Origin: Trueperaceae bacterium
GTDB lineage: Bacteria > Deinococcota > Deinococci > Deinococcales > Trueperaceae
Length of the DNA stretch: 64,000 nucleotides
Assembly (NCBI GenBank): GCA_965213925.1
Contig: OZ243927.1
Coordinates: 2,560,001 to 2,624,000 of the forward strand
Direction: 5' to 3'
The position numbers and the translations under genes are program-made. The notes beneath the pieces were generated by a model, which saw nothing but the letters and a program-made list of their open reading frames with translations, did no database searches and was not told the origin of the DNA. Each line of letters starts with the position of its first letter. Within the stretch, counting starts at the first letter, position 1. Below, in pieces: positions 1-64,000 of this stretch.

Positions 1-387
1 CGCCGAAGACGATCTCGTTCGCCTCAATCGCCCGGACGTAGCGACGCTGCCCCGCCGTCTTGGGTCTGGCGCGGCGCGGCAAGCGTGCGCCGACCTGTTC
101 GTCTTGTTCGCGTGAGGTGTTCTCTGAGAGGTCGCTAAGCTCGGCGTGCTCGAGTTCGGTCACGCTGATCCTTTCGCCGCGCCGGATAGACGCTAGGAGC
201 GCCTTAAAGGTGCGCTCGGCTTCGGCGACGGCGTCTTCCTCGCCGGACAGCCTGAGTTCGTCGCCCCGCGCTACGACCTTCGCGCCGAGGCGAAGTTGCG
301 TAAGAGTTTCAAGTTTTCGTCATTCTGCCCGAAAAGCGACATCGCTTCGGCAGGGCTGCGAAGTTTTAAGGTGACGGTTGTTGCGAT
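1..387 (-). pseudogene. phoH: PhoH-family ATPase, 5' part (runs off window), one-base frameshift near 293-300
   Basis: Frame 1 gives ...LFGQNDENLKLLR; the shifted frame continues RLGAKVVARGDEL...PKTAGQRRYVRAIEANEIVFG, the typical PhoH motif preceding Walker A. Lies downstream of floA as in Bacillus. May be a sequencing error. Confidence 0.8.
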
Positions 388-711
388 GGGTTTCTCCTTA
401 GTCGCGGGGATAGGCTGCGTGAGCAGGAAGGTGAGAAGAGGTTCGGGGAGCGACCTTTTGGTGAAGCGCATGGCCCCTGCCCTAAGTTATGAGCGTCAAC
501 CGGCGCGCCCACCGTGCCAGCAAAGACCATATCGGTACAGTATGTCAGAGGTGAGCGCAACCATAAATGCAAATGTAAACATCGTCTTGCGGAGGTTCAT
601 AGCCTACTTATCCTTACCGAGAGTCCGTTTCGCATTTGCGAAAACTACGTAACGCTTCGCTCCCGCTGGCTTTCGGGGATGAACGACGTTTGGGCTTACC
701 TTCCCAGATGG

Positions 712-740
712 GCGTAGCTTCGTTTTACAAGAAGCTACGC
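712..740 (-). terminator. Hairpin downstream of the 750..1472 gene
   Basis: GCGTAGCTTC / GAAGCTACGC perfect 10-bp inverted repeat. Confidence 0.5.
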
Positions 741-749
741 GACCTCGTA

Positions 750-1472
750 TTACGTGCGCTTTCTGCGCCTGCGTTTGGAAAGGGGCTCGTCTAAGATTTC
801 GCGCCAGATGATGCCTTGCATGACCGACCTGCGGTCAAACTCTAAAACCCCCCTCCGCTGGTCTATCTTACTCCCTTTGCGCGACTTTAAGCGTTGCACG
901 CGTAGCGGCGGCGCGTCGCCCAAGTCGGTGCCGACTGCGCCTTGCTGCGACTGCGTTCCCTGCTGAGAAGACGGGCGCTGGCGGCTCACCCCTTCGCGTC
1001 CCAAATCGCCGAAGGCTTGCCGCGCCTGCCCCCGATTTTGCCCCTGCTGAGACGACCCCTGTTGAGAACTACGTTGAGCGCGTCCTTGCTGCGAGCGGGC
1101 TTGCTTCTCTTCGTCCAACCTCGGAAAGAGGTCGCTCCCGCTGCGCTCCGAGGGCTCATTCTGAGCGGGGCGCTCCGAGTCGTTCCCACTGCTCATCGCC
1201 TCCTGTACGCGCCGCCGCGCCTCTTCTAAACGCCCCCTGAAATCGTCGCCCATACTGCCACTCTCGCGGCTTGTATCCGCAGCCGTCGTGTCGTCCGAAC
1301 GCTCTCGACGCTGAGACTGCTGGCTCGGTCTTTGCTGAGGGCGCTGGTTGGGTTTCTGCTCCTGACGCCCCCCCTGCCCTTGTTTACCCTGACCTCTTCG
1401 CAAAAAGTTGTTGACGATCGGCGCGACAAAGAAAATCAAGAAGAGGATGATGGTGATGGGGTCAATATTCAT
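750..1472 (-). CDS. Membrane-anchored Q/R/S-rich protein, YqfB-like partner of FloA
   Basis: N-terminal TM helix, low-complexity middle, C-terminal GIIWREILDEP motif; directly downstream of floA. Confidence 0.75.
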   Translation of the reverse strand: MNIDPITIILFLIFFVAPIVNNFLRRGQGKQGQGGRQEQKPNQRPQQRPSQQSQRRERSDDTTAADTSRESGSMGDDFRGRLEEARRRVQEAMSSGNDSERPAQNEPSERSGSDLFPRLDEEKQARSQQGRAQRSSQQGSSQQGQNRGQARQAFGDLGREGVSRQRPSSQQGTQSQQGAVGTDLGDAPPLRVQRLKSRKGSKIDQRRGVLEFDRRSVMQGIIWREILDEPLSKRRRRKRT

Positions 1473-1483
1473 TTAGTCACCCG

Positions 1484-2461
1484 CTAACTGCGCTCGTCAG
1501 TATCCTCAGTAGACTGGGCGATGTTGCTGCGCAGTTTGGTGTCGGACTGAATGTTCTCTAAGTTGTAGTAGTCCATGATGCCTAAATTGCCACTTCTAAA
1601 GGCTTCGGCAATGGCGCGCGGCACTTCCGCCTCCGCTTCGACAACCTTGGCGCGCTGCTCTTCAACCTTCGCGCGGTTTTCTTGCTCAACGGCGACGGCC
1701 ATCGCCCGACGCTCTTCGGCTTTCGCCTGCGCCACGCGCTTGTCCGCTTCGGCTTGGTCGGTCTGCAAAATTGCGCCGATGTTTTTACCGACGTTGACGT
1801 CTGCAATATCAATCGAGAGAATTTCAAAAGCGGTACCTGCGTCTAAGCCCTTGGCGAGGACTGTCTTTGAGATGGAATCAGGATTCTCTAAGACCGCCTT
1901 ATGCGAATTCGCAGAACCAATCGAGGAAACGATACCCTCACCGACGCGGGCGATGATGGTCTCTTCACCTGCGCCGCCGACGAGCCGCTCTAAGTTCGCT
2001 CGCACGGTAACCCGCGCCGTCGAAATAAGCTCAATCCCGTCTTTCGCCACCGCTGACACGTTCGGCGTCTGAATCACGCGCGGGTTGACCGAGACCTTCA
2101 CCGCGTCGAGCACGTTGCGCCCAGCAAGGTCAATCGCCGCCGCACGGTCAAAAGGCAACGCAATCCGCGCTTTATCCGCCGCGATGAGCGCGTCCACCAC
2201 GCGGTCCACGTTGCCCCCCGCGAGGTAGTGCGCCTCCAACTGATTTTGTTCCACGTCGATGCCCGCTTTATCCGCTTTGATGAGGGGTAAGATGATTTTA
2301 TTGGGTGGTACGCGCCGCAGCCGCATCGCCACTAAGCTCGTCAAACTGACCTTGACGCCCGCTGAAATCGCTGAAATCCATAAAGGAATAGGCACGAATG
2401 AGAAAAAGACGATGAAGAAGAGGATGACGCCGCCGACGAGAAGTAGTAAACCGATATCCAT
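1484..2461 (-). CDS. floA: Flotillin-like protein FloA (YqfA/UPF0365)
   Basis: [34 protein letters not shown]...[14 protein letters not shown] motifs. Confidence 0.95.
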
Positions 2462-2903
2462 AGTGTCTCCTTAAAAGCTATTTCTAGCTAAGATGGTAGG
2501 TGAAAGGTATATCAAAGGTACATAGCGCGAGATGAGCAAGCGTCCGCTGCTGGTAGAGCGCACGATGCAAAAAGGTGAAAAGACGCTCACTTTACGCAAA
2601 CGAACGAGGTCCAAACGGGAAGCTTAGAACTGTACACCAAATTGTGCAAAGGTATCTCAATACTTCGTATCATACTCCAAGTGGTGCAGGTCGTGTGCAT
2701 ATGAGGCAACTCTCATTAGCGGCGCGGTTGGGTGAGGAGCTTCGTTGAGGATTGACTGGCATGGGTGGCTCGAGCCTTCCCATACGAAGAGAGTACAGGA
2801 TGTTGTAAACGTTATTTTTTTCATCTTTAGTATGCTCTTCCTGCGTTCAATCTCGAAAAGAACCCATGACAAAATCCACACCAGAACCGTTATACTCAGC
2901 TCC

Positions 2904-3674
2904 ATGCTCTTAGCCGTCGATACCGGTAACACCAGCACCGTCTTAGGTCTTTACGACGGTGAAGACTTAGTCGCGCACTGGCGCGTGCCGACCAACCGGA
3001 TGCGCATGGCGGACCAGTACGCGATTTTGCTCAAGAACTTGCTCGAGCTGGATAACTGCCCGCCACCCGAACGCGCCATCATCTCCTCGGTTGCGCCGCC
3101 CGTCGAACGTGAACTCTCTACGGCGCTTAAACAGTACTGGGGAATTGAGAGTATGTTCGTCTCGAGCCAAGCCCTCTCCGGCCTACTCAAAGTCGAAACC
3201 GACAATCCCAAAGAGGTCGGCGCAGACCGCCTGGTGAACGCGGTCGCCGCGCTGAGTTACGGCGCTCACGTGCTGCTCGTCGTGGACTTCGGCACCGCCG
3301 CGAACTTCGACCTCATCGTCAAACCGAACCGGCTCTTGGGGGTCGCGCTCGCGCCGGGTCCGATGGTCGCGGCCGACGCGCTCTTTTCACGCACGGCGAA
3401 GCTGCCCCGCGTGGACCTAGAAGCGCCGCCCAGCGTCATCGGCAAAAACACCGTGACCGCGCTCCAGTCTGGTCTCGTCTTCGGCTACGCGGCGATGGTG
3501 GACGGCATGGTTAAACGTTTCGCGGGCGAGGTCGAGGCGGAGCACGGCAAGCCTTTTGTGGTGGCGACGGGCGGCTTCGCTAACGTCGTCGAAGGGCACT
3601 GCCGAGAGGTGGACGTGTACGACACGCTTTTGACCCTCAAAGGTCTGCGGATCATCGCGGAGCGGTTGGGCTAA
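2904..3674 (+). CDS. coaX: Type III pantothenate kinase
   Basis: MLLAVDTGNT, VGADR, VVDFGTA, VATGG motifs; leaderless TATACT at 2891-2896. Confidence 0.95.
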   Translation: MLLAVDTGNTSTVLGLYDGEDLVAHWRVPTNRMRMADQYAILLKNLLELDNCPPPERAIISSVAPPVERELSTALKQYWGIESMFVSSQALSGLLKVETDNPKEVGADRLVNAVAALSYGAHVLLVVDFGTAANFDLIVKPNRLLGVALAPGPMVAADALFSRTAKLPRVDLEAPPSVIGKNTVTALQSGLVFGYAAMVDGMVKRFAGEVEAEHGKPFVVATGGFANVVEGHCREVDVYDTLLTLKGLRIIAERLG

Positions 3675-3893
3675 AACGCCTACCGCGCTCATTCATCATG
3701 CGGCGCTCCCTTAGGTTAGAACCCACCCCTACGCTGCCGTGAAAACGAACACGCCGGTTGCCGTTAGATCATGGCGTCAACAGCGTACATGACGTAACGA
3801 GAACGCCTTTCCCTGTATAATCGTCCTTTGACAGGCAGCGCATTCACGCGCGCCTCTAATCCCCAAACGAACAACCCAACAGAAAAGAGAGTT

Positions 3894-5702
3894 ATGAACT
3901 ACCGAAACATTGCGATTATTGCGCACGTCGACCACGGCAAAACCACGCTCGTAGACGGGATGCTCAAGCAGTCTCACATCTTCCGCGACAACCAAGAGGT
4001 CATGGACCGCGTCATGGACTCGAACGACTTAGAGCGCGAGCGCGGCATCACCATCTTGGCAAAGAACACCGCCGTCGAGTGGGAAGGTACGAAGATCAAC
4101 ATCGTCGATACGCCCGGTCACGCCGACTTTGGCGGCGAGGTCGAGCGGGCGTTGGGGTTAGTGGACGGCGTGCTGCTGCTCGTAGACGCCGCCGAAGGTC
4201 CGATGCCGCAGACGCGCTTTGTGCTGGGTAAAGCGCTTTCACGTGGTCTCAAGCCGATCGTCGTCATCAACAAAGTCGACCGCAAGGACGCCCGCCCCGA
4301 CGAGGTCGTGAACCTCACCTTCGACCTCATGGTCGAACTCGGCGCGGACGACGAACAGCTCGACTTTCCCATTGTCTACGCCATCGCACGCGACGGCAAA
4401 GCGTGGCTGGATTTGGAGACCCCCGGCGACGACCTCAAACCTCTTTTTGAAACCATCTTGGAGCAAATCCCCGCCGCTAAGGTCGATACCGAGGCCCCTT
4501 TCCAGCTTCAAGTCACCAACCTCGACTACTCGGACTACTTGGGACGCTTGGCACTCGGGCACGTCAAGCGCGGCACTTTGAAGAAAAACGACAGCGTGGT
4601 GCGTATCGCCAGGGACGGGTCGCAAATTCGCTCCCGCGTCACCAAGCTCTACACCCACATGGGCTTAGCTCGCGTCGAAGTCGAAGAGGTCTCCGCGGGC
4701 GATATCATCGCGCTTTCGGGTGTGGATGAGGTGCAGATTGGCGATACGCTCACCGACCCGAACGCGCCCGACGCGCTGCCCGTCGTGAGCGTCGATGAGC
4801 CGACCATCAGCATGACCTTTGCGCCGAACACAAGCCCCTTCGCGGGCAAAGAGGGCAAGTACGTGACCTCGCGCCACCTCAAAGACCGCTTGGAGCGCGA
4901 ACTTCTTACCAACGTTGCGCTGCGCGTCGAAGAACTCGGCAGCGAGCAGTTCCGCGTGGCGGGGCGGGGCGAGCTGCACCTCTCGATTTTGATCGAGCAG
5001 ATGCGCCGCGAAGGATACGAGTTTGCGGTGTCGCGCCCCGAGGTCATCATGAAAGAGGTCGGCGGTCAGCTTCACGAGCCCTACGAGCACGTCGTCGCCG
5101 ACGTTCCCGAAGCCGCGATGGGCAGCGTTATCGAATCGCTCTCCGGGCGCAAAGGGACGCTGCTCAACATGGCGCAAGAGGGTGGGCGCACGAGGCTCGA
5201 GTTCTCCATCCCCAGCCGCGCGCTGTTCGGCTACCGCACGCAGTTCTTATCTATGACCCAAGGCGAAGGACTCCTCAACCACGTCTTCGACGGCTACGAG
5301 CCTATGCTCCGCGACCTCAAGACGCGCCAGAGCGGGTCTTTGGTCGTGATGGAGCCTGGCGAAGTTTTCGCTTACTCGCTCTACAAGCTGCAAGACCGGG
5401 GTACGTTCTTCGTGGAGCCCGGCACCGAGGTCTACGTCGGGATGATCGTCGGGGCGAACGCAAGAGCGGGCGACCTCAACATCAACGTGACGAAGAACAA
5501 GAAGCTGACCAACGTGCGGGCGTCTGGCAGTGACGACAACATCAACCTCACGCCGCCTAAGAAGCTGACTTTAGAGGAAGCTCTCGAGTACATCGCCGAC
5601 GACGAACTCGTCGAGGTGACGCCCGAGAGTATTCGTCTGCGCAAGCGCGTTTTGGACCCTGGGATGCGGAAGCGGACGGAGAAGGTGGCGGCGACGAGTT
5701 AG
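3894..5702 (+). CDS. typA: Translational GTPase TypA/BipA
   Basis: [57 protein letters not shown]. Confidence 0.98.
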
Positions 5703-5893
5703 AGAATAACGCCAGAAATCGCTAGAAGAGCAACGATGCCGAAGATAGCGAAGATGATATAAGCCACCTTGACGCTCGGCTTCTTAGAGGTATGCCCCCA
5801 GAGGTGGACGTTAAAGTCTTTGTCTCCTCTTTTTCTTTGGGTTCGTCTTGTTTCCTGTTTGCCACAACACCCTCCCCGTCCTAATAAATACAC
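5699..5893 (-). CDS. Possible small membrane protein (start uncertain, perhaps frameshifted)
   Basis: C-terminal hydrophobic helix [22 protein letters not shown]. Confidence 0.35.
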
Positions 5894-5970
5894 CTTTGGA
5901 TCGCTAAAATGTGCGCCTCGAGCAGAGCAAGTTTCAATTCCGTCCCTTAAAGGTTAGCATAAGTGTGTAG

Positions 5971-6549
5971 ATGACCAATCCCATCAACCTCTTCCTCGAG
6001 TGGTACACCCAAGCTACCCAAAACAGCCCCCTCCAACACCCCAAAGCCGTCTGCGTCTCTACCGTCAATATGAGAGGTGAACCCGAAGCGCGGTTCGTCG
6101 CGCTTAAAGAGGCGTCTCAAGCTGGCTTTATCTTTTGCACGGCGTTCGACTCGCCGAAAGGCTTGGAGATTGACGCTAATCCTAATGTCGCGCTGACTTT
6201 TTGGTGGGACCACATTGAGCGACAAGTCAGAGTTGTAGGGACAGCGACGCGCATTTCGGATGAGGACGCAGAGCGGTATTTTCAGGAGCGGCGCAAGGAC
6301 GCGCAGCTCACCTCTTTGGTGTCGGAGCAGAGTCAGCCTTTAGCGCATCCTGAGCAGCTTGAGAAAAGATTACAAGAAGTCGAAAAGCAGTTTGACGGTG
6401 AAGAGGTGCCGCGTCCAGAAAACTGGGGTGGGTACTGCGTGAGAGCGAAGAGGCTCGAGTTTCTAAAGTTCAAAGCCAACAGACTGCACGAAAGAACGCT
6501 TTTTACTTGTGATGTGAATGGCTGGACAAAACAGTTGCTACAACCTTGA
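5971..6549 (+). CDS. pdxH: Pyridoxamine 5'-phosphate oxidase
   Basis: ARFVALK, SPKG, RQVRV, RPENWGGY, RLHER, C-terminal LQP. Confidence 0.92.
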   Translation: MTNPINLFLEWYTQATQNSPLQHPKAVCVSTVNMRGEPEARFVALKEASQAGFIFCTAFDSPKGLEIDANPNVALTFWWDHIERQVRVVGTATRISDEDAERYFQERRKDAQLTSLVSEQSQPLAHPEQLEKRLQEVEKQFDGEEVPRPENWGGYCVRAKRLEFLKFKANRLHERTLFTCDVNGWTKQLLQP

Positions 6550-6752
6550 TTCGCCCATACCTCTTCACTCTGCAAAAGCGTTCACGCCAAGCTATAGCAG
6601 GTATCAAAGTCTGTCTCCCGTTGGTCGGAGCTGGTTTGAGCCAGTCTCACGAGATAAAACATCGTTCAGCACGCACTTTAGGGGATGATACCTGCGTGAT
6701 TCAAACTCAGTACTTCTGATAACCGCTATATTTACCCATCCATCTTCTCTCA

Positions 6753-8033
6753 TCAACTCACGAGACCCGCTCGCCGTCCATACGCTTCGACAACATACAC
6801 AGCGTTCTCGAGCCCGCGCTCTTCTCGAATCGCCGCGCCGAGCTGCGCCGCCTTGCGCTGCATCGCCTCATCAGCCGTAACGCGCTGAATAGCTTGGGCG
6901 AGTTTTTCTACCGTGAGGTCTTTACGAGGAATGGGCGCAGGACCGACACCCAACGCTTCCACCTGTCGCCCCCAAAACGGCTGATCGCCAAAGAATGGGA
7001 TGACCACGTTGGGGACACCCGCCCGCAAGCCAGCCGCCGTCGTGCCTGCGCCGCCGTGATGAATGACAGCCGCCATGCGCGGGAAGAGCCAGGTGTGCGG
7101 CACGGCGTCACTCAGGTAGACGTTGTCCGGCAGAGTTTTACTCATCAGACCGCCCCAGCCTTTAAGTAGCACGGCTCGCTGTCCGGTGCGTTCCAACGCG
7201 CTCAGCACCAAGTCAGCGGTCTCTTCCGGGTTGCGGTTGCCCATGCTGCCGAAGCCGATGTAAAGGGGCGGCGGTCCTGCTTGTAAAAAGGCTTGCAGGT
7301 CGCCGGGCGGCTGCCACTCGCTTTGGGGCTCTAAAAACCAGTAGCCCGTCATGTGGATGTCGGCGTTCCAGTCGGTTGGCTTTGGGATGACGTTCGGGCT
7401 GACGCCGTAGAGCACGGGCGCACGGGGCGTCCTCTTTTGCGGACGCGGACCCCAAAAAGGCGCAGGAGGTAGGTCGAGTACCCGCTGTCTCGCGAGACGG
7501 TCGCCCGCCCTCGAGCTTTGCCACATTACCTGCTGGACAAGGCGGTAGCTGAGGCGATTGGCAAGCCCGCCGAGTTTAGGCGCATTCGCCGGGACGAGCG
7601 GATGGGGAAAGTCGCGCGTAGGCGTGAACGGCACGACGTAGGACTCGAGCAGTGGCACATGGAGCTTTTCAGATAAGGCTCGAGCCAGAAACAGCCCGCC
7701 GATGCCCGCGATGAGGAGGTCTACGCCCTGCACTGCGCGTAGCGCGTCCCGCGCCCAGTCAACGGCGAGGGTTTGCGCCAGCTTCGCAGTGTGCTGGTTG
7801 ATCTTGATGAAGTTTCCCTTCTCGAGTAGCTCGAGCATCTCCGGTGACTGCGCCACCTCTTGGACGTTGCCCTGCACGGACCAAAAGTCTAAGCCGTTCG
7901 CCCGCGCCGCGTCCTCAAAGTTTTCGTGAGTAATCAGGCGGACGCTGTGGTTGGCATTCTTGAGGGCAGTGCCGAGCGCGAGGTAGGGCTGCACGTCTCC
8001 TTGCGAGCCCACCGAAATGATTGCGATGTTCAC
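6753..8033 (-). CDS. Glycosyltransferase (GT28 N-terminal/GT1, sterol glucosyltransferase-like)
   Basis: GSQGDVQPY, YIGFGSM, VIHHGGAGTTAAGL, PFFGDQPFWG. Confidence 0.93.
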   Translation of the reverse strand: MNIAIISVGSQGDVQPYLALGTALKNANHSVRLITHENFEDAARANGLDFWSVQGNVQEVAQSPEMLELLEKGNFIKINQHTAKLAQTLAVDWARDALRAVQGVDLLIAGIGGLFLARALSEKLHVPLLESYVVPFTPTRDFPHPLVPANAPKLGGLANRLSYRLVQQVMWQSSRAGDRLARQRVLDLPPAPFWGPRPQKRTPRAPVLYGVSPNVIPKPTDWNADIHMTGYWFLEPQSEWQPPGDLQAFLQAGPPPLYIGFGSMGNRNPEETADLVLSALERTGQRAVLLKGWGGLMSKTLPDNVYLSDAVPHTWLFPRMAAVIHHGGAGTTAAGLRAGVPNVVIPFFGDQPFWGRQVEALGVGPAPIPRKDLTVEKLAQAIQRVTADEAMQRKAAQLGAAIREERGLENAVYVVEAYGRRAGLVS

Positions 8034-8078
8034 AGGATGCTCCTTGTGCGCTGCGTCATGGTTTTGCGCTACTTAGCA

Positions 8079-8483
8079 TTAAATTTCACGTGTCTCTATT
8101 CCGTTCATTAAGAGGTCAGCCAAGGTGTCTGGCAAGTCGTCCCAAGCCTCGGTAAGCACAGCGTCCCCCAACACGCGCTGAACCAGCAAGCCGATGATGA
8201 GGCTCGAGATCATGCGCATCGTCAAGTCGCTGCGCTCAAACGTGACGCCGTTGCGCGTTGCCCACATCTCTATAAACTGCTCCGCCCCCTGAATCATAGG
8301 AGCGAGAAGTTGCGTAGAAAAGCGCTTCCCGAGTTCCCGGTTGACCATAACTTCGGACATGAGCGCCTTGAAAAGGTCGAAGTCGTTTGACTGAAAGGCT
8401 TGTAGAGGTTGCTGGACATAGAGTTTCAGGAACGTCGGGATGTCAGCGTCTTTAAGACTCGTTGCCCGCTCTGAAGTATTCTG
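8079..8483 (-). pseudogene. 5'-truncated TetR-family regulator (ligand-binding half only)
   Basis: Open frame extends up to the ispE stop; helical TetR-C-like sequence (FDLFKALMSEVMVNREL...WDDLPDTLADLLMNG); no HTH. Confidence 0.55.
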
Positions 8484-9326
8484 TTAGAGCGTCCGCACCG
8501 CCCTCACCCACCAGTTCGGATACATCTCCTCAAACTTCGCTTCCACCTCTTTTGCGTGCGCCTCATCTCTTGCTATTCCAAAACACGTCGAACCCGAGCC
8601 CGACATCATCACGCCGCGCAGTCCCTCGAGCCTGAGCGCCGTAATCACCTCGCGGATATAAGGCTCTTGTAGCATGACGCCGGGTTGTAAAGCGTTGACG
8701 TACGTTGGTTTCTTATCCGGTCGCAGGCTCTCGAGAAGCGTATCTAACTCGGGGCGCGGGCTGAAGTTCTGCAGGTTTTCGTAGGCGGTTTTAGCGCTCA
8801 CTTCGACGCCGGGGTTGAGCAAAACGAGGTGAAGCTCGGGCACGTTGACCTCTTCTAGCTTCTCGCCTCGACCTCTCGCCCTCGCTGCTGAAACGTTTTG
8901 GGTGAAAAACGGCACGTCTGAGCCTAATTTTTTCGCAATCTCTGAGAGGTCAACGTCTGCGGGATAGAGTTGCGCAAGCCCGCGCAATACCGCGCCCGCA
9001 TCCGACGAGCCGCCGCCCAAACCTGCCGCGACGGGGATGCGCTTCTCTAGGTCGATGTGAACGCCCTCTTGTCGACCTGTTTTTTCGGCGTAGACCTCGA
9101 GATACACCCTAGCCGCGCGAAACGCTAAGTTATCCTCCCCTTCGCCTAAATCTGCGCCTTGAACGTCTAGTGTCACCGAGGGAGCAGGTCCCAACCTCAC
9201 CGTGTCGAACACGCTAATCTTCGCCATCAGCGTATCGACTTCGTGGTAGCCGTCGCCCCTTTTGGCGACGACGTTAAGACCTAGATTCACTTTGGCGTAG
9301 GCGCTTAATTCTAAAGGCTCAGTCAT
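8484..9326 (-). CDS. ispE: 4-diphosphocytidyl-2-C-methyl-D-erythritol kinase
   Basis: AKVNLGL, KRIPVAAGLGGGSSDA, GSDVPFF, MSGSGST. Confidence 0.97.
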   Translation of the reverse strand: MTEPLELSAYAKVNLGLNVVAKRGDGYHEVDTLMAKISVFDTVRLGPAPSVTLDVQGADLGEGEDNLAFRAARVYLEVYAEKTGRQEGVHIDLEKRIPVAAGLGGGSSDAGAVLRGLAQLYPADVDLSEIAKKLGSDVPFFTQNVSAARARGRGEKLEEVNVPELHLVLLNPGVEVSAKTAYENLQNFSPRPELDTLLESLRPDKKPTYVNALQPGVMLQEPYIREVITALRLEGLRGVMMSGSGSTCFGIARDEAHAKEVEAKFEEMYPNWWVRAVRTL

Positions 9327-9975
9327 GTTGAGCGTCCCATACAGCGGCGAGAGCGGAGGCGATCTCTAAGTCGGCGGGCGTCGTCACCTTCATGAGCCAC
9401 TGGCTTCCCTCGACTAAGGCGACGCTCTGACCGGCGAGGCGAACCAAGCCCGCGTCGTCGGTGGCTTCGATACGGTTCTCGAGCGCATTTTGATGCGCGT
9501 TCATGATGACCTCTCGTCTGAAGCCCTGCGGCGTCTGCACCGCTCGCAACGTCTGCCTAGCTACGGTCTCGCCCGTCGCTTCTTGAATGAGCGTATCTGC
9601 AACGGGCGCAACAACAGAAGCCGCGCCGGTTCGCTCGACCTCTCGGATGACCTCTCGGATGATGTGTGAGCTTAAAAAAGGTCGCGCCGCGTCGTGGATA
9701 AGGACAACGTCAGCGTTCGTAGCGTCCAAGAGGTTGCGCACGCTCGCCTGCCGCGTCTCGCCACCTCGCACGAGGGTGACCCGGTTGCCTAGCTCTATTT
9801 CGACTGCTCCACACATCTCCGGCGCGACGGCGAGGACGACCTCGTCGACTTGACCTTCAAAAGCCCCGACCGAGCGCGCCAAGAGACTCCGCCCGTTCAC
9901 CTCGACTAACGCTTTATGACCTCTTCCTAAGCGCGTACCCGAGCCAGCCGCCGGAATGAGCGCGGCGACCTTCAC
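9319..9975 (-). CDS. ispD: 2-C-methyl-D-erythritol 4-phosphate cytidylyltransferase
   Basis: PAAGSGTRLG, GGETRQASV, IHDAARPF, VQTPQGF, TDDA. Confidence 0.97.
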   Translation of the reverse strand: MKVAALIPAAGSGTRLGRGHKALVEVNGRSLLARSVGAFEGQVDEVVLAVAPEMCGAVEIELGNRVTLVRGGETRQASVRNLLDATNADVVLIHDAARPFLSSHIIREVIREVERTGAASVVAPVADTLIQEATGETVARQTLRAVQTPQGFRREVIMNAHQNALENRIEATDDAGLVRLAGQSVALVEGSQWLMKVTTPADLEIASALAAVWDAQHD

Positions 9976-10550
9976 GCCGGTTCTTTCCAGCGGGGCGAGC
10001 GAGCGTTGTCGACGCCCAAGAGGTCGAGCGTGCGGGCGGTGACGCCGCTGATGAGGTCGTCTATCGTCTCAGGGCGGTGGTAAAAGCCGGGTGAGGCGGG
10101 CATGATGGTCGCACCTGCGTCGAACGCGGCGAGCATGTTATGGATCATTGGGCGAGAGAAGGGCGCTTCGCGGAGGACTAAGACGAGAGGTCGGCGCTCT
10201 TTGAGCGTCACGTGGGCAGCCCTTGAGAGGAGGTTGTCCGCCATGCCCTGCGCGACTTTCGCGAGCGTGCCGGCGGAGCAAGGGGTGATGACCATGCCTA
10301 ACACGCGAAAAGAGCCCGAGGAGATGGCTGCGCCTAAGTCGGCGTCTTTGTAGGACACGTCGGCTAGCGCCTCCAACCCTAATACCGTCTCGTCAAGCTC
10401 GGTGGGGATGACCTGCTTCGCGCCGCTGGTTATAACCACGTGCGTTTCAACGGGCAAGTCTCGGAGCGTCCTCAAGAGGTCCTTTGCGTAAATCATGCCG
10501 CTGCCGCCGCTTACGCCGACGACGATGCGGGGGGGCAACTCGAGCTTCAC
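9972..10550 (-). CDS. ubiX: Flavin prenyltransferase UbiX
   Basis: VGVSGGSG, ISSGSF, PCSAGTLAK, TLKERRPLVL, PASPGFYHRP. Confidence 0.95.
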   Translation of the reverse strand: MKLELPPRIVVGVSGGSGMIYAKDLLRTLRDLPVETHVVITSGAKQVIPTELDETVLGLEALADVSYKDADLGAAISSGSFRVLGMVITPCSAGTLAKVAQGMADNLLSRAAHVTLKERRPLVLVLREAPFSRPMIHNMLAAFDAGATIMPASPGFYHRPETIDDLISGVTARTLDLLGVDNARSPRWKEPA

Positions 10551-10736
10551 CGTGACGTCCGGCAGAAAAGGAATAAAACCATCTTGCTACCATACCGCAA
10601 CCACCGGATTAGAAAATTGCGGTGCGCGGCGCAAAATGAGGTTAGCGGTTCAGGGATTGACTTCAGATAGACGCCTCGCCGCTATAAGCCTCATAAAGAA
10701 CACGTCACGCAGTTCATGAAACGCTAAGCTAGGGGT

Positions 10737-11132
10737 ATGACCCGAGAACGAGGTATGACATATGAGAGGTTCAAAGAGACTGTCGAAGAGATGGTTGCGG
10801 AGATTCCCGAAGAGTTTATGGAAGGGTTGCAGGGCGTCCACGTGTTGGAGCACATCAAGCGCGAAGAAGAGTACGAGAACGTCGTGCGTTTGGGCGAATA
10901 CTTAGACCCCGGACCCGAGAGCTTTTTAGGGGGCAACGGCTTAGGGCGGCACATCGCGCTTTACTACGGCTCGTTTAAGGACATTGCCAGAGGAGACCCT
11001 GATTTTGACTGGGACGCGGAGATTTGGGACACGTTGACACACGAACTGCGCCACCACGTCGAGTCGCTAGCGGGTGACGCGAGTTTGATCGAGGAGGATA
11101 TCCAGCGCGAGAAGACGTTTAAGCGGCGTTGA
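10737..11132 (+). CDS. Minimal zincin-like metallopeptidase
   Basis: HELRH (HExxH) motif, IALYYGSF; leaderless TAAGCT at 10725-10730. Confidence 0.8.
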   Translation: MTRERGMTYERFKETVEEMVAEIPEEFMEGLQGVHVLEHIKREEEYENVVRLGEYLDPGPESFLGGNGLGRHIALYYGSFKDIARGDPDFDWDAEIWDTLTHELRHHVESLAGDASLIEEDIQREKTFKRR

Positions 11133-11210
11133 TGGTATGGAACGGACTCGAGACTCAGTGCGTATGCGTCGGGGTGGTTTTGCACGCAGCGCCCCTACGC
11201 TCACATAAGC

Positions 11211-12020
11211 TCAGCCGAAACGCCCCTCCACATACCGCTCCGTCATCTCGTGCTTAGGGTTCGTGAAAATCTGATCCGTCGGACCCTCTTCGACCATCAC
11301 GCCCAGGTGCATAAACGCCGTGCGGTCCGCCACGCGCCCCGCTTGCTGCATGTTGTGCGTCACGATAATGACCGTGTAGTCCTTTTTGATTTCATGAATC
11401 AGCTCTTCAATGCGGTCGGTAGCGACGGGGTCCAAAGCAGAGGTCGGCTCGTCCATCAGAATCACATCGGGCTCGGTCGCCATCGCGCGGGCGATACAGA
11501 GGCGCTGCTGCTGACCGCCCGAAAGACTGAGCCCCGACTGGTCGAGCTTGTTCTTGACCTCGTCCCAAACTGCTGCCCCTTTAAGGCTCTTCTCAACGAG
11601 TTCATCCATGTCGCCCTCGTAACCGTTCAGCCGAGGACCGAAGGCAACGTTATCGTAAATGCTTTTCGGAAAAGGATTGGGCTTCTGAAAGACCATTCCA
11701 ACACGTCTGCGTACCTCGACGGCGTCCACCGAACTGTCGTATACGTCAACGTCTTCGTAGATAACCCGTCCCTCAGTTTTGACGATGGGGATGAGGTCGT
11801 TCATTCGGTTGATGCAGCGTAAGAGCGTCGTTTTACCGCAACCCGACGCGCCAATCAGCGCTGAGACTTGGTTTTTAGGAAATTTGACCGAGACGCCGTG
11901 GAGCGCCTGGAAGTCGTCGTACCAAAGTTTGAAGTCGTCGATGTGGACAGCGACTTCACTGTCATCGGGTACGTCGGTATGAATCGTTTTGTGATCGTAG
12001 TCGATGTCGGGCATGGGCAT
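11211..12020 (-). CDS. pstB: Phosphate ABC transporter ATP-binding protein
   Basis: [38 protein letters not shown]-terminal GRFG. Confidence 0.97.
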
Positions 12021-12170
12021 GGTTAGGACTCCAATGGTGAGGAGATTACTACGGTAGTCGCGCGTAAATGATGCTTCTGAAAGCTGCCGGAAGCGGATGT
12101 GTTCGTCTTGGTAAGAGGTGTCATCATCTCGATATGGGTCTAGGTAACGCTGACTCGAGTAGGCGCGTTG

Positions 12171-12216
12171 ATGACCAGATGATACCTGCTGTCTCTATGA
12201 CCAGATGATACCTGCT
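12171..12216. repeat. 20-bp direct repeat at the pstA stop
   Basis: ATGACCAGATGATACCTGCT at 12171-12190 and 12197-12216. Confidence 0.85.
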
Positions 12217-13504
12217 ACCACTTCCGCTCAAAGCGCCGGCGGATATAAAAGACGAAGCCGTAGAGCATAAGCAGCACAGCGAGCAGCACGATGATGGCGG
12301 CGGAGGCGACGTGGATGAATTCGACGTCGTTCTCAGCAACCCACGAGTAGATTTGAATAGGGACGACCGTGTAGCGCGAGAAGGGTCCGTCGGGCAAGAA
12401 GGGCACGAAGGCGGCAGCGCCGACTAAAAGTAGCGGCGCGGTCTCACCGATGGCTCTGGCGATGGCGAGAATCACGCCCGTCATGATGCCCGCAATTGCA
12501 TTGGGTACGACCACACGGCTCACGGTTTGCCATTTGGTCGCGCCTAGACCGTAGCTCGCTTGGCGCAGCGAGCTAGGTACGGACTTGATCGCTTCACGCG
12601 CCGCGATGATGACGACGGGCAAGATGAGGAGCGAGAGCGTGATGGCGGCGGCGAGCACGACGGGTCCCATCCCTGCTAAACGCACAAAGTAGTAGAGCCC
12701 CAAAATACCGTAGACGATACTCGGCACGCCCGCTAAGTTGCGGATGTTGATTTCGATAAAGCGCGTGAAGCGGTTCGTGGGCGCGTATTCCTCTAGGTAA
12801 ATCGCCGCGCCCACCCCCACAGGCAAAGAGAAGAGGATGACGAAGGCAATCACCCAGAGGCTGCCGAGCAGCGCGGTGCGAATCCCGGCGACGACGGGGC
12901 TACTCGAGGAGTTCTTGTTAAAAAACGAAAAGTCGAGCCAGGGGTTTAAGTAGAGGTTTTGCTCTTCGGTTAAGTTTGCCCTGAGTTCGTCTAACTGCGC
13001 CCACCCCTCAAAGGGTCCCAAGTCGATGATACGTCTATCGTCACCGCGCACGTTGTCGTCGCGCGAGCTAGTCACGACCCAGCGAAAGGGTCCCTCGTCG
13101 GTGTACCACATCAGCTCGATGCGGTTGCGGGCGTAGAAGAGACGCTTCTCTTCAGGATCGTTCAGGATTTCGTCTACCTCTTCTGGGCTTTGACCTTGTG
13201 CGGCAAACTCACGGCGCAAAAGGGGCTCATCTTGACCGAAGGGTGCAACGCTCCAAGCGTAGGTCTGACCGCTGTTGGCGGGCTCGACGACCTGCCACGA
13301 GATAGAATCGCGAATCACATCGAAGAAGAGCACCGCAATAAGGGCAATCGCCAAGACCACCGGAATGAAGGTGACGACGGAGAAGATTTTCCCGGCGCGT
13401 TTGCGGGCGGCTAAGCGCTTCTTTTCTTCGCTGCTGAGGAGGCTTTTGGACTGAGCGTTGGAGGCAGTGGGCTGCTGTTTATTTTTATTAGCAGGCGTGT
13501 CCAT
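12215..13504 (-). CDS. pstA: Phosphate ABC permease PstA with long periplasmic insertion
   Basis: AAIYLEEYA, NLAGVPSIVYG, ARAIGETAPL. Confidence 0.95.
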   Translation of the reverse strand: MDTPANKNKQQPTASNAQSKSLLSSEEKKRLAARKRAGKIFSVVTFIPVVLAIALIAVLFFDVIRDSISWQVVEPANSGQTYAWSVAPFGQDEPLLRREFAAQGQSPEEVDEILNDPEEKRLFYARNRIELMWYTDEGPFRWVVTSSRDDNVRGDDRRIIDLGPFEGWAQLDELRANLTEEQNLYLNPWLDFSFFNKNSSSSPVVAGIRTALLGSLWVIAFVILFSLPVGVGAAIYLEEYAPTNRFTRFIEINIRNLAGVPSIVYGILGLYYFVRLAGMGPVVLAAAITLSLLILPVVIIAAREAIKSVPSSLRQASYGLGATKWQTVSRVVVPNAIAGIMTGVILAIARAIGETAPLLLVGAAAFVPFLPDGPFSRYTVVPIQIYSWVAENDVEFIHVASAAIIVLLAVLLMLYGFVFYIRRRFERKW

Positions 13505-14442
13505 TATTCGTACTGCTCCTGAAAGCGGCTCACCACTTGTTGAGCGATGAGATTGAGGGCTAAGGTCATGACGAAGAGCGTGGCGGCGACCGCGTAGAGC
13601 GAACGCGCCGCGAGCGAGCCCGCCGGTGCGTCGCCCGTACCCGCTTGCACGATGTACGCGGTCATCGTCGCAATCGTCTCGCGCGGGTCGAAAGTCAGCG
13701 TCGGCTTCTGCCCGGCGGCTAAGGTCACGATCATCGTCTCGCCAATCGCCCGCGCCATCGCTAAGATAAACGACGCGACGATGCCCGAAAGCGCGGCGGG
13801 TACGACGATTTTCGTGACGACCTCATACTTGGACGCGCCCAAGCCGTAGCCCCCTTCACGAAGGCTCTGCGGCACGGATTGCATCGCGTCGGCTGAGATC
13901 GAGGAGACCGTCGGCAAGATCATAAAGCCCATGACAATACCTGCTGAAAGCGGGTTGAAGAGGTCCATCCCTGGAATGAAGCTGCGCAGAAAGGGCGTCA
14001 CAAAAAGCAGCGCAAAGTAGCCGAGCACGACGGTGGGGATGCCCGCTAAAATCTCTAAGATAGGGGTGATTCTGCGCCGCGTCTTATCCTCAGCAAATTC
14101 CGAGAGGTAGATGGCTGCGCCTAAGCCGAGCGGCAGACCGATGATGAGCGCGATGCCCGTCACTAGCAGTGTACCCGCTACGAGCGGTGCGATGCCGTAG
14201 TTCTTTTCGGCAAAGAGAGGGGTCCACTGGTCGTTCGTGAAGAACTCGAGGAGCGAGACCTCGCGGAAAAACGAAATAGTCTCTTCGGTCAGCGCGAAGA
14301 CCACCGCGAGCGTCGTTACAATCGAGATCGCAGCGCAGACGAAGAGCACGCCCGCGATAGCGGTCTCTTTGACGTTGCGGTTGCCGCTCTTGGATAAGCC
14401 CGCAGCTTTAGCGGCGTCTTTGCCCGCTTGACTTGTTGCCAT
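13504..14442 (-). CDS. pstC: Phosphate ABC permease PstC
   Basis: [20 protein letters not shown]; operon context. Confidence 0.96.
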
Positions 14443-14629
14443 ACAGTCTCCTTATATTTGTGTGTGTTTACGTGCGTGTTGCTTACAGCAACCTCATTGC
14501 CACTAAATCATTGCTACTAGATGGGGTCACTCACTCGTCTCAATCATACTTGCGGAAGGTCAGCTCAATGTGACGCGGTAGTCCAGTGTAGAGCTACCGT
14601 GAGATGACATCTTTACAAGATAGAAAACA

Positions 14630-14653
14630 GTCCTCAGAGCACACTCTGAGGAC
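14630..14653 (-). terminator. Hairpin downstream of pstS (terminator or mRNA stabiliser)
   Basis: GTCCTCAGAG / CTCTGAGGAC inverted repeat. Confidence 0.55.
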
Positions 14654-14704
14654 CAGAATACCGAATTATCGGTGACGATATGTCAGCGCATTGTCAGCTA
14701 CGGT

Positions 14705-15715
14705 TTAGTTGCCACCCGTGCTGCTACCACCCGTGCTGCTACCACTGCCACTCACGCCTTCGCGGATGGTGTCGATGATAGAGTCGCCTGCTTGATAGTT
14801 TCCGAAGACGCTACCCGTAACCCGTGCGTCGAAGCGCTCTTGCGCGGCGCTATAAGCGTCACCGCTGAGGAGTACGTAACCCGTGTCTTCGATTAAAGGA
14901 CGCGCATCTTCGCTCAAGTAGAAGTTGACGAACTCGCCGATGACGGGCTTGTTGTCCGCCGAGGTGGGGCTCACGTAGATAAAGAGTGGGCGAGCGAGCG
15001 GCGTGTAGGTGCCGTCCTCAACCGTCTCGGCGCTTGGCTCAACGCAGCCGTCTCCGGAGTCAATCGCGAGCGCTTTGACCGAACCCTCATTCTCGGCGTA
15101 GTAGGCGTAGCCGAAGTAGCCAATCGCGTACTGACTGCCTTCAACGCCGCGCAGCAAGACGTTATCGTCTTCAGAGGGCGTCACATCGGTGCGGCTTGCG
15201 CCGGACTCGCCGACAATCGCTTCGGTGAAGTAGTCGAAGGTGCCCGAGTCAGTGCCGGGGATGAAGAAGCTGATCTCTTCGTCGGGGAACTCTGAGCGGA
15301 CATCGCTCCAGGTGGTGACGCTCGAGTCCGGCTCAAAGATCATGGCGAGTTCGTCCGTAGTCAAGCAGTCCACGAAGTCCGCTTCGTTATTGACCGCGAC
15401 TGTGAGCGCGTCGAACGCGACGGGCAGCTCGATGACCTCGACGCCGTTGGACGAGCAGGTCTCAAGCTCGCTGTCACGAACCGTGCGGCTCGCGTCGTTG
15501 ATGTCGGTCTCGTCTTGACAGTACTTCTCGAAGCCGCCCCCGGTCCCTGAAAACGCCACGGTGACCTGCGCGTCAGGGTTGATGATTTGGAACTCTTCAG
15601 CGACCGCTAAAGAGATGGGGTAGACCGTCGAGGAGCCGTCAATACGTACGCTGCTATCCTGAGCAAAGGAAGCGCAAGCGAGGGCGAAAACGGCTAGTGC
15701 AATGATTTTTTTCAC
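14705..15715 (-). CDS. pstS: Phosphate-binding protein PstS
   Basis: Signal peptide, DGSSTVYP, SGTGGGF, GTDSGTFDYF, LARPLFIY. Confidence 0.96.
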   Translation of the reverse strand: MKKIIALAVFALACASFAQDSSVRIDGSSTVYPISLAVAEEFQIINPDAQVTVAFSGTGGGFEKYCQDETDINDASRTVRDSELETCSSNGVEVIELPVAFDALTVAVNNEADFVDCLTTDELAMIFEPDSSVTTWSDVRSEFPDEEISFFIPGTDSGTFDYFTEAIVGESGASRTDVTPSEDDNVLLRGVEGSQYAIGYFGYAYYAENEGSVKALAIDSGDGCVEPSAETVEDGTYTPLARPLFIYVSPTSADNKPVIGEFVNFYLSEDARPLIEDTGYVLLSGDAYSAAQERFDARVTGSVFGNYQAGDSIIDTIREGVSGSGSSTGGSSTGGN

Positions 15716-16107
15716 TTTGTAACCTCCGAAAGAGAGGCTACCGAACCCCAGTCATCGTTTTGTCAGCTTGCGCGTTCATGAAGGAATTGAGCGTGGCTCA
15801 CTGCTACGACGCTTCATTAAGCTCAGCCATACTTAGCCTCAATCTTGACACGCCAACGAACGGTTTTATATACTCATCTGCAACGCATAAAGTCTAAACA
15901 GAACGTCCTGAACGCATCTTGTCGGACGTAACGCAACTATGAGGACTCCGGGCGCTAGGGGAAAGCGTAGGCGTTTTTAGACGAGTCTTTACCCGAGAGC
16001 TAGCGGAGGTACGCAAGGCTGTGGCGACGTGACACATACTTTTATTTTCTATGACGTTCTTTTGGTCACATATGAAGCCGCTCTACGCAGATATTTAAGC
16101 GCGGTCT

Positions 16108-17646
16108 ATGTCGTCTGAATCAGCAGCGCCCGCTGTGCTGGGCGCGACGAACATCGCTCGAGACTTCGGTCCGGTGCGCGTCCTCGCAGACGTTTCCTTG
16201 ACGCTTAAACGCGGCGAAGTCCACGCGATACTAGGGGAGAACGGCGCGGGCAAGTCGACGCTGATGAAGATTTTAGCGGGGTATCTGGCTCCGAGCGAGG
16301 GGCGGCTCGAGCTCCACGGTGAGCCCGTCACCTTTAAGCGCAGCCGAGACGCCGAGGCGCAGGGCGTGGTGCTCATCCACCAGGAGATCAACCTAGCCGA
16401 CGACCTCACCGCCGAAGAGAACATCTTTTTAGGCGTCGAGGCGCACCGGGGACCCTTCGTCAAGCGGCGCGAGATGCGTGAACGCGCCGCCGAAGTGCTG
16501 CGCGAGCTAGAGACGCCCGTCGACCCGCGCACGCGCGTAGGTAAATTGAGCGTCTCGCAAAAGCAGATGGTCGAGATCGCCAAGGCTATAACCCGCGACG
16601 CCCGCGTGCTGCTCATGGACGAGCCTACGGACGTCCTCACGGGCAAAGAGACCGAGGTGCTCTTCGCGCTGATTCGCCGCCTCACGAGCCGCGGCGTCAC
16701 GGTAGCCTACATCTCGCACAAGCTCGAAGAGGTCGCCGCCATCTCGGACCGCGTCAGCGTGCTGCGCGACGGAAAGCTCGTCACCACGCAGCCGACCCGT
16801 GAGCTGAGCCAAGAGCGGATGGCGACCCTGATGGTCGGGCGCGAACTCTCCGACATGTACCCAGTCAAGCGCACGCCCGGCGAAGAGGTCGTCTTCGCGG
16901 CGCGAGGGGTGAACGTGCCGGGTTGGGCGCGGGGTATCTCCTTCGAGTTGCGGCGCGGCGAGGTGCTCGGCTTCGCGGGGCTCGTAGGTGCGGGGCGTAC
17001 GGAGCTTTTCGAGGGAATTTTGGGGTTGCGACCCAAGAGCGGCAGGCTCTATAGGGACGGTCAGCCGCTCGCCATCCAAACGCTTAAAGACGCCGTGGAT
17101 GTCGGCGTCGCTTACGTCAGCGAGGACCGCAAGGGTAAAGGGCTCATGACGGAGATGCGGCTGCGCCCCAACCTGACGCTGCTCTCGCTCGAGCGCTACG
17201 CCAACCCTCTTTTACAACCAAAACGCGAGATGGACGCCTTGGAGGACGCCGTTCGCGAGTTTGACATCCGCGTGCCGAATTTGCGCGCCGCCGCGCGGCT
17301 CCTCTCGGGCGGCAACCAGCAGAAGCTGGTGCTCGCCAAGACGATGGAGGTGACGCCGGACATCCTCATCTTAGACGAGCCGACGCGGGGCATCGACGTA
17401 GGGACGAAGCGGCAGATTTACTTTTTCATCCAGACGCTCTTGGAGGAGGGCAAGTCGTGTATCCTCATCTCGTCGGAACTCTCCGAAGTCGTCGGGCTCG
17501 CGCACCGCGTCGTGGTGATGCGTTCCGGGGAACAGATGGGGACGTTGGAAGGGAGCGACATCAGCGAACAGGAGATCGTCCGCTACGCGACCGGACTGAA
17601 GCGAGATACAGAAAAACGAGATGAGGTAGGACCCTATGCGACCTGA
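16108..17646 (+). CDS. Sugar ABC transporter ATP-binding protein (RbsA/MglA type)
   Basis: Two ABC domains, [27 protein letters not shown]. Confidence 0.95.
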
Positions 17647-18655
17647 GCCCAGCGCCCAAAGCGACGCCTCAAAAAATAACGCCCAAAGAGGTCGCTCTGG
17701 TTTCGACATTCGCATCCTCGGGCCGCTGCTCGGTCTGGTTGCCCTCTTCGTCGTGGGCGCGCTCATCAACCCGGTCTTCTTGTCGCCGACGAACCTCTTC
17801 AATGTCCTGACAAGAAGCGCGTTCATAGGCATCATTGCCGTCGGCGCGACCTTCGTGATCATCGCCGGGGGCATCGATCTCTCGGTCGGGTCGATGGCGG
17901 CGTTTATCGCAGGCGTGATGATCATCGTCATGAATACCGCCGTGGATACGTTCGGCGCAGGCGTGCTAACGGTCCTCATCGGTATTTTAGCCTCGCTGCT
18001 GCTGGGTCTATTGGCGGGTCTCGTGAACGGATTGACGATCACCAAGGGAGCGATCGCGCCCTTTATCGTCACGCTCGGCACGCTCGGCATCTACCGCTCG
18101 CTCGTGACTTACTTCGCGAACGGGGGCACGCTCTCGCTTGACTTCGGGGTGCGCTCCGTCTACGGACCCGTCTACTCCGGCTCGTTTTTGGGCGTTCCGT
18201 ACCCTATCTGGGTATTCGCAGCGGTCGCTATCATCGGCAGCATCATCTTGCACCGGACGCGGCTGGGGCGCTACGTTTACGCCATCGGCTCCAACGAACA
18301 GGTCGCCCGCTACTCCGCGATCCGTGTAGACCGCGTCAAGACGCTCACCTACGTGTTGCAAGGGCTCTGCGTGTCGCTCGCGACGATTATCTACGTGCCG
18401 CGCCTCGGCTCGGCGTCGGCGAGCACGGGGGTCTTGTGGGAACTCGAGGCGATCGCCGCCGTGATCATCGGCGGCACGGCGCTTAAAGGTGGCTCGGGAC
18501 ATATCTGGGGCACGGTGGTAGGCGCGGTGATGCTCTCGACCATCGGCAACGTCTTGAACCTCACGGGGTTCATCAGTGAGTACCTCAACGGCGCGGTGCA
18601 GGGCGTCATCATCATCGCGGCGGTGCTGCTGCAGCGGCGGGGCGGCGATGAGTAG
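17636..18655 (+). CDS. Sugar ABC transporter permease (RbsC type)
   Basis: [28 protein letters not shown]. Confidence 0.95.
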
Positions 18656-18748
18656 TGCCCCTATAGGAGGTGCAAGGTGACGTAGCCTCCATCCGCTTCC
18701 GTATCTACACGCTTAACACCTACTCGAGCACCACGAAAGGAACCCTTT

Positions 18749-19690
18749 ATGAAACGCTTTCTCCTCGCTCTCACCTCTCTTCTCGCGCTAGGCGTTGCTA
18801 ATGCACAAGACGAAACCGTCACCATCGGCGTTTCGATCCCCGCCGCCACGCACGGCTGGACGGGCGGCGTCAACTTCTGGGCGGACCAGGCGGCGACGCA
18901 GCTCCAAGAGACCTATCCGAACCTCGAGTTCGTCATCGCCACCGCCTCCGACCCCGGCGAACAAGCCAACGACCTGCAGGACTTACTCGCCATCAACCAG
19001 ATCGACGCGCTCGTCGTGCTGCCCTTCGAGTCCGACCCGCTGACGCAGCCCGTCGCGCAGGTGAAAGAGCAGGGCGTCTTCATCACCGTCGTCGACCGCG
19101 GTCTCGCCGACCCTAGCATCCAGGACCTCTACGTCGCGGGGGACAACGAGGCGTTCGGGCGCGTCGCGGGGGAATACTTCACCGGGCGGCTCGGCGAGGG
19201 CGACAACATCGTCATTTTGCGCGGACTGCCCACCGTCATCGACAACCAACGCTTCGACGCCTTTAACGCGGCGCTCGAGGGTTCGGGCATCAACGTTTTA
19301 GATAGCCAATACGGCAACTGGAACCGCGACGACGCCTTTAACGTGGCCCAGGACATGCTGACGCGCTTCCCGGACATCGACGCGATTTGGGCGTCGGACG
19401 ACGACATGGCAGAGGGCGTCCTCGCCGCCGTCCAGCAAGCGAACCGCGCCGAAGACCTCTTTATCGTCGGCGGCGCGGGCAAAAAGGAGATCATCCAGCG
19501 CGTGATGGAGGGCGACGACCTCATCCCCGTGGACGTGACCTATCCGCCCTCGATGATCGCCACGGCGATGAAGGTCACAGCGCTCCAGTACACCGGGAGC
19601 GTGCCGATTGTGGGGGAGTATCTGCTCGAGTCTCAACTCGTCACCCCCGAAAACGCCGAAGCCTTCTACTACCCGGATTCACCCTTCTAA
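18749..19690 (+). CDS. Sugar ABC transporter substrate-binding protein
   Basis: Signal peptide; type I periplasmic binding protein motifs (VVDR, GNWNRD, DDDMA). Confidence 0.93.
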
Positions 19691-19710
19691 AGACCTCTTT
19701 TGCCTCTATC

Positions 19711-19737
19711 AGGGCGGCTTTTAGGTCGCCCTTTTTT
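19711..19737 (+). terminator. Rho-independent terminator
   Basis: AGGGCGGC-loop-GTCGCCCT followed by a T-run. Confidence 0.8.
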
Positions 19738-19744
19738 GGCGTCA

Positions 19745-19854
19745 TACGGATTCCGATTGATTACTTCATAAACTCCGTTACGAAGTTTTGCCTCCGGCAA
19801 ACGCTACGCGCTTCGCTATCGTCGGAGTTGATTACGTACTCATCGGAATCCGTA
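19745..19854. mobile_element. MITE / small repetitive element
   Basis: 13-bp perfect terminal IR TACGGATTCCGAT / ATCGGAATCCGTA with inner AACTCCG / CGGAGTT IR. Confidence 0.7.
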
Positions 19855-19911
19855 GTCTTTTCAACTCGCTACGCTCAGGTTAATTTTTATAGGAATTAAC
19901 CGGAAACTGTA

Positions 19912-21315
19912 TCAGTTGGTTTCTACAGGTAGGAGCCAGTCTCTATGCGCGAGGCTATAGACCTCTTCTGTCAAGTCAACCGTAGAGTCCACGAAGGGAC
20001 GACTCCCTCGCCCATTCATGCTCACGTAAGATTCGGCATAAACCGCCACGTCCTCATAGCCTTGCGCCGCGAATTCGTCCTCTAAAAAGTGTGCGAACTG
20101 TAAGATCATGTCCGGCTGATACGCCATCTGTTTCTCCTGCTGCGGCGTGAGGTAGTCGCCCGGAAAGATGTCCCAAGACTTACCTGTACTCTCGTCTAAA
20201 ACTGTGAAAAACGCCGTCCCCGACTTGTCTACGAGCATCACGCGCCAGGCGAAGCGGAAGCCCTCTTCGGTCCAGAGGACGTTGCCGGGGTAGGCGAGGT
20301 GGCGCAGGGGCATGGCGAGTTGGAACACGAGGAAGAGGGTTAGAAGGGTGACGGTGAAGAGATTGGGACGAGTTTTTATCTGTTTGGGGGCTCGAGTCTC
20401 ACCAAAATTAAAATGCCCAGAGAGGTTCAACCACCGCGCCACCCTCTGATAGTCCCGTTCAGAAAAGAAAATTAGCGTCGCCGCCATCATAATCCACGGA
20501 AACATGCCGATGGGAAAGAGAATCGCTGTAAGGACGTGAAAGGCAACCACCGCGAGATACGCGAACGCCCGCGTCCGCCACCAAAGCAAGAGAAAAGGTA
20601 TCGAGAGGTCGAAAAGGAGCCCCGCCCAACTCATCGCAAAAGCGACCCAGGTGGTATCAAAAAGAGGTCCGATAAGGGGTAAATCTGTGTTCGTGCGGAG
20701 CCACGTTTGTAGGGGCATGGCGCGCCATAGCCAGTCGGGTTCTAACTTGGCGATTCCCGCGAAGAGGTACACGAGCGCAAGCTGAGCGCGAATGGCGTAA
20801 ATCGTCCAAGCGGGGGTGTGACTCACCTTTTCAACAAGTCCCAAACGCACATCTAACGAAAAGGCGCGGTGCAGCGGAGAGAAGATGAGGAGGAAACTCA
20901 GCAGCGAGATGAAGTAGTAGTGATTCAGATAGTACGTCTTGTCGATAAGTTCGGCGTAGGTGAAAAGGAGGAAAAACGCGGTGATGCTAAAGCGGTAGAA
21001 AAGCCCTACGGCAACGAAAAGAGACAAGAGCGCGGTGAGCCCGAGGACGGCGACCATCCACGCGCTTGGAAGAGGTTTTACCCAGCCAAAACCTAGATAG
21101 GTGAAGTGAAACTGCGGCGCTAAGTAAAACTCCGAGACCCAACCCCTCGCCATAAACCGCACCGTACTCGCGAACATCAAGACGCCGAAGCCGATGCGGA
21201 AGATGACTAAAGGGAGGATGCTAAGAGGAGTGCTCAGCCAGGTTTTGACGGTGCTGATGAGGTCTGAGCCACCTACAAATTTAGATTTTGCCGCTTGACC
21301 GGACGCCGTCGTCAT
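19912..21315 (-). CDS. HTTM-domain, vitamin K-dependent gamma-carboxylase-like membrane protein
   Basis: Multiple TM helices; YYLNHYY, AGIAKLEPDWL, IGMFPW, WTEEGFRFAWRVML, QPDMILQFAH. Confidence 0.9.
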   Translation of the reverse strand: MTTASGQAAKSKFVGGSDLISTVKTWLSTPLSILPLVIFRIGFGVLMFASTVRFMARGWVSEFYLAPQFHFTYLGFGWVKPLPSAWMVAVLGLTALLSLFVAVGLFYRFSITAFFLLFTYAELIDKTYYLNHYYFISLLSFLLIFSPLHRAFSLDVRLGLVEKVSHTPAWTIYAIRAQLALVYLFAGIAKLEPDWLWRAMPLQTWLRTNTDLPLIGPLFDTTWVAFAMSWAGLLFDLSIPFLLLWWRTRAFAYLAVVAFHVLTAILFPIGMFPWIMMAATLIFFSERDYQRVARWLNLSGHFNFGETRAPKQIKTRPNLFTVTLLTLFLVFQLAMPLRHLAYPGNVLWTEEGFRFAWRVMLVDKSGTAFFTVLDESTGKSWDIFPGDYLTPQQEKQMAYQPDMILQFAHFLEDEFAAQGYEDVAVYAESYVSMNGRGSRPFVDSTVDLTEEVYSLAHRDWLLPVETN

Positions 21316-21326
21316 GTTGAACCCGA

Positions 21327-22439
21327 CTAATCCCCATCCGTGTCGTTAAACGTCACCGTCACGCCCATCTGGTTGCCCATGTCGGACTTTAAGAGGATGA
21401 CTAAAAGCCGCGCTTTGTCGTAGGCGGTTTGTACCGTGTCGGGCTGTTCAATTACAGCTTGATTCAGCGGCATATCGATAGCGTTAAGTGCAGCCAGCGT
21501 CTCGTCTATCTGCTCGTCGATCGTTTCCGAAAGCGGTCCGTAAGCGTAAAAGGCGTCTACATAGTTCAGATAGTCGTCAAAGCCCAAACCTTCCGCGCCG
21601 TTGAAGGTCATTTTCAGCGCTTCTACGTTGCTGATGAGGTTCGCTAGAGACGCCTCGCTCCGCGCCGCTTCCGCCAGCTCAGGTGCAGGCTCGCCGCCGT
21701 TCATCTTGCCGAGCGGTGCGCCCAGCTTGTCGCGCACGATCACTTCGGAGAGGTTGATCATCTCGTTCACGAGCATGTTGATGGAGCCCTGCGTCTTGCT
21801 GCCCTGCTCGTCGGCAGCGGCGAAGGTGGCGGCGTAGTTCTCGCCGCCCGGGGACCAGAGGGTGTGGAGTTCGGTGGCTTTTTGCGAGAGGTTTTGCGAG
21901 AGGTCAACCAGGTAGTCCATCCGCGCTGGCTCTTCTAAAGAGGTCAGTACCGCTTCGTCACCCGCCGGGTCGAAGAGGAGGTACTCGAGCGCGGGCAACC
22001 CCTTCGAGGTCGAGCCGACGTTTTCAACGTTTGCGCCTTCAGCAATCGCCTCGTCAATCAGCGCAGGGTCGGTGGGCGTCTTGCTGATCTGGTTGAAGAG
22101 GAGGGTCATCTCTAAGCCGCCCACTTCGAAGAGGTTGACGCGCTGCCACGCCGTGCTCGCCGCCTTCCAAGCCTCTTGCGCAGCTTGAAGTGTTTCTAGC
22201 GTAGGATTCTGATCGAGCGTCGCAACCACTTCTTCCAACGCCCTAGCTTCCTCCACAAAGGTTTGTTGTGAGGGCAAGATGACGTTTCGGGCGATATTCT
22301 CAAGCATCGCCTTGCGTTCGAACCCCTCGTCTTGCGCGCTTGCCGCTTCAGTTGAACTCGAGTTCTCTTGCGCCCAAACGACGAGGGGTAAAAGGGTAAT
22401 CAAAAGGCAAAATAACAACGCTGCTCTGCCGAACTTCAT
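21327..22439 (-). CDS. Imelysin-family secreted protein
   Basis: Signal peptide; AAQEAW, KGLPALEYLLF, C-terminal FNDTDGD. Confidence 0.88.
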   Translation of the reverse strand: MKFGRAALLFCLLITLLPLVVWAQENSSSTEAASAQDEGFERKAMLENIARNVILPSQQTFVEEARALEEVVATLDQNPTLETLQAAQEAWKAASTAWQRVNLFEVGGLEMTLLFNQISKTPTDPALIDEAIAEGANVENVGSTSKGLPALEYLLFDPAGDEAVLTSLEEPARMDYLVDLSQNLSQKATELHTLWSPGGENYAATFAAADEQGSKTQGSINMLVNEMINLSEVIVRDKLGAPLGKMNGGEPAPELAEAARSEASLANLISNVEALKMTFNGAEGLGFDDYLNYVDAFYAYGPLSETIDEQIDETLAALNAIDMPLNQAVIEQPDTVQTAYDKARLLVILLKSDMGNQMGVTVTFNDTDGD

Positions 22440-22482
22440 GGGTTAGCTCCTCGAGTGAATGAGAGGTGAATTCTTGAAACCA

Positions 22483-23895
22483 TCACAGTGAACCTAAAAA
22501 CGCCAACAGCGCCTCTCGGTCCTCTTTCGTCATGTTGATAAACCTGTCTTTGGACGCTTCCGCCTCGCCGCCGTGCCACAAAATCGCCTCTGCCAAGTTC
22601 CGCGCCCGCCCGTCGTGCAGATAGTTGGTGTGCCCGTTGACGGTTTCAAAGAGCCCGACGCCCCAGAGTGGCGGCGTGCGCCATTCGCTGCCTTTGGCGT
22701 CAAAGTCCGAAAGGTCGTCGGCTAAGCCTTCGCCCATGTCGTGAAGGAGCAGGTCGGTGTAAGGGTGAATGGTCTGGTTGGACACTGCGGGGATGGTCGG
22801 GTGTTCGCCCGTCTGCTGCGTTTCCGTGTGACATGCGGTGCAGGTTGCCTGCCGGAAAAGTTCACGACCTCTTACCACCTCGAGATCGTCCGGGTTGCGC
22901 TGGGCAGGGACGGCGAGGGTGCTCGAGTACAGCACCAGTTTGCGCAAATCGTCCGCTGGAATCTCCGGCTCGCCCGCCGCGTCGCTGCCGCTCTGCACCT
23001 CTAAGCACGCGGTTTGCGCAACGGCGCACCCTTCATCGGGGAACACATCTGTGGTAATGCCGATGTCGCCTGAAAACGCGGCGGCGGCTTGCTGCAAAAT
23101 CGTAGGCTGCTCCGCCTTCCAACCGAAACGCCCGATGTTCATGTCCTCTTTCTGAACGTCCCACACGGTGTTGACCCGTCCCGAAATGCCGTCGCCGTTC
23201 GCGTCGTCGGAGTCGGCGGCGGCGAGCAAGGCGTCATCTGGGATGGCTTCTAAGAGCCCTAAGCCGATCATCTGGTTGGCCACTCTGGGCGACAGCGCCA
23301 CCTCTTCGCTCAGGTCGCCATAAGCTAAGTTCTCTAAACGATAGGTCGGTTTGCGCAAGCTGTACGGCGTTCCATCTGCGTATTGCCCCGTGACCTCTTC
23401 GTAGTCAATCTCGAGCGTGCCCTCCGGCTTCACCTCTTGCACCGCGCTGTCCTGAAACTGCGTGCCGTAGTTCGGCTCGGGCAGGGGCGCACCGTGCACG
23501 TCTTCGCCGGGCATCCCCAAGCGAATCAGCAAGCCCGAGACCTCGCTCGGCTCTTCGGGTGGTCTGCCGCGCCCATCCTTGAAGTGACAGCTCGCGCAGG
23601 AGCGGGCGTTGAAGAAGGGACCTAAACCGTCCCTCGCCGTTGTCGAGGCGGGCGCTGTAACCCAGTTTTGATTGAAGAACGAGTTGCCGACGAAAAACAT
23701 CAATTCCTCTTCACGCTCCAAGCCGGGGATAGGCTGACCGAAGGCGTTGGGGGTCGTGTTGACGATGGTCGCCTGTCCGCCTAAGAGGTCGGTGCGCTCG
23801 GGTTTCTCACCTGTATTAAGTTGCGTTGCCGCGACAAGAATAAGGACGATGAAAGGCAGAATTGCGAGAGGTAAAATAGGGGTATATCGTTTCAA
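22483..23895 (-). CDS. Di-heme oxidoreductase family protein (DHOR)
   Basis: Two CxxCH motifs (CASCH, CTACH), GRFGWKA, WRTPPLWG, LHDGRAR. Confidence 0.92.
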   Translation of the reverse strand: MKRYTPILPLAILPFIVLILVAATQLNTGEKPERTDLLGGQATIVNTTPNAFGQPIPGLEREEELMFFVGNSFFNQNWVTAPASTTARDGLGPFFNARSCASCHFKDGRGRPPEEPSEVSGLLIRLGMPGEDVHGAPLPEPNYGTQFQDSAVQEVKPEGTLEIDYEEVTGQYADGTPYSLRKPTYRLENLAYGDLSEEVALSPRVANQMIGLGLLEAIPDDALLAAADSDDANGDGISGRVNTVWDVQKEDMNIGRFGWKAEQPTILQQAAAAFSGDIGITTDVFPDEGCAVAQTACLEVQSGSDAAGEPEIPADDLRKLVLYSSTLAVPAQRNPDDLEVVRGRELFRQATCTACHTETQQTGEHPTIPAVSNQTIHPYTDLLLHDMGEGLADDLSDFDAKGSEWRTPPLWGVGLFETVNGHTNYLHDGRARNLAEAILWHGGEAEASKDRFINMTKEDREALLAFLGSL

Positions 23896-23935
23896 AGTTT
23901 TGTCCTACGTGCTCTTTCTGTGTCCACATCAGAAG

Positions 23936-23959
23936 AACAAGGGGTTGCAACCCCTTGTT
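23936..23959. repeat. REP-like palindrome, copy 1
   Basis: AACAAGGGGTTGCAACCCCTTGTT perfect 24-bp palindrome; near-identical copy at 40904. Confidence 0.75.
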
Positions 23960-23971
23960 AAGTGCGTTTCT

Positions 23972-25120
23972 CTACTCCGGCAGTGCGGTGTTGATGGTGA
24001 GACCTAGGGTGCTCGAGGCTTCCGCGATCATGTCGCCCGTGTCGAGTAGCGTCATGACGAGTTCTAAAACCTGCTCTCGGCTCTCCTCGTTGACAATCGC
24101 CTGGTCGAAGGGGACGGGGATATTTTGCGCTTGCGTCTCGCTCGTCTCCAGAAGGGTTTGCATCTGCGCGTCCATGTCGGGGTTTGCCGCCGCCACGACC
24201 TCTTCTAAACCTGCGCCTTCCACAACGCTACCGTCTAAGCGCGTGTAGGAGCCCTTGTAGACGTTTTCGATGCCCTGAAGATTCGTGATGATATCGCGGT
24301 GGGTGTTGTCGCTGAAGCAGGAGTGCTCGTCCTCTTGGTTCTGGTTGTCGTACGCGGTGAAGATGCGCTCGCCTGCGAGTTCGGACTTGGCTAAGACGCC
24401 GATGCCGGTCATCATGTTCGTCAAGGCTTCGTCGGGGTTCATCGCCAAGAATTCGGCGCGGTAGTTGCTCGAAGCGTCGGGGCTCCACGCTTCGACGAGC
24501 GTCTCGAGGTTTTCCGTGAGCAACCCGGCAGCGGCGGAGAGGTAGGCGGCGCGGCGCTCGGCGTGCTCGTCGGTGGTGTAGTCGGTAACGGGGCGCTGAC
24601 CGTTCGTCTCGGCGCTCAGGTCTTGTCCCCAGAGGAGAAATTCAATCGCGTGATAGCCCGTCGAGATGTTCTCTTCTGCGCCCGCTTCGTTGAGAGATAC
24701 GAGCAAATCCTTGTCGACCGTCGGGTACGAGTCGGGACTACCTACGATGCCCGCTTCGGGCGCGCCTTCGACGTAATCGACGTAGGCTTCGTCTAAGGGC
24801 CACGCATTGAGGAGCCCTTCGGGACCGTCTGCGTCGTCAATTGGACCGCCGTAGAAGCGGTACGCCTCGGTCTGCCCGTAGGGTTCTTGCGCGGCGAGCC
24901 ACGCTTCTTTGGCGGCGGCTAAGGTCGTCTCGTTCGGGTCGGCTAGAAAAGCGTCGATCTCTTCTTGTAGAGAGGTCGCTAAGGTGAGCGAGTCCTCGTA
25001 GCTGGCGTAAACGAGGTCGGCGTAGGTCTCCATGACCTCTTGTTTGAGTGCGTCGTCTTGTGCGTGTCCAAAAGCAATCAAGCAGACGATAATGGACAGT
25101 AAAATAGCTTTGACGTTCAT
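23972..25120 (-). CDS. IrpA-like imelysin iron-regulated protein
   Basis: ATG 25120 with AAGGAG RBS; signal peptide; LNAWPLDE, GYHAIEFLLWGQD, EDEHSCFSDNT. Confidence 0.92.
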   Translation of the reverse strand: MNVKAILLSIIVCLIAFGHAQDDALKQEVMETYADLVYASYEDSLTLATSLQEEIDAFLADPNETTLAAAKEAWLAAQEPYGQTEAYRFYGGPIDDADGPEGLLNAWPLDEAYVDYVEGAPEAGIVGSPDSYPTVDKDLLVSLNEAGAEENISTGYHAIEFLLWGQDLSAETNGQRPVTDYTTDEHAERRAAYLSAAAGLLTENLETLVEAWSPDASSNYRAEFLAMNPDEALTNMMTGIGVLAKSELAGERIFTAYDNQNQEDEHSCFSDNTHRDIITNLQGIENVYKGSYTRLDGSVVEGAGLEEVVAAANPDMDAQMQTLLETSETQAQNIPVPFDQAIVNEESREQVLELVMTLLDTGDMIAEASSTLGLTINTALPE

Positions 25121-25144
25121 CTCTCTCCTTAGAGTCTTCAATCT

Positions 25145-25210
25145 AATCCCAAGTAGATTGCTCGGAATTGAGCTACGACCATCGTATGCCCACCGTGAAG
25201 AAGTTGTCAA
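25145..25210 (-). promoter_or_regulatory. Sigma70-like promoter plus downstream imperfect palindromic operator
   Basis: TTGACA (25210-25205) N18 TACGAT (25186-25181); AATTCCGAG-N7-CTTGGGATT at 25169-25145. Confidence 0.6.
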
Positions 25211-25329
25211 GGGTAGAGTAGCCCCTCGGGACCGTTCCTATTTGCGTGTAGAAAGGGCTATTTTATAGACTCGGCTAAGATGCTCGAGCCGACTTCCGAG
25301 AGGTCGGTGGAATAGAGCAGATTCCGCCG

Positions 25330-26490
25330 TCAAGTAACAGCGCTCGCAAGTACGTCCGCCAACGCCGCCGCGTCCGCCTCATCGTTATAGACGTTCGGCG
25401 CAACCCGCACCGCGTCACCCCGCACGGAGACGTGGATGTGACGCGCTTCTAAGGCTTGGCGTAAAGTCTCCAAGTCAACCTCTTGTGGCAAGCGCACCCC
25501 GAAGAGGTGGCGTGACGAACTCGCCTCATCCTCCACGCGGTAGCCATGTGAGCAGAGCGCCTGGATCGGCTCGCGAAAGAGGTCGGCGCAGTACGCTTGA
25601 ACCCGTTCGGGACGACGCTCCAAAAGGTCTTCTAAGGCGGCGACGAGCATCGGCAAGAGGATGGGGTTGCTGCGCTCGCCCACGTCGAAGCGCACTGCGC
25701 CCGCCGCGTACTCGTCCCGATAGTCCACCAAGCGGCTGAAGTCCTCGCTGCCGCGCCTCGCTATCCAAGTCTCTTCTAAAGGAGTCCCTTGCAAAAACCG
25801 CTCGCCGTAATAGGCGAAGCCGAGCCCATACGGACCCATCAGCGTTTTATACGACCCTGCTATGAGCGCGTCGGGTTGCAGTTTCGCCACGTCAAAGGGA
25901 AGTGCGCCGAGGGACTGGGTGCCGTCGATGATAAAGGCTGCTCCGACCTCCCTTGCCTTAGCCCCAATCGCTTCTAAATCAAAGCGTGTCCCGTCTGCCC
26001 AGTGCACGTGGGGCAACGCGACGAGCGCGGTGGTTTCATCAATCGCCTCTAAAAGCGCTTCATTCCACCCTTGATAACGCGGCATTCCTTCCGGCGGCGC
26101 TACAACCTGCAAGTCCGCCCCCTCGTCCCGCATCCGCCGCCACACGTACATGTTGCTGGGGAACTGCTCCGCCGAGGTCACGATACGCTGACCGCTTTCA
26201 ATATGGAGATTCTTCGCCACCGTCGCCACTCCATAGGAAACGGACGGCACAAGCGCCACGTGCTCCGGTGAGGCGTTGACGAGTTGCGCGAAGAGGTCTC
26301 TCGCTCTGCTGCTCTCATCAAAGAAGTCCGCAGGCGTAATCTGCATAGGTGCAGACTTCCGCCGCACGCCCTCTAAGCCCGCCGCCTCGACCCTATGCGA
26401 AAGCGGCGACATGTACGCGCAGTTGAGATAGTGGCTATCCTCCGGTAGAGAGAAGAGGTGTTTCTGACAGGTGAGGGGGGTGGTATTCAT
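25330..26490 (-). CDS. Class V PLP-dependent aminotransferase/lyase
   Basis: YLNCAYMSP, IDGTQSLG, GSYKTLMGPYG. Confidence 0.9.
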   Translation of the reverse strand: MNTTPLTCQKHLFSLPEDSHYLNCAYMSPLSHRVEAAGLEGVRRKSAPMQITPADFFDESSRARDLFAQLVNASPEHVALVPSVSYGVATVAKNLHIESGQRIVTSAEQFPSNMYVWRRMRDEGADLQVVAPPEGMPRYQGWNEALLEAIDETTALVALPHVHWADGTRFDLEAIGAKAREVGAAFIIDGTQSLGALPFDVAKLQPDALIAGSYKTLMGPYGLGFAYYGERFLQGTPLEETWIARRGSEDFSRLVDYRDEYAAGAVRFDVGERSNPILLPMLVAALEDLLERRPERVQAYCADLFREPIQALCSHGYRVEDEASSSRHLFGVRLPQEVDLETLRQALEARHIHVSVRGDAVRVAPNVYNDEADAAALADVLASAVT

Positions 26491-26625
26491 TGTTACAGCT
26501 TAATATACAGACCTCGGCAATGTGTTGATTTGTACCTCTTCCGGTTCTCCTAAAGTGCTGACTGGCTGAAGTGCTTTCCCGGTATACACCCCGACCCTCG
26601 AGCCACCCGTCGTACACTACACTTC

Positions 26626-28590
26626 ATGACACTAGGAACCTGCTACTACCCCGAACATTGGTCTGAAGAGACCTGGCAACAAGGCGCGAAGCGGATGAAA
26701 GCGTTGGGTCTCACTTGGGTGCGCATCGGTGAGTTTGCGTGGAGCCGCTTGGAGCCGGAGGACGGGAGGCTCGAGCTTGACTGGCTCGACCGCTCCATCG
26801 ACATTCTCGGAGACGCGGGGTTAAAGGTCGTTCTGGGCACGCCGACGCCGACGCCTCCTAAATGGCTCATCGACAAGTACGACAACGTCTTGCAGGTAGA
26901 CGAGCAGGGGCGCGTGCGCAAATTCGGCTCCCGTCGCCACTACTGCTTCAATTCGGCGTCTTACCGAAGAGAGACTAAGCGCATTGTCACGCTGCTTGCG
27001 GAGCGCTACGGCTCGCACGAGGCGGTGCAGGCGTGGCAGACGGATAACGAGTACGGCTGTCACGACACGATCCGCTGTTACTGCAAAAACTGTGAACGGG
27101 CGTTCCGGGTCTGGCTCGAGCAAAAATATGGCGACGTCGAAAAGCTCAACGAAGCCTGGTGGAACGTCTTCTGGAGTATGGAGTACACCTCCTTTGAAGA
27201 GGTCGAGCTGCCCAATTTGACCGTCACCGAGCCCAACCCGAGCCACAGCTTGGACTTCTACCGCTTCTCGTCGGATTCGGTGGTGGACTACGACAAGCTG
27301 CAGTGTGACCTCATCCGTCAGCACTCGAATAAGCCTGTGACACATAACGCGATGATTTACTTCGCTGACCTCGACTACTACAAGCTCGCTAAAAACTTAG
27401 ATATCTTGACCTGGGATAATTACCCCTTGGGGACGCTCGAGACTAGCTTCCTCCCTGATGAGGTGAAAACGCACTTCATGCGCACCGCCCACCCCGACCT
27501 CACCTCCATGATGCACGACCTCTACTACGGCGCGAAGCGCAAGCCCTTTTGGGTGATGGAACAGCAGCCGGGACCCGTCAACTGGGCACCCTCGAACCCC
27601 TTGCCCATGCCCGGCGCGGTGCGGCTCTGGTCGCATCAGGCGTTCGCGCACGGGGCGGACGTGGTGGCGTACTTCCGGTGGCGAGCCGCGAGAGGGGCAC
27701 AAGAGCTGATGCACGCAGGGATGAATTTGCATGATGGCTCGGCGGACAGGGCGAGCGAAGAGGCGAAGCAAGTTGCGGCAGAGTTAGCCGCTTCGGAAGA
27801 GGTCACGGCGAGTGTCGCGCTTCTATTCAACATCGAAAACCTCTGGGCGACGCACTTGCAGCCGCACGCGCAAGGGTGGAACTACTGGGCGCTCCTGCTC
27901 GACTACTACCGGACGCTGAGAGGGTTGGGCTTAGAGGTCAGCATTCTTCACCCGAGCGAAGATTTGGGTGCTTACAAGGTCGTCTTTGCCCCTGCGCTGC
28001 ATCTCGTAGACGAAGCTCTGGCGGCGCATCTTACGGACTATGTCAAAGCAGGCGGACATCTCGTGCTGGGCCCGCGTAGTGGCGCAAAGACGCTCACGAA
28101 CATCGCTCACGCTCCTGCGCCGGGTCCACTCGCTGAGCTGATGGGCGTGCGTATTGACCATGTGGACGGGTTACGCCCTGGTGTTGAAGAAGAGGTGGAA
28201 CTCAAGGGCGAACGCTACGCCTACCGCACCTGGGCGGACGTGCTCACGCCGACCTCCGCTGACGTGCTGGCAACGTATAAAGCGGACGCCTACGCGGGTA
28301 CCGCTGCCCTGACCCGTCAAGAGGTCGGAGCGGGGCGGTGCACTGTTTTAGGGATGTGGGGGGGTGACGCGCTGCACCGTGCGATATTCGAAGAGGTGTT
28401 GGTGTCCACTGAACTCTTGTTCACTTCTTTGCCCGAAGGGGTACGGCTGACAAGTCGGGGTGAGAGAGGTTATCTCATGAACTTCAACCCGCACACCATT
28501 AAGTTAAGTGATGAACTGACCGAGCTTGTCGGACAGACTGAGCTAAAACCATGTGACGTTCTCTTCTTTAGAAGTGCTGATAAAAGCTGA
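26626..28590 (+). CDS. Beta-galactosidase, GH42
   Basis: CYYPEHW, IGEFAWS, WQTDNEY, WVMEQQPGPVNW. Confidence 0.95.
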   Translation: MTLGTCYYPEHWSEETWQQGAKRMKALGLTWVRIGEFAWSRLEPEDGRLELDWLDRSIDILGDAGLKVVLGTPTPTPPKWLIDKYDNVLQVDEQGRVRKFGSRRHYCFNSASYRRETKRIVTLLAERYGSHEAVQAWQTDNEYGCHDTIRCYCKNCERAFRVWLEQKYGDVEKLNEAWWNVFWSMEYTSFEEVELPNLTVTEPNPSHSLDFYRFSSDSVVDYDKLQCDLIRQHSNKPVTHNAMIYFADLDYYKLAKNLDILTWDNYPLGTLETSFLPDEVKTHFMRTAHPDLTSMMHDLYYGAKRKPFWVMEQQPGPVNWAPSNPLPMPGAVRLWSHQAFAHGADVVAYFRWRAARGAQELMHAGMNLHDGSADRASEEAKQVAAELAASEEVTASVALLFNIENLWATHLQPHAQGWNYWALLLDYYRTLRGLGLEVSILHPSEDLGAYKVVFAPALHLVDEALAAHLTDYVKAGGHLVLGPRSGAKTLTNIAHAPAPGPLAELMGVRIDHVDGLRPGVEEEVELKGERYAYRTWADVLTPTSADVLATYKADAYAGTAALTRQEVGAGRCTVLGMWGGDALHRAIFEEVLVSTELLFTSLPEGVRLTSRGERGYLMNFNPHTIKLSDELTELVGQTELKPCDVLFFRSADKS

Positions 28591-28603
28591 GCTGGTAAAC
28601 AGA

Positions 28604-28639
28604 GAAGCGCCTCACCCATTGACTAAGGTGAGGCGCTTC
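28604..28639. terminator. Hairpin between convergent genes
   Basis: GAAGCGCCTCACC / GGTGAGGCGCTTC 13-bp IR. Confidence 0.75.
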
Positions 28640-28665
28640 GGTTTAAGCTACCGACCTATTTAGCG

Positions 28666-31239
28666 TTACTCGGTCGGCGGGTTGAGAAAGCTCGTGACGA
28701 TAAAGCCGTACTCGCCCGTCGTGGCGTTGTCGGGGTTGATGGCGTCCCAGGGCGTCACGACGGCGTAGTAGACGCCGCCCGACTCGGAGGTGTAGGTCAC
28801 GCGGGACTCGCGTCCGGTGAAGTCGTCGTTAAAAGCGACCTGTACACCCTCGGCGTCGTAGAGCCCTAAGAGGGTGTCGGGCGCGCCCGAGGAGAGCGTC
28901 TCCGCGTCCGCCACGATCGTCGCACCCTCTGACACCTCGAAGGTGAAAATGTCCACGTCGGAGGCTTCCGATATTTCGGCGTCCAAGGCGCTACCGAAGG
29001 GAATCTCTTGCGCGTTAGAGAGGTCGACGTCGTTGATCGTCGTGCCGTCTACGACGGCGCTGCCGTTAGGTTCCTCTTCCTCACCGATGAAGGGGGCGAC
29101 GTCCATGTCGTAGAGGTTGAAGGGGCTGTTCGTGTCCGGCGCGCCCTCCGCGCCGCTCACTTCCGTGACCTCGACGTAGACCGTGCCCGTCGCCGGCGCG
29201 GTGAAGTTGACGAGCGAGTCCGTGCCGAGCGTCTCGTCTTGGTTGTTGTCGTTCTCGGCGATGAGCGTGCCGTCCTCGGCTAGAACGCGCAAGAAGGTGT
29301 CGAACGCACCCGAAACGGTTTCCAAGTTCACGCGGTACGGGGTGCCCTCCTCGACTTGGAGCGCGTACACGTCCACGTCGGTTTCGTTTTCAGGGTCGTA
29401 GAGGCTGGCTCTCGCGGTGACGCCGACCTCGGCAATTTCCGCCGCCTCTTCGGGCGTCGCGTTCGGCTCGAAGGGGTCTTCGAAGGCGTCGACGTCGAGT
29501 TCGAAGCTGACAACTTCCGTCTCGCCCGGGGCGATGTTAACTTTCGTCTCGGCGGTGATCGCGTTTAAGCCCGTTGTCGCGGTGTGCGGGCCGCTCGCCT
29601 GGAGCAGGTACGAGCCGGAGTCGATCTGCTGAAAGAGCCCGGTGCCCGAAGGGATGACCAGACGCCCGTCGGAGGTTTGCGTGTATTCGATGGGTCCGGG
29701 CTGACTGCCTAAGGGAATCAAGGTCAAGCCGACCTTGGGCACGTTGACCCTCTCGTCGCCCGCGAGCGTGGTCTGCACGACCAACGTGCCGCCCGCCTTG
29801 ACGCGGCGCGTGCCCTCGGCGACCTCCAGGGCGCGTTCGACCGCCGCCTCGGAGTTCACGATGCCAAAGCCCAGGTCGTTAAAGTCGTAATCCGCGGGTC
29901 TCATCGCCGTCTCTTCCAAGATTTTACGCACTTGCGCCGCGCCTAAAACCTCGGTAATGTTCCCGTCACGGTCGCGCTCGGCGCTCGCCTCTAAGATGAG
30001 CGCGGCGGTGCCCGCCGTCGCAGGTGCCGAGAACGAGGTGCCGCTGACGAACTCGTACTTCGCTTCGGGGCTTTCTGGGTCGCAAGCGGAGAAGTCCGGC
30101 TCGGCGAAGGCGCAGTCGCGTGACGCCGTCGTCCAGATGTTCTCGCCGGGCGCAGCCACGTCTAGGTGAAGACCGCGGTTGGAGAAGTCGGTGCGCTTGT
30201 CGGTCGGTAGCGTCGCGGCGACGCTGATGAGACCGGGGTGCCAGGCGGGTTCGGCGAAGCCTTCGGTGGGCGTGTTGCCCGCCGAGGTGACGAGCACGAT
30301 GCCCGAGGTGAGCATGAAGTCCATCGTGTCTTTGACAATCTGGTCGTAACCCGAGCTGCCCCACGACATGTTGACGATGTGGACGTAAGGTCCGGTTTCG
30401 GCGTCCGTGCCGGGGGCGCGGTCGTCGCCGCCTAAAGCGCCGTCGGGACCGACCGCGGCGAAGAGGGCGGCGTTGATGATTGCGGTCGTCGTGAGCCCGC
30501 CCGTCTCAGGATCGCTGATGGCTAAAGGCACGATGCTCGCGCCGTACGCCGTGCCGCGTCCCCCCAACTCGTTCGCCACGCCCGCCGCCGTGCCCGCGAC
30601 CCAGGTGCCGTGCTCGCCCTGACCGTCGAACGGCGTGTCCTCTTCGATGAGCGTGCCCGTGAAACCGTCGTAACCGGGGTAGAACATGTTGTCCACCAGG
30701 TCGGGGTGGCGGTGGTCCATAAACTCGTCGTGAATGCCGATGCGCACGCCCGCGCCGCTGACGCCCTCTGCCCACGCGCCCTCGGAGTCCATCTGGCGGT
30801 GCATCCACTGTTTGTCGTATTCGGGGTCGTTGATATCTAACTGTTGCGTCTCTAGTCCCGCGGTGTTGACCTCATCGGCGCGCAGGGGCTCTTGCCACAC
30901 GACGCGGTTCGGTTGCGCGTAGCGCAGTCCTTTGAGGCGGCTCGCGGTCGCTTCCGCTTTGGTGACGCTCAGGTTCGCGGGCAGCTCTAAAAGCGCCGCG
31001 TTGAGCTGCGTCCAGTCGGTACGGAGCGTCGCGCCGAGCGCGGCGGCTAAGTCCGCCGGGTCAACGCCCTCTTGATAGCCGACGATGAGCTGACCTTCGA
31101 CGAGGTTCTGGCTTTTGTCCACGCTGACGTCGGGGCGGCTCGTGCCCGGAGCGGCTCCGGGGGTAGGCGCGGCGACGTCCGTGCTACACGCGGCGAGCGC
31201 AACCGTTAGGAGTAGCGCGAGTATGATTGATCGTTTCAT
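28666..31239 (-). CDS. S8 subtilisin-like lipoprotein with C-terminal PPC-like domains
   Basis: Lipobox LAAC; catalytic D (IGIHD), H (HGTWVAG), S (GTSFSAP); two DTxLxxx...NDx repeats. Confidence 0.92.
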   Translation of the reverse strand: MKRSIILALLLTVALAACSTDVAAPTPGAAPGTSRPDVSVDKSQNLVEGQLIVGYQEGVDPADLAAALGATLRTDWTQLNAALLELPANLSVTKAEATASRLKGLRYAQPNRVVWQEPLRADEVNTAGLETQQLDINDPEYDKQWMHRQMDSEGAWAEGVSGAGVRIGIHDEFMDHRHPDLVDNMFYPGYDGFTGTLIEEDTPFDGQGEHGTWVAGTAAGVANELGGRGTAYGASIVPLAISDPETGGLTTTAIINAALFAAVGPDGALGGDDRAPGTDAETGPYVHIVNMSWGSSGYDQIVKDTMDFMLTSGIVLVTSAGNTPTEGFAEPAWHPGLISVAATLPTDKRTDFSNRGLHLDVAAPGENIWTTASRDCAFAEPDFSACDPESPEAKYEFVSGTSFSAPATAGTAALILEASAERDRDGNITEVLGAAQVRKILEETAMRPADYDFNDLGFGIVNSEAAVERALEVAEGTRRVKAGGTLVVQTTLAGDERVNVPKVGLTLIPLGSQPGPIEYTQTSDGRLVIPSGTGLFQQIDSGSYLLQASGPHTATTGLNAITAETKVNIAPGETEVVSFELDVDAFEDPFEPNATPEEAAEIAEVGVTARASLYDPENETDVDVYALQVEEGTPYRVNLETVSGAFDTFLRVLAEDGTLIAENDNNQDETLGTDSLVNFTAPATGTVYVEVTEVSGAEGAPDTNSPFNLYDMDVAPFIGEEEEPNGSAVVDGTTINDVDLSNAQEIPFGSALDAEISEASDVDIFTFEVSEGATIVADAETLSSGAPDTLLGLYDAEGVQVAFNDDFTGRESRVTYTSESGGVYYAVVTPWDAINPDNATTGEYGFIVTSFLNPPTE

Positions 31240-31247
31240 AAGTCCTC

Positions 31248-32942
31248 CTAGTCGCTTTCGTCGGAGCCGTCGTCCGAGTCGTCGTCAGAGCCGTCGCCGG
31301 TCGTGAAGGTGTTGACCGGACCGTCCTCGACGCCGAAGCCGACGCCGAACAGGTCGAAGAAGTCGGCCGCGACTGAAATGGCCGTTTCGCCCTCGACGCC
31401 CTCGTTGGTCAGTTCGCCGTTGGTGGTCACCGCGACGGGCTGCCAGTCGTAGGTGTGGAAAGGTTGCAGCGTCTCAGTCGTGGCGGTGCCGTTGAAGTTA
31501 TGAGGGATCGCCGTGCCCGTGATGTCCGTGTTGTCGATCAAGAACGCCGCGATCCACTCGGCGAAGTTGTCGTCGGCGTGGACGCGGTCTAAAACAACTG
31601 CGCCGTAGTAGACCAGGTTGCTGCGTTCGCGGAAGGTAAGCTCATATTCAGGCAGCACGGGAACGTCCGTCGCGCCGTTCTCAGGCGAGTCGGCGTCCAC
31701 GAAAAACGCCTCTAACGGCGTGACGCTGAAGGTACCCGTCTGAGCCTCATTCGCGCCGCGCACCGCGACGACGCGGTAGGTCGCACTCAGCCCGGGTTGC
31801 AGCGCTGGCGTCGCGTCGCGGTAGCCGAATTCTGTACTCGTGGGGTTCTCGGGGTCGAGATCGGCTTGGGCAGGGCTCACTTGACCGATGAGGCGGAAGT
31901 CATCCTCGCCCTCTAACTGCCTGTAGATCTGGAAGGCGGTCGGCAAGTCCGCGCCCGTGGTGAAATCGTAGCTGAAAAAGAGGTCGACCCAGACGATGTA
32001 TTCGTCCAAGAAGTCCTGCGTGCCCAGTTCACTCGGGGCGAAGCTCTGCGCCATGCGGCCTAGCGCGTCCAGATCGTTCGCCCGCACGGCGTCCATGAAT
32101 TCAGCCGTGGTGAAGGTGTTGACGGCGTCCTCCGAAGCCATGCTCTGCGTGCCGAATACGCCCACGTCATTGAAGGTGATGGCTTGTCCGGTGAAGTCCT
32201 CTATGTCGGCTAAGTTCGACTGACCCGAAAAGACCTCGACGTAGCGGATGACCTCGGTGCGGTTCTGGTTGAGGTCGTAGGTGACGACGTGCAAGGTCGT
32301 GTCGCCTTCGAAGCCCTCGGCGGAGAGGGCGACCTCGGTTTCGCTGCCGTTAAAGTCGAAGGGCACGCCCGGCACAAACTGATTGAGGTAGCCCGAGCTG
32401 CCGCGGCTCTGACCCAAGGCGGCGGACGAGAAGGTGAAACCGTTGACGTCCGGCTCGGCGAGTTCGCCGTCGACGGTGAAGGTGAAGGTGTCCTCTTCGC
32501 CGCCGCCTGTGAAGCTGTCGCCGTTGTCGACGCTCACGTTGAGTTCGGGGGGCTGGGTGGGCAAGAAGGGGTCAAAGATTTCAAGCTGGATGGTGTCGTA
32601 GAAGGTCTCTTCGCCCTCGGTGACGCGCAAGCCTTCGACCCGCGAGGTGGCGTATCCCTCTTGGCGGAACTCCAACGCCTGCGTGCCCTTGGGCACGGAC
32701 AGGCTGTAGAAGCCGTCCGCGTCGGTTTCGGCGCTCGTCTCCTCGCCGACGACGCTCACCGTCGTGCCCTCGACGGGCTGCCCCGCTTTGCGCAAGGAGA
32801 CGTAGCCCGACACCGTGCCAAGCTCCTTGTTGAGCGTTTCTTGCGAGGTGTTCTCCTGCGTCAGGTCTGCGCACGCCGCTAGGACGAGCAGCGCGAACGC
32901 AGCCATGATCACCGCACCGAAACCCTTGAGATGGGTTTTCAT
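31248..32942 (-). CDS. Acidic lipoprotein with carboxypeptidase-regulatory-like domain
   Basis: Lipobox LAAC; GTVSGYV...TDADGFYSL beta-sandwich; co-oriented immediately upstream of the S8 gene. Confidence 0.8.
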   Translation of the reverse strand: MKTHLKGFGAVIMAAFALLVLAACADLTQENTSQETLNKELGTVSGYVSLRKAGQPVEGTTVSVVGEETSAETDADGFYSLSVPKGTQALEFRQEGYATSRVEGLRVTEGEETFYDTIQLEIFDPFLPTQPPELNVSVDNGDSFTGGGEEDTFTFTVDGELAEPDVNGFTFSSAALGQSRGSSGYLNQFVPGVPFDFNGSETEVALSAEGFEGDTTLHVVTYDLNQNRTEVIRYVEVFSGQSNLADIEDFTGQAITFNDVGVFGTQSMASEDAVNTFTTAEFMDAVRANDLDALGRMAQSFAPSELGTQDFLDEYIVWVDLFFSYDFTTGADLPTAFQIYRQLEGEDDFRLIGQVSPAQADLDPENPTSTEFGYRDATPALQPGLSATYRVVAVRGANEAQTGTFSVTPLEAFFVDADSPENGATDVPVLPEYELTFRERSNLVYYGAVVLDRVHADDNFAEWIAAFLIDNTDITGTAIPHNFNGTATTETLQPFHTYDWQPVAVTTNGELTNEGVEGETAISVAADFFDLFGVGFGVEDGPVNTFTTGDGSDDDSDDGSDESD

Positions 32943-33611
32943 ACTTTCCTCCTGTGAATGAACGTTTGACCCTAGCCTCGAGCCCTCATTGCCAGCCTTC
33001 GCGACAACCTAACCTGAACGCCCGAATGTGCCAGGGTGATTAGGTTTGCGTCATGAGATCGAGGCACACCACGACCTACGTATTTATCCCTCCTGAAGTA
33101 AAATATTTCACTCTAAGTCGCCCACTATTCAACTGGAACGTACGACCCCAATACTAACACATGTAAAGAATTCAACATTTATATAAGTAAGGTGACCACT
33201 GAGGTATTTCTGCGGATGTGAAAAGAAGTGGCGTAGAAATCTCGGCTCTTGAACTGCTGCTATCTTATAGCCACTAAATACCCTGTTCTGGGTGTAAAAG
33301 GCCGGTGTTGAACCGCTATCTCGACCTCAAACGCAACTTTTTAACATCAGGTAGAACGGCTGTGCGGGACTGGTGGGAACCTGCGACTCGAGACGTAGCC
33401 TCATTTCAAGCGTGTCGTGGCGCGGATGTGTACAAAGTGCGGATGACACAGCGGGTTCAGATACGATTTCTATGCATTTTATGTCCGGGCGGCTCGAGCC
33501 TGACGCGGTTTCCTATACACCGGCTCGCTTAGAAGCGTAATACGCTCTTCCTTGTTTGACGCACCACCCATTTCCCCTTCAAAACGTTTGAGCTATCCTA
33601 AGGAGTCGTCC

Positions 33612-35651
33612 TTGAGCCTGATCAGCATGAGCCCCTCGACACGCCGTTTTTCTGCCGCCGACGCCGCCGAGCTGTACGGCGTGCCGACCTGGAGCGGCGG
33701 CTATTTTCGCGTTGGACAGGGCGGGCAGATGCAGGTCTCGCCCTCCGCTGACGGTCAGGGCGTCGCGCTTTCAGATATCGTCACCGACCTTCAGGCACAA
33801 GGTCACACGCTGCCCGCCGTGCTGCGCCTTCCGCAGATTTTAGAGCACCGCTTGGACGAGCTTAACAGCGCGTTCGCCGCGTCGATCCGAGAGGCTGGGT
33901 ACGGCGGACATTACCAGGGCGTCTTCCCGATCAAGGTCAACCAGCGCCGCGTCGTGGTCGAGACGATCGCCGAGCACGGCGCGCGCTACCGCACCGGCTT
34001 AGAGTCGGGCAGCAAGGCCGAACTCGCCATCTGCTTGGCGCAGGACATCCACCCGGACGCACTGCTCTGCTGCAACGGCTTTAAGGACGACGACTTTATT
34101 CGTCTGGCGCTGCGCGGGCGGCAGCTCGGCAAAAGCGTCGTCATCACCCTGGAGAAATACGCCGAGTTGGAGCGCGTGTTGCGCATAGGTGAGGAATTAG
34201 GCGTCGAGCCCGCGCTGGGGCTGCGCTTCAAGCTCCACGCGAAGGGCTCGGGCAAGTGGGCGGACTCGGGCGGCGACAGCGCCAAGTTCGGGCTCTCCGC
34301 CGCCGAGATGGTCAAGGTCGCGCAGCGGCTCAAGGAATGCGGGCGTTTGCACACGCTCGAGATGCTCCACTGCCACGTCGGTTCTCAACTCACCGACATC
34401 CGCAAAATCCGCGTGGCGGTGCGCGAGGCGGCGCAAGCCTATGCGCAGCTCCGCGTCTTAGGCGTGCCGATTCGCTACCTCAACGTGGGCGGCGGGCTCG
34501 CGGTGGACTACGACGGCTCCAAAACGACCTTCTACGTCTCCGCGAACTACAGCCTGCAGGAGTACGCCGACGCCGTCGTCTACGCCGTGCAAGAGGTTTG
34601 TGACGCTGCTGGTAACGGCGCAGGTGTGCCGCCGCACCCGCACCTCGTCACCGAGTCGGGGCGGGCGCTCACCGCGCACCACGCGGTCGTCGTCTTGCCG
34701 GTCGTGGACGCGGTCGGTCCGACCCGAGCGCCGCTCGAGCTGCCCGAACTGAGTGAACCTGCTCACACGCTCGTCTCTGACATGCGCGAGCTTCTCACGG
34801 ACATCACGCTCAAAAATTACCGCGAGGTCTACTTTGAGGCGGCCAGCAACAAGGACACGATGCACAACCTCTTCGACTTAGGCTACTTAAGCCTCCTGGA
34901 GCGGGCGCACATCGAGAGCCTCTACAGCCGCATCTTGGACCGAGTCTCCAGGGTGATTCAGGGGCTCGAGTACGTCCCCGACGAGTTCGAAGACTTGCCG
35001 AAACTCTTAGCGGACAAGTACATCTGCAACTTCAGCCTCTTCCAGAGCCTGCCCGACAGTTGGGCCATCGGCGCGCTCTTCCCGGTTGCGCCCCTAAGCC
35101 GCCTGGACGAAGCGCCGACGAGAAACGCGACTCTGGTCGACATAAGTTGCGACTCGGACGGGAAGATATAGTATTTCCACGTTTCATTGCTGTAGCAAAG
35201 AAACGTGCGAGCGGATGCGAGAAGAAACAGACGCAATCAGTTGGTGCAGCGAAGTGTGGAAGTACTAATAGATAAGTTCATCGACCTGCGCGACGTCAAG
35301 GCGACGCTGCCGCTGCACCCACTGCGCGAAGGCGAGCCTTACTACTTAGGCGTCTTCTTGTCGGGGGCCTACCAAGACGTGCTCGCCAACTCGCACAACC
35401 TCTTCGGGCGGGTGAACGAGGCGCACGTGCGCGTGACGGGCGAGGGCGGGTTTGTGCTCGAGCGCGTCGTGGGCGGTCAGAAGGCGCGGCGCGTGATCGA
35501 AAACATGGGCTACGAAGCCGTAGAGCTTTACGGCCGGCTCAAAGAGGAGGTCGACGAGCGCCTCCAGGCAGGAGATATCACGGCGCAAGAGGCGAGCGAC
35601 CTCTTAGAGACCTACAATGCAGAATTGGTGGGGTATACGTACCTTGAATAA
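33612..35651 (+). pseudogene. speA: Biosynthetic arginine decarboxylase interrupted by a MITE
   Basis: FPIKVNQ (PLP Lys), HCHVGSQ, NFSLFQSLPDSWAI, DISCDSDGKI // DKFID, GAYQDVL...HNLFG; insertion at 35169-35267. Confidence 0.92.
35169..35267. mobile_element. 99-bp MITE inserted in speA
   Basis: Terminal IR TAGTATTTCCAC / GTGGAAGTACTA (11 of 12), flanked by duplicated ATA (35166-68, 35268-70). Confidence 0.85.
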
Positions 35652-35711
35652 CCGCGCTACGCCGTCTACATTCGAGCGCGGCGCTGTGTAGGGGTGATTC
35701 ATGAATCACCC

Positions 35712-36905
35712 CTACGTGGTCAGCGTTTCAGATTCATCGCTTTTCACGACAACGCCACCAAAAACAATGCGCTGCGGGCGTCTATAGACGCTCGCGTCCT
35801 CCAACGGGTTGCCGTCCCACGCTGTGAGGTCGGCGAACGCGCCGGGTCGCAGCGTGCCGACCTGCCCCGCCAGCCCGAGCGCGTCCGCTGCCACCGTCGT
35901 CGCGGCGCGAAAGACGTCCGAGAGGTCCACGCCAACTTGGGCGAGTAGCGCCAACTCTCTATGCAGGTTGCCGTGCGGGTTAAAGGGCGTGCCTGAGTCG
36001 GTGCCGGAGACGATGGGCACGTCCGCCCGGTAGGCCTCGGCGGTATTTTCACGGTGCCGCCGGGCGATAGGGCGCGTTTTTTCTAGGACCCAGTCGGGCA
36101 TTCCCGCGTCGTCGCCGCCGGAAAGGATGCCGTCTGGCGCGGCTAAAGTCGGCACTAAAAAGCGCGTCTTGAGCATGTCCAAGGCGTCTTCGTCCCATTC
36201 GTCGAACGCGCCGTGCTCGACCGTATCGATGCCCGCGCGAAGGGCATTCTTGATCCCCTCCAAGCCCTGCGCGTGCGCGGCGGTGCGCCGCTCCGCCTTG
36301 TGCGCCTCCTCGACGCCCGCGCGCAGCTCGTCCTCGGTGAGCGCCGTTGCGCCCGCCCGCACGTTTTGCGTCAAAACGCCGCCCGTCGCCATAAACTTGA
36401 CCACCTGTGCGCCCGCTTTGAGTTCGCCGCGCACGGCCCGCCTCATGGCGTCAGGTCCGTCCGCCTCGAGCCCCAACTTATGCCCGTGACCACCCGTCAT
36501 GGTGAGGTTGCGCCCCGAACTCTGGACGCGCGGTCCGCTGAGTCGCCCCTCGGCGACCGCCCTGCCGAGGTCGACCGCGACGTTGTCCGGTCCGCCCAGG
36601 TCGCGCACCGTCGTCACACCCGCCCCGAGCTGCGCGCGCATGTTCTTCTGCGCTAACAGCACGCGCTCCGTCAGGCTCAGCGCTTGTAGATACGCTACTG
36701 GATTCGCGCTCGCGTCCAATAAGAGATGGACGTGCGCGTCGATAAGCCCAGGCGTCACCGTGCCGGTCAGTTGCACGTCTTCAGCGCGCGCCTCACCCTC
36801 TTCAAAGTCCACGATGCGCCCACCCTGTGTGCTGAGGCGTCCGGTGATTCTCTCCAGCGTTTCGGGGAAGAGGAAGGTCGCGTGATAGGTCGTTGAGTGG
36901 CTCAA
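35712..36905 (-). CDS. Metal-dependent amidohydrolase (prolidase-like)
   Basis: PGLIDAHVH, GVTTVRDLG, KFMATGG, AHAQG, EHG, GTDSG. Confidence 0.9.
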   Translation of the reverse strand: MSHSTTYHATFLFPETLERITGRLSTQGGRIVDFEEGEARAEDVQLTGTVTPGLIDAHVHLLLDASANPVAYLQALSLTERVLLAQKNMRAQLGAGVTTVRDLGGPDNVAVDLGRAVAEGRLSGPRVQSSGRNLTMTGGHGHKLGLEADGPDAMRRAVRGELKAGAQVVKFMATGGVLTQNVRAGATALTEDELRAGVEEAHKAERRTAAHAQGLEGIKNALRAGIDTVEHGAFDEWDEDALDMLKTRFLVPTLAAPDGILSGGDDAGMPDWVLEKTRPIARRHRENTAEAYRADVPIVSGTDSGTPFNPHGNLHRELALLAQVGVDLSDVFRAATTVAADALGLAGQVGTLRPGAFADLTAWDGNPLEDASVYRRPQRIVFGGVVVKSDESETLTT

Positions 36906-37066
36906 GAGGGTCTCCTTATGAGGGTTAGCCTATAATAGACGAGCGGAACCTTGCGCGAGTAGGGGAGAGGTACAGACTTTTATGTGCCCTAAACCCGTTT
37001 CTTCCGCGAGGAAGGTGTCGGTAAGCCAAGAAAATAGCGCCCAGACATCATCCAGGCGCTATTTAG

Positions 37067-37234
37067 TACACCGTCAACTAAGTATTGATACCTTCTTACT
37101 GATGTCACCCTGAGCCGAAGGCGTAAGGGTCTCGTCTCGCAATCTCTGTTAGAGGAGTCAGCAAGGGCAGAGATTCTTACGCTCCACTGCGTTCCGCTCA
37201 GAATGACATACTTCATTGTTTAGTTGACGGTGTA
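37067..37234. mobile_element. 168-bp MITE with nested REP-like hairpin
   Basis: 15-bp perfect terminal IR TACACCGTCAACTAA / TTAGTTGACGGTGTA; inner ATGTCACCCTGAGC / GCTCAGAATGACAT; TATTTAG on both sides. Confidence 0.75.
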
Positions 37235-37247
37235 TTTAGGTTGAAGT

Positions 37248-38078
37248 TTAGGAGCGCAAAAAGTCCAGCATCAACTCGTTAAGCTTCTCGGTGTGCGTGT
37301 ACTGAAGCCCGTGCGGTGCGCCCTCGATGACCTCTAAGCGGCTGTCTTTGATCATCTCGGCAGCTTGCTTGCCGCTCGCGTCTAACGGGACGATCTGGTC
37401 AGCGTCGCCGTGGACGATAAGCGTAGGCACCGTGATCTTCTCCATGTCGGGGCGAAAGTCCGTCGTGCCGAACGCCGTGATGCACCTTTGCATCGCCCTG
37501 GGCGAGCAGAACGCCGCGATCATCTTGTTGTAGTGGAGCAAGTCGTCGCTAATGGAGTCGCCGTCGTCGTAATTGACAAACTGCTTGCCGAAGCTGTCTA
37601 AAAAGGCGATGCGGTCCTCCTTGACGTTCTCCATAAATTCGTCGAACGCTTCTTGCGGCACGCCGTCAGGGTTATCGTCCGTCTGAAGCATGTAAGGCGT
37701 CACCGCGCTGATGAGCATCGCTTTAGAGACGCGGTCTGTGCCGAACTGACCGAAATAACGCGCCACCTCGCCGCCGCCCATCGAAAAGCCCGCTAAGGTC
37801 ACGTCGTGCAGGTCGAGCGCCTTGATGAGTTCGTGGACATCGTTCGACATCGTGTCGTAGTCGTAACCGCTCCAGGGCTTGTCCGAATCGCCGAAGCCGC
37901 GCCTGTCGAACGCGACGCAGCGGTAGCCGGCCTCGGTCAGCGCGTTGACCTGGTACTCCCACATGCGGTGGCTGAGGGGCCAGCCGTGGATGAGTACGAC
38001 GGGCGGACCTTCACCGTAGTCTTGAAAATAGAGGTTGACAGGGTAGTCTCGCTCGGTTGCAACTTGAACAAAAGGCAT
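37248..38078 (-). CDS. Alpha/beta hydrolase, non-heme haloperoxidase/arylesterase family
   Basis: IHGWPLS, DRRGFG, GFSMGGGE, HGDADQIVP, APHG. Confidence 0.93.
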   Translation of the reverse strand: MPFVQVATERDYPVNLYFQDYGEGPPVVLIHGWPLSHRMWEYQVNALTEAGYRCVAFDRRGFGDSDKPWSGYDYDTMSNDVHELIKALDLHDVTLAGFSMGGGEVARYFGQFGTDRVSKAMLISAVTPYMLQTDDNPDGVPQEAFDEFMENVKEDRIAFLDSFGKQFVNYDDGDSISDDLLHYNKMIAAFCSPRAMQRCITAFGTTDFRPDMEKITVPTLIVHGDADQIVPLDASGKQAAEMIKDSRLEVIEGAPHGLQYTHTEKLNELMLDFLRS

Positions 38079-38117
38079 GAATTCCTCCTCGAGAATAGGC
38101 TGTGAACGACCCTACCA

Positions 38118-39578
38118 CTACTGAGCACCGAAGGTGACGGACTTAGATGCGAGTTCTAGCGCTAAGTCCACGGTTTCACCTCCGCGCTGCACCGTAATCG
38201 TCACCTCCGTGCCGACACCTTTTTCGCGCAACACGCCGAGTAGCTCGTCGAAGTTTCTGGTACGTTGACCGTCCACTGCGGTGATCACATCTGCTCGCAG
38301 ATCGAAGTCTACGACCTGCCCGGCGTCGTTGGTGATGGGCTCGGCTTCTAAGTCGCGCAAGCCCGCTCTTTCTGCCGGGCTGTTCGGCGCGACGTTGCCT
38401 ACAATGACGCCCGCACGCGGTCCCAAGTCGAAGCGGCGCTCGCGCCGCGGGTTATAAGCGCCCGTCAGACCGTAGCGCCGTGAACCCAAGGTAAAGCCGA
38501 TCACCGGAATGTCGCGCCGCTCGCCCGCCCTCAAGCTCGCGATCACGTCGCTCTCGGCGGAGACCGGCACCGCGTAGGAGTTAAAGCGCCCGCCCTCTTC
38601 GGCGAAGGGCGCGATGATGCCTTGTGGTGCGCCCGAAAGCGCGATGTAGCTCACGACGCCGATGGCTTCGCCGTCCGCGTTGATGACTGGGCCGCCCGAG
38701 TCGCCGGGGGCGAGGGGGGCGGTGAGTTCGATGGCGGTATCGGCGAATGTCGAGCGGAGAGGCGCGACGTCTAGGCGCGTGACCTCGCCGACGCGCCCCT
38801 CCAAAAAGTCGCCGCGGCTGTTGCCGATAGCCAGTACCTCGCTGCCAATCTCAGTGGTTAAGCCCGTGAGCGGCAGGTAGGGAACTTCATTAGAGACGTC
38901 CGCTTGCAAGAGCGCGAGGTCGAGGTAGGCGTCGAAGCCGATGAGTTCCAAGGGGTAGCGCATCTGGTTGGGACCGACCGCGACGATGCTGCGCTCACGG
39001 GCTTGACCGGGGTTGGTCGGGTCGACCACGTGATACGCCGTCAGGACGAGACCGTCGGGCGAGATGAAAAAGCCGGAGCCGACGCCCTGCACAACCGAGT
39101 TAAAAACGTTGCCGCTTCTCACCTCGAGCTGCAAGCTCGCCGGGCGCGTCTGTTCGAAGACGCTGAGCAGGGTGCCGCTCGGAGCGACCACTTCGGGCAG
39201 GCCGCGCTGCGCGAAGTGGAGTTGGGGCTCCTCCGGGCGCTGGACACTCAGCGCGACGAGCCCGATTGTAAAGAGAAGACCCAAAAGGAGAAAAACGCGC
39301 CGCATGGAGCGCAGAGGACCCGGCGGGGGCGCAGCGGTCTGTGACGCTGCGGGGAGAGGCACCCTGGGCCGCCCGAGAGCCACCTCGAGCTGTTCCTCTT
39401 CGCGCCCGTCCGACGTCTGCGCCTCAGCACCTTGTTCCTCAAATTGTGAGGTTACAGCCTGTGACTCTTCAGCTTCATCCTGGGCTCGAGTTTCGCCCTG
39501 CGTTTCCTGCGCCGCGCCCTGCACCGGCTCCCGTCTCCTCTGCTCGGTGGCTAGCGCCCGTTCGTCCTCGTAATTCAC
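38118..39578 (-). CDS. HtrA/DegP-like S1C serine protease with PDZ domain
   Basis: TM anchor, GSGFFI, LTAYHVV, DLALL, PGDSGGP, C-terminal PDZ. Confidence 0.92.
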   Translation of the reverse strand: MNYEDERALATEQRRREPVQGAAQETQGETRAQDEAEESQAVTSQFEEQGAEAQTSDGREEEQLEVALGRPRVPLPAASQTAAPPPGPLRSMRRVFLLLGLLFTIGLVALSVQRPEEPQLHFAQRGLPEVVAPSGTLLSVFEQTRPASLQLEVRSGNVFNSVVQGVGSGFFISPDGLVLTAYHVVDPTNPGQARERSIVAVGPNQMRYPLELIGFDAYLDLALLQADVSNEVPYLPLTGLTTEIGSEVLAIGNSRGDFLEGRVGEVTRLDVAPLRSTFADTAIELTAPLAPGDSGGPVINADGEAIGVVSYIALSGAPQGIIAPFAEEGGRFNSYAVPVSAESDVIASLRAGERRDIPVIGFTLGSRRYGLTGAYNPRRERRFDLGPRAGVIVGNVAPNSPAERAGLRDLEAEPITNDAGQVVDFDLRADVITAVDGQRTRNFDELLGVLREKGVGTEVTITVQRGGETVDLALELASKSVTFGAQ

Positions 39579-39786
39579 GCATCGCTCGCTTTCTCTAGGG
39601 GTGATGTAGTCGTAATACCTAACGTCTAGTTTAAGGGTAGACGAGTCTAGCGGACTATGCCGTATTCGTCATTACTCAAACGTCGTTCTTGGCGGCGTGC
39701 CGTCTCGCATAGCCGTCTCACGGCTTCGGGTACAAATGACTCTTTTGACTCCTTCCCTCCTCGAGGCGCCGGCGTATACTACAAGG

Positions 39787-40815
39787 ATGAGTACGCCCGC
39801 CCCCGTTGACAACTCCGGTGAAACCGACTACAGCGCTAAGATTCAAGCCGTCGCTGACAAACTTCGTGCCTGGGAAGGACCCGTCGTCCTCATCGCCCAC
39901 GTGGACCCAGACGGCGACGCGCTCGGCAGCACGCTCGCGCTTAAACGCGCCCTGGACGCGCTCGGTAAAGAGACGGTGCTGCCGCTCGAAGCTCCGCGCT
40001 ACCTCGCGTTTCTAGCCGAAGAGGGCGAACTCTCCGCGCCGCTAGAGACGCTGCCCGAAAGGTGCCTCCTGGCGATTCTCGACGTGGCGGACGAAGACCG
40101 CGCTGAGGGTGCGCCCTTAGAAGGTGCCGCGTTCACGCTCAACCTCGACCACCACGGGACGAACGTCCGCTTCGGCGACCTCGCCTGCGTCGAGCCGGAC
40201 CGCGCGGCAACGGCGCACATCGTCAAAGACGTGATCGACGCGATGGGGGTTCCCTGGAGCCCCGCCATCGCGACGCCCTGCTTGACGGGCATCCTGACCG
40301 ACACGGGCAACCTCCGCTACGGCAACACCGCGCCGGCGACCCTTCAAGCGGCGGGCGACCTCATCGCTAAGGGTGTACCCTACGCCGAACTCACCGACCG
40401 CTTGCAGTGGCGTCACCCCGACTACTTCAGGATGCTCGGCAAGGTGATGTCCACCGCCGAATTCCCGCTGGGCGGCTTGGTCGCGATGGCCCGCTTGACG
40501 CAGAGGATGCGCGACGAGATCGGTCCGACTGACGACGACTCGGACGACTACGTCGGTTTTATCCGCTACGCGGAAGGGGCGCAACTCGCGATTTTTCTCA
40601 AGGAGCGCACGGACGAGGCGGGACCGAAAACGAAGATTTCGGTGCGCGCCCGTGAGGGCGTCTCCGCGCAGGCGGTCTGCTTGGCGTTTGGCGGCGGCGG
40701 ACACGTCGCGGCGGCGGGCGCGACGGTACACGCCGACATGGAGGAGGCGCGGCGGCAGGTTTTGGAGGTGGCGAAAGAGGAGTTGGAGGCTCGAGGGTTC
40801 GACGTGCCGGGTTGA
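39787..40815 (+). CDS. DHH/DHHA1 phosphoesterase (NrnA-like nanoRNase)
   Basis: HVDPDGDALGS, LDHH, TDTG, GGGGHVAAAG. Confidence 0.93.
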   Translation: MSTPAPVDNSGETDYSAKIQAVADKLRAWEGPVVLIAHVDPDGDALGSTLALKRALDALGKETVLPLEAPRYLAFLAEEGELSAPLETLPERCLLAILDVADEDRAEGAPLEGAAFTLNLDHHGTNVRFGDLACVEPDRAATAHIVKDVIDAMGVPWSPAIATPCLTGILTDTGNLRYGNTAPATLQAAGDLIAKGVPYAELTDRLQWRHPDYFRMLGKVMSTAEFPLGGLVAMARLTQRMRDEIGPTDDDSDDYVGFIRYAEGAQLAIFLKERTDEAGPKTKISVRAREGVSAQAVCLAFGGGGHVAAAGATVHADMEEARRQVLEVAKEELEARGFDVPG

Positions 40816-40903
40816 GTTCGGCGGGGATAGTAGCGTTTCGCCACATGGTAGTGGTTCTAAGTCGAATGCTGTTGTGTACGCCTTCTACCGTCTCCAGGCA
40901 ACA

Positions 40904-40925
40904 AACAAGGGGTTTCAACCCCTTG
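40904..40925. repeat. REP-like palindrome, copy 2
   Basis: AACAAGGGGTTTCAACCCCTTG between convergent genes. Confidence 0.7.
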
Positions 40926-41011
40926 CTTTGACATCCGTGTCATCCCAGACAGAGCCACTACCCGCCACATCAAAGGAAACTGGTTTTGTATCTAAGGGGT
41001 CCGGATTCTTC

Positions 41012-42763
41012 TTATTCCGACGTCTCTACAAGTGGCGTATCTGCGCTTTGAGCGCGGTCTCTTTCAGCGTGGACTGCGCCCTGTTCTTCTTCTAAAAGGG
41101 TGTTCGGCAGCGAGAACCCGAAGCAGCTCCCCTCACCGGGCGTGCTCCTCACCCACACCTCGCCGCCGTGCAACTCGACCAAACGCTTGCTGAGCGCAAG
41201 CCCCAAGCCTGTACCGCCGTAGTTGCGGGCGAGCGAGCTGTCCACCTGTGAAAAGGGCTGAAAGAGCTTGGCGAGGTCGTCCTCGGCGATGCCGATGCCG
41301 TTGTCTTCGACCTCGACGCGCAGCCAGCCGCCGACCTCTTGCGCCCTCAGCTCGACGCGCCCGCCTAGCGGCGTGAATTTAACCGCGTTGGCGAGGTAGT
41401 TGTAAAGCACCTGTTTCACGCGCAGTGGATCGCAGGAGAAGGGTGCTAGGGAACCCAGCGCAGCGGCGAGTTGAATTCCCTTCGCCGCTGCGCTGGGGCG
41501 AACGCCCTCCAGAGCCTCTTGCAAAAGCGGCTCCATAGGGGTTTGGCGGCGCGTCAAGCTCACCCTGTCCGCCTCGATTTTGGAGAGGTCTAAGAGGTCG
41601 TTGATGAGCGAGAGCAGGTGCGACCCGGAGTCGTGGATGCTCTTGACCTGCTCTTGCTGCTTGTCATTAAGCGGGCCGAAAAGCTCGTCGGCGAGCAGTT
41701 GTGAAAAGCCTAAAACGGCGGTTAGGGGCGTGCGCAGCTCGTGCGACATGGTCGCCAGAAATTCGCTCTTGAGGCGGTTCGCTCGCTCCAACGCGGTGTT
41801 ATTCTCGCGCAGCTCGGCCTGCGAGCTGCGTAGCGCCGCCTCGGTGCGCTTGTAATCGCTCAGGTCGCGCACGGCTGCGACGCGCACGGTGCGCTCTTTG
41901 TAGGGGAGGGAGCGCTCGAGCAACTCCACGGGCAACAAGCTGCCGTCGCGCCTACGCCCGACGATTTCGGCGGGTTGGCTGCGCACCACGTCCGAGGCGG
42001 TGCGCTCTCGCACAAAGGCGACGGACTCGGCCCCGACGAACTCACCCACATGCTGCCCGATAAGCTCGTCCGGGCGGTAGCCGATCATCGCGCCGAGCCT
42101 AGCGTTCGCGTCCAAGATAAGGCCTTTTTCGTGCACCACGATCCCTTCGAAGCTCGCGTCCGCTAGGCGCTGAAAGCGCTCTTCGCTCTCCCGTAGCGAC
42201 GCCACGGTGCGCTCCAAGGTGCGCTGCTCGGACGCTAAACGTTTCAAGATGCTCGAGCGCACCGTGTAAATTAGGACCGAAAAGAGCGACGCGGCGAAGA
42301 GCGCGAAGCCGTAATGCAGCGTTCCCGCGGTCGCCGTTTCGGGCAACGTGACGACGACGAGCCCCCAACTCAGCAAGGTAACACCGACTAAGCCGAGCAG
42401 CCAGGGAAGGGAGAGGAGCAGGCTGCCTAGAGCGACGATGAGGAGGAGCACGTTGGTCGTCTGTTCAATTTCGGCGGTGAGATAGAGGTGGGTCAAGCAG
42501 TTGCCGAGCACGATGCCCACGAGGAGCGCCGCGCAAGGATGCGCCCGAGCAGCGCGAACCGGACGCGCGCCCCAACGCCGGTATAGCGTTATGAAGAGCG
42601 CGGACGAGACGAGGGCGACCGCCGCCATAATGAGCGCAGCCGCGCCTTCTAATACGAAGAGATGGCTCGGAGCGTAGAAGAGGTAAAGAAGTGCCAGGAC
42701 GAGGGCGACGGTGCGCAGCTGCCTCGCGACCTCGAGGTCGAACCTCTCTTGCAGCGCGTCCAC
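41012..42763 (-). CDS. Membrane PAS-domain sensor histidine kinase
   Basis: N-terminal TMs, PAS, MSHELRTPL H-box, NAVKFT, DNGIGI, GTGLGL. Confidence 0.94.
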   Translation of the reverse strand: MDALQERFDLEVARQLRTVALVLALLYLFYAPSHLFVLEGAAALIMAAVALVSSALFITLYRRWGARPVRAARAHPCAALLVGIVLGNCLTHLYLTAEIEQTTNVLLLIVALGSLLLSLPWLLGLVGVTLLSWGLVVVTLPETATAGTLHYGFALFAASLFSVLIYTVRSSILKRLASEQRTLERTVASLRESEERFQRLADASFEGIVVHEKGLILDANARLGAMIGYRPDELIGQHVGEFVGAESVAFVRERTASDVVRSQPAEIVGRRRDGSLLPVELLERSLPYKERTVRVAAVRDLSDYKRTEAALRSSQAELRENNTALERANRLKSEFLATMSHELRTPLTAVLGFSQLLADELFGPLNDKQQEQVKSIHDSGSHLLSLINDLLDLSKIEADRVSLTRRQTPMEPLLQEALEGVRPSAAAKGIQLAAALGSLAPFSCDPLRVKQVLYNYLANAVKFTPLGGRVELRAQEVGGWLRVEVEDNGIGIAEDDLAKLFQPFSQVDSSLARNYGGTGLGLALSKRLVELHGGEVWVRSTPGEGSCFGFSLPNTLLEEEQGAVHAERDRAQSADTPLVETSE

Positions 42764-42765
42764 GT

Positions 42766-43677
42766 TCAGGTCGCTCGGTGCGTGCGGTCCGCACCGTGAG
42801 CGCTACCGTAGCGCGCGCTGAGCGCGGCGGCGCGTTCGGCTAACGCGGGCAATTGCTCTCTATCTACACCTGTGCGGAAGCCCCTGACCTCCAAAAACGG
42901 CGCGACCTGTTCGGTAGGCAAGTTGCCCACGAGGTCGTCCGCTGCGAAGGGACAGCCGCCCACGCCCGCGAGCGCCCCTTCGAACCAGCGCAACCCGTAG
43001 GACAGAGCGACCTCCAAAGGTTCCTGCCAAGCGTCGGGGCGCGCGTGCAGGTGTAAGCCGAGCGTGGCGAGCGCGGCGACCTCTTGCGCGGCGCGCAGCA
43101 CCGCGTCTACGCGCGCCGCGTCCGCCGTGCCGACCGTGTCCGCAAGGGCGATGTCCGTTACGCCCATCTCCCTGAGCCGCGCCACCGCCGCCGCCGTGTC
43201 GTCCGGTTCCCAAGGCTCGCCGTACGGGTTGCCGAAGCCCATCGAGAGGTAGACGGTGAAGCCGACGCCGTGAGCTTGGGTCGTCTCGAGCATCGTCTCG
43301 GCGAGTCTCCACGAGTCCGCCAAGTCGCGCCCGGTGTTGCGCTTTTGAAAGGTCTCGTTCACCGAGAGCGGGTAGCCGACGCTGGTGACGCGCGCGTCTA
43401 CCGCTCGGGTCAGACCGCGCTCGTTGGCGACGATCCCCAAGAGGTCTACGTCCGATCCCAACGCGCTAAGGGACGCCAAGACGTCCTCCGTGTCCGCGAG
43501 CTGCGGCACGGCTTTCGGCGAGACGAACGAGCCCATGTCGAGCGAGCGGAAGCCCGCGGCTAAGAGCGCCTTGAGGTAACGCACCTTCTCTTCGGTCGGG
43601 ATGAACCCCGCTAAACCCTGCCAAGCGTCGCGCGGACACTCGACGTAACGCACTTCGTTCGTCCCTGACCCATTCAT
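42766..43677 (-). CDS. Hydroxymethylglutaryl-CoA lyase
   Basis: ECPRDAWQG, SFVSPKAVPQLAD, LADTVG, HLH, GGCPFA. Confidence 0.9.
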   Translation of the reverse strand: MNGSGTNEVRYVECPRDAWQGLAGFIPTEEKVRYLKALLAAGFRSLDMGSFVSPKAVPQLADTEDVLASLSALGSDVDLLGIVANERGLTRAVDARVTSVGYPLSVNETFQKRNTGRDLADSWRLAETMLETTQAHGVGFTVYLSMGFGNPYGEPWEPDDTAAAVARLREMGVTDIALADTVGTADAARVDAVLRAAQEVAALATLGLHLHARPDAWQEPLEVALSYGLRWFEGALAGVGGCPFAADDLVGNLPTEQVAPFLEVRGFRTGVDREQLPALAERAAALSARYGSAHGADRTHRAT

Positions 43678-43807
43678 CCTTGCAGTATAGCTAATATGAG
43701 AGGTCTCGGACGTAGGATCGGCTCAACGTGCACGTCCCGCTCTTGTGACGCAAAGGTTCTGTAGCCTCTTACGTCTTCTCCTCCTCGCACCCTTTATACT
43801 TGTCCCT

Positions 43808-45424
43808 GTGTTAGTCGCTCTGGAGCTTAAAGACTTCGCCATCGTAGACGAGTTGCGCTTAGAACTCTCGCCGGGGCTCAACGTCTTGACAGGGGAGACG
43901 GGCGCGGGTAAGTCCATCCTGATCGACGCACTGAGCCTCCTCATCGGCGGACGCGCCGACTCGTCGCTCGTGCGCACCGGGGCGCAGAGTGCGCTTATTC
44001 AAGGGCTTTTCGAGGACGCCCGCTTGGAGTCGGCGGCGCGGCGTCTGCAGCGTTCGGGGCGCTCTAGCGCCCGTGTGGACGGCGAACTCGTCACGGTGGG
44101 TGAACTCTCCGAGGTGGGCGGACACCTCATCGCGATCCACGGACAGCACGCTTCGCAGACGCTACTAGATAGCGCGGCGCAGCGTCAACTGTTAGACCGT
44201 TTGCTGCCGCCTAAAGCACAAGGCACGCTGCGCGACCTCCGCGCCACTTACCGCCGTTTTACGGAGGTCGAAAGAGAACTCGCCGCGCTTAAAACCGCCC
44301 TGCGCGAACGGGCGCAGCGGCTCGACATGCTCGAGTTTCAACTGCAAGAGATCGGCGCGGCAAACCTCCAAGCGGATGAAGAGGTGGCGCTCCGCGACCG
44401 TTTAGACAGCTTGCGCCACGCCGAGCGCATCGTGCAGGGTGCGAGCCGCGCGGTGCAGGGGCTCAGCGAGGGTGAAGCGAACGCCGTCGACCTCATTGCT
44501 TTAGCCCTGCGCGACCTGCAGGGCGCGGGGCGCTACAACAAGACGCTCGCCGACCTGGGCGGTGAGCTGAGCGACGCGCTCGCCAGCACCGAAGCGATCA
44601 GCGCCGAAGTGAGCAGTTTTTTGAGCGATTTCGAGATGGACGCGGGGCAGCTCGAGCGCTCCGAGCGCCGCCTCGCCCAGATCGAAGGGCTCAAGCTCAA
44701 ATACGGCGACAGCGTGGCGGCGGTGCTCGAGTACTACGAGCGTGCGAGCGAGGAGTTGCGGCGGCTCGAGCGGGCTGAAGGTGATATGAGCGACCTGGAG
44801 GCGGAGCGCGCGCGCTTACGGGAGGCGTTGCAAACACTAGCGGACGCCCTGAGCTGCGCGAGAAGAGACGCCGCCAAAACCCTCTCCGAGACCGTAACGC
44901 GCGAACTCCGTCCGCTCGGCATGGCGAACGCTCATTTTGTGGTCGGTTTAGAGCGCCGCGACGACGTCAACCAACACGGACAGGACAAAGTTACCTTTCT
45001 CTTTAGCGCTAACTTGGGCGAGCCGCCCGCGCCGCTGAGCGCGGTGGCGTCGGGGGGCGAACTATCGAGGCTCATGCTCAGCCTCAACGTCGCGACGGGC
45101 ACGGACGCCGCGACGCTCATCTTCGACGAGGTGGACGCTGGGCTCGGCGGTCAGACCGCCCGCTCGGTCGGCGCGCTTCTCAAACGCCTCGCCGCGCGCC
45201 ACCAGGTGCTCGTCGTGACGCACCTGCCGCAAGTTGCCGCCTTTGCCGACACGCAGTTCTTTGTAGAGAAGCTCGAGCGTTCGGGTCGCACGACCACGCG
45301 CATCTCGCGCTTAGACCCACAGGGGCGCGAAGCCGAACTCGCGCGGATGCTCTCGGGCGGGGCGACGGAAACGGCGCTCGCGCACGCGCGCGAACTGCTA
45401 CAAGAGGTCAAAGCGGTTGCTTAG
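43808..45424 (+). CDS. recN: DNA repair protein RecN
   Basis: TGETGAGKS, IHGQH, ASGGELSR, IFDEVDAG, VTHLPQVAA; GTG start after TATACT. Confidence 0.96.
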   Translation: MLVALELKDFAIVDELRLELSPGLNVLTGETGAGKSILIDALSLLIGGRADSSLVRTGAQSALIQGLFEDARLESAARRLQRSGRSSARVDGELVTVGELSEVGGHLIAIHGQHASQTLLDSAAQRQLLDRLLPPKAQGTLRDLRATYRRFTEVERELAALKTALRERAQRLDMLEFQLQEIGAANLQADEEVALRDRLDSLRHAERIVQGASRAVQGLSEGEANAVDLIALALRDLQGAGRYNKTLADLGGELSDALASTEAISAEVSSFLSDFEMDAGQLERSERRLAQIEGLKLKYGDSVAAVLEYYERASEELRRLERAEGDMSDLEAERARLREALQTLADALSCARRDAAKTLSETVTRELRPLGMANAHFVVGLERRDDVNQHGQDKVTFLFSANLGEPPAPLSAVASGGELSRLMLSLNVATGTDAATLIFDEVDAGLGGQTARSVGALLKRLAARHQVLVVTHLPQVAAFADTQFFVEKLERSGRTTTRISRLDPQGREAELARMLSGGATETALAHARELLQEVKAVA

Positions 45425-45433
45425 GCTGAGGCG

Positions 45434-46060
45434 ATGAACGTGCCAAGTTTACGCGAAGCTGAAGGGTTCCTCGCCGAAGCGCAGGCGCGCAACCCCGGTC
45501 CTTGGGTCGCGCATTCACGTAACGTGGGTAGAGCGGCGGAGGCGATCGCAACGTATTGTGTAGGGCTCGAGCCCGGCGAAGCCCTCGTCTTGGGCTACCT
45601 CCACGACATCGGACGGCGCGAGGGCGTGACCGCCAACCGGCATATGCTCGACGGCTACACCTTTCTCGCGGAGGAGGGTTACACGGACGCCGCGCAGATT
45701 TGCCTGACCCACTCCTTTCCCATATCCGATAACCGCGCCCTGGAAACGGCAATAGGCGCGTGGGACTGCTCGGAGGAGGAGCTGGCGTTCGTTGAGCGTT
45801 ACGTAGGGGACCTGACCTACACTGACTACGACAGGTTGCTCCAGCTCTGCGACTGCTTGGCGCTAGCCTCTGGTTGCTGCACGTTGGAAAAGCGCTTTGT
45901 CGATGTGACGCTGCGCTACGGCTTCAACGACTTTACGCTCCCCCGCTGGCGCGCGTACTTGAACCTTCAAACTTACTTCGAAGGGGAGATGTCGCGCCCG
46001 CTCTACAGCGTTCTCCCCGGCGTTATAGAAACGACCTTGGGCTTCTCCGAGGTGTCTTGA
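45434..46060 (+). CDS. HD-domain protein
   Basis: AHSRNV, LHDIGR, THSF, LQLCD. Confidence 0.85.
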   Translation: MNVPSLREAEGFLAEAQARNPGPWVAHSRNVGRAAEAIATYCVGLEPGEALVLGYLHDIGRREGVTANRHMLDGYTFLAEEGYTDAAQICLTHSFPISDNRALETAIGAWDCSEEELAFVERYVGDLTYTDYDRLLQLCDCLALASGCCTLEKRFVDVTLRYGFNDFTLPRWRAYLNLQTYFEGEMSRPLYSVLPGVIETTLGFSEVS

Positions 46061-46424
46061 AGCAACAGCGCGCGCAAAGTCGTGCAGAACAACACTTCTC
46101 TGCTCACGCAAGCTTCTACAACGCTAAAGACATCGTCCCTAAATGTGCGTACCAGTCGGTATTCTCCCAAGTAGGAGTGCAGTAAATGGGCTAGCATCTG
46201 CTAAATTATTCACGAACTAGAAAGTTGTGAAACTTTTCTTTATTGAGTGAACAAAGAAGGGCGCGAACGGTTGGGAGAATCCTTTGCAGGACACCGTTCG
46301 CACCTGTTGTTAGGGTAGCGGATAGGCTCTTACAAAATTCTGACTCGAGCCCTTCGCGCTATCTTTCGCCGGGTACTCCCGACGGTTCTTCTTTTCGGGC
46401 TCCTCGGTCTAGGCGTCTTATAAA

Positions 46425-46605
46425 AACATTCACGCTCAAAAAGCTCGAGCTGATGTCCGCTTTTGTCGTTTCCACGCAACTAGGCACGCCGCTCGCCGCC
46501 TCAGCCACAACCTTCTATTTCAGCGAGTCGCTTTCGCTGACCAAGCTCGGCTTCGCTAAGGTCACATTGGTCGGCGTCACCGGGCCGACGCTGAGCGGAG
46601 GAAGC
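46425..46605 (+). pseudogene. Degenerate remnant of a small multidrug resistance (SMR) gene
   Basis: LKKLELMSAF...LGT...YFSESLSLTKLGF..VTLVGVTG resembles SMR helices 3-4; 5' half not recognisable. Confidence 0.4.
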
Positions 46606-46651
46606 TGCCGGCCGCACGCTTCGTATCTACGCTGCGCCTAAACCGGGTGCA

Positions 46652-47305
46652 CTACTCCGAACGTAGCACCGTCCAGAGCGCCTCGTCGGTGAAGTCGCGA
46701 ATGACGAGCGCCGCGCCCGACTTCTTGAGGTCTTCGGGCTTTTGCGTGGTGGCCATACCGACCGTGAGGATGCCCGCGCTCGAGGCGGAGCGAACCCCCG
46801 CCAGCGAATCCTCGAAGACGAGCGCCTGCTCAGCGGAGACGCCTAGCTCCTCTAAGCTCTTCTCATACGGAAGCGGGTCGGGTTTGCCGTGCTCCAACTC
46901 CTCCGCTAAGACGAGCACCGGGAACGTCTCGCCTAGACCCGCCGCTTGCAGCATAAAGTTCACATTTTCACGCGGCGCACTCGTCACGAGCGCCCGCTTC
47001 ATCTCCTTGTTATCCATCCAAGAGAGCAGGTCGATTAAGCCCTGCATGGGCGTCAAGTCCTCAGCGAAGTCGCGGAACTTCGCCTCTTTCTCGTTCATAA
47101 TATCGGCGCGTTCCTCGTCAGAGAGGTCGGGGAAGAGGTCGCGTAAGATGTCCATGTTGGGGCGACCGCTCATCTCGGCGTTATAAAACTCACGGTCGAT
47201 CTCTTTGTCTCGCGCGCTCAACACCTCGTGATAGGCGCGAAAATGAATATCATCTGTGTCGATAAGCGTGCCGTCCATGTCGAAAATGATTGCCTCAAAC
47301 GTCAT
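46652..47305 (-). CDS. HAD-family phosphatase
   Basis: FDMDGTL, VTSA, KPDP, FEDS. Confidence 0.93.
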   Translation of the reverse strand: MTFEAIIFDMDGTLIDTDDIHFRAYHEVLSARDKEIDREFYNAEMSGRPNMDILRDLFPDLSDEERADIMNEKEAKFRDFAEDLTPMQGLIDLLSWMDNKEMKRALVTSAPRENVNFMLQAAGLGETFPVLVLAEELEHGKPDPLPYEKSLEELGVSAEQALVFEDSLAGVRSASSAGILTVGMATTQKPEDLKKSGAALVIRDFTDEALWTVLRSE

Positions 47306-47483
47306 GGCTCAGTCTATAGGAAAGTGCGCCCCTTCACATCCCGCTCCAGCGCACAAAGCGGCGTGATAAAATAATTTAGTGATCTTACGATTAAAGCGCA
47401 ATCAATGTAAAATGCCTTTATAACTAAATTAAAAAAGTGTTTTGTTTTAAAATTATTAAGTTGATTCATAAAGGAGGTTAGGA

Positions 47484-48812
47484 ATGAGTTACAAAAACTT
47501 GACGGAACGCCGCGCTCAGGCGGTCGCCTCTGCCGTTTATTCCGTCCATCCCTTTTACCCGCAAAGAGCCGAAGGGTCTTACGTATGGGACAGCGAGGGC
47601 AAGAAGTATCTCGACTGGTCCACGGGCATCGCGGTCATGAACATAGGACATTCGCACCCGAAAGTTCTGGAGGCGGTGCGCAGGCAGAGCGAGACCTTTC
47701 AGCACCTCTGTTTTGCGGTGGGGATGCACGAAACCTACATCCAGCTCTGCGAAAAGCTGGGCGAAATCGCGCCGGGGTCGTCGCCCAAAAAGACTTTTTT
47801 GATCAATTCGGGCGCGGAAGCGGTGGAGAACGCGGTGAAGATCGCCCGCGTCGCCACCGGACGTCAAGGGGTGGTCGCCTTTACCCACGCCTTTCATGGG
47901 CGCACGCACATGGCGCTCTCCTTGACGGGCAAGGCGAACCCTTACAAGGCGGGCTTCGCGCCCCGCGCCGCCGAAGTCTACCGCGCCCAGTACCCGTACT
48001 GCTACCGCTGCCCCTATACCGGACCCAGTGATAAAGAGGACGGAAGGTGCTGCCAGAGCGACCTCACGCGGCTGCGTGAGATGGTCAAGTACACGGTCGG
48101 TGAGGGCGAGGTGGCGGCGTTTCTGCTCGAGCCCGTTGCGGGCGAAGGCGGTTTCATCCCCGCGCCCCCCGAGTTCTTGCGCGCCCTACGCGACTACTGC
48201 GACGAAATCGGCGCACTGTGGATCGACGACGAGATTCAGTCGGGTATCGGGCGCACGGGCGCGTGGTGGGCGGTCGATCATTATAACTTAGAGCCCGACC
48301 TCGTCACGAGCGCCAAGGCGCTCTCGTCGGGCTTTCCCGTTTCGGCGGTGGTCGGCAAGGCGGAGGTGATGGACCAGGTTCAGCCCGGTCAGATCGGCTC
48401 GACCTTCGGCGGCAACCCGACCGCGTGCGCCGCCGCTTTAGCCACCTTGGAGGTCATCGAAGAAGAGGGACTCTTAGCGCGTGCGCAGGAGATCGGCGCA
48501 GTGGCGAAAGAGCGCCTCGGCGCGCTACAAAAGGAGCATCCGCAGATCGGCGACGTGCGCGGTGTGGGGGCAATGATCGGGCTCGAGTTCGTTTTCGAGG
48601 ACGGCGTAACGCCCCACCCCGCCGCCGTCGAAGCGGTCGTCACGCACGCTAGAGACCACGGGCTCATCCTCTTGCCGACGGGAACCTACAGCAACGTCAT
48701 CCGGTTACTTCCGCCCATCAACATGGGCGATGAAGAGTTGGACGAGGGCTTGAGCAAACTGGAAACGGCGGTGAAGCGTGCGCTCGAGCTTGCCGTCGTC
48801 GGTATGGATTGA
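47484..48812 (+). CDS. gabT: 4-aminobutyrate aminotransferase-like (class III)
   Basis: NSGAEAVENAVK, FHGRT, EPVAGEGG, DEIQSG, TSAK, STFGGNP. Confidence 0.88.
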   Translation: MSYKNLTERRAQAVASAVYSVHPFYPQRAEGSYVWDSEGKKYLDWSTGIAVMNIGHSHPKVLEAVRRQSETFQHLCFAVGMHETYIQLCEKLGEIAPGSSPKKTFLINSGAEAVENAVKIARVATGRQGVVAFTHAFHGRTHMALSLTGKANPYKAGFAPRAAEVYRAQYPYCYRCPYTGPSDKEDGRCCQSDLTRLREMVKYTVGEGEVAAFLLEPVAGEGGFIPAPPEFLRALRDYCDEIGALWIDDEIQSGIGRTGAWWAVDHYNLEPDLVTSAKALSSGFPVSAVVGKAEVMDQVQPGQIGSTFGGNPTACAAALATLEVIEEEGLLARAQEIGAVAKERLGALQKEHPQIGDVRGVGAMIGLEFVFEDGVTPHPAAVEAVVTHARDHGLILLPTGTYSNVIRLLPPINMGDEELDEGLSKLETAVKRALELAVVGMD

Positions 48813-48835
48813 CGTAGATTCCGGTGAGCCATACT

Positions 48836-48871
48836 GTTTCGGGGCGATTCCTACAAGAATCGCCCCGAAAC
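48836..48871. terminator. Hairpin between convergent gabT and pdxS
   Basis: GTTTCGGGGCGATTC / GAATCGCCCCGAAAC perfect 15-bp IR. Confidence 0.8.
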
Positions 48872-48903
48872 TAGTGTATCTTTCTCGCGGAGTTACTCGA
48901 CCT

Positions 48904-49794
48904 TTACCAGCCTCTCGTCGCCAAAAGCTCCTCTTCTTTCAAGTCAGGGATGTTGATCCCGACCATCGCCTCGCCTAAGTCGCGGGAAACTTCCGCCAAG
49001 ATGTCGGGGTTATCGTAGTGCGTCACCGCTTTGACGATGGCTTGACCGCGCTTCACGGGGTCGCCCGACTTGAAAATGCCCGAGCCGACGAACACGCCGT
49101 CCACGCCGAGCTGCATCATGAGCGCGGCGTCGGCGGGCGTCGCGACGCCCCCGGCGGCGAAATTCACGACGGGTAGCGTCCCGTTTTCGTGGATGTACAC
49201 GACCAACTCGTAAGGCGCTCTGAGGTCCCTCGCGGTGGTCATCAGCTCTTCGCGCGGCAGGTTCTGAATGCGGCGAATCTCGCCCATGATGGTGCGGGCG
49301 TGGCGCACCGCCTCGACGACGTTGCCCGTGCCCGCCTCGCCTTTCGTGCGGATCATCGACGCGCCCTCCCCGATGCGGCGAAGCGCTTCGCCCAAGTCTT
49401 TCGCGCCGCACACGAAGGGCACGGTAAAGGCGTGCTTATCGATGTGAAAGCTTTCGTCAGCGGGCGTGAGCACCTCGGACTCGTCGATGAAGTCCGCGCC
49501 CAAGGCCTGTAAAATCTGCGCTTCGACGAAGTGACCGATGCGCGCTTTGACCATCACCGGGATCGAGACCGCGCCTAAAATTCCCTCGATCATGCTCGGG
49601 TCCGACATTCGCGCGACGCCGCCCTGAGCGCGAATGTCGGCGGGCACGCGCTCTAAAGCCATCACTGCCGTCGCGCCTGCGTCCTCGGCGATGCGCGCTT
49701 GTTCGGGGTCGATGACGTCCATGATGACGCCGCCCTTAAACATCTCCGCGAAGCCGGTTTTGATCCTGAGTGAGCCGATGGTGGTTTCTGGCAT
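48904..49794 (-). CDS. pdxS: Pyridoxal 5'-phosphate synthase lyase subunit
   Basis: [41 protein letters not shown]. Confidence 0.97.
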
Positions 49795-49924
49795 GGTAAT
49801 CCTCCGTGCAAAATAGCGTAAAACGTGACCTCGAGGGGTCAAGTATGGCGCTCAGTATACGCTGTAACCCCCCGTTTCACACGTCGCTTGGTGGTCAATG
49901 CTTGATCTAGTTACTTGGCTTAGT

Positions 49925-50565
49925 TCGCGTAGGGACGGCTGGAGAAGAAATCAGTAGACGTCCCTTACCACTGCCGTTTGGACCTGCTTGGGAAAAGTGC
50001 CATTCGGTCATCCGTGTAGGAAAACTCAATATCGGCGCGAAAACGCAGCGGCGCACGAAAGTAGAGGGCAGCGCCTGGTGAAAACGGCGAAGCGCCTTCA
50101 ATTGCCGGGGGGAGTCAAGAGGTTCGCCGTCCCCGCCACCGCTGCCCCTAACGCCACTTTAGAGGCTGACTGGACTCCTCAATCGTAGCCTTGTTCACGC
50201 TTACTAGTTTTTATGAGCGCTCGAGGAAGCCGACAAACTTTGACTTTCGTAGTTATTGGAGGATTTTGATCGACCGCTGCTCTACTTGCGCAATCGTAGC
50301 GAGGACTCTACCGGGCGAAGATGGAGTCGTAAGACTGGCTTAAACCAGGTGATATAGCCTTTCCATGTGGGCCAAAAGAAGTCCGCGAGGAGAGAGTTGG
50401 ATGCGTTTCATCACGTGTCTCCTCGCGGTGTTCCGCTGGCTGTCCCCCGGCGGGGTCGGACGGATGCTCGGTCCGTCTTGCTCTTATGATAAAGGACCGT
50501 GCGTACAAACGTGAAGAGGTGACTGCACCAGTCCTCCCCCACCACCTGTACTAGCAGGGGGTGGA
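49925..50565 (+). ncRNA. Candidate large structured non-coding RNA, family not identified
   Basis: No credible ORF; more than 10 helices by eye including long-range pairs and a pseudoknot; G-U pairs favour the + strand. Confidence 0.6.
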
Positions 50566-50567
50566 CG

Positions 50568-51824
50568 CTAAAAGCTCGCGAGCCCGCGTTCGCGCGCCCA
50601 CACGACGGCTTCGGCGCGCGAATGCACCCCGATCTTCTCATAAATCTGCGTGATGTAGTTGCGCACGGTCTGTTTGGCGATGCCTAAGTCCTGCGCGATG
50701 GTCGTGTTGTCCAACCCCTGAGCGAGCCGCTCCAACACTTCGCGTTCCCGCTTGGTGAGCCCCGAGACCGCGGCGGTATCGACCCCTTCTGAACGCAGCA
50801 GGGCGAGCTTCTCCATGACCGAGCGCGAAAGCCACGCGGTATCGGACATGACCTCTTCGATGGCCTGCACGAGTTGACGCTCGGTGCGCTGGCGCTCGGT
50901 CACGTCATAAAACATGAGGAGCACGTCGGCGGCGAACTCGGTGGTGCCGGGTTTGCGGGTAGCGGGTTTCGTCGCGTGAGGTCCTATGTCGGGCTCAACA
51001 GCGTCGGACTTAGTGGCGGCGGGCTCGGCGCGGCGCTCCGCGTCGCTCAGGACCTCGGCGGAAGCTAACACGTCGCGGGTGTCGCCGGTTTTGGTGCGAA
51101 TCTGCAAGGCGAGTTCGCGAAAGCCGTGACCGCTCGCTAGGTGCGCGGCAAAGGAAGCCCGGTCCGCTTCGGACTGCCACAGCCCGAGTTCAGCGCCGCT
51201 CCGCTTGAGGACCTCCTCTTCCCGGAAGCCCGTCAGCGTCAGGAAGCTCTTGTTGACCTCGATGATGCGCCGCCCCTGCAGCATACACGCGGGCACGGGC
51301 GCAACGTGGAACATCGTGCTGAGGCGCACCTCGACCTCTTTTTGCGCGGTGATGTCAGCGAAGGTCAGGATGCCGCAGGTGTCGCCGTCTAGCTCTAAAG
51401 GTTTCGCCGAGATGAGCACCGTTTTCTCGAGCCCCGACTTCGTCTTCACACCCGCTTCGACCTTGGAGGCTTGCTGCCAGGTGCGCGGCGCGTTGAGGAG
51501 CGCCTCGCGCTGACGCGGGTCGCTGAAGAGGTCCAGTTGCGGCAGCGCTTCGCCGCGCACCTCACGCTGAGCGTAACCCGTCAACTCCGCAAAGCCGCTA
51601 TTCACCATCATGATGCGCTCGTCCATGAGCCGCACGATAATGGCGGGGGCGGGGTTCACGTCGAAAACGGCGTAGAAGCGCTCCTCCGCCTCCTGCCGTT
51701 CACGCTCCGCCCTGTCTTTTTGCGCCTCGGCCCTAGCCTTGTCGTCCCTCAGCTCGTCTTTAGCCTTTTCCTTAGCGCCTCTATCTTTAATATCGCTCAC
51801 GTTGTCCCCAACTGCTGTCCCCAA
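50568..51824 (-). CDS. PAS-PAS-LuxR HTH transcriptional regulator (start uncertain)
   Basis: Two PAS domains (VNSGFAELTGY, VNKSFLTLTGF); LTKREREVL...TVRNYITQIYEKIGVHSR. Confidence 0.92.
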   Translation of the reverse strand: MGTAVGDNVSDIKDRGAKEKAKDELRDDKARAEAQKDRAERERQEAEERFYAVFDVNPAPAIIVRLMDERIMMVNSGFAELTGYAQREVRGEALPQLDLFSDPRQREALLNAPRTWQQASKVEAGVKTKSGLEKTVLISAKPLELDGDTCGILTFADITAQKEVEVRLSTMFHVAPVPACMLQGRRIIEVNKSFLTLTGFREEEVLKRSGAELGLWQSEADRASFAAHLASGHGFRELALQIRTKTGDTRDVLASAEVLSDAERRAEPAATKSDAVEPDIGPHATKPATRKPGTTEFAADVLLMFYDVTERQRTERQLVQAIEEVMSDTAWLSRSVMEKLALLRSEGVDTAAVSGLTKREREVLERLAQGLDNTTIAQDLGIAKQTVRNYITQIYEKIGVHSRAEAVVWARERGLASF

Positions 51825-52009
51825 CTTCTGCTGGCTGCTGCCTCCGGCGGATTTGCCTTAGTTAATACGTCTATTCTACATCATCTTGCCGCGCAGGCGT
51901 TCCGGGTCGTTCGCGCTGCAAGGATAAGGAGGTAGGAATGGGGGGTGAAAACGCCCTTTCTCCTCATTCCCTCGCCGAGCACACAGCCGCGGACGCGCTA
52001 TACTCAGCT

Positions 52010-53572
52010 ATGTCTTCCGCTGTCGCGATGCAAAAAATCGTCAAACGCTTTCCGCTCGTCCTCGCCAACGACCACGTCACCCTGGAGGTCGCCCGGGGCG
52101 AAGTCCACGCGCTCATCGGCGAAAACGGCGCGGGCAAGTCCACCCTGATGAAGATTCTATACGGCTTGCAGCAGCCCGACGCGGGCAAGATCGTCGTGGA
52201 CGGCAAAGAGGTCGCCATCGAGAGCGCCAAAGACGCGATCGCTTTGGGCATCGGCATGGTGCATCAGCACTTTATGCTGGTCGAGCCGCTTACCGTGGCG
52301 GAAAACTTGGTGCTGGGCTCCGAGCCTACGAGCGGACTCTCGCTCAATTACCGCGCCGCCAGGGAGCGCACGGCGGACCTTATCGAACGTTTCGGCTTCG
52401 ACATCAGCCCGGACACCAAGATCGAAGACTTAGCGGTGGGCTTTCAGCAGCAGGTCGAGATTCTTAAAACGCTCTACCGCGACGCCCACATCCTCATTAT
52501 GGACGAGCCCACCGCCGTACTGACGCCGCAAGAGACGAGAGGGCTCTTTAAGTTCGTGCGCGAGTTCGCCGAGAGCGGCAACGCGGTGATTTTCATCTCG
52601 CACAAGCTCGACGAAGTCATGGAAATCTGCGACCGCATGAGCGTGATGCGCGACGGCAAGATGATAGGCACGGTGGAGCGGGAGAATACAAACCAGCGGC
52701 AGCTCGCCAACATGATGGTCGGGCGCGAGGTCATCATGAGCGTGGAGAAAGCGCCCGCTGAGCCTCAAGAGGTGAAGCTCGAGCTGCAAGGGGTCACCCT
52801 GCGCCACCCCGACAAGCACAAACCGCTCGTCGACGACGTCTCCTTTAAGCTCCGTGCGGGTGAAATTTTAGGCGTTGCGGGCATCGAAGGCAACGGTCAA
52901 TCTGAACTTGTCGAATGCATCGCAGGTCTGCGCGACGTGGACCACGGGCGCATCCTCTTAGCCGACCAAGACGTCTCGACTAGGAGTGCCAAAGAGGTGC
53001 GTCAAGCCGGGCTCTCGCACATCCCCGAAGACCGCCTCGAGCGCGGGTTAGTCGGCGAATTCAGCACCGCGATGAACAGCATTTTGGGCGACTATTACCA
53101 TCAGCCCTACAGCAACCCGCTCGGTCTCATCGACGAGCGCAAAGTCGAGGCGCACGCCGCGAAGCTCGTTCAGGAGTACGACGTGCGCCCCGCCTCGACC
53201 AGCGTCATGGCGGCGAGCTACTCGGGCGGCAACGCGCAAAAGCTCATCGTGGCGCGGGAGCTGGAGCGTCAACCCGAGGTGCTTATCGCCTCGCAGCCCA
53301 CCAGAGGCGTGGACATCGGTGCGATCGAGTTTATCCACAAGCAGATCGTCGGCGCGCGAGATGACGGCTTAGCCGTTCTGCTCGTCTCGGCTGACCTCAA
53401 CGAAGTGATGAGCCTTTCCGACCGAATTTTGGTGCTTTTCGAGGGCAAAGTCATGGGCGAACTCACGTCGGAAGAGGCGAACGCGGAGCGGCTGGGACTC
53501 CTCATGTCGGGGTCTAAGGTGCAAGGTGATGAGGTCGAGGAGAGTTTCGAGGCGGCGTCGGAGCGGGTTTAG
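52010..53572 (+). CDS. ABC ATP-binding protein, nucleoside/BMP (CUT2) type; no adjacent permease
   Basis: [39 protein letters not shown]. Confidence 0.93.
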
Positions 53573-53681
53573 CGTTCCGCGGCTTGCTCTACGCCGTGGG
53601 TTTGGAGCACCGCGCTGTCCAACTTGGTGAGCACGCCTTTGCTGCTGTACGCACCGACATCAATGCCTAAGAGAAGCGCCA

Positions 53682-55316
53682 TCAGCCGAGCGCCTGGAGA
53701 TGAACTGCGCCGCAAAGGTGAACGTTCACGCCGAGCGCATTAAAGGCTGCCGCTTTCGCCGCCAATGCGCGGTTCGCGTCCCCTTCCGAGGGGGCGTAAG
53801 CGACTTGGATGTGGTTCGCCTTGTGACGGGCCATCATCTGGTCGCGCGAGACGCCGTGCAGCAGCGCGTGCATGATGGGCCACTGCGGCGTCGTCGCTTC
53901 ACGGCGGCGCGTCGTCTCCTCGTCCGGCAACATCACCGCGCTGCCGCGTCCTAAGTCAACGTGTAACGTCCCTTTAGCGAGATAGACGCGGCTCCAGACG
54001 ATCTCGCCCGGCTTGCTCACGCCTGAGAGCGTGCCGCCGCCTAGCGGAAAATACATCGGCGGTTGGCGGTAGCTCGTCGCGTCCGCGTAGCCCCGCGCTA
54101 AGTGCGACGCCGGGAGCGCCCCTGAAATTTGCAGCGTCCATATGAAGGCGTCGAGGTCTTCACCCGTATAGTGCTCGCCCCACCGGAGGTCGTGCAGCGT
54201 CGTCGCCGGGTCGAAGCCGAGGGCACGCCAGACGCGGTTCGTGACGAGCGCGTCCACCGCCGCCCCTTCGTCCACCTCGTTGAAATGCGGCAACGCCGCG
54301 CCCGGATAGAGTTCCTCGCCGCTCTTCGCGTGACGTACAGGTGGACGCTCCACGTTGTTGAGCAGTCCTTCGGTGAGGTCGGACGCGGGCGCGGCGTCTT
54401 TAAGCCCTTGCTGGTACTGGATGCCGATGGCGTCGCAGCCAAACTCATGCGCGGTGCGCGTGGCGGCGATGTACATTTTGAGTTGCTCTAGGACCTGCGC
54501 CTCGGTCAGCTCAGCCTCCGGGTCGTCACCTTTGTCATCGCCGTAGTCGAAGGACATACCCCGCTCGGTGAGCCATCCCAGCGCGCTCTTCGCTTCACCC
54601 TCCTCAACCTCTCGCATCGCCGCGACGAGGGCACTCTGCGAGAGTCGCTCCTTGTAGATACCCAAAGGGTTCAGGTATTCGTCGTCGATGATCGCGTTGT
54701 ACATCCCCATACAGCCCTCGTCGAACACGCCGAGAATCGCCATGTTGTGCCTGAGGTCGTCCGCGAGGTCTTGACCTATCTGCTGCGCTTCGGAGGAGAG
54801 GCTCGAGGGATTCAAAGCGCAAACGTGACTGGTATCGTGCTCCACGCTACCCTCACGGAGCCACGCCCGCAGCCCGTCCAAGAAGAAGTCGTCCGTGAAG
54901 TCTTTGCTCCAGAGGGTGCTGTAGGCAACGCCCGCTTTGGTGAGGCTGCCGTTGAGGTTCAGAAGCCCCACCAGACCCGGCCACTGACCGCTCCAGTTGG
55001 CGACGGTGAGGATCGGACCCCGGTGTCGCCGCAAACCTGCCAGTACGTGGTGGCTGTACTGCCAGACCGCCTCCGCCACGACGACGGGCACGTCTAGCGG
55101 GACGGTGTTGAATACATTCATCCCCATCCGCTGAGAGTCGATAAAGCCGTGCCCCTCAGCTTCGCTGAAGGGGTGTGCCCGTTTAAGTGTTGCGTCTTCG
55201 CGCCCAAACGCTTCCGTGAGACGCCGCTCCATATCGGCTTGCGCGGCCCAGCAGGTTTGATTGGCAGACAGGCGAAGATCGCCGCTGGCAACGAGATAGA
55301 CTTCTTTTGACATCAT
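53682..55316 (-). CDS. L-fucose isomerase-like protein
   Basis: [49 protein letters not shown]. Confidence 0.75.
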
Positions 55317-55344
55317 GCCTCCTTGGTCGTTTGAGCGTTTACTT

Positions 55345-55865
55345 CAGCAGTGAGGGCGCGCGCCAGCCGCTACAGGTGCCGCCACTGACGGCTGGCAGCG
55401 CCGCCCACAGCCGCGTGTCGGTAGGTAAAGTCTCGTCTCAGGCGAAAGCTCGGCTTTGACGCTCTTGCAAGCGTCGCGCTCCTTCATCCGTAGAGAAGTG
55501 CGTGTCGCTCATCTCTCCGACGAGGTCAAGCGTGCCGGAACTGCGGCTTGAGTCGGTAGCGGTGCAAAAGGTGTCCTTCTCGAGCACCTTACCAAGCGGA
55601 CCTCCCGCTGACCCTTCCGGTCCAACGTGAGCGGTACACGCGCCCGTCGAGACGCCGGAGAAGCGGGCGTCGGTCACGAGCGCCACCCTATAAAGGCAGG
55701 TGCTTGAGCGCAGAGGCGATCTGTAGGTTTCCTCCATCCCGGTTCCGGCAGGTCCGACGCTGACGAGGACCATCACGCCGTCCACTTCTACAGCACCCTC
55801 TTTAATAGCGCGAAGCGCGGCGCGTTCGCGGGTGAAGGCTCGAGCCGGCCCCTCGTGGTGGTACG
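55345..55865 (-). pseudogene. C-terminal remnant of YjhG/YagF-type (IlvD family) sugar-acid dehydratase
   Basis: GPAGTGMEETY, TDARFSGVSTGAC, GGPLGK, DTRLWAAL with frameshifts and an internal stop; N-terminus missing. Confidence 0.8.
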
Positions 55866-55892
55866 TCAGTTACTTTGTCCACCACATAAGTA

Positions 55893-55920
55893 AGAGGTGC
55901 CGACACACTTCGGCACCTCT
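55893..55920 (-). terminator. Hairpin downstream of trxA
   Basis: AGAGGTGCCGA / TCGGCACCTCT 11-bp IR. Confidence 0.65.
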
Positions 55921-56016
55921 ATAAGCTTTGTTTTGCTCTAGCTAGAGCTTTCGCCACCTAAACTGCTCGCTTGGAGTTTTAGGCTGACCCATGTCTCTTT
56001 TAAGTGGGGTTAGGGT

Positions 56017-56352
56017 TTAGTTGACACCTGCCCCTACATACTGACTAATCCGCGACTCGTACGCGCCTTTAGGCTGCGCCCCGATCATCGTCTCGACGGG
56101 CTCGCCATCTTTGAACAAGATGACGGTGGGAATGCTCATCACGCGGTAGCTCATCGCGGTCTGCTGGTGGTCGTCCACGTTGAGCTTGCCCACTTTAACC
56201 TTGCCTTCGTAGTCGCCAGCGAGTTCTTCAATGACAGGTCCGACCATGCGGCAAGGACCGCACCAAGGAGCCCAGAAGTCCACGAGGACTAAGCCCTCTT
56301 GGGTTTCGTCTTTGAAGTTGCTGTCGGTAAATTCGATGGTGTTTTCTGCCAT
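56017..56352 (-). CDS. trxA: Thioredoxin
   Basis: DFWAPWCGPC, SIPT. Confidence 0.97.
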   Translation of the reverse strand: MAENTIEFTDSNFKDETQEGLVLVDFWAPWCGPCRMVGPVIEELAGDYEGKVKVGKLNVDDHQQTAMSYRVMSIPTVILFKDGEPVETMIGAQPKGAYESRISQYVGAGVN

Positions 56353-56451
56353 GTTTCCTCCTAACTCAATGTAGATGAGGTGGCTGAGAAAGTATGTCTT
56401 TTAGACAGCAATGAGTGGTGAGTTGAAAGCAGCGAGTCGAAAGATTTCCGC

Positions 56452-57645
56452 TCACCGCTCACCGCCCGTCCAGCTTGACCGGATTGCTTTTAACTCGTTG
56501 CTGTTCTCCCAGATATACAGCTTCGACGCGTCGTCCCCTCTCGTAAACCGGGGCGGCGCGAGCGACAGGGCGCGGTAGCCTCCCTTGACAGCGGAGCGCA
56601 CGAGCGCGAGATCGCTTGCTCTATCGCCGTGTAGCGCCCGCGCCGCCGCGACCTCTCGCTCGACGGATAAGTCGGGCGAAGACCCTTTAGAGTCCGTGCC
56701 GAACGCCACCTCGACGCCATACTTCATATAGAGTTCCCAGGGAAAGCGTCCGCATTCTAAAGCGGTATTTGAGCGCGGACAGTGCACGACCACGCAGCCC
56801 GCGCGCTGCACCTCGCGCACGTCTTCCTCAGACACGTGAACCACGTGAATGAGCGTCGGTTGCGCGTCCAAAACGCCTAGCGCTCTAAGGTATTGCACGG
56901 GCGTCAAACCGGAGGGCTGCCAGTTGGGAAGCCACCGGCGCATCATCTCGCTGAGCGGACCTATTCCGTCCTTATGCAGCGCTATCTCGCCCTCGCTTTC
57001 GGCGACGTGAATCTGCATAGGTAGGTTAGAGCGCCGCGCCAAGGCTGCGAGCTTCTGTAAGAGGGGCGCACTGACCGTGTGGGGCGTGTGGGGTGAGAGA
57101 CCGAGCTTGACGCCACCAGGATGTTCCCAAGCGCGGAACTTGCGGAGCTTTTCGACTGTTTCAGTGAAGATTTTGTCTGCGTCTTCAGGCTTAGGACCGA
57201 AAACTTCCCAGTAGGCGACCCCTTGTAAGTCGGGAGAGGTGAGCAGAAGCTCCATGACCGCTTCGCTCGTGACAATGTCACCCATCGTTGTTACGCCTCT
57301 CGAGCGCATCTCCCCCAGCCCTGCTCTTGCTGCCTCTAAACCTTTTGCGCGGCGTTTCGGCATATAGGCGATAACTTTAGTTATGAAAGCCTCATAACTG
57401 CCCGGTGTAAAAGGCATGTAGGAGAGGTCTAGGTGGGTGTGGGCGTTGACTAAAGGGGGCGAGATGGCGAAGCCTTTGTCCTCGACTTCTACATCCGGAA
57501 AGTTCTGCTTGGCGACCTCCAGGTCGTCCACCGCGACGATCTGCGCCTCGTCACCTTCGCCCTGGACGACCACCGCGCCGCTCGCTCTCGGTGTTCCCAT
57601 ACCGTTATAGACAACGTCCGCTGCTAAGATTTGGCGCTGTAACAT
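56452..57645 (-). CDS. Amidohydrolase/deaminase (possibly aminodeoxyfutalosine deaminase-like)
   Basis: NAHTHLD, SPHTPHTV, IHVAES, HCPRSN, GTDS. Confidence 0.85.
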   Translation of the reverse strand: MLQRQILAADVVYNGMGTPRASGAVVVQGEGDEAQIVAVDDLEVAKQNFPDVEVEDKGFAISPPLVNAHTHLDLSYMPFTPGSYEAFITKVIAYMPKRRAKGLEAARAGLGEMRSRGVTTMGDIVTSEAVMELLLTSPDLQGVAYWEVFGPKPEDADKIFTETVEKLRKFRAWEHPGGVKLGLSPHTPHTVSAPLLQKLAALARRSNLPMQIHVAESEGEIALHKDGIGPLSEMMRRWLPNWQPSGLTPVQYLRALGVLDAQPTLIHVVHVSEEDVREVQRAGCVVVHCPRSNTALECGRFPWELYMKYGVEVAFGTDSKGSSPDLSVEREVAAARALHGDRASDLALVRSAVKGGYRALSLAPPRFTRGDDASKLYIWENSNELKAIRSSWTGGER

Positions 57646-57706
57646 GCTCTATCATACGGGCACAGTGCTGAGAGGATTGAAAGCAGAGCGTTTTTAGCAG
57701 TTGGAG

Positions 57707-58830
57707 GAGACACCCCTAAAAGTCGGTTGAGTACTTGAGAGGTGTAAGGAGCACTTTAAGCCAGGGTCTGCTAGGACGACTTGTGAAACGCTGCCAAGAG
57801 GACTTGCCGCGAATGAGGTGATGATGCCATCTATAGCGAGCTTCTTTGGACCAATCGAGGGCGCGGTGAAAAGCTTTAACGACGCGCTTTTTACTTCTTG
57901 ACCAGAGCGCGCTATAGAGAGTTTCTGAAGCGTTGTTGGTCAAGGGCATCGCCTTGTGCTGCCAACAGCGTTCAAGCTGTGTCCAGGCGTTGAGTAAAGG
58001 CTCGAGCTGGGTTGCGCCGTAGCGAGCGGTGAGGACGCCTAGAAACCACCTAGCATCGTTGAGGTTGGTGCAGGCGTAGAGAAAGCGCAAGTCCGCAGCA
58101 ACACGTTCGCGTTCCTCGCGAGGGAACTGCTTGACGACCTCTCTGATGACATGGAACCAACATCTTCCATGCGGCTCGTCAGAGAAGTATTCACACGCCG
58201 CTGCAATGCTCTTACACCCATCACTGATCATCAGCTTAGGGTTGTGCTCAGCGATCAACTCACGAATGACTTCTTCATCACGGCTTTCGCACAAGGCGTA
58301 ACCCACAATGGCTTGTGACTTGAGCTCAGTAAGCGTGTACGTCCACCACTCGCCTAGTCTGAACTCGTCCACGCTCGCCGCGTTGAGCGTCGTAGGTTTG
58401 ACTTGTCGCTCTTCCAACCGTTCCGCCCTCAAAGCGCGTGTGCCTTGCCAAGAGGCACGGGTCTCGGGGCGAAGTGGATAGCCCAAGTGCTCGGCTATCT
58501 CAGCCGCGCAGCTTTCGTCCACTTGATGCGCGTCCAATACGGCAAAGATGCCTTCTACCTTTTGGCTATACCACTTGTGACGTGTTACGCCCGCTGGATA
58601 GACGCAGCCTAAGCTACCTTTGCACTTTCTGCAGCGCACGCGCAATACCTTCTCTTCGCGTACACCGTTGACATCGCGGTGTTTCCTGACTCGGTAGCCA
58701 CCACCCTCGGGCTTCCTTATCTTGCACTTAGGGCAACGTCTATCCAGTAAACTCGCTCGGGGGTAAGTTTGGGCTTCCACAACCCATTCTTACCCCTCCT
58801 TGCTACTCAACCGACTTTTCGTGCAACCTC
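57707..58830 (-). mobile_element. Complete 1124-bp IS, IS256/Mutator-like superfamily
   Basis: 27-bp imperfect TIRs GAG-N8-AAAAGTCGGTTGAGTA; 8-bp TSD AGTTGGAG (57699-57706, 58831-58838). Confidence 0.9.
57716..58780 (-). CDS. DDE transposase with N-terminal Zn ribbon
   Basis: CPKC...CRKC; SVDE, ISDG, RCWFH (CxxH), TNNASE. Confidence 0.85.
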   Translation of the reverse strand: MEAQTYPRASLLDRRCPKCKIRKPEGGGYRVRKHRDVNGVREEKVLRVRCRKCKGSLGCVYPAGVTRHKWYSQKVEGIFAVLDAHQVDESCAAEIAEHLGYPLRPETRASWQGTRALRAERLEERQVKPTTLNAASVDEFRLGEWWTYTLTELKSQAIVGYALCESRDEEVIRELIAEHNPKLMISDGCKSIAAACEYFSDEPHGRCWFHVIREVVKQFPREERERVAADLRFLYACTNLNDARWFLGVLTARYGATQLEPLLNAWTQLERCWQHKAMPLTNNASETLYSALWSRSKKRVVKAFHRALDWSKEARYRWHHHLIRGKSSWQRFTSRPSRPWLKVLLTPLKYSTDF

Positions 58831-58845
58831 AGTTGGAGAACACGC

Positions 58846-58875
58846 TTGACTTCATCTCACCTAGCGCTGTACGCT
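58846..58875 (+). promoter_or_regulatory. tRNA promoter
   Basis: TTGACT-N18-TACGCT, 12 nt before the tRNA. Confidence 0.6.
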
Positions 58876-58887
58876 GAATGTCCCTTC

Positions 58888-58959
58888 GGGCGGTTAGCTC
58901 AGTGGGAGAGCACTCGCTTCACACGCGAGGGGTCACTGGTTCAAATCCAGTACCGCCCA
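58888..58959 (+). tRNA. tRNA-Val (anticodon CAC), CCA not encoded
   Basis: Acceptor GGGCGGT / ACCGCCC, D-arm TAGCTCAGTGGGAGAGC, anticodon arm CTCGC-TTCACAC-GCGAG, T-loop GGTTCAAATCC. Confidence 0.96.
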
Positions 58960-59031
58960 TACTTATAAAGAATGTGTAGCACGCAATAAACCGGAATGTC
59001 TAAACAGCGTTCTGGTTCTCTTTTTGCTTGG

Positions 59032-59053
59032 CGGCACCTTTTCGGCACCTTTT
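59032..59053. repeat. Tandem 11-bp repeat, possible integrase arm-type sites
   Basis: CGGCACCTTTT twice, about 70 bp downstream of the tRNA. Confidence 0.55.
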
Positions 59054-59186
59054 GAGCGTGCTTCAAGCAGGGGTACGCCGCCGTGCTGAGCGATCTCAAC
59101 CCAGCACAACGGCTTATATACACCGAAACCGCAAAGCGTCATGGTCAAGTCTTCGCCAATAAGCTGTTAGCGTCTTGGAGCGCTGA

Positions 59187-60275
59187 GAAGCGCCCTACCC
59201 CTTCACCTATAGAATTGCGCCTTGTAATGTCTCAAACGCCCTAGAAGCGCACTCGAGCCACCTAGCCGCAACAGAATTACTAGCGCCCTACCGAGAAGCG
59301 CTAGGCGCTGCATACAAAACCCTTCGCGCCCTTGCCCGCTAGACTATTGAACAGGCAACAGACGACGACCCAGCACCGCACCTCATGACGACCTACTGGA
59401 CGCTCGAAGAGATCACCGGACTCAGTGAGCGCACCCTACGCCGTCACCTCATCGAAGATGGACACTCCTGGTCAAAGATGGTTCGCCACCTTATCGACGT
59501 TCGTCACAACTACGGCACCATGCCTCAAGGGGAAGAAGACAAGAGCGTCATCACGAACATGGTGATCCGCTTTTTCCCTAGAGGACGCCTGAGCCTACAA
59601 GCCAAGGTCAAACGGTGGGGAGAACGCAACCTCATCGAAGAGGCGGATAACGGACGCACACGCGCTACCAGGCTACGGGCATATGAGAAGGAGCAGCGCT
59701 ACGAACGGCGCGAACCGCTAATGTCCGCATCAAGCTCTGTGGGAGAGCAGATCGAAAAACACAACTGGTTCATGGCTAAGCTAGGACAGACGGTACCCAC
59801 TAGAGCGAAAAAGGAAGATTTCGGTAGACTATATGCGGACATTCCCACGAAGCACTTGCTGGACGCACTTCGCGCTGATTTACAGCTCACCGAAGAGAAC
59901 GACCGGTACCGTGGCGCGAACGTCAAGCGTGCCCGTTCCCTGTGGGTGGAGAACGCAGGGCAACTTCTAGCCAAACGCCATAGTGAAGATTGCCCACACC
60001 CTGTGTACGCACACTCGAAGCACGTCACTTACGCCGACGGCTTCACGAAGCTGTGGCAAAAGGCGATATGGACGGCACTCAAAGCACAACTGTACGGCGG
60101 TACAGAGGTGGGCTGGAGGCTGTTAGGGCGCATGATTTTACTCGCTGAAGAGGTCAAAGGGGAGGGGGTGAAGAAGCCTGTAGCCTACGCTTGGAGCATG
60201 GTCAAGCGGGAGGGGTTTGCGGAGCTGATGCGGGACTATGGCGCGGGCGCGGTAGGCGATCCTGTGCGGGCGTAG
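59187..60275 (+). pseudogene. Plasmid Rep-like HTH protein, 5' part broken by in-frame TAG at 59340
   Basis: HTH-like LEEITGLSERTLRRHL; protein-like frame continues upstream of the TAG; resemblance to Deinococcus/Thermus plasmid Reps is a recollection-based inference. Confidence 0.45.
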
Positions 60276-60283
60276 CTCGCTGC

Positions 60284-60898
60284 TTACTGCGCTAGGTGCT
60301 CTTTAATTACCTTCTGCACGGTTGAGAATGGTCTGTTGAGGTGACGACTCGTTGAACGGACGCCGCCGAGCTGCTTCCACGTCTCAATGATTTGCCGCTT
60401 CTCCCTATTGGGGAGGGGCGGACGGCTTACCCGTTTTCCTTGCGCCTTAGCCCTTGCCATGCCCGCTTTCACGTTCTCGCTGATGGTGTCGCTCTCTAGC
60501 TGAGCGAAGCCCGCAATCACAGTGAAGAAGAATTTGCCGTGGCTGGTTGTGGTGTCGATCTGCTCTTGATAGGAAACGAAGTCAATACCCAACGCTTCGA
60601 AGTCCTTGAGGGCGTTCAAGAGGTCTTGCGTGCTTCGCGCGAAGCGGTTATAGCGGAAAACTAGCAGCACATCAAATTTGCGCTTGTGCGCGTCACCTAG
60701 CAAGCGGTTGAAGCTTTGGCGCTTGGTCTTCTTCTCGTGCCTACCGCTCTCTTCATCCACATAGATATCGTAGATGTTCCACTCGCGCAAGTCGGCGTAC
60801 TTCCGCAAGGGCATGAGCTGGGTTTCTGGGTCTTGGTCCTTGTCTGTGGTCGAGACACGGGCGTAGATAGCGACTCTCTTTCGGCGCGGCGGGCTCAT
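60284..60898 (-). CDS. Serine resolvase/invertase with C-terminal HTH
   Basis: YARVST, RFARS, IDTTTSHGKFFF, ENVKAGMARAKAQG. Confidence 0.93.
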   Translation of the reverse strand: MSPPRRKRVAIYARVSTTDKDQDPETQLMPLRKYADLREWNIYDIYVDEESGRHEKKTKRQSFNRLLGDAHKRKFDVLLVFRYNRFARSTQDLLNALKDFEALGIDFVSYQEQIDTTTSHGKFFFTVIAGFAQLESDTISENVKAGMARAKAQGKRVSRPPLPNREKRQIIETWKQLGGVRSTSRHLNRPFSTVQKVIKEHLAQ

Positions 60899-60899
60899 A

Positions 60900-61003
60900 G
60901 GTGACTATAAAGGATTTCCTTTATAGTCACCAAAATCTTCTACTCTGAAAGCCGATAAAGAGGGGGTTTCTCAAGGAGTACTCTATCACCCCTTTGTGGT
61001 CAC
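60900..61003. promoter_or_regulatory. res-like recombination site
   Basis: GGTGACTATAAAGGA-TT-TCCTTTATAGTCACC (60900-60931) plus related half-site CCCCTTTGTGGTCACC (~60988-61003). Confidence 0.65.
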
Positions 61004-61033
61004 CTGATCTACAAGTGTTGATAAGATAGCGTT

Positions 61034-63115
61034 ATGACTCGCAGCGCTAAAGTAAAAGAACTATCCGGCTTTATTTGGAACATCGCTGATCTGCTGCGCG
61101 GCGACTACAAACAATCTGATTATGGCAAGGTGATCTTGCCCTTTACCGTTTTGCGCCGCCTCGACTGCGTACTGGAACCTACTAAAGAAAAGGTGCTCAC
61201 CTTCTACGAAACCAAAGCCAAAGCGCTCAACGTCAACAACTTAGAGCCCATCTTGAACAGCCAAGCGCGGCTACCTTTTCACAACATCAGCAAGTTCAAC
61301 TTCCAGAAGCTCGAGCAAGACCCTAGTAACCTCGCCGCCAACCTCAAAAACTACATCAACGGCTTTTCGGCGAACGGTCGCGAGATTATCGAGTACTTTC
61401 GCTTCAACGAGCACATAGACCGCTTAGATGACGCTAATATCTTGCTCCTCATTCTTCAAAAGTTCGCAGAAACTGATCTCCACCCCGAAACTGTAAGCAG
61501 CCTCGAGATGGGCTACGTCTTCGAAGAACTTATCCGCAAGTTCTCCGAACTCTCCAACGAGACCGCAGGCGAACACTTTACGCCCCGCGAGGTCATCCGG
61601 CTCATGGTCAACGTGCTGCTTCATAACGACACCGCCTCGTTGCGCAAAGAAGGCATCGTCAAAACCATCTACGACCCTGCGTGCGGCACAGGCGGAATGC
61701 TCTCCATCGCCGAGGAGTACATCCGCGAACTGAATGAGGACGCCAAACCCGTCGTCTTCGGTCAGGAGATCAACCCCGAAAGCTACGCCATCTGCAAGAG
61801 CGACATGCTTATTAAAGGGCAGAATGTCTCTAACATCAAATTCGGCAACACCTTCACCAGCGATGGTCTAAGGGATGAGCGGTTCGACTATATGCTCTCC
61901 AATCCGCCGTTCGGCGTGGAGTGGCGCAAGGTGCAAAAGCATATCGCCGATGAGCACACCAACCGAGGCAACAAAGGGCGCTTCGGCGCAGGGCTGCCGA
62001 GAATCAGCGACGGCTCGTTTTTGTTCTTGCAACACATGCTCGCCAAGATGAAGCCCAAGGATGAGGGCGGCAGCCGCGTCGCTATCGTCTTCAACGGCTC
62101 CCCGCTCTTCTCGGGTGGCGCAGGCAGCGGCGAGAGCAACATCCGCACCTGGATCATCGAGAACGACTGGCTAGAAGCCATCATCGCGCTGCCCGACCAG
62201 CTCTTCTACAACACCGGCATCTACACCTACGTCTGAATTTTGACCAATGCGAAAGCGCCCGAGCGCAAGGGCAAAGTGCAACTTATCAATGCCATCCACT
62301 ACTACCAGAAGATGAGCCGCAGCCTCGGCAACAAGCGTCACGAGATCGCTGACGGCGAAGACGGCACGCCCGACCAGATTGCCGCCATCACCGAACTCCA
62401 CGGTAACAACGAAGACGGCGAAGTGCGCACCTTCAACTTAGAGGGTGAAGAGGAAACCCTGACCGTGAGCAAGGTCTTCGACAACAAAAATTTCGGCTAC
62501 TGGCGCATCACTGTAGAGCGCCCGTTACGTCTGAACTTCCAAGTGAGCGAGGCGCGTATTAAACGTTTAGATGAGGAAACGACCTTCGCCAACCTCGCCA
62601 AGTCTAAAAAGAAGGGTCAAGCCGCTCGAGACGAGATAGCCGAAGGTCAAAAGCTGCAAGATGACATCAAAACCATGTTGCGCAGTATGGACGCTGAAAA
62701 AGTCTACAAAAACCGCGATACCTTTGAAGCTGAACTCAAAATGGCAAGCCACACCCACGGTGTTACACTGAGCGCTCCCCTCAAAAAAGCCATCCTGAGC
62801 GCCCTGTCCGAGCGCGATGAAACGGCGGACATCTGTACCGATTCCAAAGGCAACCCCGAGCCCGATACCCAACTACGCGACTTTGAAAACGTCCCCCTCA
62901 AAGACGACATCGCCGCCTACTTCGAGCGCGAAGTCTTGCCGCACGTACCGGACGCCTGGATAGATGAGAGCAAGACCGTGAAGGGCTATGAGATCAGCTT
63001 CACCAAGTACTTCTACCAGTACAAGCCCCTGCGCCCTTTGGATAAGATACGCGCCGAGATCATGACCTTAGAAGAGGAGACCGAAGGGATGCTGCAAGAG
63101 GTGCTAGGTGCATGA
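61034..63115 (+). pseudogene. hsdM: Type I R-M methyltransferase with in-frame TGA at 62234-62236
   Basis: GEHFTPRE, DPACGTGGML, NPPF, FYNTGIYTYV*ILTN; both ORFs in one frame (693 codons). Confidence 0.9.
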
Positions 63116-63214
63116 AGCAGTGTCCCCATGCTATTCTGATTTACCAGTACCCGCCAAGGCTATGTCCATTTGGATACCCTCAAATTGGCGGGTCGCTCTT
63201 TGGTTTGAACAGCT

Positions 63215-63940
63215 ATGAAGCCGTATGAAAGGTATAAGGATTCTGGCGTTGAGTGGATTGGAGAGGTGCCGGAGCATTGGGAAATTGCACCACTTAAATT
63301 TGTCGCAGAGATTCAGACAGGTTTAACACTTGGCAACAAATACGATGGTTTAGAAACGGTTGAACGTCCTTACTTGAGGGTAGCTAACGTCCAAGATGGT
63401 TTTCTTGATTTGGACACAATCACAACTATCTTGGTTCCAAAAAGGAGTACGGTGCGGTATGAGCTGCAAGCTGGGGATGTCCTGATGACTGAAGGGGGTG
63501 ATTTCGATAAGCTTGGACGAGGATACGTGTGGGAAGATCAGATCAAAGGTTGTCTCCATCAAAACCATGTATTCGCAGTCCGACCAAATCAGAGCAAGCT
63601 TTATCCATACTATCTCGCCTTTCTAACTTCCTCCTATCACGGAAAAAACTACTTTACAAGTACATCTCAGAAAACGACTAATTTAGCTACGATAAATCGA
63701 ACGAAGCTCGGGCAGTTTTTGCTGATTCTACCTACAGCCAATGAACAAAAAGAGATTATCGAGTTCCTCGAGCAAAAAACCTCTCAAATTGACACAACGA
63801 TTAGCAAAGCTGAGAGGCAGATTGGGCTTTTGCGGGAGTACCGCACGGCGCTCATCTCTGAGGTGGTGACGGGCAAGGTGGATGTGCGGGGTGAGCGTGT
63901 CGGTTCGGCGGTAAGCGGTTCGCGGGAGGTGGCGGTGTGA
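63215..63940 (+). CDS. hsdS: Type I R-M specificity subunit, half-size (single TRD)
   Basis: YKDSGVEWIGEVPEHW, one TRD, P..EQKEI, LREYRTALISEVVTGK. Confidence 0.9.
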   Translation: MKPYERYKDSGVEWIGEVPEHWEIAPLKFVAEIQTGLTLGNKYDGLETVERPYLRVANVQDGFLDLDTITTILVPKRSTVRYELQAGDVLMTEGGDFDKLGRGYVWEDQIKGCLHQNHVFAVRPNQSKLYPYYLAFLTSSYHGKNYFTSTSQKTTNLATINRTKLGQFLLILPTANEQKEIIEFLEQKTSQIDTTISKAERQIGLLREYRTALISEVVTGKVDVRGERVGSAVSGSREVAV

Positions 63941-64000
63941 GCACGGCGACAAAAGAGAACGCCTTTGAAACGGCAATCGTTCGCCATCTCGTCATGCACG
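63937..64000 (+). CDS. hsdR: Probable type I R-M restriction subunit, 5' end (runs off window)
   Basis: GTG overlapping hsdS stop; MSTATKENAFETAIVRHL resembles HsdR N-termini. Confidence 0.6.
   Translation, partial: MSTATKENAFETAIVRHLVMH

Follow-up and report, generated by a model that had tools for sequence, protein, structure and literature searches.

The intergenic region

The window, the whole 64-kb stretch of Trueperaceae DNA that was analysed, contains a gap between pdxS and a gene encoding a PAS-PAS-LuxR regulator. The gap extends from 49795 to 50567 and both flanking genes are on the minus strand. The flanks had been named as pdxS and a PAS-LuxR gene in an earlier, sequence-only reading of the locus, and the assignment was borne out by the Pfam domains found (SOR_SNZ in one product, GerE and PAS domains in the other). 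The likely start of the LuxR gene is a GTG at 51800, giving a product of 410 residues, and its stop codon is at 50568-50570. Database protein P0001, also 410 residues long, is identical to this product, while other close LuxR relatives among the proteins, P0002 and P0004-P0006, are 72-78% identical and further ones 46-54%. The pdxS gene probably begins with the ATG at 49794, 5 nt after a GGAGGA (49800-49805), and a -35-like TTGACC lies near it. The features of the locus, including two segments designated blocks A and B, are as follows.

48904-49794, minus strand: pdxS (PLP synthase subunit), Pfam SOR_SNZ, 4e-106
49795-50052, unstranded: pdxS-proximal part of the gap, containing the 49931-49965 hairpin and perhaps the pdxS promoter
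50053-50064, minus strand: U-rich stretch following block B, CUACUUUCGUGC (window) or CUAUUUUUGAUC (L001)
50065-50148, minus strand: block B, a long imperfect hairpin whose 24 bp are divided among three helices
50149-50371, unstranded: spacer between blocks A and B, with neither a structure nor a conservation signal
50372-50382, minus strand: U-rich tail of block A, ACUUCUUUUGG in the window and AUUUUUUUGUGG in L001
50372-50428, minus strand: intrinsic-terminator-like hairpin of block A, with an 11-bp stem, CCGCGAGGAGA/UCUCCUCGCGG (50383-50428), and a variable apex
50414-50480, minus strand: block A core, nearly invariant, 62 of 67 alignment columns identical vs 62-63% at neutral sites
50433-50453, minus strand: hairpin P2 region of block A, loop GGGACAG
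50459-50477, minus strand: hairpin P1 of block A, GACGGA/UCCGUC, with one substitution from A-U to G-U on the minus strand
50486-50515, minus strand: promoter-like site TTCACG-18-TATCAT, 9 of 12 matches, one found vs 0.2 expected
50568-51800, minus strand: PAS-PAS-LuxR (GerE HTH) regulator gene, Pfam GerE, 7.5e-21, plus PAS domains

Comparison with a related genome

A search of genome contigs with the LuxR protein recovered nine loci (L001-L009). Only L001, from a Trueperaceae MAG, had an ortholog; the remaining loci (L002-L009) encode distant PAS or HTH proteins and have neither block. The ortholog, at 6022-7194 of L001, was 72% identical in the best tblastn segment and 84% identical over 377 aligned residues. 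The comparison consisted of two sequences, the window and L001, the one relative compared at the DNA level, and the identity at the 4-fold sites of the LuxR and ABC-F genes (62-63%; 162 and 229 sites) served as the neutral yardstick. Two sequences have little statistical power for covariation, and the shuffle control for both blocks, in which 69 of 500 shuffles reached the observed value, was uninformative with this number.

The sequence-only reading had proposed a single RNA of ~640 nt on the plus strand, but conservation relative to L001 was confined to the two blocks, ~108 nt (block A) and ~84-95 nt (block B) in length. The order, block A and then block B after LuxR, is kept in both genomes. 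The synteny is limited to ABC-F, LuxR and the two blocks and is lost immediately past block B, where the homology to L001 ends (~50050, just past the block B tail). From the block A terminator to the block B hairpin there are 227 nt in the window vs 95 nt in L001, and in the MAFFT alignment ~140 bases of the window (roughly 50235-50375) had no equivalent in L001. Immediately upstream of block B, 30 of 56 aligned columns were identical, which is less than at the neutral sites. The pdxS-proximal part of the gap (49795-50052) has no counterpart in L001, and the sliding identity there was at the background level.

There is no pdxS in the 13-kb L001 locus. The next gene after block B in L001 is convergent, both with the insertion sequence (IS) present and with the frame read beyond it. 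Read on the far side of the IS, this frame stops at ~7610, roughly 20 nt past block B, so that block B sits at the end of a transcription unit. The IS is a recent insertion ~100 nt beyond block B, with its own inverted repeats and target duplication. Blocks A and B travel with LuxR and not with pdxS.

Each block was present as one copy in the 64-kb window and one in L001 when searched by pattern (up to 3 mismatches), blastn and covariance models, and the same three approaches gave no extra copies in the nine loci. A 17-bit match to the block B model in L007 lacked the motif and looks like chance.

Block A

The block A core differed from L001 by three substitutions and one 2-nt indel. Its conservation is far above the neutral level, so block A is very likely functional. 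The core alone was not unusually stable, with folding z-scores of -2.2 in the window and +0.08 in L001. It is followed by the GC-rich hairpin, the stem of which is invariant, while only 12 of the 24 apical columns were identical and three pairs were compensatory. A U-run follows the hairpin on the minus strand only, in both genomes, and the succession of GC-rich stem and U-run on this strand is that of an intrinsic terminator. The terminator scan called neither the block A nor the block B hairpin in the window or in L001; block A was missed because its apex is 24 nt long and the loops allowed by the scan were limited to 3-8 nt. Terminator-like sites were not enriched between 40001 and 60000 (17 vs 20.4 expected).

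The end of the promoter-like site lies 7 nt upstream of the point where block A conservation starts, and the site would initiate transcription at ~50479, the beginning of the conserved core. In L001 a -10-like TACTAT is retained, yet the promoter scan called no site there, the score of 9 of 12 being reached in the window only.

The consensus folding energy slightly favoured the plus strand (-47.2 vs -44.05 for the minus strand), because P2 forms eight pairs, two of them U-G, when read on the plus strand, and its minus-strand version contains a C-A mismatch. The terminator points to the minus strand as the one that would be transcribed.

Block B

The imperfect hairpin of block B carries an apical region of ~31-36 nt that includes an invariant C-rich motif, CCCCCCGGCA, at 50103-50112. 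The identity of the block (56 of 89 columns) was at the neutral level. All 24 base pairs were nevertheless kept in both genomes (11 invariant, 10 with one-sided changes and 3 compensatory), vs only 41-54% of the cells pairing in slid controls. Each of the 10 one-sided changes gives a G-U pair on the minus strand and would give A-C on the plus strand, a split with a two-sided binomial p of ~0.002 by our own arithmetic. The consensus energy was -40.0 in the minus sense vs -28.9 in the plus sense, where the inner 12-bp helix was missing from the consensus. The L001 hairpin had a folding energy of -44.2 kcal/mol (z -3.2) vs -34.4 kcal/mol (z -0.75 to -1.0) for its antisense. The tail is moderately U-rich (in the window, 5 of its first 9 nt are U) and is weaker than that of block A. 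No promoter for block B was recognised by the promoter scan in the window or in L001. The U-run, the G-U pattern and the L001 folding energy point to transcription of block B on the minus strand.

These changes run counter to the earlier claim that G-U pairs consistently favour the plus strand, since the G-U pairs of block B, which offers the richest comparative data of the hairpins, are all on the minus strand. The single substitution in P1 of block A creates a minus-strand G-U pair. The U-G pair that the invariant block A hairpin CCGCTGG/CCGGCGG has on the plus strand is real.

Complementarity, folding and coding potential of the gap

Every complementary segment listed in the sequence-only reading is present where it had been placed. 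The density of these segments exceeded chance for local hairpins and equalled chance for the long-range helices. Within a distance of 60 nt there were 5 perfect 8-mer complements vs 0.66 expected, a count matched by 3 of 500 dinucleotide shuffles, and local 9-mer complements numbered 3 vs 0.13 expected (2 of 500 shuffles as high). Distant 8-mer complements numbered 5 vs 2.86 expected, with 92 of 500 shuffles as high, and no distant 9-mer complements were found in the gap in the shuffle-controlled count.

The minimum free energy of the whole region was below that of its shuffles (z -3.25 for the plus and -2.55 for the minus strand, only 20 shuffles each), owing to two sub-regions, blocks A and B, which gave z-scores of about -3.3 to -3.7 and about -2.4 to -3.1, respectively. 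Outside both blocks folding was no better than that of shuffles: the z-scores were +1.2 and +0.6 for the spacer at 50235-50374 and +1.4 and +1.1 for 49843-50055.

The earlier statement that the gap holds no credible ORF stood. The nine gap ORFs checked had GC3 values of 0.51-0.69 vs 0.77-0.82 in six neighbouring genes, none of the nine had a GGAGG-type site within 20 nt upstream, and a Pfam scan of six gap ORFs gave no match.

A scan of the whole window at the Rfam gathering thresholds returned only a tRNA at 58888-58959. Permissive scans (E up to 10) of 49750-50650 in the window and 7190-7790 in L001 gave two hits each, with E values of 1.9-6.7, far under the gathering scores and from different families. 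Neither genome thus had a relevant Rfam family at these thresholds. Blastn of the whole gap against a plasmid collection gave no match. A full-text literature search on Truepera and Deinococcus small RNAs found no such elements, which is not proof of their absence in print.

Interpretation

Several observations bear on the nature of the gap, 1) the conservation pattern, confined to two blocks, 2) the conservation of base pairs in the blocks, 3) the strand asymmetry of the changes, 4) the absence of coding signals, 5) the single copy of each block and 6) the synteny with LuxR. We consider it probable that the gap contains two separate small RNA elements, a small RNA or 3'-UTR element and a terminal hairpin, both transcribed on the minus strand, the direction shared with LuxR and pdxS. 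The most likely assignment from the sequence is that block A is a small RNA or an element of the LuxR 3' UTR and that block B is a structured terminal hairpin. The blocks are of the ordinary small-RNA or terminator kind and the surrounding spacer is unremarkable.

Block A, at about 50372-50480 and roughly 106 nt long, would be a candidate small RNA made either from its own promoter or as the 3' end of the LuxR transcript. Its 65-nt 5' part, which is weakly structured and near-invariant, could be the working part, pairing with targets or binding a protein, and the GC-rich hairpin with its U-run would form the transcript end. Block B would close the conserved LuxR-A-B unit as a final (back-up) terminator or as a stabiliser of the 3' end, and its C-rich, CCUC-containing loop could also pair with purine-rich ribosome-binding sites. 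The transcription of both blocks, the positions of the transcript ends and any function in trans are predictions made from the sequence.

The sequence-only reading was thus partly confirmed. The flanks, the stems, the absence of an ORF and the local excess of complements stood, and the long-range excess and the strand assigned to the G-U pairs did not. Its interpretation survived as a non-coding gap with conserved RNA-type structure and no match in Rfam 15, and failed as a single ~640-nt multi-domain RNA on the plus strand.

Alternative interpretations

It is possible, although we think it unlikely, that the region is a plain LuxR 3' UTR with tandem terminators and no separate RNA function, the conservation of block A reflecting a protein-binding, stability or DNA-level element. 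The stretch from the LuxR stop codon to block A lacks a terminator (no U-run follows the 50539-50564 hairpin, which does not stay in register in L001), both blocks finish as a hairpin with a U-rich tail, and block B lies at the end of the conserved unit, as this explanation would have it. However, a simple terminator has no need of 65 nt of upstream sequence at ~95% identity, or of a 10-nt motif kept unchanged at the apex of a hairpin of 84 nt. Conservation of a -10-like hexamer just before the block A core also speaks against it, and a DNA-level palindrome would not confine G-U pairs to one strand.

The two blocks could instead form one regulated module or a mid-size minus-strand RNA, in which a sensor in the core gates terminator read-through into block B. 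We regard this as improbable, and the stronger form of the proposal, that the block A core is a new ligand- or protein-bound sensor domain of no described RNA family that controls its own terminator and hence the synthesis of block B, as quite improbable. The core is conserved over its full length, not as a short seed, and is joined to the terminator by a 4-nt linker, as might be expected of such a sensor. In both genomes an alternative hairpin, GCGG-loop-CCGC, would use the first 4 nt of the terminator arm, but it has only 4 bp, there is no strong antiterminator and the core is not unusually structured. The lack of a recognisable block B promoter, the identity at or below the neutral level in the part upstream of block B and the retained order of A and then B favour a single unit; the spacing, 227 vs 95 nt, and the absence of an Rfam match do not. 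Block A GCCGGGGG is complementary to block B CCCCCGGC and both are invariant, but an 8-nt GC complement is fairly common by chance. In a test of A-B duplexes, 213 of 300 shuffles equalled or bettered the window, which is not significant, and 19 of 300 did so for L001, while whole-length duplex prediction gave unrealistic full-length duplexes.

A cis-regulatory leader of pdxS, such as a vitamin B6-responsive riboswitch or attenuator, was suggested by the position of the blocks upstream of pdxS on the same strand and by the succession of a conserved core and a terminator. This is very unlikely: in L001 the blocks follow LuxR in a 13-kb locus lacking pdxS, with a convergent gene next, and are therefore not in the 5'-UTR position of a pdxS gene. 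In the window the terminators are ~580 and ~260 nt from the pdxS start, the -35-like TTGACC lies near pdxS, and the blocks match no Rfam family or known aptamer fold.

The single ~640-nt multi-domain plus-strand RNA, closed by long-range helices and comparable in scale to OLE, ROOL or GOLLD, is largely refuted and we give it very little credence. The whole-region z-score of -3.25 on the plus strand (20 shuffles), the existence of all of the listed complementary segments, the absence of an ORF or Rfam match in the gap and the better pairing of block A P2 on the plus strand had all been compatible with it. The distant complements, however, are at the chance level and the z-scores are positive outside the blocks. 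The 3' partners of the three long-range helices (50243, 50274 and 50359) fall in the stretch that is unaligned with L001, and the homology stops at ~50050. The proposed pseudoknot partner at 50173 belongs to a segment whose identity to L001 does not exceed the neutral level. Read on the plus strand, the 10 one-sided changes of block B would all be A-C mismatches and the inner 12-bp helix is lost from the consensus. The scan gave no promoter-like site on the plus strand and no U-run follows the plus-strand hairpins.

It is scarcely credible that the blocks are a small protein gene or a decayed one, or the relic of a repeat or mobile element. In favour of such origins are a plus-strand frame that stays open through block A in the two genomes, with ~20 residues in common, and the IS that adjoins block B in L001. 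However, a 2-nt indel breaks the common frame while the nucleotide conservation runs on beyond it, and indels lie inside both blocks (2 nt in block A, 4+1 nt in block B). Tblastx matches to block A scored similarly in several combinations of frames, Shine-Dalgarno-type sites and Pfam matches are absent, GC3 is 0.51-0.69, and no database protein shares words with the one frame open in both genomes. Neither block is repeated in the window or the nine loci, there is no plasmid match, and the IS lies ~100 nt past block B with its own inverted repeats and target duplication. The coding reading of block A was rejected because of the frame break and the lack of a database relative. As a candidate REP/MITE-type repeat family the blocks were likewise set aside, there being one copy of each in the 64 kb of this genome and in L001.

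Comparison with known RNAs

CpxQ, DapZ and SroC of enterobacteria are examples of trans-acting small RNAs that end in a terminator, including those derived from 3' UTRs. Like these RNAs, block A is ~100 nt long, immediately follows a protein gene in the same orientation and has a conserved 5' part followed by a GC-rich hairpin and U-run, with a possible internal promoter ahead. Unlike theirs, its conservation spans 65 nt rather than a short seed. Neither block has a sequence or Rfam relationship to any named small RNA.

RoxS/RsaE of Firmicutes are small RNAs with C-rich loops that pair with Shine-Dalgarno regions. Block B may resemble them in its invariant run of six C and CCUC-containing stretch, which are apical and probably unpaired. 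It differs in being one long 24-bp hairpin, not a set of several short C-rich loops, and in having no Rfam match.

EutX/Rli55 are non-coding RNAs controlled by a B12 riboswitch. As in these RNAs, a conserved core and a terminator are succeeded, with no intervening ORF, by another structured RNA element that has a hairpin and tail of its own, but the present core has no known aptamer, has only a 4-bp alternative pairing and is not strongly structured.

The long ORF-free gap with several hairpins is reminiscent of OLE, ROOL and GOLLD. In contrast to these RNAs, no covariance-model match was obtained even at E up to 10, and the conserved structure occupies ~200 of the 640 nt as two separate modules on the opposite strand with no conserved long-range helices.

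Significance

The candidate giant ornate RNA is removed and its place is taken by two smaller, conserved and structured non-coding elements. Both are absent from Rfam and come from a poorly studied lineage, the Trueperaceae of the Deinococcota, in which they stay linked to the PAS-LuxR regulator while the genes beyond change. If block A were a sensor controlling block B, they would represent a new class of regulatory RNA, a small RNA module under riboswitch or attenuator control that accompanies a PAS-LuxR regulator in the Trueperaceae. If block A is not a sensor, two ordinary small RNA or terminator elements would be added to the catalogue.

Organization of the pdxS-LuxR intergenic region

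The gap between pdxS and the gene for a LuxR regulator is 773 nt long (49795-50567), and most of it is filled by the candidate region, which a sequence-only reading had interpreted as one large, ornate plus-strand RNA. The analysis confirmed part of that observation and lent partial support to the interpretation: undescribed conserved RNA structure is present, and it takes the form of two small elements on the minus strand, designated blocks A and B and both of a familiar kind, not of a large ornate RNA. The blocks were delimited by conservation with L001, the locus of a Trueperaceae MAG that carries the LuxR ortholog. In minus-strand order, LuxR is followed by the gap and then by pdxS.

LuxR regulator, flanking the gap on one side, minus strand: two PAS domains and a LuxR/GerE helix-turn-helix
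Block A, about 50480 to 50372, minus strand: element conserved with L001
Block B, 50148 to 50065 with a tail to 50053, minus strand: element conserved with L001
pdxS, flanking the gap on the other side, minus strand: Pfam SOR_SNZ, E 4e-106

The most likely start of pdxS is ATG 49794, 5 nt past a GGAGGA (49800-49805), while the mechanical ORF begins at TTG 49842 in the window. LuxR most likely starts at GTG 51800, and the database contains a 410-aa protein identical to it. The GC content was 0.49-0.60 in the gap versus 0.59-0.69 in the flanking genes. Close to pdxS, a near-palindrome, TGACCTCGAGGGGTCA (49826-49841), overlaps a minus-strand -35-like TTGACC and is a possible pdxS operator. There is no adjoining pdxT (48812-48904 and surroundings); pdxS borders a class-III aminotransferase of convergent orientation (47484-48812), beyond which comes a HAD-family hydrolase (46652-47305), and a low-GC stretch lies between these two (47300-47600, 0.36-0.42 compared with about 0.6-0.67 around it).

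Folding, coding potential and known families

The complementary segments listed in the sequence-only reading were all found where it had placed them. Perfect 8-mer complements no more than 60 nt apart numbered 5 against 0.66 expected, a count reached by 3 of 500 shuffles, whereas distant 8-mer complements numbered 5 against 2.86 expected (92 of 500 shuffles) and distant 9-mers were absent. The local hairpins are therefore real and the long-range helices at chance level. The whole 641 nt folded better than shuffled sequence, with z-scores, based on only 20 shuffles per strand, of -3.25 on the plus and -2.55 on the minus strand. When regions were compared with 100-200 shuffles each, z was -3.5 (plus) and -3.3 (minus) for block A (50375-50482) and -3.1 and -2.75 for the block B hairpin (50056-50150); the spacer (50235-50374; +1.2, +0.6) and the pdxS-proximal part (49843-50055; +1.4, +1.1) were no better than shuffles. 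These regional values were reproduced in a second shuffle run. Since z was negative in the blocks and positive elsewhere, the folding signal of the whole region is local.

The earlier view that the gap has no credible ORF was borne out. None of the nine gap ORFs checked had a GGAGG-type upstream site, the six that were scanned had no Pfam match, and their GC3 and GC2 were 0.51-0.69 and 0.44-0.61, as opposed to 0.77-0.82 and 0.36-0.45 in six neighboring genes. A coding reading of the blocks was rejected, as no frame survives the indels they contain (2 nt in block A, 4+1 nt in block B). The two genomes have in common one open plus-strand frame spanning block A, in which they share about 20 residues and which diverges past the 2-nt indel while the nucleotides are still conserved; the shared peptide had no word match among 5.8 billion proteins, and tblastx at block A matched several frame combinations with similar scores.

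The Rfam 15 scan of the whole window at gathering thresholds matched only a tRNA (58888-58959). Permissive scans of the gap and the homologous L001 stretch gave two matches each (E 1.9-6.7), far below gathering scores, to microRNA and RAGATH hairpin models that differed between the two genomes. No sequence similar to the gap was found in the plasmid collection, and a full-text search of the literature on Truepera or Deinococcus, judged from its listings, found no such elements. A repeat family was also rejected, as pattern, blastn and covariance model searches (R1 for block A, R2 for block B) found each block in single copy in the window and nine loci.

Comparison with L001

A search of the genome collection with the LuxR protein returned nine loci, of which only L001 is a true ortholog locus; the other eight encode distant PAS or HTH proteins. 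Synteny is limited to a divergent ABC-F gene, LuxR and the start of the gap, and is broken on both sides. Amino acid identity is 90% for ABC-F and 84% for LuxR (377 aligned residues; 72% in the best tblastn segment). A second ABC-F-type ATPase, at about 16100-17600 of the window, has about 40% protein identity to the LuxR-adjacent one by tblastx. The neutral level, taken as the identity at 4-fold degenerate sites of LuxR and ABC-F, was 63.0% (162 sites) and 62.4% (229 sites). Alignment of the gap with a 30-column sliding window revealed two conserved blocks, the rest being at background identity. Between the block A terminator and the block B hairpin lie 227 nt in the window versus 95 nt for L001; roughly 140 bases of the window (about 50235-50375) are left without an aligned L001 counterpart, and homology stops at about 50050. 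Identity in the stretch that separates block A from the LuxR stop (50483-50567) is about 60-65%, with invariant CTAGTAC and GTGCAG..ACCTCTT.

No pdxS is present in the 13-kb L001 locus. Because the blocks there follow LuxR and are succeeded by a convergent gene, they travel with LuxR and not with pdxS; their position in L001 is where a transcription unit ends, opposite that gene. This context argues against a pdxS leader or riboswitch, and it is consistent with block A as a small RNA or 3'-UTR element and block B, after it, as a structured terminal hairpin. About 100 nt past block B, L001 has a 1125-bp IS (7703-8827) with a DDE_Tnp_1 transposase (348 aa) and 15-nt terminal inverted repeats, flanked by a 9-bp direct duplication (7694-7702, 8828-8836); the insertion looks recent. 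It lies near the 3' end of the convergent ORF, of the phosphotransferase family, which continues beyond the IS; on the near side, the frame has a stop at about 7610, approximately 20 nt past block B.

Block A

The block A core is identical in 62 of 67 columns, with three substitutions and the 2-nt indel, far above the neutral level and above coding DNA (79-84%). In hairpin P1 (GACGGA/UCCGUC), the single substitution gives a G-U pair on the minus strand and would give A-C on the plus strand; hairpin P2 shows no changes and pairs better on the plus strand (two U-G pairs versus a C-A mismatch on the minus). Without the terminator, the core had no unusual stability (z -2.2 in the window, +0.08 in L001), so that what is conserved is mainly its sequence. 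A 4-nt linker connects it to an invariant 11-bp GC-rich stem, whose 24-nt apex is identical at 12 positions and preserves an inner stem by three compensatory changes. On the minus strand, the stem runs into ACUUCUUUUGG in the window and into AUUUUUUUGUGG in L001; no U-run follows it on the plus strand. We read the stem and U-run as a putative intrinsic terminator. A simple terminator scan, which permits only 3-8-nt loops, did not call it. The hairpin at 50539-50564, previously noted as a terminal hairpin, lacks a U-run and is out of register in L001. At 58888-59027 in the window, a hairpin with a CTCTTTTTGC tail comes after the tRNA gene (70.7 bits), which shows that this genome has terminators of the hairpin-plus-U-run type whose tails resemble those of the blocks.

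The gap has a single promoter-like site, the minus-strand TTCACG-18-TATCAT, which ends at 50486 and puts a putative start at about 50479, exactly where conservation starts. L001 retains a -10-like TACTAT at this position, where the promoter scan makes no call. A 9-mer of the P2 loop region, GGGGACAGC in minus sense (50439-50447), recurs at 51814-51822, in the ribosome-binding region of LuxR and 14-22 nt before its start codon; the L001 counterpart of that region has a similar, not identical, G-rich stretch. The two copies could reflect a shared binding partner, or chance.

Block B

The sequence identity of block B, 56 of 89 columns, equals the neutral level. All 24 stem pairs are preserved in both genomes, 11 being invariant, 10 showing one-sided changes and 3 compensatory ones. 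Each of the ten one-sided changes yields G-U on the minus strand (four cells in the window, six in L001) and A-C on the plus, a split with a two-sided binomial p of about 0.002 by hand calculation; in slid alignment controls, 41-54% of cells pair. The RNAalifold consensus was -40.0 kcal/mol on the minus versus -28.9 on the plus strand, which loses the inner 12-bp helix. The L001 hairpin was likewise more stable in the LuxR sense (-44.2, z -3.2) than in antisense (-34.4, z -0.75 to -1.0), and in the window the strands were about equal (-44.9 and -44.8). The apical region has an invariant CCCCCCGGCA and a conserved CCUCUUGA, and the window and L001 tails are CUACUUUCGUGC and CUAUUUUUGAUC, respectively.

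Interpretation

A less likely explanation is a coupled module in which block A acts as a sensor that controls read-through into block B. Several observations favor such coupling, 1) the core is conserved over its entire length, 2) it adjoins the terminator, 3) both genomes can form a 4-bp alternative hairpin that takes in part of the terminator arm, 4) block B has no recognizable promoter and 5) block A GCCGGGGG is complementary to block B CCCCCGGC. However, the 4-bp alternative pairing is weak and the test for an A-with-B duplex was not significant in the window. Plain tandem terminators would need neither an invariant 65-nt core nor an invariant apical motif. A plus-strand RNA of 640 nt is essentially excluded by the chance-level long-range helices and the A-C mismatches that the one-sided changes in block B would create.

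The putative RNAs may be compared with 3'-UTR-derived sRNAs, C-rich-loop sRNAs and riboswitch-controlled non-coding RNAs. The mechanism considered most likely from the two genomes is that the LuxR promoter, the promoter-like site (50486-50515) or both would give rise to a minus-strand RNA that has block A as its last ~106 nt and would terminate at the block A terminator. The functional part would be the invariant, weakly structured core, acting by target pairing or protein binding. Read-through transcripts would terminate at block B, where the stem may be maintained for stability or termination, and the C-rich, CCUC-containing loop could also pair with purine-rich ribosome-binding sites.
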